From assembly GCA_965113315.1 (NCBI GenBank), contig OZ220366.1: a stretch of DNA of 64,000 nucleotides; one strand, given 5' to 3'. The first letter of the stretch is position 1. Each line of letters starts with the position of its first letter. Under the pieces are notes generated by a model. It made no database searches. It was not told the origin of the DNA and was given only the letters and a program-made list of their open reading frames with translations. This DNA comes from Podarcis vaucheri (lineage: Eukaryota). Below are positions 1 to 64,000 of the stretch, one piece after another. The position numbers and the translations under genes are program-made.

Positions 1-1828
1 CAACCCGAAACGCACGAAGTCCCGCGATGGAAATACTGACGCAATAACTGGAAAGTTAAGTCGAGCGGCGTTTAGTTGATCTCAGCGGCCCCTTTCCTTT
101 CCAGAAAGTCTGCGTGCCATCTCCTACTAATTCTGAGGGAAATGCTTTTTTTAATAATAATTAAAAAAACAGCTTCGATCCAGGATTGTGGGCTCGGAAT
201 AACTACAAAAGGGCACAATTCAGCCACAGCTAAGCCCTAAGGCAGCCTGATCCCACGCAGTCTCCCTCGCCCGCTAGACTGACTTCCAAGCCAACGGGAG
301 AAATGGGAGCGTCGTCTTGATTCCCCTATTGAATTCAGTGGAGGGGAAGATGCGCACATTTTTTCAAGCTTGTATTTTTAAAATCAAAGTGGCTCAAGAA
401 GTGGTCGATTGACGCAGCCATACATTGAAAGCACATCGCCACACGCACACACCCAAGAATCCCGGGAACCGTAACTCACCCTCAAAATGCTCTGATTCCC
501 TTAAACTACATTTCCCGGAATTATTTGAAGGGGTGGGAGGGATGTGTGTATATATTATAGGCGCACAGCAACCCCAAAGGGCCCTTTTGCCATCAGTGCC
601 TGGCTTTCTAGGTTAGCTTCGCTTTCCGTAATCGCTTTGGTGTCTTGAAGGAGATCGTTGGTTTTTTCTCATCGCAGAAAGCTGGAAAGGAATCCTGACC
701 TGAAGTCGGGATGTGGCGGAAGATCCAGGAAAAGGGAGATGCAGGGGAGCGGATGGGGGGGGGCGAGGAGAGGGGCGCAGAAAAGGGGATGGTATAAAGA
801 GCGTTTTCAGAATGGAAAGGGAGCACAAAAGCCGGTTCCTTAAGCCTTGTAAACCGGCCTCTCCTTATTTGTGCAGGCTTTGCCCAAACATTGTTTCTGT
901 TACATGGAGACATGGGTTCCCAAGCGAAAGAAAAGCCAGGAGTCGAGGAAAAGTAAACAGGCTCCGGCTCCCCGGACTTTGGAAGTCTCCGCGTTTCTTC
1001 GCATAAAACTATTGGGCCGGCTTTTTCCTTCTATTAACGTGTTAATGTGAAGGTCAGGTCTTAGCTTACCCGGGTCAGGAGAGCTGGCAGGCATCTGGGG
1101 CTCACGGTTCCACCGCTCCTTGATATTGTCGCGCTGCGGCGGGAGTCAGTTTTCCCGGGGGTGGGGGGGGGTGGAGATAATAAATAGGCAGCAGCTCCAA
1201 AGCAAAATTGCCATCTCAGGTCACCCTCCCAGCAGGCTCCCTTGGGGTGGGGGACATCGCAATCGCCACCGAAGGTCCCGATTCTCTGCCTAGTTATTAG
1301 AGAAAGCGAAATGTTCCTGAGAGGTGGCTTCATTCAAGTCCAGCTGCCTTTGGCCTGGAATAGCCACAGATAAAGGGGCGAGTTTCAAAGCACCCCCACG
1401 GTCGTTTAATGCCCGCTCCTGCTCCGGTTTCCTCAGAAGTCAGCCTCCCTGAGTTCAATGGGACGTTCCCAAGGAGGATCGCTTAGGGACGGTGCCATTT
1501 CAACCCATTGTATGTTTACTCGGAAGTAAGCCCATTGGGGCTGCCTCCAAGTTAAGTGCGCAGAGGGACAAGAGACTCTTAAAGGTTGTTGTGGTTGCTC
1601 TAACCTGGAAGTAGGTGCCACTAAAATGAAGGGGACTGAAATCAGAACACATAGGATCATTCAAAGCTGCTTGAAAGTGAACCTCGTGGATTCCAGCGCA
1701 TACTGTAAAACTGAGAGCACCATCGTTAGGACAAATTTACCCAAGTTTCCTGGCATTCAGCGCTGCTTAGACTTTTAAGTAAACCTGTGAGAGATCGCAG
1801 CTTCGGACCCGCTGAAATCACTCCCAGC

Positions 1829-1975
1829 CAGGGGTGCCAACTTGAATAAAATATTGGGGGAGGGGACCAGGTAAGCCGCGCATAATCGATCACAAGACGG
1901 TGGGCGCGCGCAGCATTTGAATAGGAATCCCAACAACTTTGGGGGGTGGCAGCCCCCTAGGAGTTGGCTCCTATG
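1829..1975 (+). mobile_element. hAT-type non-autonomous element (MITE)
   Basis: Termini caggggtgccaac / gttggctcctatg; 8-bp TSD ctcccagc / ctcccggc; related reversed copy at ~21110-21240. Confidence 0.7.
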
Positions 1976-2869
1976 CTCCCGGCCCTTTAGCCATTGCAGC
2001 AAACACGCTCCAAGCAGTTATGTTAAGGACCCAAGAGCAATAGGAAAACTGTACTTCTAGAGAGTCAAGCACATTGAACTCAATGGGATTTATTTCTCAG
2101 GCCACATCTTTAGTTAGGATCCTCACCAAACGCCCCTCCATCCTAAAAGCAAATAGAACTCTTATTGCATCTTCCAAATAATTCATGTCAGCAGGACTTA
2201 CTACTACGAGGACCTTCCCTGCCGTGTGCGCCTCCCTAACTTGGAAGGAAATCCCTTGAAAGCAAACGTTTCCAGGGCATTTCGCGCTACAGATGAAATA
2301 TACAGGGTCCGACTGTGTAAGGCAGGAAAGAACAAACTCCTCCGTTTGGGACGTCGGAGCAAGGATCTCCAAGTCCGCCCGCAATTGACAAATTGCGAAG
2401 AAATGAGCAGAGTTTTGTTCTCTGATTCCGGCGCAGCTGCTTGTCTACTCCGGCTCCCCGATCTCTAATAATTATTATCAAGTGGCGTTTATTTATTATA
2501 TGATATATGGTGTCCCCGGTTTGGACAGAGAGAATACTTTATGGTACAGCAGCTCTTGTTCCATTTTATAGAGTTTGGGGACAGGATTTTATTACCCACC
2601 CACCCAAAAAGGAAAGCAAGCCCCGGCTCTAAACACACCGAAGGAGAGCTGACTTTGGTGCGAGATTCAGAGCGTAAAGTTATGTTTTCTATCTGTTCCA
2701 CGCGATTCCCATTTATCCTCTCTCCCCAGGAAAAATAATGTCTTTTTTTTAAAGGGGGGGTGGCTTTTAAGTCCAGCGAAGCAGGATGGGGACAGGAGGC
2801 ACCAGCCTTTGGAAATGAGCTTCATCAGGAAAGGAGAAGGTGAAATATACCCTGCTAAGAAAAGCGCAC

Positions 2870-3320
2870 AGGGACCGGCTTTGTTACGGCCGGAGACAGC
2901 CGCCCGCGTCTGCTAAAGAGATCAGGGTCCTCGTCTAGATGGGGAAGGAAGCGAGGGAAGCAGCTGCTGTAAAATGGCGGCGAGGTCTGGGCGCATTTAC
3001 GCGGAGCCCGCCGCGAATCTTTTCCGCGGGCCGCTAGATGCGCTTCTGGCGGGCCGGCGCTTTGGCGGCTTCAGCCGCTGGCGCGCCACCGCCTGGGGTT
3101 TGCAGCAGGCAGGATGGAAGGACAAGGGGGGGCGGTGAGGTGAGAGGGGCCCCCCCACACAGGAAATGGACCTTTACTTTCCCAGTTAATTAGTAGTTAG
3201 CTAACTTCGGCTGACGAAATGGAAGAAAAGGGCCGGTTTGAGATGAATGGAAGAGCTTTGAGTAGGGAAACTTACTTTGGAGTAAAAGCGCGCGGGGTTC
3301 GGGCTGAGCCGGCACTTTGT
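2870..3320. promoter_or_regulatory. Upstream CpG-rich island
   Basis: Dense CG dinucleotides (gccgcgaatc, gggccggcgc, ggcgcgccacc) with no recognisable repeat. Confidence 0.5.
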
Positions 3321-6300
3321 TAGGATCGGATTGTGTCCACAATTTCTCTGCAGAGCCGCCTTTCCGCAAAACCGTTCTCCAGGCGGCCTACAACAAGAAC
3401 AACTAACAATCTCTTTAAGGGCCCCGATTCTCCCAGAGAACATCTCACTGAATCCAGCCCGAATTCTCGGGATTGGGGTAGTAGGAACCGATGTCGGAAT
3501 GTCTCCATTTGCCATGTTGTTGGGAAGGCAGTCCAAAACCTACCTAAACCGTCTGCGCCGTTTCTGCCTGATTTAGGCGCTTACCTCTCCCCAAAATGAA
3601 CGGGCGCGCGCTCACCTCCCCAACCCTTGTTGTTTGACACCAAGAATAGTATTTGTATTAACTCGCCGATTAAAGGGGGTTTCTGCCTTAGATTTTACAA
3701 AGCGATAGACAAAGGGTAGAGTTAGGTTAATGCCACTTATCTTCGCTTAGTGGCCAAACCTGCAAGGGAAGCAAATCAGAAGCGGACCCCGGGTTGCTCG
3801 ATCGAGAAAGAAGCAAGTGGCCCGGATTCCAGCGATCCCGGCTCAAACCCCTGCTATCTTGGGAAGCCAAAGGCGTGGCAGCAGTTTTGCATTTATTTTA
3901 AAATGCAAGCAAATATAGGGTAAGTGACTTCAGACGATTCTTTCTGCACGGTGATGTGGGAAAGATCCGTCAGATAAGAATTGTGAAAAGCATATCCGCC
4001 ATGAAAACTTCTGCAATAGTAATATTCTGACGCATCACTACCAAAATACTCTGCTTCTGCGGATTCAGGATTGGGTATATTCCATTTTCCGCCTTTCCCC
4101 CCTTACCTTGTTTTCAGCCTGACCCTGTGCTCCTTGGGTAACTCTTACAAGTCTACCCATAACCCAGTTAAGGACACCCTCCCCCTTTAAAAACAAAACA
4201 CAAAACAAAACAAAACAATAGTCTCTCATTTGCTTGGAGGGCACGAAGTGAGTCTAAATCGGAGCGCTCTGGTTTGGCTGGTCAGGCCAGTCAAGCAGGA
4301 ACCGTCGTTAATACCAAACTGTCGCTGTTTATTTTAGAAGAAGCTGATCTTTTATTACCGGGCCATTTAATTTATTTCTGTTTATCGTCCTAGGCAGCGA
4401 TCTTGGACAAAAGCAGTCACTTTCGGGCTGGAGGTTTGCTTAGAAGGGGGTCTCTTTGGGAGGGTCTGTTAATCTGTGACCCCCTCAGGAAATGTGGTGG
4501 TGGTGTTATTTTGCAGGACTCCAAACCGGGTGTAAGAGAAGCGCTTTCGACGCCTTGCTGAACCAGGATTGTTCAGCAGTTCTCTCTCTGACCCTCACAA
4601 GTCACAGTTTAAAAGAGCCAGCTCTGATAATGCTAAACCTATTTAAGGAATACTTAATACAGAATGCGTCGTTTGTCTAACTCTTTCCTAAGAGCAAAGT
4701 CCCGCTGTCCCGCTATTCGTGTCCTGTTCAGCCGAGTTAGTCGGTCTCACCACCGCGAAGTTGAAAGTTACAGACGTAGAAAATATGTTTTTCGTGTCGT
4801 GGTGGGTGCAGCAAAATCAGACACTCTTAAGAGAGAGAAAGCCTAATGTGTGGAACCGCCTGAGAACTTTTGCCAACGTTCTGGAGCCGGCTTGGTTTCC
4901 AACTCATGGAGCACATTTTTGCAGAAAACTGGGACAAAGCGGTTTAAACCCAAATGTTCTATCCCGGTTAGGAACAGATCTGTGATCCTGCCTGTGTCTA
5001 CTCTGTTTCCACATACACAGAAGCAGCACTTCTGTCTCCAGAGAGCGAAGCCCAAGCCTTAGCCATCCAGATTGTATTCTGTGGCTTTGGGGATTGTCAA
5101 TAGGAAAAGCGCAAAGGGTTTACTTTAGGTGGAAGCAAGGCTCCTCGGTTCCTGCGGAAGTCAACGGCCAACCAACTAAGTGATTTCAGAGAGTGGTTTA
5201 AGCGCAGCAGCGCTCACACACATTCATTTTCTTCCCAACTGCTGAGAGCAATTGTTTGGTAGGTCTGCACCACCCGGGATCCTAAACCCTCTAAATGGAG
5301 AATAAAGCCGGTTTAGTCCCATGTCATTAACTGTCACAAAAGCGCGACGTGTCACTCATTGTATGTGTGTTGGAGAGGGGGGTGGGATGTCTAGTCTCGT
5401 AGTCGTTGATCTTATGTAATTTTGTGAGGAAGAAAGTCCTACTACTGTCAATAATACCAGCCCAGAGAAAGCAGTTAGGCTGCCTCAGCTCCTCGCATCG
5501 TAAGCAAGGAAATATATTAACAGCGCAACCCTACGCGTGTCTACTCGGAAATAAACCTTGCTAAAGTCATCGGAGCTCGTAGGCTGCCATACTAACCCTC
5601 CCAAGTACCTGGGAGTATAACCACTGGATTCAATAGGGCTTACTTCTGAGTAGACGAGGTTAGGATTGAACTACGAATCACCTATTTTAAAGTGTTATTA
5701 AATGCGCCTCGCCTCGTGTTCCGTAATATTCAAAAGAATTAAATAAGTGGCCCATAATGGATTAAATTGCTGGTGTTAATACGATGTTTGCAGTCTGTTG
5801 ACCTGAGAAATGCGCGGCTACCAATGGCTCCTTCTGCCATGCAGGCGCTACTTCCAAATCTAAAGGATGGTGTTAAGGCTTTTAAAAGCGTTTCTATCCG
5901 CTTCCCAGGGAGCAGGGAAGATGTACCAGGAAGTTTGGTTCATTTCAATAGGCCTGCTTTCCAAGCCCAGGTGAGACCGCGGCCCAGGCTGCGGAGGAAT
6001 TGCCTCGAGCGGTGCCCTAAAAGCGCAACGGAGCCCCTGGCAGAGGCCGGGTGTAGACACAGAGCAGCTTTGCTGGGGAACTGCCCCCCTCCGAGCCCTG
6101 AAAGTCAAAAGGACGCAGCAGGGTTGGGAAGACAATCGGATTTCCCTATGAGAGGCGTTTCAGATGCGAGCAGAGCCGCGCTTCCTCGGAAGTAAGCGTC
6201 ATGGGGTTCACTTGCAATAAAACTTGCTTAGGGCTGACAGAGTGTGTGCCTTGTGTATGTGTGTGAGGGAGGGAGGGAGGGAGGGAGAGAGCGGGGAGCT

Positions 6301-6885
6301 TCGCAGGATGTAGATTTCCATCCGATTCCTCTGCAGGCTTCAGAAAACACCTCGGAATCCTCCTCGCTAAGGTCAGTGTGCGAGGCATGAATTCACAAAG
6401 CAGATGCATTGTCAGAGGACTCGGGCAAAGCAGCAGCAGCCAGCTGATGGGAAGGAACCCAGAGCCGCAAACCACAGTCCTGCTTACGCCAGGACAGTCC
6501 CGTCGAATTTAATCGGACTACTCAAAAGCATATATACACTGTGTTACTTACACTGCTATTTAGACCATTTCTGCGCGTCTAAAAACGCCTAAGAAGATAC
6601 TCCATGTTGAATAGAGATTAAACGGATGCGTATTTGCTCAGACGTAAGTTCCGTGGGGCTAACTACGGTATTCCCTGTCTGTCCGTCTCTCGTTCAGGTA
6701 ATACGATGTGTAAGTAGGCAGATTGGGGCGCAGGTACCTCCCTTCTTCGGAGCATCTTCGCTTGGAAAGAAGGCGCCCGCTCAGCCTGCAAGACCTACTG
6801 AATTCAGAGGAACTTGCTTCTAGGCAAGCATATACAGGATCGAGCTGCACGCATTAATTCGCGCAGCTTAATTTCAAATATTCAA

Positions 6886-7030
6886 GGTGGTTAGCTCACA
6901 TGTTAGAGCGTGGTGCTGACAACGCCCAGGTCGTGGGTTCGATCCTCGTGCGGGCCAGCTACATATTCCTGCATTGCAGGGAGTTGGATTAAATGATCCT
7001 CAGGTCTCTTCCAACTCTGCCATGATTCTA
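6886..7030 (+). mobile_element. tRNA(Ile)-derived SINE with CR1 LINE 3' tail
   Basis: Head 6886-6957 resembles tRNA-Ile (TTAGCTCA..GTTAGAGCGTGGTGCT..GGTTCGATCC..GGGCCA); tail cctgcattgcagggagttgga...ttccaactct...atgattcta matches the CR1 end at 28221. Confidence 0.85.
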
Positions 7031-7118
7031 TAAGTAAATATAGTCTTTAGGGTCGAGCGGCAGAGAAAAGGAAGGCTATGGAATATAGCAACGCGATTGG
7101 GTTCCAAAGGAGAAGGTT

Positions 7119-7222
7119 GCTACAGCTCCCGCCATCCCCAACAATTCCCTATGCTGGCTGCGGTTGATGGGAGTTGGAGTCCAAGAACATTGGGAGGGCC
7201 ACAGGCTCCCCACCATCTGCCC
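7119..7222. mobile_element. Short dispersed squamate repeat (MITE-like; ctaca.ctccc...gatgggagttg.agtcc family)
   Basis: Partial relatives at ~7883-7935, 20405-20490, 51150-51210 and 52755-52830. Confidence 0.55.
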
Positions 7223-8879
7223 TAAAGACTGTCAGTGGCTCCTGTCCATTGATTGCGTAAAGCCGGACAGTTTGCCTCAATAGCAGATCCATCCTTTTGT
7301 GAGGTCAAGCTCCAGATCGGAGAGTTTGGAACCCCTAATCACCAGCACACCCAACCCTCCTCGCTGGTCCCAGAGCCGCCAGCCGCGTTGCTCGACGGCG
7401 GCCCCTCCACCATCCCCTACAATCCCAAGGCGTGCCTGATTGCTGCAGAGGACGGACAAGCGCGGTCCTCGCCAGCCGCCTGCCGCTGAGCAGTCCGTAG
7501 GTGGGATGAATTCCACCGCCCGCAGCGCAGTTAAAGTGGGCCTGGGATCGTGGTGGCCTCGATGGGCGACACTTCGGGGTACATTGCCTGGCGCATGCGA
7601 CTTTCCTGCAGGAAGTCACTTGGGCGCAAGATAGCCGCTTGTAGGCGAAGGAGATACGGCCTTTTCAGGCTTCCTCCTGGGTTGCACGTATGTACACAAA
7701 AGTCTCTCCCACTGCGTTCAGTGGAGCTCACTCCCGGGGAAGAGTGACTTCTGAGTAAGCCCATAGGACCCTGTATTGCTAGGGCAATTCAATGGATGGA
7801 AATCCCACAGTGTTAAATGAAGCTTCCTATCCAATGAGTGTGTACAGGATTGCAGAAAATCATATACTTCTGAGTTCTTGGAATACAGCCCCCATCATAC
7901 CCAAGGAAGCTCAGCTAACGGCCAGAGATGATGGGCCGTTGGGTCTGTATGCTGGGTCCCAAGGCTGAGTGTAGGCCAAGTTACTGGATTCCCCCATTCC
8001 GCCTCTCGAGTAGATCTGGGCCTCTGCGTTAGTGCGTCTTAGAGCTATTGGGGACCGGCAAATCTAAACTCAGAAGAAAGTCCCACAGAGTTGCGCGGGA
8101 CAGACCCTCAGAGACGTGTGTGCAGGATCGCGCATCCCTATGAACATTGGGAATAGGGGTGAGCAATCAACTAGGTCGACGGGGAGTTGAAGTCTGGCGA
8201 CAGACCTAGGGGTTGCATATATACTTGGAAGAGGAGGACACGATTAACTAACAGCACAATCGTATGCTTGTCAACTCAGAAGCCAGCCTCATTGAGTTCA
8301 GTGGGGCAGAGAAGTGAGTCAAGGATGGGCGCCTAAGTAATGTTGATCCGCTCTTTCATAACATGCTTGGGAGTCCAGAGGCGATTTTACACCCCAAACC
8401 TTCTTCTTGCTCACTAGAGGGGAAATCCCACCGTTTTAATGGAATGTATTATTAATAAACCAGTCAGGATCCATTAACTAATATGGTTGCTCAGAAACCG
8501 CTGAAGCCTCACTCCCAGTTTAATAGGTAACAAGCTTGGTCAGTTGAGTGGAAACTAGTGCAACTTAAGGACCTTTAACCGACCAAAAGAACCTTAACTT
8601 CCAGCGCGATCAGATCCTAAGCACGTTTATTCAGAAGTAAACAAATTGCGGGGGGTTCAGTGCTCTGGGGACCGCTGCTTTAGGTGGATTCTGGATCCGG
8701 CGCGGGTCAGAGGCCGGAATTTTTTATTTCAAAATGCCTAGATTCTGTCGAAAGCTGTAGGATCTTAAATAAGGCAAGGCGTTTGCTTGGAAAGACCTTC
8801 CACCGACTGCCTTCGAGATCCTTCCTTTGTGGACAGAGAGCTGAAAGACAAGCGCCTTCCTGGCCTTGGCAGGACGTCT

Positions 8880-10738
<1,859 letters not shown>

Positions 10739-13514
10739 TAGTGGTTTTCCGCCTCCTTAGGGGGCCACTGCATTCAGCTTCAAAGGTAGGTCAGCTAACC
10801 CTACTGGGGTTAATTCTGTCGAGGGGGTATCCTGGACGTGTGCCCCAAAATCCTGGTCTGGGGGCACCAGTTGGCTTTTAGGAGGACCCGAAAGAGAACC
10901 ACGGGCTAAATGGATCTTTGGGGCCAATCCAGGGGCTTCTTAGGGTCCTACTCGATTGTCAGCGGAGGCTGTAGTGAGCTCTCGGGGTTGCCTTGGAGAG
11001 GCCGGCGTTTAGTTCTCTGCACATAGTTAGAAAGACACTCAGAGCTCGATTTGCAACGTTTTGGGTGGCCACTCTCTGACACCACCAGCTGAATAACTTG
11101 TTCAGCCCCACGGACGCCAAGGCAGCCGCGGATCGCGACCAGCCCCCCCCCGCCCCCATTCTCCCTTGTTCCTATGTTTGTTAGTTGCAGCGAAGCCCTT
11201 TGCTTTTGGGAGCGATTTCCGTGACTTTTTGTAGGACTACTCTGAAGTTTCAAAAATTGTAGATTGTGGCCCAAGAACCCCAAACGGCGTTTCTTTAAAA
11301 TAACTTCAGTGGCCTTTTGCTTAACGAAACGTGTTGAACATCGGACTGAGAGTTCTTTAATACCAGACACGGAAGCCTGAGTGCAGAAATAAAAGGTATT
11401 TGCAGCAATCTGCAACGCATTTAGTGCTGGAGTAGTCCTGCTGAAGTCAAGAGACTTGCAGGAGAGAGATGGCCATTGCAGCCGGGACAGTGAAGCACTT
11501 TCCACCATTAAAAACACAAATCCTTCCGATGTCACATGTACTGCATCTGATAGGACTTCTGTGGGAGGAAGACAAGACAGGATTTGTCAGTCAATTGTCA
11601 GACAATTCACCATAAAAGCACAGCAAAATAAACCCTTTAACTAAACTTCGCTAGCAATATTTAGAAGAAAGAGGGGGAGATGTGTGTAACGTTCCAGAAA
11701 AAGGGGAGATCCGTGTTTTAGCCATGACTGCTGGGGTTTCCACCAACAGTCCATGGTTTGTCAGACTCAGGGAAGAAAAAGAAAACTTTGGAAGATTACA
11801 TTTTGTATCTCGCGATCTAGGGGGGAAAGTGTCAAGTTTTCCAAGATCAAAGGCCTACCAACACTACAGATTTGCTCGCTTGTTGCCTGAATCGTATATA
11901 CCATCCCGAAAATCGTGCAGGTGAAAAATAGACAACAGTCCTGCTCTCCGTATCTTTAACCAGCAAAACAAGCTGAATTGAGCAGATAAAGGACTCGACA
12001 GCCCGAGGGCGATCGAGTGGGGAGGAGCTGGAAAGTAAACTCACTTCCCTCCAACCTGAGGCGTTATTACAATTTTTTTTACTTTATGAGTCATATAAAG
12101 CAACGGCGCTTACTCCTAAGTAAATGTGCTGAGGATCTAAGTGAACAGATTCGAGAGGAAATGACTGAGCAGTGCAATTCTATGCGTGCCTATTCAGAAG
12201 TGTGTGTGAAATTGCAGCCAAAAGAACTTTATTTGAAGGTTAAGGCGGAATGATTTAATTTAAGCTTTCTTATACTGTAATACAGATCAGCTGAATTGGG
12301 GGTTCGGAGAGTCGCACACGATCTCAAACCCGCACTCGCAAAGCCAGCACCCTAAACCCATTTAGACTCAGACGGTCCCAGTTCAACTCGGGGTGTCTCC
12401 AGGTATGGCTTTTTGCAGCCTTGGAAAAGTGCTCCCAGTTAGAATATTGTGCTACATGGTCTGACTCAGTAATAAGTTGAGTTGTGCGCTTAAAAAATAA
12501 TAATAGTAAAGTCGATTGATTGCAATCTAAATACCTTAGGCGCAAGGTCTGCTATTCTAGGATATCTACTTTAAAATGCGCCCTACTGGAATTAGAGGGG
12601 CCCCTGTGGCGAGATCAGTGGCAATTCCTAGGTATACGATTAGCTAGCAGTATAACTGGACTTGCAGTACAAACTGAAAAGCTGAGATTTGGCCCAGGAA
12701 GCCCTCTGGGTCTCTCTCGCTGGGTCGCCTATATTTGAAAGTGGTGTAAGTAAACTCTCCACCGCAGCTTATCCGCAATGGTGTGGATTTCGCCGGTTTC
12801 CCTTTTCGTGCAGCCGCCTGCAGGGCCGCGCTTTCGGCGGAAACCCCTCCTCAGCGCCAGCCTTGAAATTGACAGGAGTCGCAGGGAGATATGCGTCTTA
12901 GCCTCCGCTGTAAACAAGCGCTCAGCCGGCTTGGGTGGTGGGCAGCGCCAGCCGGGAATCGAGCTGAGCTGAGCTGACGGCAGGAGATATAATTAGTTCC
13001 ATCCAGCGCCGCAGACAGCTGCTCAAAGCAGCCTCTCTGCTCTGATAAGCCCCGCGCACTGCTTTAAATAATGTTCATTCTCCTTTACAAACAAAGAGAG
13101 ACACACGGAAAGAGATGACTTACCCACCTCTATCCCTCTGGAGGCAGGGTTGCGTCAGATTAAATGTATTGTCCTTGCGTTTTCTTCCCCTACAATCCCA
13201 AACCCTAAAATAAAATGCACCTGCCATTTGGTGGAGATTGCCTTGTGGCTTGGCTTACTCGCTTGAGTTTTCTAACTTCCGCATTTCGTAGGATCACTTC
13301 CTCCAGAGATGGGAAAATAGACTTTCATTTTTCGTTTTATGGTTTAACAATCGCTGGGTCAGAAAGGAAGTCACCCTTACACCTGAGCCGCTCTAATGTT
13401 GATAGCAGACGTTTTATTTGTACACTCGGATTTCGAACAAACTATCTAGTTAAGAGTGGTTTGAGACAGGTTTTTTTTTTGCTTTGTTTTGTATCTCTCT
13501 TCTTAAGACCAGAG

Positions 13515-13750
13515 TCCTACGCATACTTAATAAAAGTACAGTTTTATGAAAGTTGCCGAAAGTAAATGCCATTGAGTTAAATGGAACTTACTCCCGTGAA
13601 AGTATGTCTAGGATTCTATGCACACTTAATTAGGAGTATGTGCCATCGAAGTCAAAGGGACTTACTTCTGAGTAGGCAGGTATAGGATTGCACTGATGAT
13701 CACACTGAAATCAAGGGGGCTTGCTTGCAAGTTGATGTGCTTGAGGCTGG
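13515..13750. repeat. Cluster of ~85-bp palindromic mini-elements (tandem/nested copies)
   Basis: aagtaaatgccattgagttaaatggaacttactccc...taggatt followed by ggagtatgtgccatcgaagtcaaagggacttacttctgagtag...ataggattgc. Confidence 0.75.
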
Positions 13751-14754
13751 TATTCTATCAATGTTGATTATTATCTGAGCAGTGTACATGGTGTATTACA
13801 CTGTAACAAATAGTTCCCTGCCCCAGGAAGCTTACAGTATAAATTGTTGTCCTATTTCTATCCTAATCCTTTAAAAAGCTTATATTGAAATCAATTGGGT
13901 TTACCTTTTCACTCCTGCTTGCGGGCAACTCTGGCCTGAATGAGGAGGCCTGTTCTAATGCGCTCATTTTGCATCTGATGCCTGGAAAGCCGAGAGTTTT
14001 GTTTGTTTTGTTTTCATTTGATCAAGCGTTTGCTATAGCTGTAAGCACACTATAAAAAGCCCCATCCCGTCGGAAGGAAGGCAAGTAGCTTCGGGAATCT
14101 GCTCTTCCCAAGTCACCAGTGCTCCTGCTGGCTAAGAATTCTCTTTGGGATATTTCCCCTTCGCTTCTTAAAATTAACTCAGAGAAGAGGCATTGTGGGA
14201 GGTTGCTTAAGAATAGCCAGCTACATCATTTCAATTTCTTTGGCTAGATTTTCAGGCAAAGCTGCGGTTCCTTCAGCAAAAGGATGCCCTTATTTCTCCA
14301 GTCCTCGGCATTTTATTTCATAGGCTTTGAATCCAAGGTTTCATCCCCCCCAAAAAAAAAACGCCACAATCCTACACAAGGAAGCAATTAGTCCCAATGA
14401 TTTCAGTGGCAGTTTCTTAGTGGACCCGAAACTGTCCGTAATCCCTGCTCACTTGAAAAGGTGCGTTTGAGCTGCGCATTTTTCAGTCGGAGGAAGTAAC
14501 AACCGGACGTGCAGTTTGTTTTCACGCTTTTTCTTCCCCCTCCTCTGCCTTGATAACTTGAGGCAGTTTGCCTAAAGAAAATATCCCAAATCAAGTGCTA
14601 GTTTGGCCTGTCTCGAGACCGTGGAGGTTAAGAAAAGAATAGACACCTCAAAAGCCCCGATTTTCCAGCCCCGTTTAAGACGAGTTCTGGGTGGGTGTTA
14701 AGGCGATTGCATCTCCAGCCTCATTCGGCTTGTTCGGCATTTCATAAAGTTCGT

Positions 14755-15205
14755 TGGTGTTACTCGGGAGTAAGTACTTTGAGGATTGTAGGGAAGCCCA
14801 TTAAGTTAAACAGAGCTTACTCCCAGGAAACTGGGCATGGGATTGCAGCCCTAACATTGACTGCCAGTCAGACTCTAAAGGCGTATACCAAGTTGTCCAA
14901 CCGAAGCACCAGGGGGAAAACGTTTGCCAGCATGTGCGTGTTCCTGCTGCGGAGATATACCGGCAAAGTCTAGCTTTAACAAATATCCATTAAACAGAGA
15001 ACATCTGAACTTACAAAAGCTAAGGACGCTGCAATACTTAGCATGTCTAGTCAGAAGTAGGTCCCATTGAGTTCAATAGATTTTACTCCCAGGGAAGTGG
15101 ATTTAGGGCTGCCGCTGATTCTGTATTCCTGGGCATTCCTAGAATAAATCCCACTGGACTCAGCAGGACTTACTTCCCCAGTAAACAGTGGGAAGATTGG
15201 GCTGC
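14755..15205. repeat. Cluster of ~85-bp palindromic mini-elements
   Basis: e.g. 15028-15115 gctgcaatacttagcatgtctagtcagaagtaggtcccattgagttcaatagattttactcccagggaagtggatttagggctgc. Confidence 0.75.
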
Positions 15206-16285
15206 TCCTCTTTCTCCATTATTTCATAAATTAAAAAGTGTGAATAAAGTACCAAGTTAACAGCAGGGAGATTCGATAATTCTGCCAGGCTTACAAAAGG
15301 TGATTGTAAACTTTGAAAAGATTCCCCACCTATCTTAAAACATAGGAATTGAGTAATATCGGAGAGATAATTTTGATCCATTTTTGTTCAATTTCTTCCG
15401 CGCTCCTCCTAGAAATTAGCCAGACTCCCTGTGTTGAGAAGTGAAGGTGGACAAATATGTGAGCGATTTTGTGTGCGTGCGTGCTCCGATTTGGGATGAC
15501 TTCACTGCATCCCAGTTCCATCCTTCAGCCCTTTCAGGAAAGGATGGCTTGATAATAACATTTTAATGAAAGAGGAATAAATTTGGATAGTGTCTGGTTT
15601 TTTGAAGGGAGCTGGTTCTGGGGGTCGCAACTGGCCTGATCACTTTTTCTAAAGGACCGGGAAACCTGGAGGGCAATTAAAATTATAGGGGGAAACAATT
15701 TTAGGCCCACGGATTCAGTTGGATTTACTTCTAAGTAGACACGGTAACGATTGCTGTGTAAGCCCTGTTGAATTCAATGGGGCTAAGTTCCAGGTGAACG
15801 GGGTTAAGACTGGAGCCTCAGCTCTCTTCAAAACAGGACGTGGCGGTCCCCCGAAACTCCCTTTGGGACTATAAATCAATGTAATCAGGTTTATTAATTG
15901 CAGGGTTTCTGGGGGCGGGGGGTGGTTCTTTTAACTTTCGTATTCAGCAGTTCTTTTCAAAGTTGGGGATCTGTTAAGTACAGTAGGAAAGCGGAAAGTT
16001 CGGTGGGACCTCCCTGACGGTTGTTCCTCCTTTGTCCCCAGGAAAAACATGTTGCAAACCACAAGCTATTTATTGCAAGGGGTTTCGCTTTCTCTCTGTC
16101 TCTGTCGTTGCTAGCAACTCACAATCGTCCGGGATGCGTGGAGGGAATGTCACTTCGGGTGGATTTGGTTTTCTTAAGCAAAGAGACAGAAAAGAAAAAG
16201 GAAGGGCGGGGAGAGAGAGAGAGAAAGAAAGAGAGATTATATGCCTTTTCGTGTATCTTTCAAGAACAAGGGCTCCGGCTACGTG

Positions 16286-16607
16286 CATGGGTAGGCGAAC
16301 TAAGGCCCGGGGCCCGGATCCGGCCCAATCACCTTCTAAATCCGGCCCGCGGACGGTCGGGGAATCAGCGTGTTTTTACATGAGAAGAATGTGCCCTTTA
16401 TTTAAAATGCATCTCTGTGTTATTTGTGGGTCTGCCTGGTGTTTTTACATAAGTAGAATGTGTGCTTTTTATTTAAAATGCATCTCTAGGTTATTTGTGG
16501 GGCACAGGAATCTGTTCATTTCCCCCCCAAAAAATATAGTCCGGCCCCCCACAAGGTCTGAGAGACAGTGGACCGGCCCCCTGCTGTGAAAAGGTTTGCT
16601 AACCCTG
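16286..16607. mobile_element. hAT (Charlie-like) MITE with internal ~70-bp tandem duplication
   Basis: Termini catgggtaggcgaact / gtttgctaaccctg; GGCCC subterminal motifs; duplicated gtgtttttacat...tttaaaatgcatctct...gttatttgtggg at 16370-16430 and 16439-16501. Confidence 0.7.
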
Positions 16608-18218
16608 TAAGGGTTTCCAGGCCTTTATAACCAGAAAATCCCACCAAAACTGCCGAGATTCAGAGTTACCAGTCCAAAAACAGGATTGCAATCTGCTACC
16701 GACAGCAATCACTTAAGAGTGTCCTATGGCCCAAATAAATACATTAAACAAGAACAAAACCACCTACTCCCCCAGTTTGCGGATTTCTCTAGACGTAATG
16801 GTTTGTATGGTGTGCAATAAATGCAAACGCAACTCTATATGGAATATTAATTTAGATTCGCCCGTATATAATGTATCGAAATACAGTAAATGTCTTCGCC
16901 CCCCCCCCTTCCTTCCTTTTAAAATATGGCACTTTCCAAGAGATCTGCTGCACTTCCCTTCTTTTTCTGCCTGGTACTTAGGAGAGGTTCCCGCAGCAGC
17001 CTGGCCGGGCATTTCTCTTGACTAGCGGGGGCGAAGGAAGAAGTGTGGTTGGGGGGAGTTGAGGAGCAAGGAAACCGTAGCACCGCTGGGAGGAGGAAAT
17101 GCCTTTGAACCCCCGGCTCCCCTGGGCTTAGGCAGCCCCAGCCTCCGCTGAAGCCTGATCCTGCATGAAACAGGTGGCCGCTAAGGCCGCCTGCGACCCC
17201 GAAGAGACGCAGGAAGGCCGCCGGCCTCATTGAACGCCCTGGGTCTTACGTGCAAGTAAACCGCCTTTATGAGCGGGCCCTTTGCGGGCTGAACGCGGGA
17301 GCGCTGGCCGACATAAATCCTGGCTCTTCAGCTCTTACAGATCGGGGGATCAGACCGAGAGCCTTTTCAGCAGATGCTGGCGAGGTTTCTCGACTGACCC
17401 GGCGGAGTCCCCGAGCCCCGCAGTGAGAATCCCCAGCTGCTCCCCAGGATCTAATATCGCGCTCGACTTTCTCCCCTTTCGCCCCTGAGCTTTTGCGCTG
17501 ACCTTCGTGATCCACGACTTAAAGTCCAGGCAGGAGGCAGAGACCCGCGTCAGATCTCGGCTCTGTAACACCACCCGCCGCTGTGCTTGGATTTTGTGTG
17601 TGTGTGCATGTTTTCATGTCCGACCGTTTATTGCTGTAAAACAAAAGTATAGAACAGGATGCCTTCATTTTCCTTTCTTCTCCCTCCTCCCTTCCCCCTC
17701 TCCGCGGGTGTTTACTTTTCTTTTCCCTCCACAATAGGAGAGGGGGAAAGAGGAACACTTTAGGAAGTAAAGCGCCCCCCCCCATCCAGGTCCCTCCAGG
17801 TTGGGGACACGCCATGGTTAAAGTGTGACACCGCGTAGCGAGGAAAATGGACATTTAAAAACAGCCCGCTTCGTAATGATTAAACCAAAAGGGGAGGCCA
17901 GCTGCTTAATGAATGACTTTTTTAAAAAGCAAGCAAACCTGGAACCTCGGTCGCCTTAATCCAGAAAGAAAGGCATACATATGATAACGCTTTCCTAGAG
18001 GTTCTTCCTCGCATAAGCCCCCGTTTATAATCGTATAGTTATCAGCTCAAAATCAAATACAAAGGTGTCATAGCTGCATTGAAAGTACCCCCCCCCACGG
18101 GAATCCTGGGAACTGTAGTTTATGAAGGGTGCTGGGACATGTAGGGAAGGAGGGAAAAACTACGGTCTCCATGATTCAGTTGCTTTGCTTTAAATGTATG
18201 TCGTGCGCGCTTTAAATA

Positions 18219-18444
18219 CAGTGGTACCTCGGGTTACATACGCTTCAGGTTACAGACTCTGCTAACCCAGAAATATTACCTCGGGTTAAGAATTTTGCTT
18301 CAGGGTGAGCACAGAAATCGTGCAGCGGCGGCGCGGCGGCAGCAGGAGGCCTCATTAGCTAAAGTGGTGCTTCGGGTTAAGAACAGTTTCAGGTTAAGAA
18401 CGGACCTCCAGAACGAATTAAGTACTTAACCCGAGGTACCACTG
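18219..18444 (+). mobile_element. Tc1/mariner (Tigger/pogo-like) MITE, 226 bp
   Basis: TIRs CAGTGGTACCTCGGGTTA / TAACCCGAGGTACCACTG; TA TSD both sides. Confidence 0.9.
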
Positions 18445-19379
18445 TATCCTGCTCTGCTAGCACTGCTCCATCATTGCCATTTGCCCTGTTGGTTAACTTA
18501 CATGGGGAAATAGAAAACGGCGCGTGGGGCTCACAACCCCTCTCTAAACGCAACTACTGCGGAGGACTCGGGCTAGAGAGGGGCAACTGGGTAAATTGTA
18601 GCCTGCGGACTTAGTGGTCTTCACCTCTATTAGGATGCGTTACATGCTATTTCAAAATGTGACCCTGCTGCGCTTGGGGGGCCCTCCAGATTCTGCCCTG
18701 ATGGCGCTTGGTTTGGGGCGCCGCCAAGGTAGTGGTGGGGAACGCCACAGCCTGGTTAAGCCGGAGGACTCTCGCACTAAGAAAAAGTAAGTCAGTGTGC
18801 TTAGAATCCAGAGTCCAGTTCGGGTTTAAAGACCTTTCCACTCGATCTTAACGGGACTCGCTTCATTTATAAAGGTATCCCGCTTCTGCCTTTCACGTTT
18901 AGTCACCTCCCAGCCCAGCTTCAGAATACTAAAACGCCCGTGACGCAACTGTGGATCGCTTAAATCAAAACTTAGCCGTCTTGCACAGAACCACCAAGCA
19001 GTAGAATCCGAGGGCTTTGTATATTCACACACACTCCCTCTCTTTCTCTCTCAGCTGAAAAACTTCATGCACCTTTTAACGTGCCATGAGCACAAACCCC
19101 TGTTTACTATCAATCAGCGTTTGCCGAAGGCAGCCGTCTCCTTCTGTAGCAGCGGGAAAAACCTGGAGATTTTCAGCTTTCCTTGGCGTTGGCTGCTCTT
19201 ATTCAGTCAGAACTGAAAACCCGCAGCGCATGGTCTTATTACTGTTTCTGGTTTTCTTATGAATATTGCATGATCAATTATATTACACCTATTTAATCAC
19301 TACTTCTAGAGCAGATTAAAGCAGAAAAGCTAACATTACTTTACTTATGGGTAAACATGTTTAAAGATTATAACTCTGC

Positions 19380-19560
19380 AGCACAATCCTATCCACACTA
19401 ACAGTGTAATCCTAACCAAATCTACTCTGAAATACATCTCTGTGAGTTCTGTGGGACTTACTCCCAGGTAAGTGGAGTTAATTGTCGCCTAACCTGGGAG
19501 CGAATCCCTCTGAACTTAATGGGGTTTACTTCTGAGTACACATGCTACGGATTATACTGT
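19380..19560. repeat. Cluster of ~85-bp palindromic mini-elements
   Basis: caatcct...tactctgaaata...gggacttactcccaggtaagt, then a reversed copy acctgggag...ggggtttacttctgagtacacatg. Confidence 0.75.
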
Positions 19561-19729
19561 ATTAGAATACTTTTATGCAAGTAAGTGACAATGAACGCGC
19601 TTGCTCTACTGAGGTGTTAGGATCTGGGTGGCAGAGCACAGGGTGGTTGCTGTTGTTTTCAATAATTGCACACCAATTTTTTAAAATACGCAATTTGGTC
19701 GTGGGGAGACTTTCTTGAGCAATGCAGTA

Positions 19730-19955
19730 CAGTGGTACCTCGGGTTAAGTAATTAATTCGTTCCGGAGATCCGTTCTTAACCTGAAACTGTTCTTAACCT
19801 GAAGCACCACTTTAGCTAATGGGGCCTCCTGCTGCCGCTGCGCCGCCGGAGCACGATTTCTGTTCTCATCCTGAAGCAAAGTTCTTAACCTGAAGCACGA
19901 TTTCTGGGTTAGCGGAGTCTGTAATCAGAAGCGTATGTAACCTGAGGTACCACTG
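19730..19955 (-). mobile_element. Tc1/mariner (Tigger/pogo-like) MITE, 226 bp, inverted relative to the 18219 copy
   Basis: Same TIRs, TA TSD; roughly 90% identical to the reverse complement of 18219-18444. Confidence 0.9.
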
Positions 19956-20874
19956 TACTGTAGTATGTTTGGGGAGGGAAAGCGGGGCTGACAGTACAAT
20001 CCGATTCGTTCCTACCCAGATGCGAGGCGTTGCTGAATCCAAAGGGACCTACTCTCAAGTTAAATGTTTGCTGCAAGCTATTTTCAGCCGGGGTCCGAAG
20101 GTCCCAATAAAAACGAGAGTACCCCTACCCCCAGCACTCGCAGAGTGCCATCTCCTCCCTCCCGTGTAGTCTGGGCTCCTATTTATCTGACATTAAGGGC
20201 AGAGGCGTGTTTGCACCTCGAATAAAGGAGAGGAAACTTTAACGTGCTTAATTCTTGTTTGTGTGACGGCTGGTTAAGACCCAGAAGGACCGCTGGCCTT
20301 TCCTAAAACCGCCATCCTAAACACCCGATGCTCTCGGGAAATTGGATTATATATTTCCGCTAGAGCTCCTGGACCTTTCTATGCCTGTGGCTCCCTCCTG
20401 CCTATGCCTTCAGCCAGCCTTCACCAACCGGGTGCCCTCCCGATGTTTTGGTCCAAACATCTGGAGGGCAACAGCTTGGCGAAGACTGGCTTAAGGCATG
20501 TGGGCGGGGGCGAGGGGGGCAAGCCAGCCCAGAAAGCTGGTGGTGACCCTAGCTGAAATATGCAGTAAACCGTGCTTAGGATCAAGTGTCAGCGCTATCA
20601 GCAGTTTCCCGTCGGATTTAACTCGCTCTGGATGATACTTAAGGGAGAGAGGCGCCCTCCGCTTCCCTCCTTCCGCGACACCCAGCTGCTTTCCTCTCCT
20701 GTTTCTCCAGCCCCCCGGATCCCTTGAAGGACCGCCGTGAGCGAAGGGAGGGTAAGGGGTGTCTGGGACAAGGGGGAAGGAAGGAAGGAAGCCCCCTCCG
20801 AGAGGGCAACCCCAGACTTCCCGAGACAGTCTTTGCGCCAGACTTCCACGTTTTATAGACCCCCAGGGTTCCAG

Positions 20875-21090
20875 GCAGCGCAATCCTATACATCGCTCAG
20901 AAGCAACTCCCATTCAATTCAACGGGGCTTGCTCCCAGGTAAGCGGGGCTAGGACTAAACCCGACTGAGTTAAACGGGACACAGTCCCAGGTAAGTGACA
21001 TTACTGCCTCTCCCCCCCCCCCCACTTACCTAAGAGTAAGGCCCATTGGATCCAGGGGGCCTTAGTCCTAAATGGGCAGGGTTAGGATCG
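20875..21090. repeat. Cluster of ~85-bp palindromic mini-elements
   Basis: gcagcgcaatcctatacatcgctcagaagcaactcccattcaattcaacggggcttgctcccaggtaagc...taggact plus two partial copies. Confidence 0.75.
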
Positions 21091-24000
21091 TTAGCCCCTT
21101 GGCTCATTCCAATAAAATATTTAAGGGGACTGAACACCCCCCCCCATGATGGACATTGCCATTCAAGTCATGTGATCGATTATGCGGGGTGGGGCTTACC
21201 TGCCCCCCTCCCCAACATTTTATTCAAGAGGGCAGCCCTAGTTAGGATGGCAGCCTTGACCTTTCAGCAGTTTCTCTCCCTGCCCCACTCGATTCAAGCG
21301 CTAAATGAAAAGGAGTCGGGACTGGGTTGGGAGAGCGCCATTCCTCGGCCCGCGGGCCCTGCTTGCAGTCAACGGGCGGAGCGACGCCGCGCAGAGCCAG
21401 GTTTGGCGCCTGCTGCTAAAAGGAAGGGAGACGTTTATTTTTCCTGGGAGCGGAGATGTCTTTCCTCTAGCAGGCGATTTCCCCTTAGAGAGTCACGGGG
21501 CGCTGCTGCTGCTTGTTCTCACCAGGCAAGCAAACAGGACTTGCCAGCAGAAAGAGAGAGAGAGAGAGAGAGAGAATTGTCTTTGGTCTGCCGCCAGTTT
21601 TTCTGCCCCAGAAAAGGTGCGCTCTTTGTTTGTAGATGGCGGCCTCGCTCGCGTGCCGCAGTAGCAGCAGCAGCGCCTTAGCAGAAGCGAGATCTCTCGC
21701 ACAGAAGCCAAGGGCCTCTTCTAAGATGGCGCCTGTCACGTGCAGTTTTTTTTAAAAAGTACTTAATGTGGGGTGGGGGGGTGTTGAAATGCCTGATTCA
21801 TCGGACGCCTTCTAAATCGATTAAGTTCGATCAATTAATCAACTAAGGTTGCGATTCCTCCGTTTCTCGCTGAATTCGGTGGGATTTACGGTACTTCTAA
21901 ATTTATAGTTGCGTTAGGATCGCATTGCAAATGTCGCCTTCTACAACCCGTACAGGTAGTAGGATTGCTCCGGCTCCGGATTTCTTAAAGTGGATCAGAT
22001 ACTACTACATAACATACATATCGGTATTAATCATCGTCGTCACGGACTGGCGTCAGAATGGGACTTCCTATCCTTTCAAGCTATGAGTTTTTAAAGGGGC
22101 GATAGCTTCAGGTAAATTAATCCGGACCAACCGTAACAGTTACGAGTCATATACAGTACCTACAAAGACGAAGAACCAGCTTTTCTTCAGTCTCCTACTT
22201 CCCCTTCCCACGCAACCCTTTGGGTGCAGAAGGTCTGAAGTCTGAAGAGGGAGCTTTCCAGACAGTCTGAGAGTCGCCGGGCCGGTCGATGCGCATACGC
22301 CTTTGCCAACAACCAGCAAAAATAAATCGCGGCCCCATCGCCTTACTCCCGAGTATGCTGATTTCATTATATACTCCCTTATGCCCACTGGCCCCCGGAA
22401 GATCCTCGGGGATCCTTCAAAGTGCCGCTGATGGTTCTGATTTTGGGGCCAGGGCCGATTCTTTGGAGGCTCCTTCCGCTTTCCGGAAAGCGAGCGCTTC
22501 CAAGCGAGCTGTTCCAAAAAGAAGCCTTTAGCACGTTGTTTACCTGGGAGACAGACCCAGCTCTCAAATTTAAGCAGGAATTTAAACACACATTTGTCTG
22601 TGAGGAAGCCCTGGAGAATTCTCAGAGTTCTGCAAATAATCCCTGGTTATGAAACAACAACACAGAAGAGACGGACGCTTGTGCTGGGTTCGGGGGTCTG
22701 TTTCTGGGGGCGTCCTTGTTTCCCTGGGATGGGAGACCCTGGCGTCCAGTGTTTACATTTTAAAGAGAGATGGAGGCTCAGCCCCTCGGGTGGAAAGTAA
22801 CGCGGGTCAACTCCGCGGTTCTCTGCAGTACCTGACTTAGAAGGAAGTTCTACGTACATTTAAAGACCCTCATTTTAGGAAGCACGATGTGGATCCCAAA
22901 CGCATTGCTGCTATTCGTGTCATGCGCTTGTTTTGGATTTATATGCCGCCTTCGCCCGAAGGTTCAAAGCCGGCTCGAAAGGTTTCCTGTCGTTGGAAGA
23001 CTCTCCCCCATCCCCGTGTCTCATATATCTGGTGGGAAGAGGAGAAGGAAGGTGGTGGGGACTGGGGTGCGGACCTTTAAAATATGTACTCAGTTCATCA
23101 AATACTCAACAACGACAGCAATCTTCCCCCACATGCCGGGAAGATAACAGTTCCTCTGGGAAATGGGGAAGAGGAGAGACTCAGCTGAGCTTAGTTGAAT
23201 CGTCAAGTCGGTTTCGTTGTAGCAAAACTGGCTGTTTCTTTTAAGGCAGCCTTTTAGGATGGAGATGTAAAGAGGAAGTCACCTCGGCGGTCATTCCTCA
23301 ATAGAGGCTACAGCAGCAGAGCAGGGAAAGGCAAGCAAGGACGACCAGCCTCCTCCCTGCTCCTTCTTTCATGTCTTCTGGGAGTTATTTGCCAAGCCAA
23401 TCCTCTACGTGCCAAATAAAGGAGCTGTTCTCCGAGGGGGAAAACCCTCACCATGTACGATAAATAGAATACTAATAAAAAAAAGAGGTAGAGGTTACAC
23501 TAGGATGCAAGCTAAAGGATTAAGCAGCCCACTTCTGCTTCGAAGAAATGTCGGAGTCCCTTTATTTATTATGACCAAACAAAATGTCACAAAACAGCGA
23601 AGGAGCTTTTGACTCCTCCGAAACGCTTTCATCAGCCTGTTTGTAAAGTAAGGCGGAGAGGTTTGATACTGACCATAACTTCTCTATTGGTCAAAGGTGC
23701 AGCTTTGTTGTCTTGCCTTAGGAGGGGCACGTGGCTTTTGTTGCGGGGAGCACTTTTGTGGGGAGGGGGCAGAACCGAAGTGATTGGTCAGTTACTTAAG
23801 TATTTCTATTGTTTTACTTGATGGGGGGGCAGCTGCTCCCCTGCCCTCCCTTGGCTATGTCCATGAAGGGACATGGAGATGGGGTTGCCAGGAAGATCGC
23901 CCGCACTTCAGTATTCACCGCTACATCACTGGCGACACACACCGAACCTCACTGAATACTGACTGTGCTTCCAAGTAAACACTAACAGGATTGCGTTTTA

Positions 24001-24506
24001 AATAGCTAATGTCGCAGTTTCTGTCAGCATTAGCCTAAACACTTCGGCTTCATTGTTTTTTGGATCGAGCTCTCTCTGGCGACATGCACCTGAGCTTTAT
24101 TGGTGGGAGCAGTGGGGCAGTTTTAGACTTTGGTCTTATATGGTCCCGTCTCTGAATGCTAATAACGTGCGTTTTGATATCAGCCCCCTACTGATTTTGT
24201 GAGTGGGACTATGGAACTCTGCCCTAAAGCTCTGCCGTCACCGTTGACAATGCGACTGGAAGAATTCAGTTTTGTACTGGAGAGAATCTTGCAACACTTA
24301 AAAATCTTCGGGAATCCCGCAACTAATGTCAAATGATACAATGCAAAGGAGCCCGTCTGGAGGATTTTGGTGCATAGATCTATTGGCTTCAAGAACAAAC
24401 ATGCTTTGTATTTCCTGATCGTCAGCAGACATATTAGCATCAAAACACACACTCACAAACAAAGATTTAGCATTTTGCTAACTCTGTTGGCCGTTCTTAT
24501 GATGTT

Positions 24507-24759
24507 GAGAGCCAGTGTGGTGTAGTGGTTAAGAGCGGTAGTCACGTAATCTGGGAAACCGGGTTCGTGTCTCCGCTCCTCCACACGCAGCTGCTGGGTG
24601 ACCTTGGGCTAGTCACACTTCTGTGAAGTCTCTCAGCCCCACTCACCTCACAGAGTGTTTGTTGTGGGGGAGGAAGGGAAAGGAGAATGTTAGCCGCTTT
24701 GAGACTCCTGAAGGGGAGTGAAAGGCGGGATATCAAATCCAAACTCTTCTTCTTCTTCT
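24507..24759 (+). mobile_element. tRNA-derived SINE (Squam3-type) with (CTT)n tail
   Basis: gagagccagtgtggtgtagtggttaagag (A box)...ccgggttcg (B box)...gtgaccttggg (CORE-like)...tcttcttcttc. Confidence 0.85.
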
Positions 24760-25427
24760 ACTTATGGCTGCCAGGATGACAACAAAGTTGAAACTGCTGA
24801 TGCCTTGGTTGAATGTCACGCCGAGGGATGGACTTGGCAACGTTTCTGTGTATTTCTATATATTTTTCTAACCGAGTTAAGACAGCATCTCTATGTATAA
24901 AGACGTAACCGGGTATACGTGGGAATGGAATTTGTAGCCCTCTGGAAAAGGCTTTGAGATAAGCAGTAGTGGAGAGCAGTAGCAAATAAATCTACATTCT
25001 GTTCCTTGGGAAATGCAACAATGGATTCATGTCTTCCTCAAAATGCAGCTGGGTTCTGCTTGATTATTAAAGAAAAAACAACACGATTTGCTTGTACAAA
25101 GAGGTTAAAAGGTATATGAGACAGCATTTGCTGAAGCCCAGGCGATAGTTATTCAGACAAAAGGTGCATGTAGAAATAACTCTGAACATGCTGATAAACT
25201 CGTACCACAATGTGATGGGGAGAATAAAGAAAAAGAAACGCAAAGAGACAGTGAACCCCGCAGAGCCACTTAAACACTAGCTTGTCAGTTAACAGATGTT
25301 TAATATAAAACGATGTTTGATTTCTCTCTCTAGTGCTTCCCTCATTTGGCAACGCCGGGGCGCGATCTCTAAACCACAGTGAGTCGATGGAAGGTCTCCC
25401 ATTCATGTTGTTCAGGAATTTTATTTT

Positions 25428-25660
25428 CAGATAGGTAGCCGTGTTGGTCTGCCATAGTCAAAATAAAAAAATTCCTTCCAGTAGCACCTTAAAGACCAAC
25501 TAAGTTAGTTCTTGGTATGAGCTTTCGTGTGCATGCACACTTCTTCAGATACACTGAAACAGAAGTTGCCAGATCCTTCTATATAGTGAGAAGGTGGGGA
25601 GGGGTATTACTCAGAAGGGTGGTGGGAATAGGAGATTGGCAGATAGCTGAGATGAGCCTG
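25428..25660 (-). mobile_element. Penelope-like retroelement terminal (pLTR) fragment
   Basis: ggtagccgtgttggtctg...gtagcaccttaaagaccaac...gagctttcgtg...cacttcttcagat, which I recognise as a sauropsid PLE end; internal inverted repeat gttggtct (25443-25450) / agaccaac (25493-25500). Confidence 0.75.
25515..25552 (-). ncRNA. Minimal type I hammerhead ribozyme motif (PLE-associated)
   Basis: Minus strand GUAU-CUGAAGA-A-GUGUG CAUG CACAC-GAAA-GC-UC-AUAC: conserved core CUGANGA/GAAA/UH, stem I GUAU:AUAC, stem II, palindromic AGCU in place of stem III. Confidence 0.75.
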
Positions 25661-26173
25661 ATAGCTATATCTTTTCCTTTTAAAAGATGGGAGTGTGGCT
25701 CTTAATTTCTATATCTTTGTGACATCACTTCTTCAAGATACGGTGTTTACAACGTAGTCTTGCCTGCCCCCCCCCCCGCGCCCTGTGCGTTCCCATTGCA
25801 TGCAGTTCCCTCATTAGCAGAAAAAGTGGACGGGGCACCAAGTGCTCGTGGCTCTCCATCAGCTTGTATAATTAGCAGGCGCGGCGCAGCAGGCGAGAAA
25901 GCAGGTACCGAGCTGCGGGTCTTGAAAAGCCGGCGAACAATGGCTGGCTCATCTGCTCGGAAGAACGGACGCCTCTTTGAATGTGGGGGTGGCTCAATCC
26001 ATAAACCTGTTAAAGCCAAGTCTTAGCTTTAACAAAAAAAGGGGGGGGGGGAATCCAAAACAAAACAAAAACACACCGCTGTGTAATTCGGGACCCAGTT
26101 GATTTCTGTGAATATTCTTGCAGCACAATGTACTCTCGAGTGAATTGCTGCCCAAAAGGCGTTGCTTCTCGAG

Positions 26174-26428
26174 GAAGAAGAAGAAGAAGAGTTTGGATTT
26201 GATATCCCGCCTTTCACTCCCCTTCAGGAGTCTCAAAGCGGCTAACATTCTCCTTGCCCTTCCTCCCCCACAACAAACACTCTGTGAGGTGAGTGGGGCT
26301 GAGAGACTTCACAGAAGTGTGACTGGCCCAAGGTCACCCAGCAGCTGCATGTGGAGGAGCGGAGACACGAACCCGGTTTCCCAGATTACGTGACTACCGC
26401 TCTTAACCACTACACCACACTGGCTCTC
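26174..26428 (-). mobile_element. tRNA-derived SINE (Squam3-type), inverted near-identical copy of 24507-24759
   Basis: Reverse complement differs at only ~3 positions by eye; (GAA)n tail at 26174-26190. Confidence 0.85.
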
Positions 26429-28220
26429 TTTCGGACTGTGAGCGTAAAGGGGTTTGCACTTCTCCACGAATTTGCATGGCGCTGGATGGCAGTCAGACGC
26501 ATGCATGCATTTCCCGCTCCGATTCCGAGCTTGTCTCGCAGTGTCTCCAGCGCAGCGACCCTGGGAGCAGGTGCAGCGGGAAAGGCTGACTGACGAGTCC
26601 CCCTCCTGCACAAGATAAGGAGCAGTTCACATCAGCAAGAAACCCTTTTTAAACAGCCTTGGAAAGAAGGCTCTGTCGGGACCACCAGAGAAAAGGTGCA
26701 GCTTTGGTTTTCCCCACACCTCCATAGGGCAGATCGCGTTTGTCCTCTATTTACCTGCCTGGGGTCAAGGCTCCAGTCTCCGGAAGAGAAAAGCAAGAAT
26801 ATGAATATCTCGTGCGCCACCCGCAGGCAGAGCTGGAGAATGACAGGAGGGAGGCGCCGCCACGGATTCCACGGGGCTCTTCGCTGTGCTTTCTGGGAGC
26901 CACGCGGAATTCACAGTGGAATGAATGGAGCGAGCGCCGCAAGCCTAGGCGAGCATTTTAGGAGCCTCGGAAGAGGCAGCGCTTATCCCGGCCTTGAGGG
27001 CTGAAAGTGAATTTGTGCTAGAACCACCACATGAGTGACCTTTGGCTATTCTTAACCGCAGTCACCTTAATTAAACTTGCGGATATCCCACCAACTGTCC
27101 CCCGCCTCCCGCATGGACTGGCCATGTGTGCAAAATGGTATTAGCCCTCCACGCAAATTAATCCGAAATAATTACCAGGTTTTGGTTCTGCATACGGACG
27201 TTGGTTAGCATCCCCGCAGCACTCACAGACATACAGGGAAAGGGTGGAAATAAAAACCCATTCTGTGAGTGCGAAGAAAAGTTAATAACTTCTCATTAAG
27301 ATGAGTATTGTGTAACCACGAATATGTTACTGTGTGTTTACAATGCTTCTGGACAAGGAAGGTACCAGGCCTTGATAGTTACTCTGGAATAGCTAATCTG
27401 GGTTAAGAGGGGTGTACCATCTCCTTACTCCTTGTGAGGAAGTGGGAAGATTGCTTTCTACAGCTCTTTTGCTAGGGTTAACGGGATAAATTCTGTCTTT
27501 TTGTGGCGCTCTAAAGTCATATACATCATTATCATTAATCTCTTCTACTATGGAGCTATTGCTGCACAGAGATGTCACCAAAACCATGCTCTCCAGCATT
27601 GGATAAAGGAAATGTGCCCCCGTTGTGAATCAGGCACTCATAATCGTGGCGCTCAGAGAAAATAAGATTTTCTCCTCTTGTGAAACTGTCCCAAAATCAT
27701 ATTTACACACCTAGATCGCACCAACCCCTTATCATATATGAGGTGCTGTACGAATTGGTGCTATCTATTAATTAATTAATTAATTAATTACACCGTATAA
27801 AAGTGATAAGAACCCAGTTACACAGGCAATATTGTACCAGACGGATAAGGATTCAAAGGAAAGAGATGCCCAGGGGAGAACAAGACCTTCACACCTTTCT
27901 TGCGTCTTATTAAAAGCCGATTTCAGAGCAACATGTTTCTGATTTAGCTCCGGGCGGAGCGGTCTTTTGCAGCACGATTTAAACCAAGCCTTCATGCAAA
28001 TCTTTCACTCCGTGTCACAAAACCGTTATTAGCAGAGAGCAGAGTGGGACTGGAGAGAGGGGGCGAAGGGCGTGGGAGAGATTATAGTGTGTACAATCTA
28101 TGTAGGCTGCAGTACACACCAGATATTTAAAGCACAGATCACATCCCCCCAAGGAATCATGGGAACTGTAGTTCGAAAATATAGTTCAGTGAGGGGTAAA
28201 ATGCAGTTTGTGGGGTTCTT

Positions 28221-28460
28221 CATAGAATTGTAGAGTTGGAAGGGACCCCGGGGGCCATCTAGTCCAACCCACTGCAATGCAGGCAGCTCAACTAAAGCAT
28301 CCATGATAGATGGCCATCTGACCTCTGCTTAAAAACCTCCAAGGAAGGAGAGTCCACTCCCTTCCGAGGTAGCCAGTCCGTTCCACTGTTGAACAGAAAA
28401 TTCTTCCTGACGTTGAGTCGGATTCGGAATATCCTTTCTTTGTTGAAACTTGAAGCCATG
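28221..28460 (-). mobile_element. CR1 LINE 3' end fragment, inserted into a small palindromic MITE (28110-28510)
   Basis: catagaattgtagagttggaagggacc...atctagtccaacc is the reverse complement of the CR1 3' terminus. Confidence 0.8.
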
Positions 28461-28753
28461 GTTGTGTGTGTGTGTGGTTTGAATATGCTTTAAAGGTATA
28501 GTGTGTGTAGTGTAATATTATGAGTTAAGGTTTATATACTATGCCAGTATACACCCAAATTGCATGTTTAGTCTCTGAACATTCTTTCAGCATAAAGATT
28601 TGGGCCAGGAAAGCATGTACTGGGTACATATAGAGTGCCGTTGCAGCTGCTGTTTGAGGGGCTGGGCTGGAGCTTCTAGGGTCCAATGGGCAGGCCAAAG
28701 CCCCGACATCTTCAACGGTGGCCTGGTGGGGTGCGGGTCTTCCTTCCCTACAG

Positions 28754-29185
28754 CAGTGCTCCCCAACCTTTTTATCGCCGTGGACCGGTAAATGTTTGAT
28801 AATTTTTCCGTGGCCCGCTTGTTTTGAGCTGAGTCCCCCCCTCCGTGCACTTAGCTCACGGCAGCTTCTCTTCAGTCCCCGCGTCTCCAACCTCGAGTCC
28901 TCAGTCCTCCCGTGGCGCCTCCTCCTCGGCCAGTGGTGTGAGGTTTGCCTTTCGGCCAATCAGGAAGCGGGAGGACCCGCTCCCTAATTGGCCAGGAGGA
29001 GCATCAGTGTAACAATAGCGAATTTTCATTCACTATTGTCACACAATGGGCGGGCTTGAGAGGGCGCAATGCTCTGCACCTCGGCCGCCCGCCACAGTGA
29101 AATGATTTGAAGTTCCTCGGGCGGCCCAGTGCCGATTGATCCATGGACCGGCACCGGTCCGCGGCCCGGGGGTTGGGGAACACTG
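28754..29185. mobile_element. hAT MITE A (oldest element of the nest)
   Basis: TIRs CAGTGCTCCCCAACC / GGTTGGGGAACACTG; left TSD ccctacag, right ccctac(ctac)ag after removing the nested element. Confidence 0.8.
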
Positions 29186-29188
29186 CCC

Positions 29189-29755
29189 CAGTGGCGTAGC
29201 GTGGGGGGTGCAGGGGGGCCCGGTCGCACCGGGCGCAACACCTGGGGGTTAGGGTTAAAGGTAAAGGTACCCCTGCCCGAACGGGTACCCCTGCCCGAAC
29301 GGGCCAGTCTTGACAGACTCTGGGGTTTGTGCGCCCATCTCACATCTATAGGCCGGGGGCCAGCGCTGTCCGGAGACACTTCCGGGTCACGTGGCCAGCG
29401 TGACAAAGCTGCATCTGGCGAGCCAGCGCAGCACACGGAACGCCGTTTACCTTCCCGCTGGTAAGCGGTACCTATTTATCTACTTGCACCCGGGGGTGCT
29501 TTCGAACTGCTAGGTTGGCAGGCGCTGGGACCGAGCAGCGGGAGCGCACCCCGCCGCGGGGATTCGAACCGCCGACCTTTCGATCGGCAAGCCCTAGGCG
29601 CTGAGGCTTTTACCCACAGCGCCACCCGCATCCCTGTCGCCACCCGCGTCCCTGTTAGGGTTAGGGTGTTAGGGTTAGGGGGCGCAAATCCACGGGTTAG
29701 GGGGCGCAAATTACTTGCCTTGCCCCGGGTGCTGACAACCCACGCTACGCCACTG
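29189..29755. mobile_element. hAT MITE B (interrupted by a Sauria SINE)
   Basis: TIRs CAGTGGCGTAGCGTGGG / CCCACGCTACGCCACTG; perfect 8-bp TSD CACTGCCC at 29181-29188 and 29756-29763. Confidence 0.88.
29256..29652 (-). mobile_element. Sauria SINE, full length, young
   Basis: Reverse complement of gggacgcgggtggcgctgtggg...ggttcgaatccc...(ACCTTT)n tail; ~98% identical to 60001-60366. Confidence 0.92.
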
Positions 29756-31366
29756 CACTGCCCTACCTACAGGGTGACTTGTGGCACATTTTTAGCTTAG
29801 AACTGAAACCTTGGGAGGATTCTGCAAACAGAATTATTCTTCTTCTCTGATGCAACCTGTGGCGTTGTTGCTTTCGGCAGCTTTTGCACATGGACTGCTG
29901 CTTTCGTTACTGCTAGTAATTTAGGAGAGACGAGTTTCCCGAGGACAATGTCAGGGGGGGGGGGGGACAGGATCTCCGAGGAACCGTCTGGAGTACTCAT
30001 TTTGTTTTGACCCGAACCCTGTTCGAGGGGTTCTGAAATGGCCGTGTTGAAGTTAAGGGCATTATGTTATGACCTGTCTTTGGTGAAAGAGACTTCGGCC
30101 ATCCGAGCACGGTGTCGATCACTATTTAAAGAATAATTATTATTTTAAAAGCAGCCGAAGTGAAGCAGTGGTCCACGCTCTACAGACAACCAGGAGTGTG
30201 AGCGCTAAGGTGTTTCGGTCCCCTTAAAGAATAAACGGTTATGTTGTTTACGAAAGCGACAGCCCTATTATCTGATTTCTTCTACTACTACTCCCAACAT
30301 CCCACTACTTTTGTGGTAGTTGGTCAACCTCTCAGTGGGTCAGGAGGTGGGTCCGAGCAATGCCATTCATAATCAAGAACCTATTTTCATATTGATTAAA
30401 TGTGTAACATTGAAGGAGATCCGTGCCCGGGATAAATAGTGTGAGATCCCATCTACCCTCAGTCTAGACTTCCTGCTGAAGGGACTTCCGAGGGTGGAGG
30501 AAACAAGGGGATTTCACGCGGCTGAGGGAATTTTCCCTCACAGGAGAAAAGGCGGGAAAGTTAGTTCAAGTTATGTACAGCATAGACCCATTAAAATAAA
30601 TAACTTCATTGATTTCACTGGGTCTAACTGATTATTTCTTAGAAATCTAAAGGGGGGATATAATATGTCCAATTAACAGGAGCTGCACGGTTTGCTAGCA
30701 AACCGTTCCGCCCAAAGTCAAGTTATATAGATGGGGAGGTCTTGAATCGGAAGGATTTGTGAAAGGGGCAAATGGATGGATTTGCCGAAGCGACAGCAGC
30801 GGGGGTTTGAGTGAAGGGACCAAACGTTTGCACTTTAAAGCACCAAGGCAATAATACTGTATAGCTGGGCTGCCTTTTGCCTCCGTAGCCTCCCTTCGCA
30901 AGGGCTTGTGGGAAGATGGCGGGGGCGGTGTGGGGGAAGAGGAGAGAGAGAGTACAAAACTCTTTTTCAGGGCGTCTTTAGCGAGGTCCCCTCGGCCGAT
31001 TTCAGGGAGGCTTATGTTACTTTGTGGGGGATCACCCCCCCACCTCTAAAATGGCAACTGAACCCTGAGTAACATGTGGGCCGGCCAGGCCCTTTCGCAA
31101 CGTGGCGGCCTTCAGCTGAATCTAAACCCTAATGTCATGGAGCTAACTTTCCTGAGGAAAAGACCACCTAACTCGCCGAGAAACCCGCTCGGGGAACTGC
31201 ACAGGCAGGGCAGGGAGGCCCAGCTCCCCCTAATATGACCCAGCCAATGTTACGCTGCTTTTCTCCCTCTGCTGCAGAGGGAAAAGGCCAACTTGCACCT
31301 CCCGCTAGTGCTTCAGATGAACTGTATTCATGTGCGTTAACTGAGGCTTCTCGGTTCCTTTTCTAG

Positions 31367-31449
31367 GTCTGGGAGACGCCTGGGGCCAGCCGAGCAGATT
31401 AGGCCCCTTGGATAATGTCGCGAAGGAGCTGGGCTCGCATTTGCTTCAG
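31367..31449 (+). CDS. SIM2: SIM2 coding exon 2
   Basis: ccttttctag|GT...; (G)[27 protein letters not shown]; donor |gtagag; 83 nt. Confidence 0.97.
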
Positions 31450-32407
31450 GTAGAGTCTCTGCGATTCGTGCTGCTGCTTCAATACTGTTTGCGTTATTTC
31501 AGGAGTTCGTTGCGTTAAAACACACTAGATCTCGCCCCCAAACCCAAGGCTCGGTCCCCTGGAGAGAGCCGCCTTTTTTTGTTTCAAAGGAGAAAGGGAA
31601 GAGATGGTCCATGAGTCTAGTAACTGTGGCTTGTGAACAAACCTGTCGCAGAGAAATTGGGCACATGCTGGCCAGCTCCCTCTTCTTAGGGGTAGATTGG
31701 GACTTCCAGTCCGGGTTTATTATGGTTTGGGAGTACAGAATTAGGGAGTGGCAATGAATGGGTTAATGCAAAATAAAAGAATGTGATGATCTTGTGTTTG
31801 CAGGACAACCATAAATCAAGTGGAATAAATGGGCAAGAAACCCTAGTGGCTTGTAATTTATAATATATGCTTGCATATACACACATTTCAGTCAATCTAT
31901 ATGTGCTGCAATAGGCTCTTTTTAAACAGCTGCATATCTATATCTATACACAAACATGCATTTTTAATGGGAGATTTCAGTTCACTCATTGCTCAGTAGG
32001 GAAAACCTTTAAAAGAACGCATGGCTCCTGTGGTGGGAGGAGAACATCTGGATTAGATCTTCCATTGACGTTAGCACCTGAAAATACAGTTGTTCAAAAT
32101 CTGGTTGATCCACTTTGGAATTCTGCTTCTCTCTATTGTGTAAGTCCCAATGCTGCAAAGGGTATCATGCGTGTGCTCACCTCACAAAAGGTTTTTTTGC
32201 TAGTAAATTCCTCCTGATTTTACAGGTATAATAAAGAGAAATGCAGCCTTGAGTAGGTGAAACTGGAAAAATAAAACAAACTGTTTTTCAAAACTACTAT
32301 AATTCATCTTACACTCACTATTGTAACCTTTTTGCATGTTTGTAAAGGTAGCCCTGAAAATAGGAGGTAAGGGTTGAGAACTTTGTTTTAGTTATGCTTT
32401 ATGCCAC

Positions 32408-32490
32408 TGTTCTAACCATGTCTACTCAGAAGTAATTCCCATTTAATTCAATGGGGTTTACTCCTAGGTAAGGGGGTTAGTGTTGCACCC
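32408..32490 (+). repeat. Well-preserved copy of the ~85-bp palindromic mini-element
   Basis: catgtctactcagaagtaattcccatttaattcaatggggtttactcctaggtaag. Confidence 0.75.
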
Positions 32491-34901
32491 TTGGTTCTTA
32501 AACTTTGCAACCACATTTTACTAGCAGATGACATTTGCAGGGCCTTCTGAAACCTGAATAAGCAGACACTGTGATAAAGGTTTCCATATCTTAATCATTA
32601 TTTTCACTAATTTCCATTGGATAGTGGGGTGTATATAATTGTAATACATTAACAAATGCTTTGGCATTAATGTAGAATGAGGTGTATAATGAACTTTTTG
32701 CTGGAATGTAACCTGTTTTGAAAGTAACTTTAATGAAAACAGAAATTCACATTCTTAAAGTATACTTTATTTGTCATAATGTTGTTGCATAGAAAGTCAA
32801 CTTCATGAAAAATAGTGTATACTTTAAGAAAAAAAACTTTTAGAACATATTTGTCGACAAAAGTCAAATATATGTTTAAACAAAATGTGATATAAATTAA
32901 TCTTTCAAAAATATATTTTGGCACACAGTAAGAAGCTTAGTGACATCTATTTATCTGCTAGCTATTTAAAAATGTGTATCTTACCTCTTATGCTTGAGAT
33001 GGTTTGCAATATTTAATATTTATAACATACCTGCAACTTCTTAATTTACTATTTTCAAATTGTGTTTAACACAAAATAATGATGTAATACTATTTAAAAT
33101 GTCCAGTTATTTATGAATTATAAATGTTGTTTTAAGACATGCAGCTACTTCACTGAAAATATGTGTGCTTTCACCTTTGAGCAAAGAAGGGAGGGGAGTG
33201 CCATGTATTTAAAGAGCCACTAAAAGTAAGGTTTTCTAATGGAAGTGCCAATGCAGCCTAACTATAACATCGGGGAACAAATTGCTAGTTTATGAGGAAT
33301 GTTTTAAAGCAATGTTTTATTTAAGAAAGCAGTGATTTCTTTCCCATGTTAATACTGCTACAAAGTTTTGTTTATGTTCAGAAGAAGGGGGGCGGGAATG
33401 AAACCAAAGAGTAATCTGGTTCTAATTACATGCTGTAAAAGTAGAGTAGGTCAGAGAATAATTTGGAATATTTTTTATTGGGGTAACATTGAACTTGCCC
33501 CTCTGTTGCAGACTTTTATTACTTTCCTTTTGTTCCAGCATCTTAAAATATGAACTAGTAAATATAAAAGGCAATTGTTTTATCTATGTACAGTATTTAG
33601 AAATACATTTCCCTTTTCAAATGTAGACCTCTTTCCCTCCATATGGAGAATTATTATAGTCTAATCACACTTGCGTAGAGGTGGGTTTTGTTTTAATGAA
33701 CATTTGGTCCTCTGATAAGCAGTAACTTCTAAGGTCTTACTTAGACAGAGAGAGGTCTTTCTCAGCCTGCCTACCTGAGATGCTTTAACTGGCAATTTAA
33801 CTTGAGACCTTTGAGCTGTGGCATCTCTCTCAAATCATTGCTCCATTCTGATTGGCAGGCTTTTTTGAACTTTACCTGCTTTGCTACCTGAGATTCTTCA
33901 AAAGGCAATGCCAGGATTAAATCTGGGACCTGCTGCATATGAAATGGTATTCTAGTGCATTAAGGTTCTTCCCTGAAATCAGCAGAGCTTGTTTCCAAAT
34001 ACATGTTTCTGGGACTGAGATGCCTTTCCTTTTGTGACTCATACCCGAATCCTCAAAATGGTGTTTGGAAGCAGATTTAAATTTACTCATGTGATCAGGA
34101 TTAGTGTTTTTAAAATACAACAATATACTAAATTTTTTGCTGAGCCTTCATTTTATCTTATTGGTTAAAATATGCAATATTAGGTCCCAAGCAATAACTA
34201 TAGAATCAGTCAAAGTATCATATTGCAGAATTACTTGTGAACAATTATATAAGGTAGTTGTAACTTTCAAGGGATTTCCCTTCTATCATTTTTGAAATTA
34301 TGGTTTCATAAAACTTATTTTATGAAACATTCATGTTCTTTTCATTTTCATTACAAGTTTCAAAGGAGCCACTTGTCAGATTATTCTGTGCTCACGAAAC
34401 CCTTAATAAAAATAGTCAGAAGAATGTAAAACATCACTCAGGAATCATTAAAACTGTAAATAGTGATAAGTTATTTCTACCAATTAATTGGGATTGGTTT
34501 CCCCCATAAGAACTCAGGACTATAATAACCCAATATCAACATGAGAATGTTAAATTTGCTGCCGCTGTAAAACTAGCATATGTAAGGGGAGAATGAGTTA
34601 GATTTAACTTTTTATAGTGTGTGTGTATAATAGTAATTGGGCAGCACCAATTATATAATACAGTTAAATCTGTTTTTAATCTGTTTTAATTTTATTATTG
34701 TATACTTAATTTGATTATTTATTTTACCTGCTTATAAATCATTTTGGGATGTTTTAGTGGGAAGTGATACACATATTTAATCAACCTAACCTAGTCTTCA
34801 TCAAGCCAAATTGGGTAATATGTTTTAAAATATATGTTCTTCTGTAGGAGGAAATAAAAAAACTTATCACAAGCAACTTGACTGTATATTGTAAGTGGTA
34901 A

Positions 34902-35072
<171 letters not shown>

Positions 35073-38000
35073 TGATTTTAGGTGTTTTTTTTTAAAGTTA
35101 AATAATTCACACAGCTTATCACTGTAAAGGAAAAACTTTGCATTTTGCTTGTTACTTATATGCATTTTGAAACTAAGAATGCAGTCCACAAAAGTGCTTT
35201 GCTAACTCTACTCTCCCTTGTGCTACTAAAGCCCTCTGGAAGCTGGATACAGCATAGTCCACTTATCATACAATTATAGCAAGTGCTGCCTATTCCTAGC
35301 TGGGTGTTGTTGCAAATGGCCATTGGCCAGAGCAGTGGTATAGATCTCTGGAAAAAAAGTGGAAATTTCCAGTCTGTGTTTTGAATTGTATGCAGTAAGA
35401 ATATAAGAACTGCTGGATCTGACCAAAGGCCCATCCATCTCACAGTGGCCAACCAGATGCCTATAGGAAGTCCACAAGCAGGAACTGAGTGCAACAGCAG
35501 TCTCTCCACTTGCAGTGTTAGCTGCTGTGAAAACAGAGGAAACCTGAGTTTTATAGTAAATGTGCTTTAGGAAAAAAATAAAAAGGGAGCAGATTTATGA
35601 GTGTTCACATGGAATTCAGGCAATTTTTCTTGAGTTTTGCCAGCCTTGTGGCCTTTTCAGTAAAGCGTTTTATATGTTTATGGTAGAACTCATAAAACCA
35701 GGTTTACTACTGTTCTGCTCAAACGTTAGTGTTTGGGGTTTTAGGGCACTGTTACATTTGTTCATTTTAAAGGTAACTAACAATTTCTTAAATGTATGTT
35801 CAACTGAAAACAATGGGATTTACTTTCAAGTACATGTGTTTAGAATAAAGGAATTCTATTTCTGTTAGCAAGCTGAATTGGGATGTGATACAGCATTTTG
35901 AAATATTTGTGCCCAAAACTTGTAATTAGCCCATGTTTAATGGTTTGAAAAGTTATTATTTAGCAACCTTAGGTTGCAATCATATACCACTTAAACTCAG
36001 TGCGATTTCCTTCTGATGTAGAGGATTGTGCCATTTATCAACACTGGATGTTCCCACTATCATGGAAATGTTTCCCCCCCCCCCTTGAAACCTGTGTGAA
36101 GTACTGCTGATTCAGTAAACAGTAAAGAGGGTGTTTATTTTCATGTGTGGAGTGGCTCTTACAGAATGCTCCCATGTGGGCCTTAAAGTGCATGGTGGGT
36201 CAGTATTCGCTTGCCAGCTTCATTTTGTAGGCTTCTCCTTGTAGCCTTGAGCGAAGATCCACATATTTGCTTTGACTTTTATTAATTAGAGACAGATTGT
36301 TATTTATCTTAAAAAAAGATTTAAGAATGGTATGTAACTATTTATGAACTCACTGATAGGGCAAGGGACCTGAGGTAGAGTCTGGAATCGTAGTGCCTAG
36401 GCACCACTAAGAGGGGAAGGGCAAGGCAGCAGAAGCAACCTGCTTGCTGTTTCCTCAGAGGCAATTAACAATTGGGCACTAAGGTTTTTTGCAGGACCAT
36501 TTTTGTCATTGTTGGACCTTTTGAAATAATTTTCTGTGATTAGAAAAGACCTCTGTACTAGACTTGTCCCTGATATGACACCTTATTCTCGAGTTGCCTA
36601 CACAGTAAAAACCAATTTTCTAGCTATTTTTAAAAGTAACTTCTCATTTCTTTTCAAAAGTGCTCTGCTTTGGTGACATCTGCTTTTCTCTGAGACTCTC
36701 AGATGAAAGCAGACACCACTAGAATGAGGGAGTTCTTTCGTGGAAAAAATAGAGTAAAAGAAAGCAACTAGTTGTGTTAGTAATAGCAGATCCCTAAATG
36801 CAGGCATGGCAAGGAGGTATGTGAGGTATAGGAGCACTCTTTAAAAACTTTTGACCGTTTTGGTATTCTGGGGAGAGGATTCCCCTCACATTTTCTGTGC
36901 GCCAATACTGTATAGGTAAAGAGGTAATTCTATACATGTGATGCCTTGTTAAGAGACTAAGGTATGACTATGTCTGTTCTACCCTTCCCCAAGTTCTTTC
37001 TGTCTCTAATTTCTACTATAGTTGCCTATTCTGCCTTTTCAAACCACCTTTCCCCCTTTCCAGTTTCTATCCTTCACTCCCTAAAAATGTTCATTGTGCA
37101 AACTGTGTTGCCTCCTTCACTCTCCTGTCTGCAATACTCTACCTTCTTTCTTTACCCTTTTTTCCTTTTGAGAACAATAAGTAGGAAAATATATTTTGGA
37201 AGAATGGCTTTGGGTAAAACACAGCCTCTTTGCATTTACAGTCTCTCTCCCAACAAAGCTAGAAACAGAGAGCTGTGTTATGTTAGGTCTGATTCAGGAT
37301 AATTCTTCCTTCTTGGAAAGGACACAGAGATACAAACTGATACTACTACTTGTTTCCATGTGGGTGGATCTGCCCCTGCTTATATACCACTTGTTTCCTC
37401 AAAACTGGAATGAAGGCCCACAGGACAAGATTGAATTTTTCACATAGCTATTGTGTATACATTTGGTAAACATTAATAAGCATTCACATAGCTGTTAGCC
37501 AGATGAAAGACTGCATTCTCTGGCTTATAAAATGTACTGAGGGACAGCTTTTAAAACTTTAAATTGGTTGAGATTCCAATCTCTAAATGAATCTATGCCT
37601 TAATTCAGTAAAGCAAGGCACATGCTTGTAGAAAACACATGAGTTCAACCACATATTTAAATTTAGACCTGTTGTTAACTAGTTAACTACTGAGAACTGT
37701 GAAGTTTAATTCACAAACTTGTTAAAGCTGCTTTTCATTCCAACCCTAAATGTCCTAGTTCTGGTTGGAACTCAATCAGAATTCTAGTCTCATGGAGTTT
37801 ACTAATTGGTGGAAGAGGAGAGCAGGAAGAAACGGTTGAACCTGTGACTCTTAATAGCTTATCCAGACCATGATAAAAAGGACTGTTTTGCAGTTTTAAC
37901 CTACTAAATGCTAACTGAAATGGTAAAATTTGCATAAGGTGTGAATTCACCTTTATAGAAAAGCTAGCTATGTCAATTGTTTGAGGAATCAGGAGTGCAA

Positions 38001-38584
38001 ATGGATGATGTATACACTGTTCCCAAGCTCAATGTAACAGCCACACTGCCAGGGCTGTGTGAGCATAGTCCTTTAGGAAAAGACCAAACTCTGATTAGCC
38101 TTTGAGAAATGAGTGGGGCTATTCATTTCTCCCCTACCACCCTCCATCCAAGCTTTGATCACACATTTTTAAAAAGGGAGTTATGCCACTTAGAGGTTTT
38201 TTTCATTGTGAAAAATCACGGGAACTAAACATTCTATTTCATTGTTATCTCCTCCAGCAACAACTGTTTGAATCTAGAGCTCAAAGTAGGGTCATACTGA
38301 ATACTTTTTTTGGTGTAATTAGTATTTACATAGATCACAGTCTTCAAGTCACGTATGTATGCTGCAATTGAACCTTTTTTGCTCATGATAAGACAAAACA
38401 ACTTGTAGATCATGGCTATTGGTTGATAGCTGCTTTTGGTCCAGGAAGACGATAGGCGTGTTAGAAATGCAGTGGGGTATTTGTAAATCATATGTATATT
38501 ACATACAAGAGACCTCTGAAAAATAATACTAAATGGAAAAAAAATCTTCTATAGTTCTGAATGTTTTCAATATATTCTTGACAG

Positions 38585-38693
38585 GTGGAACTCACCGGTA
38601 ATAGCATTTATGAGTATATACATCCATCAGACCATGATGAAATGACAGCGGTTCTAACAGCTCACCAGCCTCTTCATCCTCATCTCTTACAAG
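38585..38693 (+). CDS. SIM2: SIM2 coding exon 4 (PAS-A)
   Basis: ttgacag|; [36 protein letters not shown]; G|gtactt; 109 nt. Confidence 0.98.
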
Positions 38694-40058
38694 GTACTTC
38701 CATATGACATGACCATATACAAGTAAAAAGGATGATGAGATGTAGTGCTGATCTTAACATGCTAACACTTAATCCACTGAAATTTACAAATGTAAAAAGG
38801 GTTCCTGGCCAAGTGTTGTATCTAGCTATATTGATGTAGCATCTTTCATCTCATTCCAAATTGTGAAAATAATATTAAAACTTCATTCTTCAGCATATCT
38901 AGTTGCAATATTAGGTTTGTTCACAGTGATGAAACTTTAAGTTGTAGACTACAGTTATGAAATAATAAATTACTTTGCTCTGTGAACAAGGGCGTCTTGG
39001 AAGAGCTGACCCAAAGACCTGGAGGTGCTGGGGGGGCACAGGTGGGGGAGGGGGCACCTCTTAGGGGTGGGGTGGGGTATAGGTATAGAGTTGTGAAAAA
39101 TGCTTTGTGACCATTTGGCAACAAACAAAACATTCTGAAGTTTTATGTGATCCTTCTTCAAAACACATAGAAATGGGAGAGAGCAAGTAAGATTGATTTC
39201 ATTCCATCACCTCAGGGAGGATTCAGGGTTGCATGAAAGCTAAATATAATTTCACAGATGGGGCTAAAGTATCTTGTTAAATAGTCATGTGCAATCTGAA
39301 TGTACAAGCACAAATTCATTACATAAAATAGCCACTGCCTCCTTTTTTAATACCATGACGTATAGCAGAGCAAACCATTTAAATGTCCATAGGACATATT
39401 TATTTGTAAATCTTTTTTGAAGTTGGACATGTTGTCTTTGAATTTCCAGGAAAATGGGATAATTTAAGATACATACTTGATTAAAACAAGAACAATTCAC
39501 TTATTTGAAATTCCAAATGAGTATTTTATCTTTAATGTGTATTTGATAATTGGCATCTCAGTTCAAACTGAATGTAAATAAATATGTGGCTTTAGGTGAG
39601 TCTGTTTTATGTTCTCTCTTAATATCTGGATTGTCTGATCTTCAAAGTATCAGCAATCTGTTTGATGTATGGGTAAGACAAAGGTACACAAATGACATGG
39701 GGCATGATTTCTTTTGTCACATGTGGAGAGTTTCTTATAAGGCCTGGTAAATGTCTCTTCTTTCCTTCCTCCTCTTTGTCATATATGCACCAGCCATTAC
39801 ATTGGAATAGTGCAGAAGGTCTGGATACACTAGAACCATGCTGGCCTTTTGTTCTGAGTAATGGCCAGTACATGGTCTGCAAGAGGGAAAGGAGAAACAC
39901 ATCATTCGTCGCCCCTCTGATGGTGGCTACACATGAAGATGAATTATCCCTTTGGTTTTAATTCATTAAGTATCACACATTGTCCAGTAGCAGGCCATGT
40001 ATCTGGAAAATACTGGCTAGAGTTTTATTTGCAAATTTTCTTTTAAAAGTGCTTAATA

Positions 40059-40292
40059 CAGTGGTATCTCTAGTTGTGGACTTAATCCATTTCGGGGTGC
40101 CGTTTGCATTCCGAAAAGTCTGCAACTAGAGCGCCTCTTCTGCGCATGTGCACGGTGCGATCGAGCTTGAAGCACACAGTCCGCTTCTGCACATGTGCGG
40201 GCGGAGAACCCGGAAGCAAACACTTTCAGGGTTGTTGCGTTCGTAAGCTGAAAGTCCATAACAAGAGTGGAACGCAACACGAGGTATGACTG
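40059..40292. mobile_element. Tc1/mariner-type MITE (older, degenerate TIRs)
   Basis: TA-CAGTGGTATCTC...GAGGTATGACTG-TA. Confidence 0.7.
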
Positions 40293-40933
40293 TAATTCAA
40301 ACAGAACAGATGTTTTTCCAGCCACCAATAATTAAGCTTTTGTGGCTAGAAATGGTTTGAGTAGTAGCAGCCTAGAGGATCAAACACTATTATTATCTGC
40401 AAGCCACTCCCAGGATGGCTCAATTTGCACTGGGGGGAATTAAAAAAAACATAGGTGTTGAGGTAGGGAGCAGTAAACTGACCATTTAAGTTAGCTGTAA
40501 TATTTGTTTAGCAAACTTTGAGATGTTTGGAATGTGGCTCTCCTTCTTGGAGTGGGATCTCCTAAGGAAGACCTAAACCCCAGACGGCAAAGGGGAATAT
40601 TGCTTGAAATTCTGGACTGGGTTTCTTGTTTTGCTTTCTGGTTGAATTCGCAAAGCTACTAATCTGAGCGCCTGGTAGGTGTATGTGTGTGTGTGTCGTT
40701 GCACATGAACTTACTGGTTTAGTTACAAAGCAGGCAGGGAGGTTTTCCATGACAAGGAGCATGCAGGGTGTGGAGGAAAACCTCCCTTCCTCATCCTTAT
40801 CTCTCTGCGTTCCTTTAAGAGGTTTTCTCTGTGCTGTACTTCTAGTATTGGAGCTATTCAAGGAAAAGGATGGGTTTCCTTCCCATACATACTCCTTTTG
40901 TCATAACTCCCACTACCCCTCACTTGTCCTTTA

Positions 40934-41189
40934 GGGACGTGGGTAGTGCTGTGGTCTAAACCACTGAGCCTCTTGGGCTTGCTGATCGGAAGGTCAGTGG
41001 TTCGAATCCATGTGAGCTCTGGCACTCTCCATGGTGTCCCGTTGCGCCACAAGTGGTTTAGTCATGCTGGCAACATGACCCAGAAGGCTGTCTGCTGGCT
41101 CCCTTATCCTGAAAAGCGAGATGAGCGCCACACCCCATAGTCACCTTTGACTGGACTTAACCGTCCAGGGGTCCATTACCTTTTACCTT
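40934..41189 (+). mobile_element. Sauria SINE, internally deleted
   Basis: gggacgtgggtagtgctgtgg head, accttttacctt tail, 12-bp TSD ACTTGTCCTTTA (40922-40933 / 41190-41201). Confidence 0.88.
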
Positions 41190-41835
41190 ACTTGTCCTTT
41201 AACTTGAAGCAGCAGGTATATGTTCTTAGAAGACTCAGTGAGTTGACAGTTCTTCAATGGAAATTCAGTGATTTGACAATGATTATTTAAGGGCCAGCAG
41301 TAGCAGCTGGGTGAGAATACAGTGCAAAAAACAAAACAAAACAAAAAACAGTGGCAGGATCACTCAAGTGGATTTATTGCTAAACAATTGACAAAGATGC
41401 TGAGATCCTGATCCTGCAGAGGTTTAAAAGTCTCAAGGTTTCAACTGTGGCCATGTTTCCTAAGTGTGTTTTAGATTGGCTGCTCTTTCTCAGAATGTAG
41501 GCTATAGCATCAAGGGTCTTTAGCTACCAGTTAGATTGCTGCAGCTGCTGACTCGGAAAAAAATGTAGCAGACTATGAGACACCTTGCAGAAAAAGATTT
41601 TCTAGTTTGTTATTCTAAGGTCATCTTTTACTTAATGTGTTGAAGTAAAGGTATGGCTTACATATTCATGTTTTGTATGTAACATGTTAAGTCAGCTAGT
41701 TAGATAGATCTTCAGGATTTTATAGGTGTTAGGCCAATAGATTTGTGTGTTTTTTTAGTTTATGAACCTAGCTCTTGGGTGGCTCAGGAGTTACATAGCT
41801 TCATAGGTTTGGGAAACCTCTTGCTATCTATAGAT

Positions 41836-42170
41836 TAGGGATGGATCAACACGTTTCTGGTGTGTGTTGGTTCACATATGATCATAAATCTGTTTCTGCA
41901 ACTATCTGCAATTTTTTAAAAGCAAAAGTAATCACATTAATGTATTATTATTTTTATAAAAGACACATTTTGAACACATTTTATCCTAAAATACACATTT
42001 TTGTGTGCATTTTGGTACATTTTTTGAGCTGATACCTGTATTGCAAAATGGGAGAAGTATGAAAACAGAAGGATAACTGCGTTCTGATCCACGTATTAGT
42101 CTGGTAAGTGCAAATCTAGTCAGTTTGCTTAAAAATGAAGACCAAACAAAATCCTCAAGCAATTCAAGGA
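41836..42170. mobile_element. AT-rich non-autonomous DNA-transposon-like repeat (related to ~49920-50600)
   Basis: Starts tagggatgg; shares tttttgtgtgca...gcaaaa..gagaa motifs with the repeat interrupted at 50070. Confidence 0.4.
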
Positions 42171-43079
42171 TAGGTGGGTAGGTCATTTGTCTCTCTCGTA
42201 GTTTGTCTGCAGGGGATATCAACCTGCTAGCTGTATGGAGCTGCATTATCTCTACAATTCTATGACCTCTCACCAGGCAGCTTATTGCAATTGTCTAGCT
42301 AGCAAGGATGTGCTCTGTGTGGCACAGGTCCTTGAGGAAAGAAAAAATGAATGTAGTCAGCAGGAGGTAGCAGGTTGTGCATAGATGTAGGGAGCTCAAA
42401 TATTTGCGCAAGGGCTAAGTATCCATGTGCCTCCAACATGTCCAGAAAAGAACATGGAAGGTGAGAATTAGTATCTTGCTCTAATTTCTAGCAGAACCAG
42501 TAAGGATATGGTTGGATCTTAGTACAGATGTCATAAAGTCAATTTTTAGTGAGTTTACATGTGTATTGTTCATATTTGTAAGCTGTTTGTTGTGAAGAAC
42601 TATTGTTTTCCATGTAGGAATGTTACATGGAAGAAAGTGAAAGCATGTAAATGCCTTAATTTGGTGGAAGCAGCACAAAAATGTTGAATTCTTAATCCAT
42701 AGGAAATAAATTTAGGCTGTGATTGTATGCTTACCTGGGAGTAAGTTCTACTGAACTTGGTGAAGTTACTTCTGAGTTGACATGCACAGGATCACACTGT
42801 TTCTCACTTTGTTGGAATGTGGAAGTCCTCATCAAGGGGGTTTGGGAAGTTACTAAGGGAAGTATAATTCTGCATTTAAATAAAGCATCTTAATTGCAAA
42901 TAAAATTATATTATTAAAATCATTTTTTAACAATGGAGTATACTTTGGAGCCCTGTGCTCCAATGTGATATTCTGACCATATGTTTCAAACACCTAAATA
43001 TTCAGAAATAATCCAAAGATAATGAAATGAACATCTCTCTGTGAGATAGTTGTCTTTGCTATATTAAATAAGGCAGTTT

Positions 43080-43915
43080 TCTGTCAACATTAAAAAATCT
43101 ATGCTGGACCCAGACAATTGTGCCAGCTTCCTGCCAATTACCAATGTACCTTTTGGGGACAAGGTGTTCACGCAACTCCAGACACCCTTGAATGACACTG
43201 ATTATCTAAATCCATTTTTGGTTAGGGTTTGCACAGAAACTTTGATCACCGTGGTGCCTCCTTTGTCAGGAGAGAGTAAGAAATTGCCATCCTGTTGATT
43301 TTCCTGTACCTCTCAGAGGTGTCCAGTACCATCCACTATGATATCTTGATGAACTGGTTGGCTGGTGGAAATTGGTGTATAATGTTGTGGGCTCCTGCTC
43401 CCTTGATGATCAACTATAAGGCTGCTTATTGGGAGTTATGCTATGGTGTTCTTCAGGTTTTATTCCACGTGTTGAACAGCATCTATATAAATCTACTGAC
43501 TGGGGTGTTCTCAATATTTTGATAGCATAAAGCTCAATTTCTCTTGTTCGTTATAGTCAGGTGAAGTGGTAGAAGTTCTGTTTGTTGTCAGGTGATAGTG
43601 TACTCCACCTGAAAAATCAGGTTCCCAATATGGAGGTGTTAGCCTCAGAGACCCAAGTGACCTCTGTGGCATGAAGCACCTTTCATTCGCTAACTGTTGC
43701 ACACCAACTGCTATCTTTCTCAACAACGAAGATAGCCTGACCACAGTTCTCCATGTATGCATTTAGAGTATTGTAACGTACTGTTTTATGTGGGACACCT
43801 TTTGAGGACTGTTCAGAAACTATGGTTACTGCATAATGTAACAGTGGGGCTGGTCATATTGGAGTTTTAAAATGGCTACACTACCTTCCAGTTAATTTAA
43901 ACGTGCTGATTTTGA
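43080..43915 (+). mobile_element. Degenerate L2/CR1-clade LINE ORF2 (RT) fragment
   Basis: LDPDNCASFLPITNVPFGDKV resembles the LDP..NYRPVSNLPFLGKV motif; also LYLSEVSSTIHYDIL (LDLSAAFDTIDH-like) and YGVLQ (GVPQG-like); frameshifted. Confidence 0.7.
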
Positions 43916-43935
43916 CCTATTCTATTCTAATAGTG

Positions 43936-44261
43936 GGACACGGGTGGTGCTGTGGGTTAAACCACAGAGCCTAGGACTTGCCGATCAGAAGGTCGGCGGT
44001 TCAAATCCCCGCGACGGGGTGAGCTCCCGTTGCTTGGTCCCTGCTCCTGCCAACCTAGCAGTTTGAAAGCACATCAAAGTGCAAGTAGATAAATAGGTAC
44101 CGCTCCGGCGGAAAGGTAAACGCTGTTTCCATGCGCTGCTCTGGTTCGCCAGAAGCTGCTTAGTAATGCTGGCCACATGACCCGGCCAATAAAGCGAGAT
44201 GAGCGCCGCAACCCCAGAGTCGGCCACGACTGGACCTAATGGTCAGGGGTCCCTTTACCTT
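43936..44261 (+). mobile_element. Sauria SINE
   Basis: ggacacgggtggtgctgtggg head, cctttaccttt tail, 13-bp TSD TATTCTAATAGTG (43923-43935 / 44262-44274). Confidence 0.9.
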
Positions 44262-44299
44262 TATTCTAATAGTGAACTCATTCTCAAAGTGTGGATACT

Positions 44300-45270
44300 T
44301 TTGGACCAAAGCTCACAATTTGAAAGAGAATTGTTACAAAATAAGGATAAACCTTTGTACACAATATATAACTTTTTAATAGACTGGGAAATGAATGATG
44401 AACTAGTTAAAGCTTCAATGACACACTGGGCAATAGATAAAGAACACAATATAGATTTAAACCTCTGGGAGAAACTTTGGAAAAATAATCTGAAATTTAC
44501 TGCATGTTATTCATTCAAAGAGAACTATTTGAAAATGATCCATAGATGGTCTTTAACTCCGAATAGGTTGGCTAAGATGTATAAAGTAGAATCAGATATG
44601 TGCTGGAAATGTAAGGAAACGGAAAGACTTTTTTCATGTGTGGTGGACATGTAAAAAAGTAAATTAGTACTGGGAAATGATTTATAATGAGTTGAAAAAA
44701 AATGTTTAAAATAACCTTCCCGAAAAGACTGGAGTCCTTCTTATTGGGAATAATTCATACAGAAATTCCCAGATGTCAGAAAAGTTTTTTTATGCATGCA
44801 ACAACAGCGGCTCGAGTATTGTGAGCACCAAAATGGAAAGTGAGTGAGGTCCCAGGTAAAGAGGATTGGCTACATAAGATGCTAGAATATGCAGAACTTC
44901 AGGCTTAACACATAGAATAAGAGAACAAGAAGAACACATATTTAAAGAAGAGTGGAAAATATTTATTGAATATATGGAAAATAACTGCACGCAGCTGAAA
45001 ACACTGGCAGCATTAAGATAAATTCATCAGTGTGATTAATGTTTGAACAATGTAAAAATAGAGAACAGATTTAATTGGGTATAGTAAAATATGCAGGAAT
45101 GGAAGATAAGTAAAATGAACCATGGAAGGAGAAGAAAGGAAGTCATTGGATATTTAAAAGTATGTAAAATGTTTATTCTGAAATGTAAAAATTGATGCTT
45201 CTGAGAGAATGATGGCATTTCAGAGAACATGGTACAGAAACTGGCCTAAAAATGTTTAAAATAAATAAAT
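44300..45270 (+). mobile_element. 5'-truncated L1 LINE (ORF2 C-terminus and 3' UTR)
   Basis: WEKLWK...KMIHRWSLTP..L.KMY...CWKC..., then H.WW.C after a frameshift (L1 zinc-knuckle region); A-rich strand bias; ends in aaataaataaat. Confidence 0.8.
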
Positions 45271-45460
45271 TCATGGTTTTAAGGTTTTGAGGGATGCTTA
45301 AAATCATGAGGCCTGTGACAAATAATGGCTTAGCAAGCATTCTAATTATCACTTTCATATTCATGCTTCATGTTTGTAAGCATAACTAAAAAAATGCACT
45401 ACAGGTTTAATATTAAAAACTATGTTAAAATGGCAAAAGGAATATTGTAAAGAGTCTTGA

Positions 45461-45631
<171 letters not shown>

Positions 45632-46221
45632 TAAAGCAAACACATATTTTACAGTAATATACAGTAATATCTGTGACACTGATGCTAGGGCTGAGCCAAA
45701 ATGGAAGGGAGTCTGTAATAATTCCCCCCCCCCCCATCATGAAACTTGCCTTCACTCTTTTTTGGTGGTATGTGTGGATTTGTGAAACATGGCAAAAATG
45801 TTTGACTATTCAAAATGCAATCAGGAAGACATCATTCTGATATAGCTTCATGACCATGAAGCCAAAGTTGACTGTCTCTCTGACATCCTCATGCTGTATG
45901 TGTCTGGGATTCCATTTTTTAAAAAGGCACTAAAGTGGCAGATCGGGAAAAGAAGCACCTAAGAACAGTATGCAAAAAAGATAAGCAATGAGTGCATGTG
46001 CAACACTCCACTCTTTTTAAAAACTTCACAGGTGAAGATTCAGTACAGCTCTGATTAATAGCATTTATTGGCATAGGCTCCCCAGTGATTGAACTTTGCT
46101 TCCAGGGAGGCTTGTATTGTACTAGTCTTACTACCTTTGAGGGGGCCAGTGAAACCCTTCCTTTATTGCAAAGGGCCTCTTAGCTGAGTTAGATCTAAAA
46201 CTGGATATTTTGTCTTGCTTT

Positions 46222-46420
46222 GGGGGAGGGATCATAGCTCAGTGCTTTGTGTACAGAAGGTCACAGGTTCTCTCAATAGCATTTCCAGTTACAAGATTAG
46301 GTAGCAAGTGATGGGGAAGACCTCTGCCAGAGACCCATGGTAACTTCTGTCTGTCATAGTAGATGTTACTGGGCAAGATAGGCAAATGGTCTGGCCTGGT
46401 ATCATACAGCTTGCTACGGT
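46222..46420 (+). mobile_element. Old tRNA-derived SINE (Anolis SINE2/Squam2-like)
   Basis: gggatcatagctcagtg...agaaggtcacaggttc...caaatggtctggcctggtat...cagctt; degenerate relatives near 12310-12480 and 33720-33960. Confidence 0.55.
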
Positions 46421-48172
46421 GTTTTGCTCTGTAAAGCTCTTTCTTATTGTGAACCACCCACAATGCTTCTCTATGGGGCAATATGGAAATTAAACAAAGA
46501 ACTTATTTAGGCAGGTAAACTCCAGTGTATTTTGTACCTTCTCCTTTGACTAATTGGACTGTTGGGCAATCTCCGTTTCCCCCGCGCATCCACCATGCAC
46601 GTTTCTCTCTCTCCCTCCCTCCCTCTCCCCATTCCCTTCCAGGTCCACAGCCTCTTGTGCAGACATGCAAATGCTTTGCAGTAAAGCTTATAGCCTAATA
46701 CTGTGCATGTTTACTCAAAAGGAAGGCTTTGCTGAATTCATTGGGGCTTATTCCCAAGTAAACAATCATAGTGTTGCGTGTTTTCCTTTGCTACCTCATG
46801 CTATGTCCCGGGAGAAGCCAACCCCAAATCCAGTCTGCAACGGGTTTGGCTGTCATTTGTTTGCTGCATCAGCAGCCTCTATGAAAGCAGCTTCTGCCAC
46901 AGCAAATAGCAAATGGCTTGTTTGCAAGGATAACTGAAAACTCTGAGGATCAGATGGATTGAAGGTGGAAATTGCACAGCAGTTCTTCCTCCTCTTCTCT
47001 CCTTGAGTGAATGTGAGGAGGCGAAGGTGGGAAGCCTCTGCATGTGCATGTTATTGAGACCACTAAACTCACTGAATGTACTTTTGAGTAAATATGCATA
47101 GGCTACACATTATAATGAATCATGACTGCATGTGGAGAAGCGAATGGAATTGCTTCTACCCCTATGAAGGTTCAGCATGCCATGTGAACGAGCCTATTCA
47201 TATACTGATGGTATGGCTATAGGCTCTGTCTGCACAATCACAAACTCTGAAAAGGGCATTTCTCCAGTTGCATGTGCAGTGCTTCCACACTCACATCTTT
47301 TTGTGCTGAATTATGCCATGAGAGCCAACCATAAAATGACTAACATGGTGTGGGTGGCACAAAATGGCTGCTCTAGGGTGTGTGGCATAACTCGCCCACA
47401 TTTAAAAGAGCAGAAAAAGACTCAGGACTGCCAAATGGTGTGTGCATGTCCCCCCTGTCGCATCAGTGTGGAAAAAGGCATCTACCCCAGCAACTGCCGC
47501 ACTGCTCATAGAAAGAAGTTCTTTGCACCTCTCTTTGTTCAGAATAGGTGTGTGTCCATTCAAGTGAAATGTGGGCATGTTTAATAAAGTGTGGTCAGTG
47601 TAGGAGAGGCCAAACCAGTGCAAACAGGAGCTGAGCTGAAAGAGCAAACAGACTCTCATGCGTTGCAGATTTTTGAGCAGATTATTTACTAGGACCTGTG
47701 GACTCCATGTTGGCAACCCCAGGGGATGGGACACAATCCTACTGTCTTTCAGTTTCTGTCGGTCTTTCTGTCACCACTCATCTCTGCCTCCCTCCTTCCA
47801 AGCCAATAACTGTTTATGGCAAGACTTCGGTACAAACACCAAACAGTGTTCTGTGTGTGCATTTCAACATAGGTTGATCAAATGTATAATTTAAATTTGT
47901 GTGTATGCATGTTTAATTAGGTTTATGCAAAGGAAATCAAATTTTATCTGGATATTTCACATTGACCATTATGTTATAATAAGATAATGTATAATCAATA
48001 TTCAGAGGGCCACAAAAATATTTTGATATTCTGAATGCATCTAGATGTTGAGTCAAGATCTTTGCAATTTAATGTCAGCTTAATTGTCATATAGTGTTGG
48101 CATGCAATACATGGTATATGTTGACTTCTGCTTTAAAATTACCAATTCACCTGTAAAAAGACTACTCAGGAA

Positions 48173-48173
48173 A

Positions 48174-48219
<46 letters not shown>
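48173..48219. repeat. Compound microsatellite (AC)n(AG)n
   Basis: Direct reading; ~105 bp upstream of the exon 6 acceptor. Confidence 0.95.
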
Positions 48220-48224
<5 letters not shown>

Positions 48225-48324
48225 TATATCCTAGAGATTTAGGTGAACAGTATTGTCAAGAGGCCATCTTAGTCATTCGTTTCCCCTGTCATAACTGTAC
48301 CTTTTTTCTCCCATATTATACCAG

Positions 48325-48524
48325 GTGATCCACTGCAGTGGCTATTTGAAGATACGTCAGTACATGTTGGATATGTCTTTGTATGATACCTGTTACCAAA
48401 TTGTGGGGCTGGTTGCTGTAGGTCAATCATTACCTCCGAGTGCAATCACTGAGATCAAACTCCATAGTAACATGTTTATGTTCAGAGCAAGCCTAGATCT
48501 AAAACTGATATTTCTAGATTCAAG
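48325..48524 (+). CDS. SIM2: SIM2 coding exon 6 (PAS-A end / PAS-B start)
   Basis: accag|; [66 protein letters not shown](R); |gtaagt; 200 nt. Confidence 0.98.
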
Positions 48525-49117
48525 GTAAGTAAAAATTTATTTTTAAAAAATGGCTGTTCCATTTTCCCATATGCTTGTGGCAACTTGCAAAAGATAGCTG
48601 AAAAATATAAAGCTGAAAAAAAACAGCAAGAGAACAATAGAATCCACACAAAACTGTAGCAACAATATTATCTTTGAATTGTTACAGCATTTGAAAATGA
48701 AGCTTTGTTGTATGTTATAGGTGTTACGCCTTTAACATGAACATAGGATAAAGTGACACTTTAAGGATCACTGTAGGACAAGCCACTGCTCATGGAGTAA
48801 ATACTTTTATTTGGTAGCGTCTAGCGGTAATGGTTGAAATTGAGATAACCAAAATTACTGGAAGACTGAGGTTGTCTTTTGAAGACTGGACATTCTTTTA
48901 ATTATGCAAAATGGAGAATAGAAGAAGTACTAAGTTACTCCATGACAAAGTTGACAAATGAGGCACAGCTCAAATAGAAAGCCGTTGGCAAAACTTCATA
49001 CACACACCAGGACTCTGAAGTTCTTAATTTGTACTTTTATCACAAAACTATATTTGCTCCATCTTTTCTTCCTAAGGTCACAGTTTGCATAGCTTGCATA
49101 CCATAATATGGGAATTC

Positions 49118-49180
49118 TGGGGGTTGGACTAGATGATCCTCTGGGTACCTTTCAATTCTACAGTTCTATGGTTCTATGAA
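49118..49180 (+). mobile_element. CR1-type 3' tail fragment
   Basis: gggggttggactagatgatcctctgggtacctttcaattctacagttctatggttctatga. Confidence 0.75.
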
Positions 49181-50069
49181 AATAGCCATTTGTAAGATGT
49201 AATGTCAATATTGGCTTGAATCCTAACTAATCCTAACTAATACAAAATAGGCTTTTGCTGCTAAAATGCCGAATTTCCACAGAAATTAAAGAACAGGAGA
49301 GTCTTCTTTTGCTGTTCCTGCTGTGTACAACATACCTCACCCAGCCCTAAACCACTGCATGTTAAAAAGAAATAAAACTAATTCACACTAATGGTTTGTT
49401 TGTTTATGGACCATTTAATTATAAATATGGTCAAAGCAGTCTAAGCAACAACTTACTATAAATTCACAATAATAACATTTGCTGTTTTGTCAGCAGCCGT
49501 GTTGCTGTTTCTTGGTCATGTTTGTCTTTGTCTTTACTGAGATGTTTTGTTTTGTCTTGCTCCCAGTTTAGCAAAATTTAAAAATAATAGGGAAAGGGAT
49601 ATTGGACAGAAACAGTAGGTTGTGAAGTTGCCTTTGTAAATATTTCTCGAACTGAAATATTGCTCATGACATCTGTTGATATTTGATATAGGTATATTTG
49701 AAAATATCTCATAGTTGCTATGCAATGGTGTTTCGTATTTGACAGCATTTTATATTACTAATATATAGTTAAACTCTTGTATCTAGAGTGAAGTGAAAAG
49801 GGAATACTAGTTGTTAACCCAGTAGTTTTTTGGTCGACTCATGTACTGGGGCAAGACACTGAATTATGTCTGTGCTATGTGAGCTACAGATAATTTTTTG
49901 ATCATAAATTGGAATGAAAGGATCTGTCATTTTTTTCTTCTTTAAGCTTCTCATTTTTTTCCAGTCTTCAGTTCTGCAGCAATTTGTGATTTATTTATTT
50001 TTAATCCTCATGAAAATTCTTTAGCATTTTAGTGCAAATTTAGTAGGCAAATTTATCCTCCTAAATATA

Positions 50070-50373
50070 CAGTGGTGCCTCGCAAGACGAAAAGAATCTG
50101 AGATTCTCTTCGTCTAGCGGTTTTTTCATCTTGCGAAGCAAACCCATTGACGGATTAGCGCTATTAGCGGCTTATCTGCTGATCGGATCAGCTGATAAGC
50201 TGCTTAGCGGCTTAGAAAAAGGGGGGGGGAACCAGCAGGAACTCGCAAGACATTGTCATTTTGCGAAGCAAGCCCATAGGAAATTCGTTTTGCGAAGCAC
50301 CTCCAAAACGGAAAACTCTTTTGTCTAGCAAGTTTTCCGTCTTGCGAGGCATTCGTCTTGCGGGGCACCACTG
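50070..50373 (+). mobile_element. Tc1/mariner (Tigger-like) MITE
   Basis: TA-CAGTGGTGCCTCGCAAGACGAA...TTCGTCTTGCGGGGCACCACTG-TA; repeated cgcaagacg subunits. Confidence 0.88.
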
Positions 50374-51217
50374 TATTTTTGTGTGCAGTTTTGACTAATG
50401 TACAGATTTTTAAAAGCAACTTTAACTAATATAATGTGTTTCTGTATGCTTTCACAGATAATTCATTCTTATACACATATCTTTCTAATATATGCATTTT
50501 TGTAAACATTGGTTGGAGAACTGCACAGCAAAATTCAGATGAGTGTGAATTTGATTAATTTGGCTTTAAAAGCTAACTGAATTCAATTTTTCCCCTATTG
50601 TTACTTATAAGTGACCTTTCTTTTGGTGTTCAGCTAAGCAGTACATTTTGACAGTTTAGTGGAGAAATACTTTAAAATTATCTACAAGTGGAGCAGTGCT
50701 GGAGGTTACAATGTAGAGAAGAACTGAAAAGTTAATAGGGTAGGGGTGTGGACATATGAGTATTTGTTTCTCTCAGTTTTCAAAAGGAGGCTAAAAGCAC
50801 GCTACTAAATTTCTATATCCTACTTTCAAAACTTTCCAGATATTGAACCTGAGAGATAAATGAAAAATCTGTTGACTTCAAGACAAAATAACAAACCCAT
50901 GACCTTAGTGGTAGAGGAAAATGAATACTCTCAGCAGTGCTTGATTTCATTTGCTGTATTAACTCATTTCCTCTTCTGTGTTCATTACAAACAGGAAATT
51001 AGTTCTATATAATGCCTTTGTAAAGAGTTATATTTTAGGCTTTTGAGTAGAATACCCTATTGCTTTCCCCCCGCCAAGGAAAGGATAAAAATCAATGTCA
51101 CAAAGTTTATTAGCATTTTCTTGCTGTTATCTGTAATCAGACAGCACAGCCATTGATGATGAAGTCCAAAACATCTGCAGGGCACCAGTTAGGGGGAAGC
51201 CTTGCCCTAACCCTTGA

Positions 51218-51546
51218 CAGGGTGCCCCACAAGACGAATGCCTCGCAAGACGGAAAACCCGCTAGACGAAAGGGTTTTCCGTTTTTGAGCTGCTTCGCAA
51301 GACGATTTTCCCTATGGGCTTGCTTTGCAAGACGAAAACGTCTTGCAAGTGTTCCGCTCCCCCCCCGCTTTCCCTCCTTTTTTCTAAGCCGCTAATCCTT
51401 TAATAGCCGCTAAGCCTTTAATAGCTGCTAAACCGCTAATAGTGCTAATCCGCCAAGCCGCTAATAGGGTTGCTTCGCAAGACGAAAAAACCGCTAGACG
51501 AAGAGACTCGCGGAACGGATTAATTTCGTCTTGCGAGGCACCACTG
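51218..51546 (-). mobile_element. Tc1/mariner (Tigger-like) MITE, inverted copy of the 50070 family
   Basis: cagggtgccccacaagacgaa...ttcgtcttgcgaggcaccactg-TA; internal (ccgctaa)-like repeats. Confidence 0.85.
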
Positions 51547-51674
51547 TAGTATCATTGTTCTAAGTAATAATAGCACCTTCTCTGATATCTATTGATAATC
51601 AAAGACTTGGGTGACAAACAAGATGGACAATGTGGATGGGTTTAGCATTCTGATGCCTAGATAAATCTGGATTA

Positions 51675-52084
51675 CCGTACTTTTCTGTGTATAAGACTAT
51701 GCATTTTTACTCAAAATTAGGGGTCGTTTTATACAAGGGTAGTGTGCATTGCGGGGATATCGGATTGGTTGCTGCTAGTTGGAGATTGTTATTGGTGGCT
51801 GCGGCAAGGGCTGGTGTTGATTGGCTGTCACTGTGGCAATTGGGCAGCCGGTGTGCTGCTTTTTTCGGCGTTGGGACAGAGGATTGGTTGATTTGGTGAT
51901 GTGTGCGAACGGCATTGTTGGTCTGGTGGGTGAACGATTTTTTGGCACCCCCCCAAAAAAAAGCTCAACAACTCTGCCCCCCCTAAGCTCAACAATTCTG
52001 GGCAATCCTCCCCCCCCAAATCACCCCTTTTCTTAATTTTCAGCCCCCCATAATAGGGGGCGTGTTATACACAGAAAAGTACAG
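51675..52084. mobile_element. Tc2/pogo-like non-autonomous DNA transposon
   Basis: TA-CCGTACTTTTCTGTGTATAA ... TTATACACAGAAAAGTACAG-TA. Confidence 0.82.
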
Positions 52085-53315
52085 TATCTTTAAAGACCAG
52101 TTAAGACAAGATAGCTTTGCCCTATGGCTACATCATGAGATTCCTGCTGAGAGGACCTGTAGTAATAATAATAGCTTATCACATGAGTTATATTGCAGTG
52201 AAGGCTGTAACTGTGCAAATCTTGTGTCCAGACAGTGAAATGATCACACTTTCACATCGTACAGGTGCTGCAGAAGGCATATTTTATCCTTTTATCCTCA
52301 GTGGTAGGGCCTTAGTATTTTTTCTGTACCCAAGTTATTTGTGTTGCAGTATTCATTGTCCTGTTATTCTGTAATATCTAACTTAAATGTTCTTTTCATC
52401 CCTCTTAAGGGACACTGCTATCTGTTATTCCTTCTCCTAAGACAAGTATCTAATTTCTTTTATGCTCTCTTATATTTATAAACTGATTACAGGCCCTACA
52501 GATTAATCACTCCTGTTATATTCATTAATCTTGGCAAAAGGTAAATGTCACTTGTGGGTTTGCCAGCAGTAAAGAAAATGATCTTTGCTTACTCTTTTCT
52601 TGAGTAGCTCTCTAAGCACAGAAGGAAGCTCACAAGACAGTAATAAATTTGTTTGAAAAACCGACTACCACATTGTCGATACATACTATTGAGCACACTT
52701 AGAATGTATCCCCTGCCCTCCCTAATCAGGCAAACAGATAGCAATAAAGCATTTAGGCATGGCCAGACCACTGGTCCTGTTAGCTAGGGATGATGGGAGT
52801 TGTAGTCCCAAAACAGCTGGAGGGCCAAGTCATAAATTTAATGCATCCCAAAGAAATAACAACTGCCACATTTGGACCAGGAATGAGACTTAATAGTATC
52901 CAGCAGCTGCTCTAGTAGGAAGCTAGCTCTTATGTACCCTTTTAGTCTGTAATATTGTCCCAGAGTCCCCGTAGGAGGCCCCACAATTCATTTCATCTGT
53001 GCCATATATCTTATCCTGCAGTACTGCTATTTGTATCCTTTGGCAATTCTGAATGTGAGCAAATATTCATCCTCTGTCCCATTAACCAGTCAACACCATA
53101 CCTACCCATTATCTTACAAATGGAACAGCCACCTAAGATGCTTCTGCTTAAAAGTGAGAATTGTTATTATAGCATTCCCCTATAATAGATTGGTGCTATG
53201 TAATGCTGGATATATTTCAGCATAATCCTTTATACTGAAATGCATATAGGTATTTTAAATATATTGTTGAGATTTTGTACTCTATGAAGCTAATAACGTT
53301 AAAAACAAATGTATA

Positions 53316-53543
53316 CTGTAAGCCTGCAACTTATGTGGGGGTTACATTCCAGGGATTGCTTCTTAAGCCAAAATTGTGTATAGTCAAAACACATTGGGTT
53401 CAATAGCAGCTGGGATTGCCAGAGTCTTTTTTCTCAGATGTCTACCCCCTTTCTGCCCTTTTTGATTTTTAAAAACTGCTTTTTGCCAAGCACGTAAAAC
53501 TGAATGCGCACAACTTAAATGTGCATAAATTGTGGGCTTACTG
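53316..53543. mobile_element. Tc1/mariner-type MITE (degenerate)
   Basis: TA-ctgtaagcctgcaacttatg ... cataaattgtgggcttactg-TA. Confidence 0.65.
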
Positions 53544-53651
53544 TAATTCTGAAGGTTTCGGGAAACTTGATTTCTGGAAAAGGAGAGCAATTGTTTTATT
53601 GCTGTAAAATATTTAAGGATGCTGCTTATTAGCTATATTTCTTTCTTTTAG

Positions 53652-53758
53652 AGTGACTGAATTAACTGGATATGAGCCACAGGACCTGATAGAGAAAACT
53701 CTCTACCACCATGTGCATGGATGTGATGTATTTCATTTACGATATGCTCACCATCTTT
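53652..53758 (+). CDS. SIM2: SIM2 coding exon 7 (PAS-B)
   Basis: cttttag|; [35 protein letters not shown]; |gtaagt; 107 nt. Confidence 0.98.
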
Positions 53759-55590
53759 GTAAGTAATGGAAAACAATTAAAATAATTTTGTAATGATGTT
53801 GATGTGAGTTATTCACAGTATAAGTGCTGGGAAACTATGACTAGGCACAGCTTTCCTAGTAAAAAACTCACATGTAAAATGGTAATGTATTGTCTACACC
53901 TGGGTTTCATATTAATTCATTGGCGTAACTTTTTAATATGTGAAGCTGCTGGAAGAAATTTTGAAGGCAAAGTAAATTGATGAATCAGAGATAATTCATA
54001 TCCATATTCTTCAAGTTAAGAAAATGTGAGCTAGTGCTGGAAGAAGACAAAGTGACTGACAGTTTGTTACAGCTGTTGCTCCAATACTAGTAGATTTCCT
54101 AAAGAACTTCATTAGCAACATGCCAAGCTATCAGGATGACTAGGGTAGGAATTATATTTGTGCACAATTCTCTGGATTTCATGTGTATTACAGATTAGGC
54201 AACTCCTTTTTAATCATAATGAATTTCTTTGGTATTCTGACAGTGCAGTAGTGACAGAATTCACGTGTTCAAAGGCTGCCTGGATAAATTTAATAAATAG
54301 CAACAACAAATAATTCACACTTTTTAGACAAGCCTGAGAACTTTTATTTTGAAGTTAAAGCAGCGTTTTGGAGCTCTGCATTGATTTCCCACCAAATATT
54401 GTCCTCTCACAACTGTTTACAGCACCTTTGGGAGCAAATGGCTGCTGTGGAAGGCAGTAACATTTATAATGGAAATTGGGTATGTTGTTTGGCTCAGAGT
54501 AATAAATGTAAAGAACCTTCAGGCACCGGCTATCTTAGCTGAACTAATCTATAGTAAGAGAATCCAAATTCTCTTCAGGGCATGCATATCGACTTAATAG
54601 AGATGTTTTAATTTTCTGAAAAAATACATGCATCAGGAAGCTTGGGAAGTGGTCTGTGAGGAAAGAACTCTAGGTTAAAGCTAGACAACTGTACTAGTTC
54701 CGTGTGAGCAGGACTTCTGCTTGTTCCCAAAACTGTGGTGCCCCATTTCTCTGCTCATGGAAGTGGTTGCAGGATCGCGAGCAACCACTATTTTTCAATA
54801 AGCTGCTAAAATATAAAGTTAAATAGCCTGGCTTGTTTGGAAGCCATTAACCATAGTTTCCTGCTTCAGTTGTAACAGGAAGCTATAGTTAACTGCAAAT
54901 TTCCTGTCTTGCACAAAGAGAGGAGCAGAGTAGCGACATACAGGTGTATGAGGCTCATTCATACCTCAGCTTATTAAGCCAAGATATGATTGTCAGAAAG
55001 CAGCCACTGAGAAAGTATAGTCCAAAATGTTCTTTCTCCATATCACTTCATTCTTAAATCTACAGTCAATATGGGATGTTAAGAAAAGGATATACAAGAA
55101 GGCAGAAGGCAGAACACGTTTTGGTTTGAGATTTTGTATTACAGCTATAAGAGAATTGGATAAACTTTTAATTAGGCAAGAGTCCAGGAGTACAAGAAAG
55201 CACAAACGAAGGCTCAAATGAGTTTTTAGCCTGCAATCCTATACACGTTTAGTGGGACTTCTGAGCAGACGTATCTAGGATTGTGTTTTATTTATTGGAT
55301 TTTGTATTAGATAAGACCTGCATTAAGAGAACATTCAGTCGCAATAACCGAAATATTGCCCTTGCTTGAAAGTTCAATTATAAAGGTAAAATGCGCTTTT
55401 TAAAAAACAAATAAACCAAAGTAGAATAGTATGGCCTGAAAATCAATGATGTAACAAACTTTCTTAAGCAGGTCTGGGTCAATGTCTGAATAGAAGGTCA
55501 CCTGGGAGCCTTAAATATGCCACCTCAAGTTTCATGGAGGAAAGGCAGAGTATGAGTATAATTAAATTCCTTTCATGTTATGTTTTATAG

Positions 55591-55738
55591 TGTTGGTGAA
55601 AGGACAAGTCACAACCAAGTACTATCGGTTGCTGTCAAAGAACAGTGGCTGGGTTTGGGTCCAGAGCTATGCCACGATTGTACACAACAGCCGCTCATCA
55701 CGACCTCACTGCATAGTGAGTGTTAATTATGTCCTAAC
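55591..55738 (+). CDS. SIM2: SIM2 coding exon 8 (PAS-B/PAC)
   Basis: ttttatag|; (L)[48 protein letters not shown](T); |gtaagt; 148 nt. Confidence 0.98.
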
Positions 55739-56929
55739 GTAAGTCCATATTTCCTACCATTGTATACCACATTCATTTTATTCAGTGTCTCATGTTGATA
55801 ACTTTATCTGATTCTTCCATCCTGATTTCTACTTTGTTACTTTAAAATGTTGATCACCGATATATATATTTTTGTTGTGCTTTATAATACTCTATCAGGT
55901 TTTAGTAAGGTAGACATCATTTCCTGGGGGGGGGGGAGTATTTTGGTATGGCCAACTCACTTCTGGGCTTCAATCTCACAGCTGAAGACTGTGTTCTAGA
56001 CAACCAATCTAAAACTAAAAGAATGACTACATTTCAAATAACATAAAATGACATTATTGAAAACCTTTCTTGAAGTCCGTCTACCAGGGCCACGGATGTT
56101 TTGCTGCCTGACACAAGGTAGAAGAGGGCACATCCCTTTCCATGTACAGAGGTTGCCTGAACTAGAAGTTAAATCTTATTTCAACACTGGCAATTGTACA
56201 GCATCTTTCGCTGCACATCAAGGGAGCAGTCTACCTTAGGAGGCACAATGCAGGCTGCATTGCACACACATAATTCTATTCTGCATCAGAGAGGCACAGC
56301 TGGGGTAGGGATCAGGGGGCGATGCTGCTACTGCCCCCCTGCACTCCAGCATCTGCCACCTGAGATGTCTACTTTGCTCTGCCTAATGGTAGGGCTGGTC
56401 CTGCTCTAATCCTACACTGTGACATATTAATGAACTAAAATGGCATTGGGATAAATGCAGCTCTTTTAGAGAAAATGCAGGTGCAGATCAGCTGATGACA
56501 AAAAAAAACCCAACTCCAGAAAACTAATTAAACAAAAAACAACCTAAGGAGATAACCATTCTTATGACACGGAAGCAGACTATTACTTTAGGATGGAGAA
56601 GGGCAGCCGTTTTTCAAATATATTATTAACTATTTATGGGTTCCAGCTGCACAACTATGAACAAATGACAGGTTGAGAGTGTATATCAAATAACTGCTTA
56701 CATACACAGTATTATAGAGGCAGTTGAATGAAAGCTTTGAAAGTATGAGAGGTGGCCCAGTTACTCCTCTCTGGCAGTGTCTGGAGTTCAAGTGTCCTGA
56801 ATTGAACTCCTAACCTAGCTTCACCACTACCAACCCCTTCCTATCATTTCTTAGTGCATTAAAGATTCAGTTTTAATAGTCCAGTGACTGTGGCATGTCC
56901 GGTATTATTTTTTGAAGCTTTCTTTATGC

Positions 56930-57278
56930 CAGGGTTGGAGAACCTTTTTTCAGTGTGAGGGAAACATACACTCAGGGTTACCTTTACAGGGGTTATGTGC
57001 CAGCAGGGGGCAAGGCTGGAGGCAAAAGTAGATAGAGCAATGGGTGTGATTTTTACCTTGTGTGCACCTGGAATGCAGCCTGCTGTACACGTGTGTATAC
57101 ACGCAGAGTTTCCATCTGGGCATCTGAGAGATACTATCATAGTTCAAGGAACAGTATAGCCAGGCAAGAGCACTCAAGGAGCGTTGGGTGATGCATGGCT
57201 TGCAGAGTCCCAAGGGCCAGCTAGAGAGGCCCAAAGGATCACATTGGCACCTTAGGCCTGAGGTTCTCCCCCCACCCC
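56930..57278. mobile_element. Degenerate hAT-type MITE
   Basis: cagggttggagaacct... to ...gaggttctcccccacccc. Confidence 0.45.
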
Positions 57279-57363
57279 AATTTAAATGCTTGGGGGCACC
57301 TAAGTGAGGAGAAAGACGCAAATGGTCCATTCCTCTATTGCAATGCTGTTGTTGTTTTTTCAG

Positions 57364-57532
57364 AGATATAGAATATAAGGAACTCCCATTATCATTGGAC
57401 CAGGTCACCATTTCTAAATCACAGTTTCCATGCAGAAACTCAGCGTCTACCTCACAAGAAACAAGAAAAGCAACAAAACCTAGAAGTAATAAAATGAAGA
57501 CAAAACTCAGAACAACGCCATATCCACAACAG
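57364..57532 (+). CDS. SIM2: SIM2 coding exon 9 (basic NLS-like segment)
   Basis: ttttttcag|; DIEYKELPLSLDQ...RKATKPRSNKMKTKLRTTPYPQQ; |gtagta; 169 nt. Confidence 0.96.
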
Positions 57533-58902
57533 GTAGTAGTTTTTCCCTCTATCAACGTTTCATGCTAAAAGTGTGTGGCAACCTATCTGCAACAGTAGCT
57601 GTGAATAGTCACTGGAATTTCCTGCAATTCAAAATATCATAAATTCTGTTCCTTTTAATAGCCTGATCCTACAAATTGCTGCTTGGGGTACTGAGTACTG
57701 CAAGTTTAGAGGATCAAGAATATGAACTGTTGCAGCAATACAGCATCACTTGTGGTTGAATTATTTCAACCAATTCAGGGAACTACAGTGGTGCAACAGC
57801 TAGTTGTACAGCAGCATTCACCCTTTTGACAGATGCAACAGTTTGCTTGGAAAGCCACCAAGATCGTACAAAATGGCCAGAAAGGAGATAATACATGACC
57901 AGGTCCAGAAAGGTGCTCAGGGTGAGTGCTAACAATAGATACAAGAACAAGACTAAGGTAGAGTGCAGGGACGAAGAATAAAATAAGGTTGAACTGTCCA
58001 TCCAAAGATCTGCCAGCTTCAGGACTGGTGTAGTTTCCTCCCTAGTTTGGGAGTATATAATTTGGATACTGCATTTCGGAGAGACTTGCAGTCTTCTTTT
58101 CCTGATTGGATTTGGAGCAGAAGCCATCTTTGCCTTGAGGACCACCATACCAGCAATGTGCAAAGTCTTGCTTTTAGGGAATGTTTAAAATGACTGACAG
58201 AAGAGCATTCCCAGCAGTGCTGTGCAAAGCCTTTGTGCCAGTCATTAGGAAACTTCCCTTGGAGCAAGGCTGCTCACATTGCTGGTTAGCTGACCCTCAT
58301 GTCAAAGCTAGCTCTCACCTCTTTCTGAGCAATTTTCTAAGTGTAAGATGGAAAAAAGGGGCAGGCAAATGTTTGAGTGGATAAACTTGTAGGCACTTGG
58401 AAAAAAGTAAATAAGAAATTGGACAGCCTGATTTGAAATACGGAGGTAGGGGTGACCTTGAGCTTTCAATCCAAAGCAACATAAGTGTGTCAGATCAAGA
58501 ACAAGCCAATGGGAAGCAGATGTTCCCACCTCAGTGCAGGGGGGCACGACATCAGGTCCCCCAGACCTCTTTGTGGCCCTCAGAAATCTTGCCAGCTAAA
58601 CGGAATATGTGAAATCATTTTAAACATGTGCAGAATGCCTCCCTCCCTCACCACTGAAGCTATAGCTTGTCCATCACACATAGGATTAAGGAGCAGAGCT
58701 TCCAGAAAAATGCCAGAAAGGCTTGCGCTCCAGTTCCTCTCTTTAGAAATTAAGTGCTGCCAACTTCTCTTAGTTTATATGAACTGGTGTGACTGCAGTT
58801 CAAGGTGGTACTTGGCTGCAGTGCACTCTGTTAGTCTGTTATACTGACAGATTTCAGAGTCAGCTATTAAACACTTTTCTTTCTTTTTATTTGCTTTTTC
58901 AG

Positions 58903-59314
58903 CAATACAGCTCCTTCCAGACAGACAAACTGGAATGTGGCCAGGTTGGAAGCTGGAGATCCAACTCCACAGCAAATTCTGCCACCATCCAAGAACAAGC
59001 CTTCCATTCAGAAAACAGCGAACTTTTATACACCCCATCGTACAGCTTACCTTTCTCTTACCATTATGGACACTTCCCTGTAGACCCTCATGTATTCAGT
59101 AGCAAAAAACAAATGCTGCCTTCTAAATTTGGGCAATCTCAAGGAACACCTTGCGAAGTAGCTCGATTTTTCTTAAGTACTTTGCAGACAAGTGGAGAGT
59201 GCCAGTGGCACTATGCCAATTCTCTTGTTCCAGGAGGCAGTCAGTCACCATCGAAAAGTCCTTCTGATCAGTCAGCAAGCAGTGTACGCCATAATCTCTT
59301 ACAGAGTTATGAAG
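58903..59314 (+). CDS. SIM2: SIM2 coding exon 10
   Basis: tttttcag|; QYSSFQTDKLECGQVGSWR...YTPSYSLPFSYHYGHFP...PCEVARFFLSTL...SYE; G|gtgtgt; 412 nt, phase matches exon 11. Confidence 0.93.
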
Positions 59315-60000
59315 GTGTGTATTAAATGAACAAATCTGAAGCTCTATTATACCCAGGAAAAATTCATACATGTTAAATATTTTTCAAATATTAAACGTGT
59401 GTAGTGGGTAAAGCTATTTTAAACCCTTAACAAAAAGAGGCTGATGAGTTGTTAAGGAAAGGGCTGAAAATAGTTGCAAGTTACACTTACACTTTAATTT
59501 TGCTCCTGAATTGTTCATATTTCTTTCTGAACATAATGCAATAATAATAGTTAAGATGCAAATCTGATTGATAACTAAAATTACCCCAATTCTGTTGCAA
59601 AGAATTTAACAAGAAGCCTAAATTCAGTTTTCTTAGGTCTCCTAGATTTTCTTAAGGTGTATTCATACAACACACTTTTGATTGTGTAGCCCTGCTACTA
59701 CAAGCTTACTGACAATCCTATATATTGTAGACCTCACACTAGAGTTCATGGGGCTACATCAGGGCAGACAACTGGACTACATTGTCCTCACAATATTGTT
59801 GTTTTGTCAGATAATCAGATCTGAAAAGAAAGAGTTTTTGTGGGTACAATACTGATCACAATAGCAACTTTTCTTTAGGGAGCATATTTTGGAGTGTTTC
59901 ACAAGTAGCACAAACAAGCCTAATAAATCAAATGGAAAGCATTTTCATGTATTACATCTGATTATGTTGCCCGTTTATGAAGGTATGTATCCAAAGTGAA

Positions 60001-60366
60001 GGGGACGCGGGTGGCGCTGTGGGTAAAAGCCTCAGCGCCTAGGGCTTGCCGATCGAAAGGTCGGCGGTTCGAATCCCCGCGGTGGGGTGCGCTCCCGCTG
60101 CTCGGTCCCAGCGCCTGCCAACCTAGCAGTTCGAAAGCACCTCCGGGTGCAAGTAGATAAATAGGGACCGCTTACTGGCGGGAAGGTAAACGGCGTTCCG
60201 TGTGCTGCGCTGGCTCGCCAGATGCAGCTTTGTCACGCTGGCCACGTGACCCGGAAGTGTCTCCGGACAGCGCTGGCCCCCGGCCTATAGATGTGAGATG
60301 GGCGCACAAACCCCAGAGTCTGTCAAGACTGGCCCGCTCGGGCAGGGGTACCTTTACCTTTACCTT
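60001..60366 (+). mobile_element. Sauria SINE, full length, young
   Basis: ggggacgcgggtggcgctgtggg head, B box ggttcgaatccc, (ACCTTT)3 tail, perfect 13-bp TSD TATCCAAAGTGAA (59988-60000 / 60367-60379); CpG-rich within AT-rich DNA. Confidence 0.95.
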
Positions 60367-60726
60367 TATCCAAAGTGAAAAAATAAAACTCAAAATTGTT
60401 TACAAAAATTACATTTTTAAATAGTTCCAATAATGCTCCAGTTGTCTCAGAAGGTAAATTAGCTATAATTTAGAGTTTCTAAGAACCTGCTTTAACTCCC
60501 ATCTTGCAATTTGGCATGGAGAAGGAATGGATAAGTTATTCCTTCCCCCCTCCTGATTCTATTTGGAATGCAGCTACTTGCTAGTTTGCACAAAGGCTTT
60601 AAAGCAAGCTCAAAAACAGCATTAAACGAATGTCCCCAATCTAAATAGACTTTACTGTATGTTCAAACTACACTTTGTTGCTTGAACTGCTTTCATTAAA
60701 TAACTTTATTTTTCTTTCTTTCAAAG

Positions 60727-61457
60727 TGCCACTACCAAACAGAAGATATAGCCAAGACAGTACATCTGACAGCTTTGCAAGCTGTGCCACCCTAGCAGCA
60801 AATAGCAGATATAAAGAAGAGAGCTATGATTCCACCATTATAAAGCACAGCAACAAAATGGAAAGCCGAATATATCCAGCACATCATCATCTCATTAAAG
60901 AAGAAAATAAGCTAGTTTTCAATAGAGGTGTACAAGAAAAAAACAACTTAAGTGAAAAGACCTTTTCGAACTCCTTAGCCAACTCTTTTTTGTCAAAATC
61001 TGAATGTTTCCAAACTAAATCTATTGGACAATTAAATCACCTTCTCCCAGTTCCAACAGTATATGAACAAACAAGAAGAATTTGTATGAAAGAACCAAAA
61101 TTTGAGCACATTGCCCATCATGCTGCAAATCTAGGTGAGCTGGAACCTGATGACAGAATGACCGGAAAGTTTGATCATGACTCTGAAAACGATCACACTG
61201 TGGATGTTAGGCATGCAGGGCAAGTTCCATTTGTACTTCTCAACTACCACCGGGTTTTAGCCAAACATGGTACATTTCAAACTTCTTCGTGTACTGCCAC
61301 AGGACATGTAGCAGAGAATTATGGACACAGTTCTGAGGAAGTAAATATGTTTTACAAAAACCAAAGTCCTTCATCAGCCTCTTCCCCTGAGGCTCACAAG
61401 GAGCCTGCACTTCCCCATTATATTGGAACATCTGTAATAATAGCCAATGGAAGGTGA
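60727..61457 (+). CDS. SIM2: SIM2 coding exon 11 (C-terminal, with stop)
   Basis: tttctttcaaag|TG; (V)PLPNRRY...VPFVLLNYHRVLA...PHYIGTSVIIANGR-TGA; 731 nt. Confidence 0.93.
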
Positions 61458-62740
61458 CAGTAATAGAAAGCTGTGGTTTATAAAATAAATAAATAAACTG
61501 GAATAGTTCCCCTAAAGCATGAGGATACATGGTTGCACTTAGTGAGCATGGTTTAAAATCAGTGGGACAAACTTGCATGCATTCTTGGCAAGCCATGTGT
61601 AACAGTACCTTTAAGGTCAAGGGGGAAAAATTACCGGTAGCTTCAGTGCTTTGTTGTTCCAGATTAATCTCTGCAGTTGACTCTGCTAGTAAGAAGCCAT
61701 GTAACAGATCATATTTTTGTTATTTTTACAGTATATAAGTTAAATTATAAGAGTTTATGTGCTGATACATAGAGTGACTTTGTTTTCTTAAAAAATACAA
61801 TCCCTCAATTATTTGAAAATTATAGATCACTTAACAAACAGTCTGGTATGAGACAGTAATTACCAGTTATTTGTGATAGTCTCTGTTTAACTGCCGTCCA
61901 ATGCATTACCTTGGGGAAATGCATTTAGGATTTCAATCCCTGAAATTAAACCATTTTTAAAAAATTCATGTGGCTTGGATATATATTACTCAAGGCAGTA
62001 TAGAATTGCCAGGCTGCATGGCTACTATGCATCTTTAGAAAATGAAAATCTACTTGCCCAATAAGCTTGGAGATTACTACCAAAGAGCTGGTGATTGTTA
62101 CATTGTAGAGGGGGGAAAATCAAATCGTCTATTTGAAAACGAAAGACAAAGGTTTTCACTGTTTCAAATACACTTTCCATTTAGAATATATCCAAAACTG
62201 TATTTGTTGCCAGCCAAAGAGCAGTGAAGTTGCATTCTCTTCATTTTGCTCTGTCAACGAGACTTCAACTCTTTTCTGTTTGGTGGGCTTAGGTTTTTAG
62301 CCCAGCCAGTTTTAGCAACTTTTATGGTTAAGATATGATAAAATACATTCACCAACTGCACTAATGATTAGATGAGAATTCTCAGGCACTTACATTTTAT
62401 TTTGCATTTTTCGTAGAGCACCTAGTATATTCATCTTTGGCTTTGTAATGTTTAATCTGGAAGGTGAGGCAACCCAAGTACCTGCAAAGATTTAATACGA
62501 TAAATATATAGCTCTCCTGTGTTCCAGTTTTCTGTGGGTGCTTTAATAAAATCATAAGCAATAGCACAAAAGGATACACACGCAAAGTTGTTCATGCTAT
62601 CCAGTTAAATGGGGGAAGCTCTTGTGTACATGTGGTGGGTGTGTATACACGTGAAGGTTGTTTTGCACACTAGGAGTTACTAGAATGTGGTTGTCATTTC
62701 AACATAACTAATAAACCATTTATCATCTTACTCTATCACA
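61458..62740 (+). other. SIM2: SIM2 3' UTR (end uncertain) with candidate polyadenylation signals
   Basis: AATAAA at 61484/61488/61492, 62545 and 62710; ATTAAA at 62792. Confidence 0.55.
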
Positions 62741-64000
62741 GAACAGAAGGCACCCTAATATGTAAAAAGCCTATGTATAAAAATGGTTGGCATTAAAGAA
62801 CATTAACACTGGAGTCAGATGTATATTTTAATTTGACTAGTTTTTCTTAGCTTTGCTGAACTCTGAGCTACATCAAAAACTTCTAAAATGTCCTTCAGAC
62901 AAGTGAAGTTTTCATTAGAAGCATGGAAGAACAACTGTGCCCCCAGGAAGCAAATAACAGTTTTGCCGTTGTTTTGAGTATAGACAGAACCAATTTAAGA
63001 ATATTTCTCCAAGAAATAATATATAATTTAACTTGTGCAATATGGAAACAGCTTTGATTGCACCTTTTCAAATCTCAACTAAGTTGAAAGGTAATGACAT
63101 TTTCTTAAACTATTTTTCTGCATTTAGACGCAGCAATACAATCCATTTCCTTGTCTAATTTTATAAGGCTATTTGTTACTGTAAGGAAATAAGCTTTTTA
63201 AAAGTGATCGGTTGTGCTCAGTATTGCCCTAATTAAAGTTAACCATTGTGAGCATGCACATTTTTAAGTAGTGCCAAAGCAGTGTACATTAGAATTCAGA
63301 CTTAACCTGTGCCTTGAGTTGAAGCCAATAGTTCCCAAAGTGTAAAAATACGCTTCTCCCATAGGTGCTAGACACCTTGCCTTCAGCCCATTGTTCACCA
63401 TGACTATTATGTTTCATTTCTAGTGCTTTATGGGGTACTGGGTCATCCTTCTTTCTTGCACATGTTTGTTTGTTTGAATGAATGGCCTTGTTCATCTTGT
63501 GCTTGATCTTTCAGGCTGAGAAAAAAAGTGTGTGCTTCCAGGTGAACTGGCTACCATTCTTTGGTCATAGTTACATTTGGATAAATGCTTAGAGTATTTT
63601 ATGAATTGGAAGGCTCAAAACTGCATTATTTTGAATGGTTTTTAAGATAAAGGGAACTTCACATTTACAGTTTGGGCTCTAGCCTCATCTTTGTAATATT
63701 CACCACACTGCACTAAGAGGTGTCTGACACATCCTTTGCACAGTGCTAATTGTTGTAGAACATATTTCAATACCTTGACTACAAAAAACTGCTGCTTGGT
63801 GGTGTGTCTTCTAAGTGTTAAGAACATGCATAAATTATCTGGGCAACAAACTTGCCAGAGACTTAATTTTATAGTTAAATTGGACTAATGTACTTAACAG
63901 GATGGAAGTGAACTTTCCCCCCTAACAGCCAAACAAAAATATCCTCCCAGATGCCCAAGGTAAATTCTGTGAACGTTGATACCTTTTCTGATGTAATTGA

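Follow-up and report, generated by a model that had tools for sequence, protein, structure and literature searches.

The stretch of DNA analysed here, 64,000 nucleotides from Podarcis vaucheri (hereafter the window), contains exons of a SIM-family gene on the plus strand, recognised by bHLH and SIM_C domain matches. Judged by exon motifs, the end of coding exon 1 falls at 10631, and exon 2 occupies 31367-31449. A biotin-protein-ligase exon lies about 12.5 kb beyond the end of the window on the opposite strand and, given the linkage of SIM2 and HLCS, fits SIM2 rather than SIM1; a 95%-identical SIM paralogue is located on another contig (C17). Another open frame, of 623 residues and containing an integrase core domain (L160:4280-6148, minus strand), is likely an LTR retroelement within an intron of the adjacent gene. 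The initial annotation had placed a hammerhead ribozyme antisense to SIM2 intron 1, a position that holds as the first coding intron, with the gene on the plus strand and the motif on the minus strand. The features of the locus are the following.

10632..31366, plus strand: intron between coding exons 1 and 2 of the SIM2-like host gene (domain matches, exon boundaries)
25424..25658, minus strand: whole insertion, 235 bp (the DNA runs X3, X4 and X9 each have a single contig in which 25423 is followed directly by 25659)
25428..25660, minus strand: 5'-truncated pseudo-LTR (pLTR) and tail of a Penelope-like element (29 other loci; relatives with RT and GIY-YIG)
25578..25585, minus strand: TATA-like box, 31 nt upstream of 25554 (from sequence; putative promoter)
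25550..25557, minus strand: putative transcription start of the element RNA (35 of 99 sampled starts; 1,325 genome-wide at 25552)
25515..25552, minus strand: minimal type I hammerhead, with cleavage predicted at 25519/25518 (sequence layout; 7,715 exact copies)
25527..25540, no strand assigned: stem II and loop, a perfect 14-nt palindrome (sequence)
25428..25458, minus strand: tail of about 31 nt with the element ATG (25455-25453) and first nine codons
26176..26428, minus strand: SINE-like repeat, separate from the insertion (its inverted counterpart at 24507-24759 shares 99% identity)

The initial annotation had missed that the inserted fragment extends beyond the motif and includes a TATA-like box of its own as well as the element's start codon. 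This stub of a Penelope-like element (PLE) retains the TATA-like box, the hammerhead, a U-rich stretch and the tail, and a search of the window finds it to be the single Penelope-like copy within the 64 kb, in agreement with the earlier description of a lone copy. A 2-nt microhomology is present at 25659-25660, and the 3' junction carries four additional A. The junction sequence shows no target-site duplication, unlike several related copies, in which duplications of 11-16 bp are visible by eye.

Contigs of four DNA runs (X1, X3, X4 and X9) were compared over 24800-26160. In three of the four (X3, X4 and X9), one contig each runs from 25423 straight into 25659 and thus displays an empty site; the X1 contigs enter the element from both flanks, which corresponds to a filled site. 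Although X3 shares its organism label with the carrier X1, its flanks are as diverged as in other species, and we therefore call the insertion lineage-specific rather than polymorphic. The empty site in three of the four runs indicates that the insertion is recent.

Two SINE-like copies of 253 bp, inverted and 1.4 kb apart (24507-24759 and 26176-26428), bracket the Penelope insertion; in the SIM2 pre-mRNA they could pair with each other to give a long double-stranded stem. Additional inverted repeat pairs are found at 29284-29634/60002-60352 (98%) and 18217-18446/19728-19957 (91%).

The parent family

In the same genome, 7,715 exact copies of the 38-mer were counted (3,877 + 3,838), and none of its reversed control. 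A relaxed core pattern gives 10,677 matches genome-wide, and with 7,715 of them exact the copies are nearly invariant; among the first 100 of the 10,677, C17U is the one variant that is common, and the other point changes are scattered, in keeping with a young family. A DNA search of the same genome returned 140 candidates, and the 40 that were scored yielded 43 matches at 98-100% identity. Across 212-242 nt, 29 other loci align to 25660-25428 at 97.9-99.6% identity, and two other copies are 100% identical to the window copy across 196 nt. Given 7,715 copies genome-wide, the chance expectation of an exact 38-mer copy is about 9% for the 21-kb intron; it is 26% for the 64-kb window.

Coding relatives are found at two loci. 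In L031 the pLTR stretch directly follows a frame with RVT_1 (28.4 bits; cut-off 29.6) and GIY-YIG; this copy has a variant base at the position equivalent to 25554. In L094 a truncated frame is followed by a pLTR, a 910-residue frame and a second pLTR, which together form a partial tandem. The 910-residue frame matches RVT_1 (E 3.3e-12) and GIY-YIG (3.3e-05), opens at the ATG equivalent to window 25455, and encodes a protein with DKG, YIDD and a C-x4-C-x2-C linker (residue 770). The single ORF of EN+ Penelope-like elements, with RT and with GIY-YIG at its C terminus, is found in L094 and L031, and the window copy holds just its first nine codons. EN+ PLEs are further described as having partial tandems of pLTRs, inverted 5'-truncated copies and an optional tail of 30-40 bp (PMC8557442), and we found partial tandem pLTRs (L094), inverted 5'-truncated copies and an optional tail in the present family. 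According to the same source, CX2-5CxxC in the RT-EN linker marks the Neptune/Nematis clades; judged by this linker motif, the element would belong there rather than to Poseidon, the clade of the Anolis element PAc.

The full-length arrangement of pLTR, ORF and pLTR with the uninterrupted 910-residue RT and GIY-YIG frame lies at L094:2677-5900 (G000:C25), where the element's own hammerhead carries C17U. L031 and L032 (G000:C34, ~40.00 and ~40.35 Mb) form a 9.7-kb inverted duplication with 99.6% identity, which holds the Penelope copy and an ANF_receptor frame. L036 was considered as a candidate full-length element and rejected, as two separate stubs are located there.

Where the copies begin and end

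The 5' ends were sampled in 99 copies, with an exact 37-nt anchor (11,428 anchors genome-wide) and the window copy as reference; the sampled loci lie within the initial 6.1 Mb of contig C1 and comprise most of the first 100 listed loci and a few more. None of the 99 starts within 25514-25523, the interval that spans the predicted cut. Starts were found at 25524-25549 in 26 copies, at 25550-25557 in 35 (including 12 at 25554 and 10 at 25552) and at 25558-25659 in 14, and the remaining 24 extend at least as far as 25660. Of the 99 copies, 47 retain the tail. The 3' ends of the family, seen in the mapped DNA and RNA runs, pile at 25428 and at 25459-25465.

Genome-wide, 12 copies start at the predicted cut, and two nearby positions used as controls have 9 and 5 starts, whereas 1,325 copies start at the hammerhead's first base, 25552; these counts demand three non-matching upstream bases, a filter that passes only part of the true ends everywhere. 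Outside the count of 12, another 24 copies start at the cut via an inverted junction in stem I, which fits microhomology but could alternatively derive from cleaved RNA. Starts at the cut site therefore total at most ~36 counted cases among more than 11,000 copies. Since nearly all copies cross the cut site, their template was presumably uncleaved RNA, which suggests that uncleaved RNA is what gets inserted, in agreement with the published cleavage results on the Anolis element and on minimal hammerheads described below.

The pile of starts suggests, from DNA ends only, that the TATA-like box would direct a start of the element RNA 31-33 nt further down, at 25552-25554. Alternative sources of these 5' ends are a splice-acceptor-like motif at 25554/25553, although just one of the 99 copies starts at 25553, and template switching in stem I. 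Putative TATA boxes have been described in rotifer pLTRs (PMC3846280), whereas the Penelope promoter of D. virilis is internal and TATA-less (PMC2377424), which counts against a TATA-driven start. A frequent CAG-flanked class among the 1,325 copies was considered as a deletion subfamily or spliced form and rejected: an upstream pLTR was found in 0 of 20 loci, which were picked by flank class and are hence a non-random set. By eye, about 14 of these 20 loci have inverted junctions, the rest being plain or slipped. Slips and fold-backs at the 5' junctions of L136, L140, L141, L143 and L147, all within the hammerhead's first 30 nt, are consistent with template switching at the RNA 5' end.

The hammerhead and its known counterparts

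Re-reading of the letters bore out the hammerhead layout given in the initial annotation. Along the minus strand from 25552 to 25515, a 4-bp stem I precedes the CUGAAGA core, an extra A and a 5-bp stem II with a CAUG loop, after which GAAA, GC, UC and AUAC complete the motif. C17 falls at 25519, in agreement with the cut proposed earlier at 25519/25518, where cleavage is predicted. The core of the minimal hammerhead (C3UGAnGA9, G12AAA15.1, U16.1 and H17) is present together with stems I and II, as are an extra base after A9, a G10.1-C11.1 pair, a palindromic 15.2-16.2 and the lack of a loop 3. The conserved core, a short stem I, the base between A9 and 10.1 and the latter three features are likewise described for the minimal hammerhead ribozymes of Cervera and De la Pena (2014; PMC4209133), as are location in a pLTR and occurrence mostly as dispersed single truncated copies. 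Unlike the Schistosoma examples given there, with a stem II of 7-8 bp, stem II here has 5 bp, and another difference is that stem II and its loop form a perfect 14-nt palindrome. The near-invariance of the copies resembles the recently invading D. virilis element and differs from most families in that source. Read from its letters and context, the window motif is a minimal, dimer-type hammerhead of a Penelope-like pLTR, with predicted self-cleavage.

Minimal hammerheads have been reported in PLE pLTRs of turtle and snakes, among others (PMC4209133), and hammerhead-bearing PLE stubs are thus of a described kind, reptiles included. In the same work, cleavage was absent for one minimal motif on its own and weak for dimers (PMC4209133); dimer cleavage of hammerheads has also been described by Lunse et al. 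(RNA Biol; as cited in the review PMC6765202). Cofolding of two copies of the window motif is predicted to yield -30.6 kcal/mol in total, via a 14-bp palindromic stem II duplex (-25.2 kcal/mol, vs -8.2 for a pair of hairpins). For the 4 bp of stem III, the helix required by the active dimer, the predicted value is only -2.5 kcal/mol. The predicted probability of stem I is ~0.66 with the tail and at most 0.01 without it.

Similar to the present family, PAc (Poseidon_Ac) of Anolis carolinensis is a squamate PLE with a pLTR hammerhead, has two fixed 3' ends that bound a tail of ~30 nt, and shows no RNA ends at the cut (Frangieh et al., 2024; PMC11167929). Its cleavage needed the element's protein, was dispensable for insertion and left no RNA-seq ends; uncleaved RNA was the insertion substrate in vitro, where two RT start sites bound the tail (PMC11167929). 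The two elements differ in that the PAc start codon lies inside the hammerhead and its RT starts 111-118 nt into the ORF (PMC11167929), whereas in the present family the ATG follows the motif 60 nt downstream and the tail includes 28 nt of the ORF before it ends.

Tandem arrays derived from pLTRs have been discussed as non-LTR retrozymes (Li, Clavereau and Pollet, bioRxiv 10.64898/2026.07.22.740005). Like these, L037 of the same family (L037:941-1403; G000:C1 ~5,631,940-5,632,400) contains five head-to-tail units of ~101 nt, each with an exact hammerhead; as this exceeds the two consecutive complete-hammerhead units that define a retrozyme, the array is retrozyme-like and a natural substrate for dimer cleavage tests. 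The window copy is, in contrast, a single pLTR fragment with a tail and no tandem array. Short tandems similar to L037 occur at L149 and L102.

Origin and role of the SIM2 copy

We believe that the motif is very probably a PLE pseudo-LTR hammerhead within a recent, truncated 235-bp insertion, and likely a passenger with no role at SIM2. In the proposed course of events, the element's GIY-YIG nuclease would have nicked the intron, and RT would have begun at the tail end (25428) on an RNA that extended into and past a pLTR lying downstream; it would have traversed the hammerhead, still uncut, and halted at 25660, where the 2-nt microhomology would have served to join the cDNA to the intron. In the parent element, transcription would start at the hammerhead's first bases, with the ATG ~100 nt further on, and RT priming would be internal, at either end of the tail. 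Short copies would then extend to the RNA 5' end, and longer ones, the window's included, would stem from a downstream pLTR. Cleavage by the ribozyme would require a dimer or assistance from the element protein, and cut RNA would rarely or never serve as an insertion template. If promoter activity is retained in the lone window copy, a short antisense RNA with nine element codons would result.

A more elaborate scheme, which builds on the predicted stem II duplex, strikes us as rather unlikely. Here the hammerhead would form the RNA 5' end, its palindromic stem II would dimerise RNAs head to head on a dimeric RT-nuclease, and cleavage would act as a cap-removing off-switch. Such head-to-head pairing, if true, would account for the mirror-image mini-insertions that are frequent in the family. 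An opposite-strand copy lies within 1.5 kb of 52 of the 99 sampled copies, and palindromic microhomology alone could account for the clustering of inverted junctions in the motif. If the dimerisation reading were true, the thousands of cDNA ends would be an in vivo record that only uncut RNA inserts.

Improbable to a greater degree is a young, active antisense unit with its own pLTR promoter, which would cleave itself in trans with one of thousands of identical partners and exert a modest effect on SIM2 in carriers. The window copy does retain the TATA-like box, the putative start, the intact core and the ATG; in Drosophila, 3' pLTRs of Penelope can drive downstream transcription (PMC2377424). 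A search of sequencing runs listed no RNA run among its matches, a result without bearing on expression. Family RNA is present on both strands in four RNA runs of a related species whose DNA run, X9, has the empty site, of which 6-12% each was read. However, these reads map to the repeat only and come from copies at other loci: 91-98% of the mapped reads continue into other loci, and the window flanks are almost uncovered. No pile of molecule ends was found at the predicted cut in the family reads of the four runs, a result still compatible with weak cleavage; the sole listed pile is at 25567, in one run. The activity of such a unit is further opposed by the weak cleavage of minimal hammerheads even as dimers (PMC4209133), by the cofold preference for the stem II duplex over the stem III helix, and by the orthologous site, which is empty in three of the four DNA runs. 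Presence at that site across related species would be expected of a ribozyme co-opted by the host. The earlier suggestion that the motif processes antisense transcripts of a developmental gene finds no support, given the same empty sites and the motif being one of 7,715 identical copies, and a SIM2-regulatory role for this hammerhead copy is likewise not supported.

That the motif is a chance hammerhead look-alike within a repeat is, in our view, barely credible, even though several observations taken singly would allow it. The core pattern alone is common in the window (11 matches vs 5.85 expected; 5 of 100 shuffles reach 11), the predicted fold of the isolated 38-mer is no more stable than those of shuffled sequences (z -0.44), and inspection by eye of the 100 listed variants of the 10,677 showed no compensatory changes. 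A covariance-model search, as suggested in the initial annotation, returned no hammerhead match from Rfam: in the whole window no family, hammerhead families included, reached its gathering score, and none of the 13 weak matches in 24500-26700 was to a hammerhead family. Nevertheless, the motif lies in the pLTR of an element with RT and GIY-YIG, where hammerheads are reported, and all four extra features that are listed in PMC4209133 or can be judged on one sequence are present. This placement, together with the 7,715 exact copies where the reversed control has 0, marks the motif as non-random. It is similarly far-fetched that the SINE at 26428 supplies antisense RNA to the ribozyme by Pol III read-through, as initially proposed, since the SINE, although oriented towards the motif with its tail end ~620 nt away, is an independent repeat of a different family and is separated from it on the minus strand by eight runs of at least four T (the first at 26157, with T5 at 26071 and T7 at 26040), at which Pol III terminates.

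The locus itself, a passenger insertion on our preferred reading, is a lineage marker in a SIM2 intron and little more. The family, in contrast, is a useful test bed, being young and including a full-length copy with an open frame. In the parts of the literature available to us, we found no genome-wide count of PLE copy ends relative to the cut site, and supplements of reptile alignments may list the family. More than 11,000 near-identical stubs record the points at which RT started and stopped, and the predicted ribozyme cut is a non-preferred end among them. These end counts bear on what PLE hammerheads do, and with them the finding made in vitro for Anolis is extended to a second clade, at the level of genomic counts.
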